From IMG/VR virus record IMGVR_UViG_3300045988_069267, positions 1 to 5,883 of that record: a DNA stretch of 5,883 nt; one strand, written 5' to 3'. The notes beneath the pieces were generated by a model. It was not told the DNA's origin, ran no database searches, and was given only the letters and a program-made list of their open reading frames with translations. This document shows positions 1 to 5,883 of this stretch, in pieces (the first letter of the stretch is position 1; each line of letters begins with the position of its first letter). The DNA comes from a virus. The translations under genes and the position numbers were made by a program.

Positions 1-55
1 CTTGTTGTAGTAGTAGTTGTAGTAGTGTTGAAAGTGTTGAAAACTCGTTTTTTTA
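1..55. repeat. Terminal redundancy (assembly overlap of a circular genome). It is identical to 5829..5883.
   Basis: Base-by-base comparison shows that cttgttgtagtagtagttgtagtagtgttgaaagtgttgaaaactcgtttttttta occurs at both window ends. The offset is 5828 nt. Confidence 0.95.
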
Positions 56-192
56 ACGTTACTACGTTTATTTATTGTCTTTTTGCCTGTTGAAAACTTT
101 GTTGAAAACTTGTTGAATTGTTGAATGTTCGTCATTTTAACGAATTTCTTTGTGCAACTTGTTGTTGAAAACCTGTTGAAAGTGTTGAAAAC
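26..192. repeat. Iteron-like array with nine direct copies of the core TGTTGAA (mostly TGTTGAAAAC) in non-coding DNA.
   Basis: Copies start at 26, 35, 88, 100, 111, 119, 163, 174 and 183, all in the same orientation. A 21-nt direct repeat, tgttgaaagtgttgaaaactc, occurs at 26..46 and 174..194. An adjacent GTTGTAGTAGT tandem lies at 4..14 and 16..26. Confidence 0.85.
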
Positions 193-235
193 TCAAGTTT
201 TCCACATTCTCTTTTTTTTGTACTATTGTTTCTTT

Positions 236-268
236 GCGCGTGTGTGCACGTTTCGTGCGCGCGCGCGT
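236..268. other. Alternating purine-pyrimidine (CG/TG) tract that also forms an imperfect hairpin.
   Basis: The sequence is gcgcgtgtgtgcacg-ttt-cgtgcgcgcgcgcgt. Arms 236..250 and 254..268 pair over 15 positions if four G:T wobbles are allowed on the plus strand. The same positions are A:C mismatches on the minus strand. Confidence 0.6.
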
Positions 269-305
269 ATAGTGATCATAGACTGTTTGCTTTACTACAG
301 CGGCA

Positions 306-324
306 GCCCCCCGCGTAGGGGGGC
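306..324. other. GC-rich hairpin A (7-bp stem, 5-nt loop).
   Basis: The sequence is gcccccc-gcgta-ggggggc. The arms 306..312 and 318..324 are perfectly complementary. Confidence 0.8.
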
Positions 325-331
325 GTGACGC

Positions 332-366
332 AAGGGGGGGCGCAAACCAATTTTGCGCCCCCCCTT
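332..366. other. GC-rich hairpin B (perfect 15-bp stem, 5-nt loop).
   Basis: aagggggggcgcaaa (332..346) and tttgcgccccccctt (352..366) are exact reverse complements, with loop ccaat. There is no U-tract after the stem on the coding (minus) strand. Confidence 0.85.
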
Positions 367-444
367 CTATATATGATTATGTTTTGGCTGCCGTTTGTTT
401 GGTGCCCCTGTGTTGGGGAACTTTAGCTTTGCGCGGAGGGGCTT

Positions 445-1314
445 TTAATCTCCTCTGTATGCGTCGAATACGTCCAAGTTTGGCATAATCGGTACTTTTT
501 GGTTGTACTTTTTGTACTTTTCTCTTATGTCTTTGGCTGCTTTTCCAGCCTTTTTTGCTGCATCTTTGGCTGCATCTTTGGCTGCTTTTCCAGCTCCTGC
601 AAGACCTTTGCCTAGTTTGCTTGCCGCATAGGTGTAATCACTCGCTTGTTTTGCGCTTGAAGTTGCTAGTTCGCTTGCCGCTTGTTCCCAGTTCTTAGCT
701 GCTTTGAACTGCTTTATGCTTGCGCTTTGCTTTGACAGTTGATACCATTTGTCTGCTAGCTCTGCTGTGTTGTTGCCGTATTCGTACATTGCGCTCACAC
801 TTGCAGCCTGTGCACTTTGCTGGTTATAACGTTGGCTCCCAATGCTTGCAGACGCTCCGCTTGTTGATGCTGTTGCTCCGTTGGTCGCTGCCAGAATTGG
901 ATTGATGCCTGCTGCAATCATATCTTTTACGGTGTCCTGATAGGCTGTCCCACGCATTTCCTTCTGAAACGCTCGTTCTGCTGCTGCCTCTGCGCTGTTG
1001 TATTTTTTCGCGCTTGCTTGGCTTCCAGCGTTGGCAAGGTTACTCAGCAGTCCGCTTATCATTTGCAGTGCGTTTGCTGTGTTTACGCTGCTCTGATTTC
1101 CGAATGTTGTGATGCCTGTCGGTGTGCTGATTTGTGTTGAACCTATCTGTTGTGGTGCTGTTATGCTGCCGGTTGTGGTCTCGTTGCCTGTGCTGGTCTC
1201 GCTCCCTGATGCTTGGCTGTCCTTGGCGCTGCTCTGGTTGCTGCTCGTTATGATGCCCGTCAGTATGCTCAGTCCTTGCATGATGTATGGCATAAAGCCT
1301 AATAATGTTTCCAT
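445..1314 (-). CDS. VP2: Minor capsid / DNA pilot protein (VP2, functional analogue of phiX174 H).
   Basis: This is a 289-aa ORF directly downstream of VP1. The N-terminus is hydrophobic (METLLGFMPYIMQGLSILTGIIT). The segment AERAFQKEMRGTAYQDTVKDMIAAGINPILAA matches the Q..M..TAYQ....D..AAG(L/I)NP.L signature I recall from gokushovirus VP2 proteins. The middle is S/T/Q/A-rich and low-complexity, and the C-terminus is K/A-rich. Confidence 0.85.
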   Translation of the reverse strand: METLLGFMPYIMQGLSILTGIITSSNQSSAKDSQASGSETSTGNETTTGSITAPQQIGSTQISTPTGITTFGNQSSVNTANALQMISGLLSNLANAGSQASAKKYNSAEAAAERAFQKEMRGTAYQDTVKDMIAAGINPILAATNGATASTSGASASIGSQRYNQQSAQAASVSAMYEYGNNTAELADKWYQLSKQSASIKQFKAAKNWEQAASELATSSAKQASDYTYAASKLGKGLAGAGKAAKDAAKDAAKKAGKAAKDIREKYKKYNQKVPIMPNLDVFDAYRGD

Positions 1315-1315
1315 T

Positions 1316-1342
1316 CAAAAATAGCCCCGCTTTTGCGGGGCT
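1316..1342 (-). terminator. Rho-independent terminator or attenuator hairpin between VP1 and VP2.
   Basis: The minus strand reads AGCCCCGC-aaaa-GCGGGGCT followed by ATTTTTGA and then the VP2 ATG. The stem is 8 bp and GC-rich, the loop is 4 nt, and a T5 tract follows. Confidence 0.7.
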
Positions 1343-1352
1343 TCCTCCTTTC

Positions 1353-2999
1353 TTAGATTCTTTCGATTCCGGGAATGCTGTAGATAGGCATCTCGCGGTA
1401 CCAGTCTTCGTTGAAGTAGAAGTCACACAGGAACTGATGACTGATGCTGCTGGTTACTGCGATTGTACGGTCGATGTTTTCCTGTCCTTCCTGAATCCAT
1501 GCCGCCGAGAGTCGCGGCAGTTTGTTATAGTCGTCCGCATAGTGCCATGCGTCCAAACTGGTCTGATAGTTAGACCGCATTTCGCCGGTTACGTAAGATG
1601 GCTTGTATCGGTAGTCTGCCCATGCTTCTTGATAACCAAAGATTTCTTCATCTTCTGCCGTGCCCTGTGCATAGATTTCGCGGTTGTATACCGGCTGCTC
1701 ACCCAGTGCTGCCAGTCGTGGGTCGTAGTAGGTGAACCGTCCGCCACGCGTCCACTTGGTTGCCAGTCCCTGCTGGTAGCTGTGTTCCACTCTTACCACT
1801 GCCAGACCGATGATATAGCCGTATTCGGTCGCTGCATAGTCTACCATCTGCTTGCTGCATGTGGTCAGGCTGTATGCTGCTGTATTGCCCAGTGCCTGCC
1901 CGGTTTTCGGGTCTGTCTGGCTCGTCTGGACAACCTGATTTACATTGATTGCGATACGCTGACCGCCGATGTATTCAGGAATCTGTAGACGGCTGTCCGG
2001 ACTTGTCACGCCCCATGTGCCGGAAAGGAACTCGCGGTATCTCGTGCCGTTGCGTGCATCAGCTTCAAAAATGTGCTGCAAGGCAATTGCCATGCGCAAG
2101 TCTTGTATGCTGATTGCGTTTACATTGGTCAGGTCTGCGAACAAATAACCGCCGGCGCCTTCTTCGCCATCTTTTTCCCCTGTGAATTGCATTATTTTGG
2201 GGTCTCCTGCGTATGTCAACGACCCCGGCGTGTTTAAGCTCTTGCCTAGAATCATTTCCGGACCCCTGCCCGTTTCCAGACTTGGGATTGTTTCGCCGGT
2301 TGCAGTTCCCAGTCTAAGCGGTGCATTGCCCGTCAGGTTGATTTCCACAGGGTCATTTTTTAACGGCGAGGGGAGACAGGATGTGAAATAGTCGTGGAAC
2401 TTACTAGCCTTGGCCGGCTTTTGTGCGTAGAGTGTCGCTTCGTTTTCCGATGCGGTTGCTGTTGGGTAGTTTGTGTTTAATATTTCTGCTTTCGGGTTAC
2501 TGTTAGTTCCTGCTTCATCTGTTTTTTTGTAGCCCAACATTAACGGTGCTTCAAGATTTTCATCTCTGAACCACTCGTTGTAAATCATGGCATATGCGCG
2601 TGCTGGGAGTGCGTTCACTTTGAGTTCTTTCGCGATTCCGGTCGGCAGTCCGAAATAGTCCCCAATGCTGCCATTATTCAGGCCGTTGCTGCCGCCGATT
2701 TTGCAAGTCGGTGTGCTGTATTCTGTTTTTTCTGCCCAGTAGTTGGTATCGTTTTCGCCGAACATGTTCTCCCAGTGTTCCCACAGTAGACGGCACGGAA
2801 CAAAGAAGAAATAGGTGTCCATGTAGCAGTTATCCATCACCGGATAGATAGGTGTACTCATACGGATGAGACCGTTCAGGCGTATACGTGCGGTATCGCC
2901 CGGAAGTACCTCATCGCAGTAGATGGGCACTAAGTCGCCCTCGTTGATGGTCGTCAAGAGTTGATGGCTTCGGTCAAACTTGCTTCTCGGTCGTTCCAT
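1353..2999 (-). CDS. VP1: Major capsid protein (VP1, phiX174 F-protein family).
   Basis: This is the largest ORF. The N-terminus RSKFDRSHQLLTTINEGDLVPIYCDEVLPGDT is the classic microvirus capsid signature (FDLSH...G.L.PI...EVLPGD). The length is typical of gokushovirus VP1. The ORF-track start at 3008 is a GTG. I prefer the ATG at 2999 (MERPRSKFD...). Neither start has a clear Shine-Dalgarno sequence. Confidence 0.95.
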   Translation of the reverse strand: MERPRSKFDRSHQLLTTINEGDLVPIYCDEVLPGDTARIRLNGLIRMSTPIYPVMDNCYMDTYFFFVPCRLLWEHWENMFGENDTNYWAEKTEYSTPTCKIGGSNGLNNGSIGDYFGLPTGIAKELKVNALPARAYAMIYNEWFRDENLEAPLMLGYKKTDEAGTNSNPKAEILNTNYPTATASENEATLYAQKPAKASKFHDYFTSCLPSPLKNDPVEINLTGNAPLRLGTATGETIPSLETGRGPEMILGKSLNTPGSLTYAGDPKIMQFTGEKDGEEGAGGYLFADLTNVNAISIQDLRMAIALQHIFEADARNGTRYREFLSGTWGVTSPDSRLQIPEYIGGQRIAINVNQVVQTSQTDPKTGQALGNTAAYSLTTCSKQMVDYAATEYGYIIGLAVVRVEHSYQQGLATKWTRGGRFTYYDPRLAALGEQPVYNREIYAQGTAEDEEIFGYQEAWADYRYKPSYVTGEMRSNYQTSLDAWHYADDYNKLPRLSAAWIQEGQENIDRTIAVTSSISHQFLCDFYFNEDWYREMPIYSIPGIERI

Positions 3000-3024
3000 C
3001 CGTGGCACTTGCGCGAAATGGTTT

Positions 3025-3444
3025 TCACTGTTTCGGTTCGTTTTCCTTCACCTCCTCCTCTTTCTCTTCCTGCTTCGGCTGTTCGGTTTGCTGCATCTGT
3101 TTCAGCTGTTCCATTGTTTTGGCTGCAGCTTCGGCCTTTTCGTGCATCGTCATGATATCCTTCGGCAGATTTTCAAGCTCGGTGCCTTCGGTGTATACCA
3201 TGCTTTTTGCTTTGATGCTGGTGTCCCCAGCTTCCAGCCGTGCGATTGCGCTTGCAAGGTCGTAGCCCTCGCCGGCTCGCTGGATTTTTTCATATGTGTT
3301 TTCATCCGGCTGCTGGATGTAGTCGGTTGTGCCGTTCGGTCGCTTTACCGCTTTCCACGTTGGTTCTGTCTTGCTGCCTGGATTGTTTGTTACTCTCTCT
3401 GTCGGCAGACCGTAGTACCTTACCATTGCATCAGGATTTAACAT
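3025..3444 (-). CDS. Putative internal scaffolding protein (VP3-like). The function is tentative.
   Basis: This is a 139-aa ORF with AAGGAG (3457..3452) 7 nt upstream of the ATG. It lies immediately upstream of VP1. It has a highly acidic, Glu/Lys/Gln-rich C-terminal tail (QQTEQPKQEEKEEEVKENEPKQ). The segment VYTEGTELENLPKDIMTMHEKAEAAAKTMEQL loosely resembles the Y.D....P.D..A....A...F..L region I recall in gokushovirus VP3. Confidence 0.5.
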   Translation of the reverse strand: MLNPDAMVRYYGLPTERVTNNPGSKTEPTWKAVKRPNGTTDYIQQPDENTYEKIQRAGEGYDLASAIARLEAGDTSIKAKSMVYTEGTELENLPKDIMTMHEKAEAAAKTMEQLKQMQQTEQPKQEEKEEEVKENEPKQ

Positions 3445-3685
3445 TTGCCGTCTCCTTCAGGTCGATGAGCCGCGCGATGTGTTCCGGCATTGCTTCGCTC
3501 ATGTAGCCGGTTTCGGTGTCGAATTCGCCTAGCTCTACGAGCGAAATATCTTCAATTTCGTCGGGCTTGCTTTCGTTGGCCTTCCATCGTGCCGTTCGGA
3601 CTGCCTGTGCCCTGTTGTTCTGCAAGAACGGCTGCGAGTAGCCGTTGGTCAGTGCATCGTGGAACGAGTAGAATTTCAGTTTCAT
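3431..3685 (-). CDS. Small non-structural protein, VP5-like (analogue of phiX174 protein C). The function is tentative.
   Basis: This is an 84-aa ORF with AAGGAG (3697..3692) 6 nt upstream of the ATG. It overlaps the next gene by 14 nt, which suggests coupled translation. The pattern MKLKF.S.HD....GYSQPF...N.AQAVR...DISLVELGEFDTETG resembles my recollection of gokushovirus VP5, a protein of roughly this length. Confidence 0.55.
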   Translation of the reverse strand: MKLKFYSFHDALTNGYSQPFLQNNRAQAVRTARWKANESKPDEIEDISLVELGEFDTETGYMSEAMPEHIARLIDLKETANVKS

Positions 3686-3696
3686 GTTTTTCTCCT

Positions 3697-3813
3697 TTAC
3701 TCTTTGTCTTTGTTTGCATCCTTCAGTGCGTGGTAGATTTCGTCCAGCTTTTCAAGGATGTTCATCATCAGAGCAATTGCTTCCTTGACGTCCTTGACCT
3801 TAATCAGTGCCAT
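3697..3813 (-). CDS. Small hypothetical protein of 38 aa (MALIKVKDVKEAIALMMNILEKLDEIYHALKDANKDKE). The upstream in-frame ATG at 3885 would give 62 aa.
   Basis: The purine-rich sequence AAAGGGGG (3828..3821) lies 7 nt upstream of the ATG at 3813. The longer form (3697..3885) has no Shine-Dalgarno sequence but adds a very basic N-terminus (MYGRRYHGAVSGCKRHKPKKGGDL). Its stop codon overlaps the ribosome-binding region of the next gene. The start codon is unresolved. Confidence 0.4.
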   Translation of the reverse strand: MALIKVKDVKEAIALMMNILEKLDEIYHALKDANKDKE

Positions 3814-3963
3814 TAAGTCGCCCCCTTTCTTTGGTTTGTGTCGCTTACAGCCGGATACCGCCCCGTGATACCTTCGGCCGTACATTGATGTTTTTTACCC
3901 GCTTTGCCGTCTGGGTAAATCGTTTCTGGTCTCCTCGACCCGCTCCGCTTCTGTGTGCTATTT

Positions 3964-4344
3964 TTATACCCCCTTCCTATATTTGTTTGTCCGTACGTCT
4001 ATATGTACAAAATTAGTATATCGGATTATTCCGCCTTTGTCAAGTATGCTATCTGCATATTCTGCGATTTCTTTTGAGTTGTGCCCTTTTACTACGATAT
4101 CGGCGGCCATTCCTTTGCAATGGAAGGATGCTTTTGCTCCGTTTACTTTTCTGTTATGCTTTACGGTTCTGAAGCCGCTGTTGATGATTACCGGTGCGCC
4201 AAAGTGATTTCGGATTTTTTCTAGTGTTTCTATTAGTTGGCTATCGATTAGGATATTGTCTGTTCCGTCTTTGCAAGCAAATTCGTTTGCCTTGAAGTGT
4301 TCGGATACTTTTGTATTGTCCTCTTTGCTGTATGCCATTAACAT
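3964..4344 (-). CDS. Zinc D,D- or L,D-peptidase of the M15 / LAS fold (Peptidase_M15_3-like). It is a putative peptidoglycan hydrolase or endolysin.
   Basis: This is a 126-aa ORF. HFKANEFACKDG matches the F..EF.C family N-terminal motif. SGFRTVKHNRKVNGAKASFHCKGMAADI matches SG.R....N...G....S.H..G.A.D, with the H-x6-D zinc ligands. FVHIDVR supplies the third ligand, H.D. No signal peptide, transmembrane segment or cell-wall-binding domain is visible. Confidence 0.85.
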   Translation of the reverse strand: MLMAYSKEDNTKVSEHFKANEFACKDGTDNILIDSQLIETLEKIRNHFGAPVIINSGFRTVKHNRKVNGAKASFHCKGMAADIVVKGHNSKEIAEYADSILDKGGIIRYTNFVHIDVRTNKYRKGV

Positions 4345-4366
4345 TGTTCGTCAGCCATCCTTTTTG

Positions 4367-4573
4367 TTATTTTTGGAATGCCCAAATTCCCTCTGCTGGT
4401 ACTTCCCAACTTTTGTAGTTGTTCTCTTCATCCCAACAATAGAGATATTCTGTGTAAGCTTTTAGCGTTTCGTCCCATTCTGTTCTTAGTTCGTATTCGC
4501 ATTTTCCGCTATACACTTTTCCTTCATCGTACAGTTTTTGGATTGTTTTTTTACTTAATCTTGGTTTTCTCAT
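4367..4573 (-). CDS. Hypothetical protein of 68 aa, the first gene after the strong promoter.
   Basis: AAGGAAGG (4589..4582) lies 8 nt upstream of the ATG at 4573. The ORF-track start at 4582 is a GTG that sits inside this Shine-Dalgarno sequence, so I reject it. The N-terminus is basic (MRKPRLSKKTIQK) and the C-terminal half is acidic and rich in Trp and Tyr. I recognise no family. Confidence 0.6.
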   Translation of the reverse strand: MRKPRLSKKTIQKLYDEGKVYSGKCEYELRTEWDETLKAYTEYLYCWDEENNYKSWEVPAEGIWAFQK

Positions 4574-4600
4574 TTTGAGCACCTTCCTTTCTTTGATTAT

Positions 4601-4628
4601 ATTATACCACTTTTTTTAAATTTGTCAA
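4601..4628 (-). promoter_or_regulatory. Near-consensus sigma70/sigmaA promoter with an extended -10 element.
   Basis: The minus strand reads TTGACA (4628..4623), then a 16-nt spacer aatttaaaaaaagTGg, then TATAAT (4606..4601). The TGn extended -10 is present. A second overlapping TATAAT lies at 4601..4596. An AT-rich, UP-like tract lies upstream (4629..4650). The ribosome-binding site and the ATG at 4573 lie downstream. Confidence 0.75.
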
Positions 4629-4652
4629 TACTTTTAATTGATATATCACTTT

Positions 4653-4749
4653 GGAGCTTTGCTCCTTTGTTTTGATGGCGCTTTAGCGCCCTGTCGTGTG
4701 GAGCGCACGCGGAACTCGACTTAATGTTTTCGTGATTTCACGAAAACAT
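4653..4749. repeat. Cluster of three palindromes or hairpins between the rep stop codon and the promoter.
   Basis: The three are ggagc-ttt-gctcc (4653..4665), ggcgc-ttta-gcgcc (4677..4690) and the perfect 12-nt arms atgttttcgtga / tcacgaaaacat (4724..4735 and 4738..4749). A degenerate direct copy, atgttttcg-g-ttcacg, lies at 4772..4787 inside the rep 3' end. Confidence 0.8.
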
Positions 4750-4769
4750 CATTTTTAGCGCTGTGCGCG

Positions 4770-5774
4770 TCATGTTTTCGGTTCACGCCATTTTTGCTTT
4801 AGCTTGTCTTTTTCTTTTTGAATGTTGAGATAGGTTTCATAATCTACGCTTGTGCTTTGTTCGAGATTGTTTAAACTTTGTATTGCACTGCGTCTGCGTC
4901 TGGCTCTTACCTCTCTCAGCTCGTCAGAATGTGCCTTAAAATAGCTTTCTGTGTCTTGGCTGGTATCCTTATCTAGAATCTTATCAAAATAGCGTGGCGG
5001 CCTTTTCTCGCGGCCTCCTGCACAGATGATGCTATCTGTTTTTAAGATTTCATCTTTGTGTTCGTTCAGGTACTTTTCGCCGATACCTTTTGACATGATC
5101 CTGAACTCAGGCTCTCTGCCTTCCATCCAGTATTTTGCTGCTTGTTCTGCACCTATGGCTTTTTTGTTGACGTACTGCGCCACATATGCAAAGCTGCCCG
5201 GCTGTGCTGGTGAAAAGTCTATCATGCCTTTGCCCCAGATTTTTTCCAACCATTCGCTTTTAAAATAGCTGTTGCCTTTTTGGTTTTTGTACCATTGCGC
5301 ATCCGGTGGTTTTAGTCCAAATACTATTGCATGATAGTGTGGTCTTTTTGTTCTGTCGCCGTATTCGGCCGCTAGGAAATATTTTATTGGTTTCTTGTAT
5401 GCTTTCCGTAGCCGTTTTATAAACAGCTGTACGTCTCGCTTATTCACTGTCTGGCTTTGAATGCTTCTGTAGCCTTTGATAATCTCTCCGTATGGGATGT
5501 GTTCGTCGTCATAAGTCAGTGTCAGAAAAATCACATCGTCCCACTCTTTTGCTTCCAGTTCTATTCTTGTTGCCCATTGGTCTGCTATCTGTTTTCGGCA
5601 ATATTCGCATTTACCGCATGGTAACAGTGCGAATTTTCCTTTTTTTACTCCGTCCATGATGTTCATTTGCAGTCCTTGCTTTGATAGGTTTTCCAGACTT
5701 CCCCATAGCTGCGGTTTCTTCGTGTCCATCTGGAATACTAATGGTTTTGTACATGGCATTTTTGTTACTGGCAC
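4770..5774 (-). CDS. VP4: Rolling-circle replication initiation protein (VP4, phiX174 A-protein superfamily, HUH endonuclease).
   Basis: This is a 334-aa ORF. It shows motif I FLTLTY, motif II RPHYHAIVF (the HUH motif) and motif III YVAQYVNKK. Motif III is a double-Tyr active site, almost the same as the phiX174 A sequence YVAKYVNKK as I recall it. A Cys cluster LPCGKCEYCR is also present. The track start at 5774 is a GTG with AAGGAAG (5784..5778) just upstream. The ATG at 5759 (MPCTKPL...) is an alternative start. Confidence 0.93.
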   Translation of the reverse strand: MPVTKMPCTKPLVFQMDTKKPQLWGSLENLSKQGLQMNIMDGVKKGKFALLPCGKCEYCRKQIADQWATRIELEAKEWDDVIFLTLTYDDEHIPYGEIIKGYRSIQSQTVNKRDVQLFIKRLRKAYKKPIKYFLAAEYGDRTKRPHYHAIVFGLKPPDAQWYKNQKGNSYFKSEWLEKIWGKGMIDFSPAQPGSFAYVAQYVNKKAIGAEQAAKYWMEGREPEFRIMSKGIGEKYLNEHKDEILKTDSIICAGGREKRPPRYFDKILDKDTSQDTESYFKAHSDELREVRARRRRSAIQSLNNLEQSTSVDYETYLNIQKEKDKLKQKWREPKT

Positions 5775-5828
5775 AAGCTTCCTTGTCTATCTTGTGCCAG
5801 TTGACACCTCGCTTTCTTTATATATTAA

Positions 5829-5883
5829 CTTGTTGTAGTAGTAGTTGTAGTAGTGTTGAAAGTGTTGAAAACTCGTTTTTTTA
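5829..5883. repeat. Second copy of the terminal redundancy, identical to 1..55.
   Basis: Exact 55/55 match to 1..55. The window ends inside the repeat, so this is wrap-around of a circle rather than a biological terminal repeat. Confidence 0.95.

Follow-up and report, generated by a model that had tools for sequence, protein, structure and literature searches.

Positions 5813–5828 together with 1–206 of the window (the whole stretch of virus DNA analyzed here, 5,883 nt long) probably form an oriC-type DnaA module modeled on the grammar of a host chromosomal origin (rough probability 0.6). On the plus strand, the module passes from an AT-rich stretch through TAG trios to two tandem, co-oriented boxes and then to two more box clusters. 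The sequences compared establish the grammar of the module, show that it is conserved, and identify it with that of host origins. DnaA very likely binds the boxes, and the module more plausibly serves unwinding or replication than titration or regulation. Chromosomal origins in Firmicutes are flanked by dnaA and dnaN, and the present module lies between VP2 and Rep; because it is carried on a 5828-nt microvirus genome, we regard it as a mimic or variant rather than a chromosomal oriC. A literature search, with most subscription journals outside its coverage, found no description of a DnaA module in Microviridae or gokushoviruses.

Genome Context and the Repeat Array

Positions 1–55 of the window are repeated with 100% identity at 5829–5883, and the genome is therefore a circle of 5828 nt. 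The terminal duplicate is an assembly overlap; the trio run and the first two boxes appear in it again without amounting to an extra copy. All genes lie on the minus strand: Rep/VP4 (5774 to 4770), VP1 (3008 to 1353), and VP2 (1314 to 445). The Rep/VP4 gene (4770–5774) encodes an HUH-type replication initiator (Pfam PF23343, REP_ORF2-G2P, E 7.7e-21), and its transcription runs away from the AT-rich end of the module. Gene coordinates on the circle confirm the unusually long non-coding region described in the initial annotation, 498 nt between VP2 and Rep (5775–5828 plus 1–444), or 513 nt with the ATG at 5759 taken as the Rep start codon. Scans for promoters and terminators over 5600–5883 and 1–520 identified neither element within this region, and an Rfam search in evalue mode gave no family match above threshold for the array; a U4 hit at 81–164 was rejected as spurious (23.9 bits vs. 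a gathering score of 46). Outside the array, the GC-rich half of the region (231–444, minus strand) is strongly structured, with a perfect 15-bp stem (332–346/352–366), a C6/G6 hairpin at 307–323, and a predicted single-stranded folding energy of −49.9 kcal/mol, a stability that none of 200 shuffles attained (z −4.86). This half may be a terminator or a complementary-strand origin.

The heptamer TGTTGAA occurs on the plus strand at 26, 35, 88, 100, 111, 119, 163, 174, and 183, with spacings within the three clusters of 9; 12, 11, and 8; and 11 and 9 nt. With two further copies in the terminal duplicate (5854 and 5863) and one at 1135, the window holds 12, against 1.07 ± 0.99 expected, a total that none of 200 shuffles reached. 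The nine same-strand copies reported initially are thus real, as is the 21-nt direct repeat that brackets them (TGTTGAAAGTGTTGAAAACTC, identical at 26–46 and 174–194). Read on the coding strand, the motif is TTCAACA, a point missed by the initial annotation.

Trio Run and DnaA-Box Variants

The basal unwinding system (BUS) of bacterial origins comprises paired DnaA boxes, a GC spacer, DnaA-trios, and an AT-rich element (Richardson 2016, 2019; Pelliciari 2021). DnaA-trios bind DnaA-ATP as single-stranded DNA, follow the pattern NAN with the consensus 3′-GAT-5′ (5′-TAG-3′), and occur at least three in succession; the Bacillus subtilis unwinding scaffold reads 5′-TAGTAGAAGTAATAGTAG-GGCC-TGTGGATT-TGTGGATAA. 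In the window, positions 1–25 read CTTG TTG TAG TAG TAG TTG TAG TAG. The trio-like run occupies 5–25 on the plus strand and consists of five TAG triplets with two TTG interruptions, at 5–7 and 17–19, which violate the central-A rule. Three consecutive trios are present at 8–16 (TAGTAGTAG), followed by TAGTAG at 20–25, and the interruptions make three the longest unbroken TAG run. With at most one mismatch, TAGTAGTAG matches 11 times in the window, where 0.45 matches are expected. An earlier description of a GTTGTAGTAGT tandem before the array captured a genuine repeat tract and misjudged its unit, which is the TAG trinucleotide.

Directly 5′ of the trio run lies the AT-rich stretch TTTCTTTATATATTAA (5813–5828, plus strand; 14 of 16 positions A/T), which by its A/T content is the AT-rich element distal to the trios and, at only ~16 nt, a candidate duplex-unwinding element. 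In the window clade this stretch also falls ~40–55 nt upstream of the Rep start, on the other strand. An equivalent block rich in A/T comes before the TAG run in every phage module aligned, and in host oriC regions as well. CTTGTTG (1–7, plus strand), which with 5827–5828 reads AACTTGTTG, marks the border where the AT-rich stretch meets the trios. This element is specific to the phages: ACTTGTTGTAG is unchanged across 14 divergent modules and absent before the trios of host origins. The border has AACTTG in common with the phiX174 nick site; a nick-site role for AACTTGTTG is not supported by strand composition.

Published spacers between the proximal box and the first trio average ~4 bp, a segment "previously named GC-rich region," and the published program accepts 0–16 nt. 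The window has a spacer of 0 nt, with no GC cluster. Its relatives carry GGCC, GGGG, GGAG, GGTA, AGGT, or GCAA at this place, next to 3–6 uninterrupted TAG triplets.

The trio-proximal tandem pair (26–43, plus strand) consists of the co-oriented DnaA-box variants TGTTGAAAG and TGTTGAAAA, 3′ of the trios on the same strand, with the strand and polarity relative to the trios of B. subtilis boxes 7 and 6. Published limits for a box pair allow at most two mismatches in the better box and at most four in the other; the pair shows three (TGTTGAAAG) and two (TGTTGAAAA), vs. 0–1 when compared with the host-lineage box. Overall, the window boxes stand 2–4 positions off canonical TTATCCACA. The second cluster (88–127, plus strand) contains TGTTGAAAA at 88 and 100, TGTTGAATT at 111, and TGTTGAATG at 119, and its 12/11/8 spacing recurs in viruses with a Rep only ~35% identical. 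The third is a triple box (163–191, plus strand; TGTTGAAAACC-TGTTGAAAG-TGTTGAAAA, spacing 11/9) that is nearly identical to a triple box with 12/9 spacing found both inside and outside oriC in Oscillospiraceae and Ruminococcus, the matches including 36 nt at 97% in locus L239 as well as L183, L200, and L221. A tenth, inverted copy, TGTGGAAAA (198–206, minus strand), is one mismatch from canonical TGTGGATAA. This near-copy, read from 206 to 198, had been overlooked initially. It can pair with the box at 183–191 in a hairpin with arms 178–193/196–211, and it is not conserved across lineages (38% column identity).

Conservation Across Gokushoviruses

A collinear module of ~230 nt is common to gokushoviruses whose Reps are only 32–39% identical, and a pattern of trios, spacer, and two boxes was found in 87 of 112 microvirus loci. 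Examples include (TAG)5-GGCC-TGTTGAAAC-TGTTGAAAAG in L289 and (TAG)5-GGTA-TGTGGAAAA-GTTGAAAAC in L120. Among 13 divergent modules, column identity is 91% in the boxes, 84% in the trio block, and 51% in the spacers, and at homologous positions TGTTGAAAA exchanges with TGTGGAAAA or with a perfect TGTGGATAA. Such an array is genuine and under selection, and it looks like an origin-type set of protein-binding sites. The module occurs in either orientation and at two genomic positions, mostly downstream of rep and opposite in orientation to the window; other clades have a TTGACA/TGnTATAAT promoter following it. The module is present in at least 39 GenBank records from the guts of humans, pigs, minks, raccoons, monkeys, and dogs, nearly all without annotation of the region and a few with an overlapping "hypothetical protein" call.

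One capsid-related clade of 33 contigs, closer to the window by capsid, has no module, and the non-coding DNA of these module-less relatives contains no conserved AACTTG. That this clade manages without the module weighs against a DnaA module, and we know of no need for DnaA in a microvirus with its own HUH Rep. The conserved loop CTATCAAGWA of the post-Rep hairpin in distant clades has no counterpart in the window. A pattern built on the canonical box, TAGTAGTAG-N2-6-TGTGGATAA, matched 28 viral contigs, no microvirus among them. TGTTGAA arrays are also present on unrelated phage contigs from similar samples, namely L137, which carries tail genes, and L153.

Host Chromosomal Origins

Scanning genomes with a three-box pattern returned at least 120 loci, most of the host genomes being MAGs. 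Among the matches listed (at least 120), nine lie in dnaA-dnaN intergenic regions, all from Oscillospiraceae, Ruminococcus, or Clostridia MAGs, with dnaA, dnaN, and recF confirmed by Pfam in L230 and by tblastn in the remaining loci. The same motif that fills the phage array fills these nine regions, each with 5–26 forward-oriented boxes (8–26 in seven of the nine). Their layout is that of the phage modules, as in (TAG)5-GGGG-TGTTGAAAC-TGTTGAAAAC at the L177 oriC and TAGTAGTAATAG-GGGG-TGTTGAAAC-TGTTGAAAAC at the L200 oriC, and the published prediction for the Ruminococcus albus 7 oriC places DnaA boxes as TGTTGAAAA-ACC-TGTTGAAAA. The initial annotation was right to see an origin-like array and to count a host protein among its possible binders.

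The box logo of host origins (n = 132) hardly differs from that of phage modules (n = 94), and conservation spans 9–11 nt, as for a DnaA box. At position 4, the nine host origin regions have T 116, G 20, A 1, and C 0 times, and the 14 phage modules T 109, G 10, and C 0 times. All nine hosts encode a DnaA with RDHST(I/V/M)(V/T)(Y/T), vs. RDHTTVIH in B. subtilis and Aquifex; the recognition helix therefore changes along with the box. TGTTGAAAA is a lineage-specific DnaA-box variant of Oscillospiraceae and Ruminococcus chromosomes, and the covariation in nine genomes suggests that the window boxes would be cognate for this variant DnaA.

Because TGTTGAAAA is the variant in their dnaA-dnaN origin regions, Oscillospiraceae and Ruminococcus are the probable host group, and we infer that the source genomes (Oscillospiraceae, Ruminococcus, and Clostridia) represent hosts of this phage. 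The assignment is not exclusive, since Anaerolineae and Mesoaciditoga MAGs have similar trio-plus-box sites. Microvirus Rep, VP1, and VP2 were not found at any of the at least 120 genome loci, so these matches are not prophages. A recent horizontal transfer of the module out of a host origin was rejected, as blastn gives only 19–36-nt box blocks. By this measure, phage and host origins share a grammar and are not a recent copy of one another.

Alternative Explanations

A possible but rather unlikely alternative is that the array is a DnaA sink or a DnaA-responsive regulator that titrates or modulates host DnaA or tunes phage transcription, origin opening not being its purpose. Variants of this idea include a datA/DARS-like delay or deregulation of host initiation and phage transcription that responds to the DnaA level. 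With ten boxes in each genome, a multicopy replicative form would tie up much DnaA, and the same triple box occurs away from oriC in host genomes; B. subtilis also has DnaA-box clusters away from oriC (PMC3245932). The window-clade module abuts the Rep upstream region, and the promoter that follows the module in other clades is likewise consistent with regulation. TAG trios, a fixed trio-to-box polarity, and an AT-rich neighbor, however, would all be superfluous in a sink or operator, whereas the trio block and the invariant ACTTGTTGTAG are among the most conserved columns, and the module keeps no constant place with respect to promoters. A simple operator upstream of rep, also considered initially, is unlikely as the conserved function because the module lies downstream of rep, in the other orientation, in most lineages.

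The inverted box and its hairpin bear on a quite improbable reading, modeled on the A-site of the ABC primosome, in which DnaA, bound to the incoming single strand at the trios and at a box within a hairpin, would prime conversion to duplex DNA at a DnaA-assisted complementary-strand origin. The hairpin (178–193/196–211) pairs TGTTGAAAAC with GTTTTCCACA and would create a double-stranded box in single-stranded DNA, a similar inverted pair is seen in L059, and DnaA-trios are themselves single-strand binding sites. Against this, the inverted box is poorly conserved, and an A-site-type hairpin is not conserved across the lineages compared; the nine direct repeats cannot be double-stranded within one strand; and region 1–230 folds no better than shuffles (z −0.4 and −1.2), the strong structure sitting in the neighboring GC-rich half. 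The module is also found on either strand relative to the genes while the composition of the coding strand is unchanged.

We give little credence to another host regulator acting on the direct repeats, such as Spo0A or an OmpR/PhoB-type response regulator. The Spo0A 0A box is TGTCGAA, from which TGTTGAA differs by one mismatch, and phi29 uses 0A boxes to sense sporulation; many Oscillospirales are spore formers, and direct repeats at ~9–12-nt spacing would also suit a response regulator. TGTCGAA, however, was found in none of the 14 phage modules and none of the nine host origin regions, in keeping with the lack of C at position 4 in both sets. The conserved length is that of a DnaA box, the boxes occupy precisely the place required of trio-proximal DnaA boxes, and the box covaries with the DnaA recognition helix.

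The repeats had initially been proposed as iterons that covary with Rep lineage and serve as binding sites for the phage Rep (VP4) in a rolling-circle origin, and they are indeed direct, short, clustered, and adjacent to rep in the window clade; the invariant, phage-specific ACTTGTTG alongside them contains the AACTTG of the phiX174 nick site. Comparison of related microviruses speaks strongly against this very improbable explanation. Motif and spacings are identical in four Rep clusters less than 40% identical, and the same motif constitutes host chromosomal origin boxes, where phage Rep is absent. L012 has a Rep 97% identical to that of the window, yet carries another lineage's module, inverted and downstream of rep. 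In addition, VP1 4-fold sites have an AT skew of +0.48 to +0.53 in genomes with the module on the same strand (n = 45), with it on the opposite strand (n = 58), and without it (n = 33) alike. This constancy gives no support to a nick site at AACTTG in the module whose orientation would set the packaged strand.

A role in packaging or in some other structure formed by the single-stranded genome, which so much non-coding DNA in so compact a virus might suggest, is extremely improbable given the lack of excess folding of 1–230 on either strand, the free orientation of the module, and an Rfam result limited to the spurious, sub-threshold U4 hit.

Proposed Mechanism and Implications

We propose that the oriC-type DnaA module acts as a duplex, based on its occurrence in both orientations and at two positions and on the ordinary folding of 1–230. 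The incoming single strand would first be turned into the duplex replicative form, whose ten boxes host DnaA-ATP would then bind cooperatively. From the trio-proximal pair, DnaA could oligomerize onto the TAG trios, and the adjacent AT-rich stretch would melt. The opened duplex might admit the host helicase-loading machinery, leading to theta-type amplification or to plasmid-like maintenance of the replicative form, or it might offer a single-stranded substrate to the phage HUH Rep.

More tentatively, the gokushovirus duplex form might be a DnaA-licensed minichromosome on which host helicase is loaded for a theta mode of replication. If so, templates would be amplified before Rep-driven production of single strands or, alternatively, the phage could be carried like a plasmid, without integrating, as Oscillospiraceae cells divide.

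The textbook example of replication driven by an HUH nickase of the phage itself is the Microviridae. A complete host-type DnaA unwinding module in a large gut gokushovirus clade would, if correct, mean that the chromosomal initiator is tapped as well, which suggests a second replication or maintenance mode and a phage replication tied to the growth state of the host. To our knowledge, the abundant gut microviruses of this group have no cultured host, and the module yields a testable prediction for them, namely Oscillospiraceae or Ruminococcus. Because the box variant matches the DnaA of one bacterial lineage, the module would, if this holds, serve as a host tag readable from sequence. It also draws attention to a DnaA-box variant, TGTTGAAAA, that shifts in step with the recognition helix of DnaA. 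Given the small size and modular build of the phage element, assays of binding, strand separation, and plasmid replication should be straightforward.

Comparison With Known Systems

The phiX174 origin reads CCCCCAACTTG^ATATTAATAAC and occupies 30 nt inside gene A. The phage module shares with it an AT-rich neighborhood and the hexamer AACTTG, after the G of which phiX174 is nicked. The match ends at these 6 nt; an origin of ~30 nt with CAACTTG^ATATTAATAAC on the packaged strand is not present, and the module is intergenic and varies in orientation without a change in strand composition. Like the iterons of plasmids and of CRESS-DNA viruses and geminiviruses, the boxes are short direct repeats clustered in non-coding DNA near rep. 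True iterons, however, are Rep-specific and covary with Rep, whereas the phage motif is invariant across Rep lineages and equals the motif of host origins.

The clustered, closely spaced, co-oriented boxes also recall the DnaA-box clusters (DBCs) of B. subtilis and the datA and DARS sites of E. coli, and the window triple box at 163–191 matches a triple box scattered through Oscillospiraceae genomes. Those clusters differ in having neither trios nor an unwinding element, and they act by titration or nucleotide exchange.

In theta origins such as P1 oriR, F, pSC101, R6K, and RK2, one to a few DnaA boxes assist a Rep acting on its own iterons. The phage resembles these systems as a mobile replicon that carries host DnaA boxes beside its own initiator gene and exploits the host initiator. 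It differs in combining ten boxes with trios, in having no separate iteron set, and in being a rolling-circle single-stranded DNA virus; we know of no DnaA-trios in these plasmid and phage theta origins.

With respect to the BUS, the phage module stands apart in its setting, a 5.8-kb single-stranded DNA phage with its own HUH Rep, away from dnaA and dnaN, and in showing by blastn no extended homology to any host origin beyond the short box blocks. The window further lacks the GC spacer, has TTG interruptions, and adds the phage-specific invariant ACTTGTTG. In its architecture, the module has the same elements as the BUS in the same order, strand, and polarity; the 4-nt G/C-rich spacer and 8–9-nt box-to-box step of its relatives equal those of B. 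subtilis boxes 7 and 6, and its boxes match those of Oscillospiraceae and Ruminococcus oriC.

Genome Organization and the Box Array

The window consists of a circle of 5828 nt plus a 55-nt assembly overlap (1–55 are identical to 5829–5883), and its GenBank relatives are human-gut Gokushovirinae. All genes lie on the minus strand: Rep/VP4 (5774 to 4770; PF23343), a peptidase M15 gene (4344 to 3964), VP5 (3685 to 3431), VP1 (3008 to 1353; PF02305, E 8.6e-149), and VP2 (1314 to 445). From the VP2 stop to the Rep start, the non-coding DNA (5775–5828 plus 1–444) measures 498 nt. The Rep ORF opens at GTG 5774, and the alignment of most relatives begins only at residue 4–6, with an ATG at 5759; Met6 may be the true start, which would extend the intergenic region to 513 nt. 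At the 3′ end of VP2 (521–598), overlapping direct repeats of 12–45 nt (CTTTGGCTGC...) encode a low-complexity KAAKDAAK-type C-terminus.

TGTTGAA occurs in the intergenic region on the plus strand only, at 26, 35, 88, 100, 111, 119, 163, 174, and 183. Counting the copies in the duplicated end and another at 1135, the whole window holds 12 matches where 1.07 are expected, and none of the shuffles has as many. A 21-nt repeat is exact (26–46 = 174–194), there is a tenth, inverted box, TGTGGAAAA, at 206 to 198, and a TAG-rich run occupies 1–25, where TAGTAGTAG with at most one mismatch gives 11 matches against 0.45 expected. The initial annotation had described the array's positions, strand, 21-nt repeat, and tandem and the 498-nt region, and all of these features are present. 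An Rfam U4 snRNA match on the box array (81–164) scores 23.9 bits, below the gathering threshold of 46 (E 0.024), and is almost certainly due to chance. The AT-rich stretch at 5813–5828, the TAG run, and the box clusters to ~206 are together called the module below.

A Putative Unwinding Grammar in Phage Modules

Dense arrays of this motif are found on two viral contigs that are not microviruses. One that carries tape-measure and tail genes (L137) has 12 boxes in a non-coding gap at 1829–1968, and the other (L153) carries, across 1.1 kb (1150–2250), about 35 boxes of either orientation mixed with TTTTCCACA; a host factor was therefore suspected. In the phage modules, TGTTGAAAA and TGTGGAAAA replace each other at homologous positions, and two of the retrieved loci (L069 and L055) have the perfect DnaA box TGTGGATAA there.

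The published Bacillus subtilis unwinding scaffold reads 5′-TAGTAGAAGTAATAGTAG-GGCC-TGTGGATT-TGTGGATAA, where TAG is the consensus DnaA-trio; the phage modules share this order and polarity. Loci L289–L302 contain (TAG)3–5, GGCC or GGGC, TGTTGAAAC, and TGTTGAAAAG; L120 contains (TAG)5, GGTA, TGTGGAAAA, and GTTGAAAAC; L069 contains TAG TCG (TAG)3, GGAG, TGTTGAAA, and TGTTGAATA; and the window contains TAG TAG TAG TTG TAG TAG followed, with the spacer absent, by TGTTGAAAG and TGTTGAAAA. An AT-rich stretch lies 5′ of the trios in every one of these phage modules. The trio, spacer, and two-box pattern is present in 87 of 112 microvirus loci, and many of the remainder are contigs cut inside the module.

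Canonical modules of the unwinding type were also seen on large viral contigs of up to 161 kb (L337/L346/L357, L345, L361, L355, and L360), for example (TAG)3 GGGC TGTGGATAA TGTGGATAAG with 9 boxes within 400 nt, and neither dnaA nor dnaN was detected in the retrieved flanks of these contigs. Among phages or phage-plasmids, modules resembling host origins may have a wider distribution.

Likeness to the Origins of Probable Hosts

A three-box pattern was scanned over 185,579 species genomes, and the counts that follow are among the at least 120 matches listed, most host genomes being MAGs. At least ~25 matches are in Oscillospiraceae, Ruminococcaceae, Ruminococcus, or Clostridia genomes, and no microvirus proteins were found at the genome loci among the matches listed. 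At least nine listed loci lie between dnaA and dnaN (L177, L200, L183, L261, L281, L187, L215, L230, and L234); dnaA, dnaN, and recF were confirmed by Pfam in L230, and the other eight were confirmed by tblastn (DnaA identity 43–68%). These nine regions carry 5–26 forward-orientation boxes each (8–26 in seven of them) and, near dnaN, the same unwinding grammar as the phages: ...GTATATATGTT (TAG)5 GGGG TGTTGAAAC TGTTGAAAAC in L177, TAGTAGTAATAG GGGG TGTTGAAAC TGTTGAAAAC in L200, (TAG)5 GGTA TGTTGAAAC TGTGGAAAAG in L183, and TAGTAGTATTAGTAG TGG TGTTGAAAA TGTTGAAAAG in L187. A published table of predicted unwinding systems lists the oriC DnaA boxes of Ruminococcus albus 7 as TGTTGAAAA-ACC-TGTTGAAAA, and gives the reversed string of TGTTGAAAA as the species-specific standard box of some taxa.

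Box-anchored logos from phage modules (n = 94) and from host origins (n = 132) are almost identical, TGT(T>G)GAAA(A/G)(C/T)T. At position 4, the host origins have T 116, G 20, A 1, and C 0, and the phage modules have T 109, G 10, and C 0; the Spo0A box TGTCGAA has zero occurrences in either set. The DnaA recognition helix reads RDHST(I/V/M)(V/T)(Y/T) in all nine host genomes, against the canonical RDHTTVIH of B. subtilis (8btg) and Aquifex. The changed positions correspond to the base-contacting Escherichia coli residues T435 and H439, and the helix change is consistent with a putative shift in box preference. DNA similarity between phages and hosts is limited to box blocks of 19–36 nt; the likeness reflects a grammar kept by selection rather than recent transfer. 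The module also predicts Oscillospiraceae/Ruminococcus as the hosts of a large group of gut microviruses that have not been cultured.

The window's triple box at 163–191 matches triple boxes of spacing 12/9 scattered outside oriC in these host genomes. Such conserved copies, TGTTGAAAACTNTGTTGAAANTGTTGAA(AA), were noted in L240, L198, L201, L219, L257, L274, L283, L284, and L248, and one in L239 (3908–3938) lies inside a 652-aa mutL-like ORF; they resemble non-origin clusters of DnaA boxes. In distant phyla, two Anaerolineae MAGs (L173 and L235) and a Mesoaciditoga MAG (L220) likewise have TAG trios with TGTTGAAA box pairs after them, although no dnaA was detected in the retrieved 8-kb pieces; the motif is therefore not unique to one order.

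Proposed Function of the Module

The grammar of the module, its conservation, and its identity with that of host origins can be read directly from the sequences. From these we infer, with a probability of roughly 0.85, that host DnaA binds the module boxes. DnaA-ATP bound to the boxes would oligomerize from them onto the TAG trios and melt 5813–5828/1–25, and the opened duplex could then admit either host helicase loaders, for theta-type amplification or plasmid-like maintenance, or the phage Rep. The boxes might instead serve as a simple DnaA sink or operator, a reading that we disfavor because neither has any need of trios, a fixed trio-to-box polarity, or an AT-rich flank, all of which are conserved here and are what an unwinding element needs. 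A role in unwinding or replication is thus somewhat favored over titration or regulation.

Distribution Among Gokushoviruses

The array is kept in close relatives: 49 IMG/VR contigs (Rep 91–98% identical) have 7–12 copies in the same place, as do four GenBank genomes. When viral contigs were scanned with a DNA pattern, the same array also turned up in dozens of gokushoviruses of 5.3–6.2 kb whose Rep and VP1 are only 32–39% and 39–49% identical to those of the window. TGTTGAA is on the coding strand and the module sits downstream of Rep in these distant lineages, whereas the window clade has the opposite orientation and a different position. Fourteen modules from these lineages are collinear across about 230 nt. 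Every box column is invariant, as is the block ACTTGTTGTAG..GTAGTAGTAG, whereas the spacers have drifted; compared with the window, identity falls from 91% in box columns to 84% in the trio block and 51% in the spacers. One microvirus contig, L012, pairs a Rep 97% identical to the window's with another lineage's module (1570–2000), inverted and downstream of Rep, and is therefore a natural recombinant; its VP2–Rep gap is only 103 nt. The initial annotation had likened the repeats to iterons that could bind Rep, to be checked by their covariation with the Rep lineage. Rep-specific iterons should change with Rep, but this array persists across divergent Reps, and in L012 a window-type Rep goes with the array of another lineage, so that idea fails.

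A 10,711-nt contig (L033) contains two different gokushoviruses with a module in each and is probably an assembly join. In GenBank, at least 39 gokushovirus records carry the module; their samples came from human, pig, mink, raccoon, monkey, and dog. In all but a few, nothing is annotated at the matched site, and these few have "hypothetical protein" calls there or, in the single case of phi-CA82, the Rep gene.

Thirty-three contigs retrieved by a VP1-alignment-seeded search (L303–L335; VP1 52–56% identical to the window's) lack both the boxes and the TAG run. They are nearer to the window by VP1 than the distant module-bearing lineages, which gives the module a patchy distribution on the capsid tree. 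Those distant lineages were found by motif search, which makes their 100% presence true by construction; two clades were sampled blind to the motif, the window clade, where 68 of 69 contigs have the module, and the module-less clade, where 0 of 33 do. The non-coding DNA of the latter holds only poly-T and a conserved AGGTGTATAATA.

Strand and Neighboring Elements

Single-strand folding of the array half (1–230) is ordinary (z −0.4 on the plus strand and −1.2 on the minus strand). The minus strand of the GC-rich half (231–444) folds at −49.9 kcal/mol (z −4.86 against shuffles), with a perfect 15-bp stem (332–346/352–366) and a C6/G6 hairpin (307–323), and may be a complementary-strand origin or terminator. 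VP1 4-fold sites on the coding strand are strongly A-rich (about 0.37–0.41) and T-poor (about 0.11–0.14) in every lineage, the opposite of the T-rich coding strand of phiX174, and their composition is the same whether the module lies on the same strand (n = 45), on the opposite strand (n = 58), or is absent (n = 33). The occurrence of the module in either orientation and at two positions across lineages, the plain fold of 1–230, and this steady composition fit a duplex-acting element that does not set the packaged strand.

A phage-specific invariant, ACTTGTTG, has AACTTG in common with the phiX174 nick site. A nick site there is unsupported, as VP1 4-fold composition is independent of module strand and module-less relatives have no conserved AACTTG. 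Distant lineages have a stem-loop after the Rep stop (L072 ~1230–1290, L120 ~3090–3140, L059 ~1600–1650, and L069 ~1390–1440) with a conserved loop, CTATCAAGWA, and stems that vary between viruses with compensatory changes; it may be a nick hairpin or terminator, and it has no counterpart in the window.

Comparison With Known Systems

None of the papers found in a literature search describes DnaA-trios or DnaA boxes for Microviridae. DnaA boxes assist the theta origins of plasmids and phages such as P1, F, pSC101, R6K, and RK2; to our knowledge, they accompany element-specific iterons there, and trios are absent. Of the systems known, the basal unwinding system of oriC is the closest. In sequence, the window shares with that system the trios, the box pair, their polarity, the AT-rich flank, and the host motif; the window's spacer is atypical, and the module is not a chromosomal origin.

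Follow-up and report, generated by a model that had tools for sequence, protein, structure and literature searches.

Peptidases of the Peptidase_M15_3 family (PF08291) were described in gut microviruses by Roux et al. 2012, who found them in 11 human-associated Microviridae, 5 of which were gokushoviruses (PMC3394797). That study showed repeated horizontal acquisition of the peptidases, proposed that they act as endolysins, noted the contrast with the E protein of phiX174, and drew a link to the holin-endolysin cassettes of tailed phages (PMC3394797). According to Kirchberger et al. 2022, several microvirus families repeatedly carry peptidases as accessory genes for lysis, and distant microviruses exchange them (PMC9239249). 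M15 peptidases have also been observed in marine and rhizobial microvirus isolates (PMC11499846, PMC9865509), and the microvirus isolate vB_RpoMi-Mini has only four genes (PMC9865509). Proteus phage Homer encodes LysPM1, an endolysin of 116 aa with Peptidase_M15_3 as its single domain, which lyses permeabilised cells, is inactivated by EDTA and has its activity partly restored by Zn2+ or Ca2+; its zinc triad and its substrate-binding and catalytic residues lie in SxHxxGxAxD, (W/F)xH, an Arg, a Tyr and an Asp (PMC13461873). Among microviruses, Ebor encodes Gp7, a wall hydrolase with zymogram activity, of which virions contain no more than traces (PMC11980548).

Here we analysed a viral stretch of 5,883 nt (IMG/VR record IMGVR_UViG_3300045988_069267, positions 1 to 5,883; hereafter the window) that encodes such a peptidase on its minus strand at 3964-4344. 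The original prediction, made from the DNA letters, had stated that M15 peptidases have been noted only sporadically in metagenomic microviruses, which is contradicted by Roux et al. 2012 (PMC3394797) as well as by the databases: 682 clusters match the peptidase at E<=1e-10, and at least 543 IMG/VR stretches encode relatives of it. The best 120 of the 682 clusters (at least 63% identity) lie, with few exceptions, on contigs no longer than 6.4 kb, and the best 41 IMG/VR relative loci are all on contigs of 4.1-7.2 kb, with a VP1 match in 40/41. IMG/ENA already contains the identical protein on 3 contigs, and clustering at 90% identity groups it among 197 members, some of them NCBI entries under the name 'peptidase [Microviridae sp.]'. 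The M15 peptidase of gut gokushoviruses is thus a common gene, carried by hundreds of microvirus contigs and known since 2012, and the corresponding locus of the GenBank genome KX513876 is annotated 'peptidase M15', so the novelty that had been claimed for the gene does not hold. As gut-microvirus M15 peptidases are published, annotated in GenBank and abundant, this one carries little weight as a discovery.

The peptidase in the window shares its Pfam family, virus group, habitat, position between VP4 and VP5/VP3, and proposed role with the Peptidase_M15_3 proteins of gut Gokushovirinae and Alpavirinae (Roux et al. 2012), and there is no difference in kind between it and the published gut-microvirus peptidases; that of KT264792, for example, is 75% identical. 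Like Ebor Gp7, whose HHpred match is 6SSC, it would be a microvirus-encoded wall hydrolase, although Ebor belongs to a different subfamily, 'Tainavirinae'. With LysPM1 and other single-domain M15A endolysins of tailed phages it has in common a lone Peptidase_M15_3 domain of about 116-126 aa, and the family's peptidases from two further Proteus phages, PA_03 and Myduc, are 47% identical to the one in the window.

Genome organization

The window begins and ends with the same 55 nt, a terminal repeat that makes it a complete circular genome of 5,828 nt. Every recognisable gene lies on the minus strand, and VP1 (Phage_F), VP2, VP4, VP3 and VP5 lie together on that strand of a circle of ~5-6 kb, the organization of Gokushovirinae; judged by this gene content, the virus is a gut gokushovirus (Gokushovirinae, Microviridae) with an ssDNA genome. 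Gokushoviruses in GenBank have 86-88% nucleotide identity to the window, the nearest being Human gut gokushovirus KX513876 (87.6% over 78% of the window), followed by MT121961. The replication initiator VP4/Rep (4770-5774; PF23343, phrog_942) forms the upstream border of an accessory slot that contains the peptidase. On the other side of the slot are VP5 (3431-3685; PF20577), a VP3-like gene (3025-3444), VP1 (1353-3008; PF02305, E=9e-149) and VP2, assigned to PHROG pilot-protein families (445-1314). VP3 has no family match and was recognised by position and homology to relatives only, at 72-91% identity to the upstream neighbour of VP1 in four related genomes (L001, L003, L004, L086).

A family M15 peptidase with conserved catalytic residues

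The open reading frame at 3964-4344 is as originally described, 126 aa from an ATG start, and several lines of evidence agree with its assignment to the M15/LAS zinc peptidases. Residues 16-116 match positions 2-108 of the 108 in the PF08291 profile at 94.3 bits (E=6.2e-27), where the Pfam cut-off is 23.2 bits; the Pfam search also gave a weaker match to PF05951, and among PHROG families the protein matches phrog_894, 'endolysin' (E=1.7e-40). The best PDB sequence match, and the sole solved relative by sequence, is 1LBU, the Zn D-Ala-D-Ala carboxypeptidase of Streptomyces albus G as well as the M15A type enzyme, in which GFRS...SRHMYGHAAD aligns with GFRT...SFHCKGMAAD of the peptidase, zinc-ligand motif included. 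The two are ~26% identical over 88 aligned columns; unlike the window's protein, 1LBU carries an additional domain at its N-terminus, and it is a bacterial carboxypeptidase that is secreted.

Both motifs named for LysPM1 are invariant among 46 aligned homologues, SxHxxGxAxD as S73-F-H75-C-K-G78-M-A80-A-D82 and (W/F)xH as F112-V-H114. H75, D82, H114, R59, Y109, F112 and D116 are present in all 46, so that every residue named for LysPM1 has, by motif, its invariant counterpart here; R59, in GFRT, pairs in the alignment with the 1LBU Arg in GFRS. The predicted zinc ligands are H75, D82 and H114. An AlphaFold2 model built on the 46 homologues (pLDDT 83.5, pTM 0.80) retrieved 1LBU first from the PDB by Foldseek (TM 0.53), then hedgehog N-domains and VanY/LdcB, all of which are LAS-fold families, so the predicted structure has the LAS fold. 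Against BFVD, the same model retrieved peptidases from phages and microviruses, the highest TM being 0.90. Compared with the 92%-identical allele of a close relative (L004), dN/dS is 0.09, indicating that purifying selection acts on the peptidase. The profile match, the PDB and fold matches, the invariant residues and the dN/dS show that the original observation is real and no product of chance, and from sequence and model together we classify it as a single-domain member of Peptidase_M15_3 (MEROPS M15A) with a LAS fold.

The protein had been described as a bare catalytic domain, and this is borne out: over its whole length, Kyte-Doolittle analysis found no signal peptide, SAR anchor or transmembrane segment, with a best 19-residue mean of 0.63, and its N-terminus (MLMAYSKEDNTKVSEHF) is polar. 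A protein that lacks an export signal, in a genome that lacks a holin, might act as an enzymatic 'amurin'. The cytoplasmic peptidase would then cleave D-Ala-D-Ala, UDP-MurNAc-pentapeptide or the stem peptide of lipid II, like M15 enzymes of the VanX/VanY type, and wall synthesis would be starved until growing cells lyse with no need for a holin, much as with phiX174 E. Precursor synthesis is indeed what the known single-gene lysis systems of small phages target; among solved structures the nearest is a muramoyl-pentapeptide DD-carboxypeptidase, and the Arg with which 1LBU binds the terminal carboxylate is conserved in the peptidase. However, homologues that are 44-48% identical are endolysins adjoining holin-like ORFs, and LysPM1, also a Peptidase_M15_3 protein, attacks permeabilised cells from outside and lyses them, and so acts on the mature wall. 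We found no evidence of precursor cleavage by M15A phage enzymes, and consider this reading improbable.

The peptidase lies in a swappable cassette

Comparison of the window with KX513876 revealed that the two genomes are ~84-87% identical with a sole gap in nucleotide similarity at 3988-4569, where blastn segments stop at 3987 and restart at 4570. This replaced stretch comprises the peptidase and the small ORF upstream of it, one breakpoint falling on the first cassette gene's start codon and the other on the conserved C-terminal NKYRKGV of the peptidase. The peptidase allele of KX513876 is just 52% identical to that of the window even though the genomes are ~87% identical in nucleotides, a mismatch that we attribute to exchange of the cassette. 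L001 has another small ORF at this place and a peptidase allele just 52% identical. Within the window's clade, VP4 proteins are 92-97% identical versus 51-92% for the peptidases, and the window's allele is nearer (70-75%) to the peptidases of a clade whose VP1 is ~43% identical. The cassette is also the GC minimum of the genome, at 0.38-0.40. Based on these comparisons, the peptidase and the upstream small ORF form a swappable cassette, a detail that is new here.

The upstream ORF, which is acidic and the first gene of the cassette, encodes 68 aa from an ATG (4367-4573) or 71 aa from a GTG at 4582. It has no match in Pfam, PHROG or NCBIfam and no transmembrane segment. Homologues were found in only 11 clusters, all on contigs of 6 kb or less, and in MG945233 and MG945447 a homologue directly precedes the peptidase. 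We therefore rejected it as a known chaperone or holin, as it has neither a transmembrane segment nor a family match and its homologues are on microvirus-size contigs only. Downstream, a small basic ORF of 38 codons (IAHRSGAGRGDQKRFTQTAKRVKNINVRPKVSRGGIRL; 3845-3961, minus strand) begins 3 nt past the peptidase stop; its start codon is ATA in the window versus ATG in L001 and L004, and it matches phrog_10695 (E=4e-6), to which no function is assigned there.

A further 38-aa ORF, orf38 (3697-3813, minus strand; MALIKVKDVKEAIALMMNILEKLDEIYHALKDANKDKE), is predicted to be helical, without a transmembrane segment or a significant family match. Its exact sequence is on 447 contigs, and against L001 and L003 its dN is 0 and its dS about 0.5-0.6, which marks orf38 as a real gene under strict constraint at the protein level. 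It follows the peptidase in 34/38 contigs of a distant clade that have orf38 and in 4/6 relatives of the window's own clade. We considered a two-gene lysis module of peptidase and orf38 and rejected it, as orf38 also occurs in gokushoviruses of 5.2-5.5 kb that have no peptidase (L101, L103, L104, L105). Because it is present in these genomes, we interpret orf38 as a backbone gene rather than a lysis partner; that it is not specific to the peptidase is, from its distribution, also a new detail. The accessory slot of the four peptidase-less genomes holds only small non-membrane ORFs. As they otherwise have the same architecture, the peptidase is optional in this lineage and not essential for release.

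The peptidase-less relatives also bear on whether the enzyme might serve at entry, with a few packaged or capsid-bound copies opening the wall locally as the DNA is delivered. Action at entry and modification of the host wall were the alternatives named in the original prediction, and the one pertinent experiment is that on Ebor. M15A domains do occur inside large tail-associated proteins of tailed phages (400-1,191 aa in BFVD, with a Gp5 OB-fold), and the Ebor hydrolase is present in purified virions (PMC11980548), if only in trace amount. If the host is a thick-walled Firmicute, as the nearest cellular homologues in Oscillospiraceae and Faecousia would allow, entry would need penetration of the wall. 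We nevertheless give this reading very little credence: the peptidase is a stand-alone ORF in a non-structural accessory slot, fused to no structural protein, and relatives without it have the same capsid genes. In addition, genomes with the peptidase are larger (5.6-6.0 vs 5.2-5.5 kb), which would presumably leave less room in a T=1 capsid.

Promoter and putative host

The cassette is preceded by TTGACA-16-TGgTATAAT (4628-4601, minus strand), which agrees with the consensus at 12/12 positions and has the TG of an extended -10 element; the perfect promoter string matches once in the window versus never in 200 shuffles. A strong Shine-Dalgarno sequence, AAGGAAGG, follows at 4582-4589, ahead of the cassette. 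Near-consensus promoters are found at the same place in three relatives (L001, L086, L068) and upstream of the peptidase in many others. The cassette thus has its own predicted promoter, a perfect match to the sigma-70/sigma-A type, which is likewise a detail new here. Consensus sigma-70/sigma-A promoters with an extended -10 and a strong Shine-Dalgarno suit Firmicutes or Proteobacteria rather than Bacteroidota.

The nearest homologues outside the microviruses are endolysins of large gut phages that combine the peptidase with PG_binding_1 (52% identical). Annotated endolysins of tailed phages of Faecalibacterium, Klebsiella, Vibrio and Yersinia are 44-48% identical, those of Faecalibacterium phages 48%, and prophage-like homologues in Oscillospiraceae, Faecousia and Clostridia are 39-46% identical (45-46% in Oscillospiraceae and Faecousia). 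These homologues agree with the affinity to Faecalibacterium in Roux et al. 2012 (PMC3394797). One microvirus contig with a homologue is binned into the assembly 'Bacteroides sp. CAG:545', which is probably a binning artefact. As to the host, the homologues are suggestive and no more than that.

No holin-like ORF on the coding strand

The original prediction had seen no holin-like ORF on the strand of the peptidase, and a systematic scan agrees. We scanned the three coding-strand frames of the circularised genome from stop to stop for 19-residue Kyte-Doolittle means of at least 1.5 and found no holin-like ORF; the sole segment above this threshold is the N-terminus of VP2 (LLGFMPYIMQGLSILTGII; 1.62), and no other product of the coding strand has a hydrophobic, membrane-capable segment. 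The next best means are 1.30 and 1.07. No spanin is encoded either. Lysis by phiX174 E, an inhibitor of MraY, resembles what we propose here in that a microvirus lyses its host without a holin-endolysin pair, but E is an overprinted non-enzymatic membrane protein, and the three coding-strand frames of the window contain no overprinted membrane protein of this type. Of the original interpretation, the family, the bare catalytic domain and the lack of a holin were therefore upheld, and the rarity and novelty were not.

As a positive control, the same kind of scan found a small transmembrane ORF within 1.5 kb on the same strand at 33/34 tailed-phage and prophage loci with related peptidases, so that in those genomes the peptidase is part of lysis cassettes. 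Related gokushovirus contigs, in contrast, have such a transmembrane ORF anywhere in the genome in 6/44 cases, and the window has none. The missing holin is a trait of peptidase-bearing microviruses in general and not special to the window; our literature search found no paper on holins in peptidase-bearing microviruses.

A canonical holin might have been overlooked if it is short, weakly hydrophobic or encoded on the complementary strand, and the peptidase would then belong to an ordinary holin-endolysin pair. Ebor, unlike the window, has a gene for a predicted membrane protein of 45 aa, overprinted hydrophobic ORFs are present in some relatives, and Roux et al. 2012 reported a 153-codon complementary-strand ORF of no assigned role beside the peptidase (PMC3394797). 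The window itself has a hydrophobic plus-strand ORF of 153 aa at 2980-3441, the most conspicuous of that strand and reminiscent of the one in Roux et al. 2012, which lies in the codon-aligned antisense frame of VP3 in the window. Against an overlooked gene on the coding strand, all frames besides VP2 reach at most 1.3. On the plus strand, hydrophobic frames are everywhere (62 in total) and antisense open frames of at least 100 codons are common in all relatives (3-8 per genome), both being abundant because the plus strand is T-rich and A-poor. With the given amino-acid sequence and codon usage, it is unremarkable that 2980-3441 stays open (P about 0.06), and the synonymous rate of VP3 is normal, with no drop. 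We therefore rejected 2980-3441 as a complementary-strand holin or other gene, and an overlooked holin as a whole seems unlikely to us.

Proposed role of the peptidase

We consider it probable that the peptidase is a soluble zinc endolysin of family M15A, horizontally acquired, which acts late in infection in the release of progeny and reaches the wall without a dedicated canonical holin. Horizontal transfer from tailed phages, out of their pool of endolysins, would have brought the gene into microviruses, and gokushoviruses exchange it among themselves as a cassette with its own strong promoter, situated between VP4 and the structural genes. The protein would be made in the cytoplasm as a catalytic domain only. 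Whereas family membership, catalytic residues, selection, cassette exchange and the expression signal are shown, its lytic role and timing, a cut in the peptide portion of mature peptidoglycan at a late stage, are deduced from homologues, and its route to the wall would be free of a dedicated canonical holin. In favour of an endolysin are also the tailed-phage homologues in lysis cassettes, LysPM1 and Ebor Gp7, and Roux et al. 2012 and Kirchberger et al. 2022 arrive at this assignment too.

The genome encodes no holin or spanin, and the peptidase has neither a signal peptide nor a SAR anchor, so nothing recognised here would carry out the passage across the cytoplasmic membrane that the endolysin model requires; this counts against the model, as do the relatives that lack the peptidase. 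A candidate route is membrane damage by another viral product, for which the potentially membrane-inserting N-terminus of VP2 is the sole encoded candidate; we offer VP2 in this role purely as speculation. Alternatively, membrane integrity may be generally lost late in infection, giving the peptidase access to the wall.

Significance for microvirus lysis

The general question that remains is how a wall hydrolase without a signal is deployed by microviruses without a holin, including isolates with four genes. The window is a clean case of this holin problem, since its circle of 5.8 kb allows all coding-strand frames to be excluded, and its swappable, promoter-driven cassette offers a compact construct for experiments. 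Strategies that need no membrane-permeabilising partner are used by phiX174 E, Qbeta A2 and LysM, and a precursor-cleaving peptidase would be their enzymatic counterpart. Whether by such partner-free lysis through cytoplasmic precursors or by a thick-walled Firmicute (Oscillospirales) host that makes the enzyme necessary, the chances of such a reading are small in our estimation; if true, either precursor attack or a thick-walled host would explain why holin-less peptidases recur across the Microviridae.

Promoter and accessory cassette

The peptidase (3964-4344, − strand) and the small ORF upstream of it (4367-4573, − strand), which together form the accessory cassette, are preceded by a sigma-70-type promoter, TTGACA-16 nt-TGgTATAAT, at 4601-4628 on the − strand, perfect at 12/12 positions and matched 0 times in 200 shuffles. 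In many relatives, a comparable extended −10 promoter precedes the peptidase. In the window, a Shine-Dalgarno sequence, AAGGAAGG (4582-4589, − strand), follows the promoter and precedes the cassette, and the small ORF probably begins at the ATG at 4573, giving 68 aa, rather than at the GTG at 4582.

The two cassette genes at 3988-4569 make up the sole stretch of the window without nucleotide similarity to KX513876, its nearest GenBank genome. Within the window's clade, peptidase alleles are 51-92% identical, whereas the replication initiator VP4 is 92-97% identical, and alleles nearer to that of the window come from a clade whose VP1 is only ~43% identical. Because of this missing similarity, the divergent alleles within the clade and the closer alleles in a distant one, sequence comparison points to the peptidase and small ORF having been swapped as a cassette. 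The breakpoints of this putative exchange lie at the start codon of the first cassette gene and at a conserved NKYRKGV at the peptidase C-terminus.

At the extreme end of a 42-kb tailed-phage-like contig, a peptidase 74% identical to that of the window (L005, 10001-10348; ENA k99_7785) immediately follows a Tn916-type integrase and Xis. This arrangement may have arisen by genuine exchange with a temperate Firmicute phage or by chimeric assembly. L086 (CAVKUS010000079.1, 5,739 nt), a complete microvirus contig from the window's clade with VP4 95% identical, was binned into a genome assembly labelled Bacteroides sp. CAG:545; this placement is more likely an artefact of binning than evidence of the host.

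Non-coding region

A 55-nt direct repeat at the contig ends shows that the contig is circular. On its coding strand, the large non-coding region (1-444 and 5775-5883) carries nine listed copies of TTTCAACA, against 0.24 expected; seven are unique if the 55-nt terminal duplication is left out of the count. The copies form paired arrays, and G/C-rich palindromes, GGGGGGCGCAAA...TTTGCGCCCCCC among them, lie in the same region; arrays and palindromes may serve as iterons, as origin elements or as terminators.

Hydrophobic ORFs overlapping backbone genes

A very hydrophobic 153-aa ORF runs antisense over VP3 (2980-3441, + strand) and is open in 6/6 clade members; a complementary-strand ORF of equal length adjoining a peptidase was reported by Roux 2012 (PMC3394797). 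Our tests indicate a compositional artefact and not a gene, because the frame is codon-aligned, P is ~0.06 and VP3 dS is normal.

Two small overprinted ORFs that contain hydrophobic stretches, ...ALLSVLCVYAIITAISR... and ...SSKVLGIIILIAH..., recur in another gokushovirus clade, and neither is present in the window. In L009, L014, L017, L019, L022 and L023, such an ORF lies downstream, ~2.3-2.7 kb from the peptidase start and apparently within VP1; in L008, L009, L010, L012, L019, L024 and L026, one lies upstream, ~0.5-0.8 kb from the peptidase, and in L008, the one locus checked, this upstream ORF sits within VP4. Both are possible E-like lysis candidates in that clade.

Downstream small genes and the VP4-orf38 slot

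Beginning 3 nt past the peptidase stop is a conserved small basic ORF (...RFTQTAKRVKNINVRPKVSRGGIRL; 3845-3961, − strand; phrog_10695), whose start codon is ATA in the window but ATG in two compared loci, L001 and L004; the ATA may reflect a non-canonical start, translational coupling or sequence error. Further downstream lies a small gene, the 38-aa orf38 (MALIKVKDVKEAIALMMNILEKLDEIYHALKDANKDKE; 3697-3813, − strand), which is strongly conserved, has no assigned function and mostly goes without annotation in GenBank records. Its protein is identical in KX513876 and MT121961, another near GenBank genome, although dS is ~0.55; the exact sequence was found on 447 public contigs, and it remains 58-81% identical in gokushoviruses with VP1 only 40-48% identical, including peptidase-less ones. 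In four peptidase-less gokushoviruses (L101, L103, L104 and L105), other small non-membrane ORFs occupy the slot between VP4 and orf38 instead of the peptidase, and one of these resembles the window's 68-aa ORF (MRKPRFTREELN...). The VP4-orf38 slot behaves as a general accessory-gene site.

Follow-up and report, generated by a model that had tools for sequence, protein, structure and literature searches.

The window analysed here, i.e., the whole stretch of 5,883 nucleotides of the IMG/VR record IMGVR_UViG_3300045988_069267, represents the complete genome of a gokushovirus (Microviridae), in which every gene lies on the minus strand, and corresponds to a circle of ~5828 nt once the 55-nt terminal redundancy of the assembly is taken off; an apparent 51-nt tandem repeat at coordinate 1 was rejected, as it is this same redundancy. 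Pfam and PHROG searches recovered Phage_F VP1, Phage_ORF5, REP_ORF2-G2P, a pilot protein and an M15_3 peptidase, so that the window possesses the gene set of the Gokushovirinae (VP1 Phage_F, VP2 pilot protein, VP4 Rep and VP5, on a circle of ~4.5-6 kb). The ORF of 139 aa occurring at the VP3 position gave no Pfam or PHROG match, including the Chlamy_scaf scaffold, and shows a conservation of 72-93% inside the clade. A scan of bacterial genomes with VP1 solely returned a viral contig of 5.7 kb placed in the bin of a Bacteroides MAG, which offers no usable host evidence, and the Rfam scan only gave a sub-threshold U4 match in the repeat region, taken as chance. The window is a human-gut gokushovirus, and the AT-rich stretch singled out in the preliminary description is its promoter-proximal accessory and probable lysis module, organized together with its surroundings as follows.

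236-3958, no strand: high-GC domain (50.8% GC) delimited by likelihood partition and comprising VP2, VP1, the VP3-like gene, VP5 and the 38-aa ORF.
3697-3813, minus strand: 38-aa ORF (MALIKVKDVKEAI...), always located downstream of the peptidase.
3807-3825, minus strand: second copy of the junction motif, GGGGGCGACTTAATGGCAC, found by motif search, from which the 38-aa ORF takes its RBS and start codon.
3826-3954, no strand: GC-rich clade W spacer between both motif copies, where the high-GC domain starts.
3955-3973, minus strand: left junction motif GGGGGTATAAAAATAGCAC, covering the final codons of the peptidase, its stop codon and ATRGCAC.
3959-5883 and, across the circle, 1-235, no strand: low-GC domain (39.2% GC) comprising the cassette, the hairpins, Rep and a non-coding region with iterated motifs.
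3964-4344, minus strand: M15_3 zinc peptidase, allele B, 126 aa, a LAS-type peptidoglycan peptidase recognized by Pfam, PHROG and a conserved motif.
4367-4573, minus strand: 68-aa ORF in the variable slot between promoter and peptidase, supported by homologues with 20 invariant residues.
4601-4628, minus strand: sigma-70 promoter of consensus sequence (TTGACA-16 nt-TG-n-TATAAT), after which come the RBS AGGAAGGTG and the ATG opening the 68-aa ORF.
4636-4772, minus strand: cluster of GC-rich hairpins located after the Rep stop codon and before the promoter, forming the right-hand part of the shared block.

The comparisons were made with related genomes, designated by L numbers, from two deep clades, clade W, to which the window belongs, and clade X, 34 genomes being used for composition and 23 for the correlation of identities. 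L027, L028 and L029, which were assembled independently, are collinear with the window over both cassette junctions, and the window is therefore not a chimera. L030 consists of one short Logan contig from ERR5035336 and L004 (10.7 kb), which like L022 comes from the sample of IMG 3300045988, is an assembly join, so that the two most striking cases of high identity described below rest on metagenome assemblies. The reading of L004 as a dimer was rejected, as it contains two different genomes joined via their common cassette; its first half (L004a) was used with caution.

With respect to the peptidase, the protein matches the Pfam family PF08291 (clan Peptidase_MD) with 94.3 bits for a gathering cut-off of 23.2, over residues 16-116 of 126 and positions 2-108 of the 108 of the profile, and PHROG 894 'endolysin' at 1.7e-40. 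The zinc-ligand motif H75-x6-D82 plus H114-x-D116 is invariant in 16 homologues, the divergent allele included. A profile of 16 homologues matches the zinc D-Ala-D-Ala carboxypeptidase 1LBU at 1.3e-7 across the H-x6-D motif; phmmer gave no match of the single peptidase sequence in the PDB, 1LBU being reached by the profile alone. KX513876 and similar GenBank relatives carry the annotation 'peptidase M15' at the same position. These properties make the protein a probable lysis enzyme, which most likely cleaves the peptide stems of peptidoglycan and would in this way contribute to progeny release. Among the elements of a canonical holin-endolysin cassette, the hydrolase is present, and both the holin and the signal peptide are absent. 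No holin or transmembrane ORF was found among the coding-strand ORFs of at least 25 aa, the sole 19-residue hydropathy peak of 1.5 or more being the VP2 N-terminus. The N-terminus of the peptidase, MLMAYSKEDNTKVSEHF, is hydrophilic, was not flagged in the hydropathy scan and contains no signal peptide or signal-anchor-release domain, and no E-like ORF was found in the window. A peptidase devoid of any accompanying holin, signal peptide or hydrophobic segment counts against a lysis role with regard to the access to the cell wall.

The 68-aa ORF listed in the preliminary description is borne out by homologues that begin at the same Met. These homologues form only 11 clusters in 5.8 billion proteins, and all those that could be traced are located on microvirus contigs. 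The AF2 model (pLDDT 93) displays an alpha/beta fold, and the product is accordingly modelled as a soluble alpha/beta protein. Foldseek found nothing significant for this model in the PDB, and its top match in BFVD (TM 0.77) is to a Microviridae protein that is likewise uncharacterised. The Tad2 anti-Thoeris sponge resembles the model with a TM of ~0.5 and an E of ~0.3, a lead and not evidence. The ORF is found with allele B of the peptidase (window, L027-L029) as well as with divergent alleles (L024, L026, L036), is missing in L031, L004a, L001, L002 and L037, and has its place taken by other ORFs in L001 and L033; from this distribution, it appears to assort independently of the peptidase allele.

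Upstream of the 68-aa ORF, the promoter at 4628-4601 is the only site of the genome that matches the consensus at 12/12 positions. It is retained, together with the RBS and ATG, in genomes of clades W and X, even when a different ORF lies downstream (L033), and L001, which carries the other peptidase allele, has 4570-4632 in common with the window; the exact promoter-RBS head occurs in only one further genome of IMG/VR, L036. The claim that the cassette possesses its own promoter is thus confirmed with regard to the promoter itself, but not to its exclusive use, since it is conserved in relatives of any cassette allele and no terminator-like site occurs on the coding strand between it and the one at 1342-1323, just past VP1. 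The promoter probably heads the whole structural transcription unit, and transcription starting from 4601 would probably read through into the structural genes. In this respect, the cassette differs from a phage 'moron', equipped with its own promoter and terminator, as the promoter is common to other alleles and no minus-strand terminator follows the peptidase; with regard to the presence/absence pattern of morons, the 68-aa ORF is missing in L031 and L004a, and some peptidase allele occurs in every relative. On the other side of the promoter, the hairpin cluster folded as single-stranded DNA reaches -29.5 kcal/mol (z = -5.3, none of 200 shuffles being equally stable), and both clades conserve its elements ACGCGCACAGCGCT and GGCGCTAAAGCGCC. 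It may serve as a terminator of Rep and/or as a complementary-strand origin.

At the opposite end, the homology of the cassette to clade X stops at 3955-3962 in all clade X comparisons, and AAAGGGGGTRTAA..ATGGCAC is invariant over both clades and both peptidase alleles. The junction motif exists in two copies in the window, for 0.01 expected. In clade X, the small ORF begins directly at the first motif copy. The spacer at 3826-3954, which contains a hairpin TTTACCC/GGGTAAA at 3894-3919, occurs in clade W genomes with either peptidase allele and is absent in clade X; the intergenic region 3886-3963 has 50% GC. The 38-aa ORF corresponds to the final 38 codons (from Met25) of a 62-aa ORF in the list of open reading frames. 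Its position is held in L027-L035 by gene calls of 34-43 aa, and it is 49-73% identical across clades whose VP3 and VP5 are undetectable.

The base composition which first drew attention to the locus was re-examined over the whole circle. The seven hand counts of G+C reported earlier (36, 34, 34, 18, 23, 19 and 18 of 60) are exact, the intermediate value of 24-28/60 given for Rep agrees with 42.5% GC, i.e., 25.5/60 (GC3 0.43), and the drop placed at the peptidase stop codon coincides with the end of the ORF at 3964 on the minus strand, the best breakpoint being 3958. This breakpoint comes from a two-segment likelihood partition of the circle (2-log-likelihood interval 3940-4000; LLR 37), which places the other one at 235. 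The picture of a closed AT-rich island at 3964-4660 does not survive, as the low-GC domain runs on past 4660, via Rep and the non-coding region, up to ~235. The cassette (3959-4660), with 36.8% GC, does not differ from the remaining low-GC domain (40.4%, p=0.10) and differs only weakly from the Rep gene (p=0.017); on these two values, a three-segment partition setting the cassette apart from Rep was dropped. The proposed shift of about 20 percentage points amounts to a sustained step of 12-14 points. When the flanks measure 60-300 nt, the step around 3960 comes 26th to 412th in the genome and is matched by 79-99% of the block shuffles, so that a sharp 20-point step was rejected statistically; with flanks of 500-700 nt the step is significant, at h=700 it is the largest of the genome and equalled by 0 of 300 shuffles, and the long-range change-point was retained. 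The right edge is sharp at 60 nt (-43 points at 4652, the largest of the genome), but the composition does not return to that of the backbone; the edge is the place where the AT-rich promoter meets the GC-rich hairpin cluster. No other coding stretch of the window is as AT-rich as the cassette, with 36.6% GC for the 68-aa ORF and 39.6% (GC3 0.41) for the peptidase, versus a peptidase mean of 42%. In the high-GC domain, GC3 ranges from 0.46 to 0.68 and C-ending codons are preferred for F, Y and H, the structural genes favouring TTC, TAC, CAC and CAG.

A similar contrast was found throughout the relatives. All 34 genomes have a VP1 richer in G+C than their Rep, the mean excess being 8.4 points for clade W and 5.3 points for clade X, and the peptidase equals Rep regardless of the allele carried, the difference between them being -0.8 +/- 1.9 points in clade W and -0.7 +/- 2.2 points in clade X. 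Since VP1 exceeds Rep in every genome and the peptidase matches Rep, the low G+C of the cassette is part of a lineage-wide contrast between structural and non-structural genes and no mark of foreign DNA; the cassette is not distinct from all native genes, as a compositionally foreign island would be. All non-structural DNA of these viruses (Rep, peptidase, small ORFs and non-coding DNA) lies near 42% GC and the capsid-module genes 5-10 points higher, chiefly at third codon positions, a contrast likely caused by codon selection on strongly expressed structural genes. The cassette of the window is somewhat AT-richer than average and also nearer in composition to the backbone of L030 (44.7% GC in its VP1), and a minor contribution of donor composition to its low G+C is conceivable.

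The preliminary description had also considered the genome as a possible recombinant between a GC-richer structural module and a GC-poorer replication/accessory module of different ancestry. The two compositional domains with their breakpoints at 235 and 3958, the larger contrast in clade W than in clade X, and the occurrence of DNA-level relatives in clade X for the low-GC segments 87-190 and 3955-4765, and for none of the structural genes, are in line with such an origin. We nevertheless regard it as improbable: pairwise identities of VP1 and Rep co-vary over the 23 genomes (Spearman 0.85), the trees of VP1 and Rep (VP4), proposed for comparison as a search for incongruence, recover the same clades, Rep itself is just 35-42% identical to that of clade X, and the contrast, found in all 34 genomes of both clades, mostly concerns third codon positions and shows the codon preferences usual for a bias linked to expression. 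An ancient recombination of modules on the stem of the clade is still conceivable.

The peptidase behaves quite differently from VP1 and Rep, and its correlation with VP1 reaches only 0.26. Depending on the pair of genomes, identities within clade W range from 77 to 86% for VP1, from 91 to 98% for Rep and from 42 to 92% for the peptidase; between clades W and X, the corresponding values are 39-43%, 35-42% and 43-88%. Relatives whose Rep is 94-97% identical to that of the window have a peptidase only 47-61% identical, and the clade defined by this Rep identity contains peptidases which, by their identity to that of the window, form three classes or more (~47-52%, 61% and 87-92%). Along the genome, the sliding identity with five clade W genomes breaks down solely between ~3950 and ~4750, and the GenBank Gokushovirinae KX513876 and MT121961 are 86-88% identical to the window except at 3988-4569 and 3977-4631, respectively. 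Conversely, the stretch 3955-4745 is 93.2% identical at the DNA level over 791 nt to L030, a clade X virus whose VP1 is 48% identical (91.6% in the peptidase, 95.1% in the 68-aa ORF and 97.1% over promoter and intergenic region). One metagenome contains a pair of viruses from different clades whose cassettes are 97-99% identical over their overlapping ends. Independently of L030 and L004, the same pattern is provided by L032, L033 and L035, which are 75-79% identical to the window over the block 3955-4745, with the same left edge, for 39-42% in VP1 and 36-39% in Rep. In the neighbor-joining (NJ) tree, a mixed group of W and X peptidases of 126 aa, nested among the clade X peptidases, is found in 100 of 100 bootstrap replicates. 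These comparisons, all drawn from sequences, indicate that the cassette has been swapped between distant gokushovirus lineages. The horizontal acquisition advanced earlier is supported in this form by the comparative evidence, but not by composition.

One could assume that the compositional step is purely selective or mutational and that the cassette is inherited vertically and evolves fast, with no exchange at all. The lineage-wide contrast in composition and the quick evolution frequently seen in lysis and host-interaction genes would accord with this idea, which is nonetheless extremely improbable: rapid divergence cannot yield the DNA identity observed with L030 beside so divergent a VP1, and neither the sharp identity edges at one motif in four genomes nor the full bootstrap support of the mixed-clade group would be accounted for.

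A recent gain from outside the Microviridae, e.g., from a bacterial host or a tailed phage whose low G+C the cassette would have retained, is very unlikely as well. Roux et al. (2012, PMC3394797) inferred a bacterial or prophage entry of the M15_3 genes of gut Gokushovirinae, with an affinity to Faecalibacterium; Faecalibacterium phage endolysins are also the nearest non-microvirus matches to the window's peptidase, and the AT-richness of the cassette points the same way. These endolysins are, however, only ~48% identical, whereas the best 120 of 634 peptidase homologues are 63-92% identical, mostly lie on contigs of microvirus size or below, and include no source name outside the microviruses; the agreement in G+C of peptidase and Rep in 34 genomes also speaks against a foreign donor. 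Moreover, the peptidase allele of the window also occurs in L027, L028/L029 and L031, the cassette DNA being 90-91% identical in L027 and L028/L029, and any entry from outside would be old and earlier than the window genome. An acquisition by this very genome in recent times, as first suggested, does not hold for the same reason, the occurrence of the cassette in close relatives having been named beforehand as contrary to it. The alignment with relatives proposed to reveal an indel shows the slot occupied by some M15 peptidase in every relative, i.e., an allelic replacement rather than an insertion.

The whole set of data is, with good confidence, best explained by a promoter-proximal lysis/accessory module lying in an exchangeable block (~3955 to ~4765) whose low G+C does not derive from a donor. 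The module would be read in the order sigma-70 promoter (4628-4601, minus strand), microvirus-specific 68-aa protein and 126-aa M15_3 zinc peptidase, and the block would act as a cassette exchanged between short flanks conserved in gokushoviruses that differ greatly elsewhere: the left flank combines the final ~35 nt of the peptidase gene with GGGGG..ATGGCAC, and the right flank the promoter/RBS head with the hairpin region. The mosaic pattern and the junction motifs being observed directly, we infer that homologous recombination at these flanks during co-infection could swap the peptidase allele and do so independently for the small ORF upstream of it. The transfer likely went from clade X to clade W prior to the separation of the window, L027 and L028, because the window's allele belongs to the 126-aa group nested within the clade X diversity; this direction depends on a midpoint-rooted NJ tree.

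M15_3 peptidases have previously been described in Gokushovirinae and Alpavirinae of the human gut as possible endolysins and horizontally acquired accessory genes (Roux et al. 2012, PLoS One, PMC3394797), transferred between microviruses and bacteria or prophages, no direct transfer from microvirus to microvirus having been found in that study. Pfam family, habitat and proposed role are the same in the window, whereas the evidence presented here concerns an exchange among gokushovirus lineages with defined junctions. An exchange of a ~700-nt peptidase region between MG945328 and MG945336, with 72% nucleotide identity across families, has been reported by Kirchberger, Martinez and Ochman (2022, mBio, PMC9239249), who read it as occasional recombination and stressed the rarity of exchange beyond the genus level. 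Both cases consist of a peptidase block of ~700-800 nt with raised identity between otherwise very divergent microviruses. The cassette of the window differs by identities of up to 93% (97-99% over the overlapping ends in the co-occurring pair), by several alleles within one clade of near-identical Rep, by a small ORF that seems to assort independently, and by its junction motifs. The acquisition of the peptidase and one exchange of its region being already published, the window is a clear further example. Microviruses are commonly regarded as genetically isolated, with nearly no mosaicism (Kirchberger et al. 2022, PMC9239249), and the locus provides a clear counter-example to this isolation at one defined site. 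It also offers a concrete handle on host lysis by gokushoviruses and on their host range in the gut. With respect to method, the G+C cue singled out the correct locus on mistaken grounds, since the intragenomic contrast in these viruses follows the class of the genes and not their ancestry.

Tailed dsDNA phages possess mosaic lysis cassettes swapped at conserved boundary sequences. The locus resembles them by its fixed slot with alternative alleles, its short conserved flanks as possible recombination sites and its peptidoglycan hydrolase, and differs from them by the lack of holin, spanin and signal sequence, by its 5.8-kb ssDNA context and by a promoter common to the downstream structural genes. 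Another comparison is offered by protein E of phiX174, an overprinted membrane protein that achieves single-gene lysis by inhibiting MraY and thereby blocking wall synthesis. Both are microvirus lysis functions devoid of holin, that of the window being predicted; in contrast to E, the window encodes a free-standing soluble zinc peptidase in its own frame. A more speculative view, unlikely in our opinion, would make the slot a portable holin-independent lysis unit, in which the signal-less M15 peptidase would work inside the cell on wall precursors, the 68-aa protein would be a partner or a counter-defence, and swaps at the linker motifs between genera would accompany changes of host. Cutting, for instance, the stems of UDP-MurNAc-pentapeptide or lipid II would then block wall synthesis and lead to lysis. 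The missing holin and export signal, the intact catalytic motif and the repeated exchange make this view compatible with the data; if it were correct, the unit would parallel, by enzymatic means, the 'protein antibiotic' E of phiX174.

The window represents a complete gokushovirus (Microviridae) genome, 5883 nt as assembled. Positions 1-55 are repeated at 5829-5883 with 100% identity across 55 nt and occur as a single copy in the relatives; this end repeat is a terminal redundancy produced by the assembly of a circular molecule, so that the true circle measures ~5828 nt. All the genes are located on the - strand and are arranged as follows.

445-1314, - strand, VP2 pilot protein
1353-3008, - strand, VP1 capsid protein (Phage_F, 497 bits)
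3025-3444, - strand, ORF at the VP3 position
3431-3685, - strand, VP5 (Phage_ORF5)
3697-3813, - strand, 38-aa ORF, MALIKVKDVKEAIALMMNILEKLDEIYHALKDANKDKE
3964-4344, - strand, M15_3 peptidase
4367-4573, - strand, 68-aa ORF
4770-5774, - strand, Rep/VP4

The nearest GenBank records, Human gut gokushovirus KX513876 and Gokushovirinae sp. MT121961, are 86-88% identical to the window across 78% of its length. Even with the closest relatives, DNA similarity is absent at 234-529 (VP2 C-terminus and non-coding DNA) and at 2140-2319 in VP1, presumably a hypervariable surface-loop region. Altogether, 36 related loci (designated by L numbers) were collected from GenBank, IMG/VR, ENA, Logan and GTDB, and divide into two deep clades: clade W, to which the window belongs, with a Rep 94-97% identical to that of the window, and clade X, with VP1 at ~40% and Rep at 35-42% identity. 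One complete clade W virus contig (L037, CAVKUS010000079.1, 5739 nt) was binned in the MAG of 'Bacteroides sp. CAG:545', but this binning does not count as host evidence.

Comparison of these genomes indicates that the AT-rich cassette comprising the 68-aa ORF, the peptidase gene and a promoter has been exchanged horizontally. Around the circle, KX513876 and MT121961 keep ~86% similarity to the window, which is lost only at 3988-4569 and 3977-4631, respectively, and their peptidase proteins are ~50% identical to that of the window; similarly, in a sliding-window comparison, the identity to five clade W genomes falls away only from ~3950 to ~4750. The L030 contig, whose VP1 shares only 48% identity with that of the window, is 93.2% identical to window positions 3955-4745 (791 nt; promoter and intergenic region 97.1%, 68-aa ORF 95.1%, peptidase 91.6%). 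The same block is matched at 75-79% by three complete clade X genomes (L032, L033, L035), and the peptidase gene (3962-4344) at 79% by L034; the left edge of the clade X matches invariably falls at 3955-3962. Across 23 genomes, the Spearman correlation between VP1 and Rep identities reaches 0.85, versus 0.26 with the peptidase, and within clade W the Rep identity is steady at 91-98% while that of the peptidase spreads from 42 to 92%. The co-variation of VP1 and Rep leaves unsupported the proposal that the genome is a recombinant of two modules.

In neighbor-joining (NJ) trees, the 126-aa peptidases of the window, of L027, L028/L029, L031 and of the first half of the L004 contig cluster with those of L030 and L032-L035 (bootstrap 100/100). 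Since this mixed group is nested within the diversity of clade X, a transfer of the peptidase from clade X into clade W is suggested. Other peptidase alleles occur in clade W, e.g., in L036 (47% identical) and L037 (61%), the latter devoid of the 68-aa ORF. L027 and L028/L029 are collinear with the window at both junctions, with a cassette DNA 90-91% identical, and L031 bears the same peptidase allele (DNA 89%) without the 68-aa ORF. The 68-aa ORF sorts independently of the peptidase allele. Accordingly, the horizontal acquisition put forward in the preliminary description stands in substance, on comparative grounds instead of composition, but as an allelic swap common to a sub-lineage (L027, L028/L029, L031) and not as a recent insertion private to this genome. 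In one metagenome, a clade W and a clade X genome carry cassettes 97-99% identical over their overlapping ends. In the contig L004 (IMGVR_UViG_3300045988_004182, 10711 nt), positions 1-5470 belong to a clade W genome and the other part to a clade X genome that is identical to L022; the contig is not a dimer, the near-identical cassettes having led the assembler to merge two different genomes into a single 10.7-kb contig.

Both edges of the cassette fall on sequence kept across the clades. The left junction motif, AAAGGGGGTRTAA..ATGGCAC, comprises the last peptidase codons (…KYRKGV), the stop codon and ATGGCAC, and is unchanged in both clades and with both peptidase alleles. In clade X, an ORF of 34-40 aa begins at ATGGCAC. 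The clade W genomes have a GC-rich spacer (3826-3954) inserted after the motif, and the motif occurs again at 3807-3825, before the 38-aa ORF (2 copies versus 0.01 expected). At the right edge, the promoter, the RBS and the ATG head are kept even with a different ORF behind (L033), and both clades also retain parts of the hairpin region. Homologous recombination at these conserved linkers in co-infected cells would replace the interior of the cassette.

A 2012 study (PMC3394797) already reported that gut gokushoviruses carry M15_3 genes and that these are of horizontal origin; it found no transfer from one microvirus to another. Later, Kirchberger et al. 2022 (PMC9239249) described a single 700-nt stretch at the peptidase that is 72% identical between families; they read it as occasional recombination, and considered exchange above the genus level to be rare. 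The locus examined here adds a further, much sharper example of peptidase-region exchange, with multiple alleles and defined junctions.

With respect to composition, the seven 60-nt GC counts of the preliminary description were exact on recount. The best two-segment likelihood partition of the circle separates 236-3958 (50.8% GC) from 3959 to 235 (39.2%; LLR 37), and its breakpoint at 3958 (interval 3940-4000) agrees with the left edge placed at the peptidase stop codon. The observation is partly confirmed. The low-GC domain does not close at 4660 and runs on across the circle to 235. The cassette (3959-4660) contains 36.8% GC, versus 40.4% in the remaining low-GC domain (p=0.10) and 42.5% in Rep (p=0.017). 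When compared with block shuffles, the step at around 3960 does not stand out with 60-300-nt flanks, and becomes the genome's largest only at 700-nt flanks (14 points). A sharp right edge at ~4652-4660 does exist at the 60-nt scale, where the AT-rich promoter gives way to hairpins rich in GC (z = -5.3 when folded as ssDNA). With 100-300-nt flanks, the top GC step is that at 235, where an AT-rich iterated-motif block abuts GC-rich hairpins.

Low GC is not a mark of foreign origin in these genomes, since the peptidase gene is close to Rep in GC content regardless of the allele, the difference being -0.8 +/- 1.9 points for clade W and -0.7 +/- 2.2 for clade X. VP1 is richer in GC than Rep in all 34 of the 34 genomes having both genes, the mean excess being 8.4 points for clade W (14 at third codon positions) and 5.3 for clade X (7.7 at third codon positions). 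In the window, the structural genes prefer TTC, TAC, CAC and CAG and shun A-ending codons, compared to Rep, the peptidase and the 68-aa ORF. Taken together, these features make the GC contrast a gene-class property of the lineage, for which codon selection linked to expression would be the preferred candidate cause. Strand asymmetry is also strong genome-wide (+ strand AT skew -0.03 to -0.64, mostly -0.3 to -0.6), the third codon positions of the coding strand being A-rich and T-poor (A3 0.31-0.44, T3 0.13-0.14).

The peptidase scores above the M15_3 threshold, retains H75-x6-D82 and H114-x-D116, and its profile aligns to the zinc site of the D-Ala-D-Ala carboxypeptidase 1LBU. A role in lysis was proposed for the M15_3 peptidase by Roux et al. 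2012 (PMC3394797). The coding strand shows no holin and no signal peptide, and the VP2 N-terminus is its only hydrophobic segment. Homologues of the 68-aa ORF form only 11 clusters, and those traced all lie on microvirus contigs; the confident model of the protein (pLDDT 93) has no significant structural relative in the PDB. The 38-aa ORF, always immediately downstream of the peptidase, is 49-73% identical between clades where tblastn no longer detects VP3 and VP5; it may functionally belong to the lysis module.

The cassette promoter is the sole perfect sigma-70 match of the genome. Downstream of it, the coding strand has no terminator-like site before that at 1342-1323, after VP1, so that the promoter probably serves the entire structural operon, with the cassette in promoter-proximal position. 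This terminator-like hairpin (1323-1342, - strand; AGCCCCGC AAAA GCGGGGCT followed by a T run), the strongest of the genome, separates the VP1 stop codon from the start of VP2. A second promoter-like site (4015-4043, - strand; TTGACA-17-TATACT, 11/12) lies within the peptidase gene over the LDKGGIIRYT codons; it may either act as an internal promoter of the genes further downstream or have arisen by chance.

Upstream of Rep, in - strand reading, 5775-5883 and 1-235 form an AT-rich non-coding block with many iterated GTTTTCAACA / TTTCAACA motifs, across which gene callers place a 58-aa ORF. The block is 90-97% identical within clade W, versus ~85% for coding DNA, and positions 87-190 within it share 82-89% identity with a segment that, in clade X genomes, is located just upstream of the peptidase cassette. 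The block may correspond to an origin or to Rep-binding iterons. A sub-threshold Rfam match to U4 snRNA inside it (81-164, + strand; 23.9 bits versus a gathering score of 46) is almost certainly due to chance. The perfect GC-rich hairpins adjoining the step at 235 are located in 247-366, e.g., AAGGGGGGGCGCAAA/TTTGCGCCCCCCCTT at 332-366 and GCCCCCC/GGGGGGC at 306-324, together with a (CG)n palindrome at 254-267.
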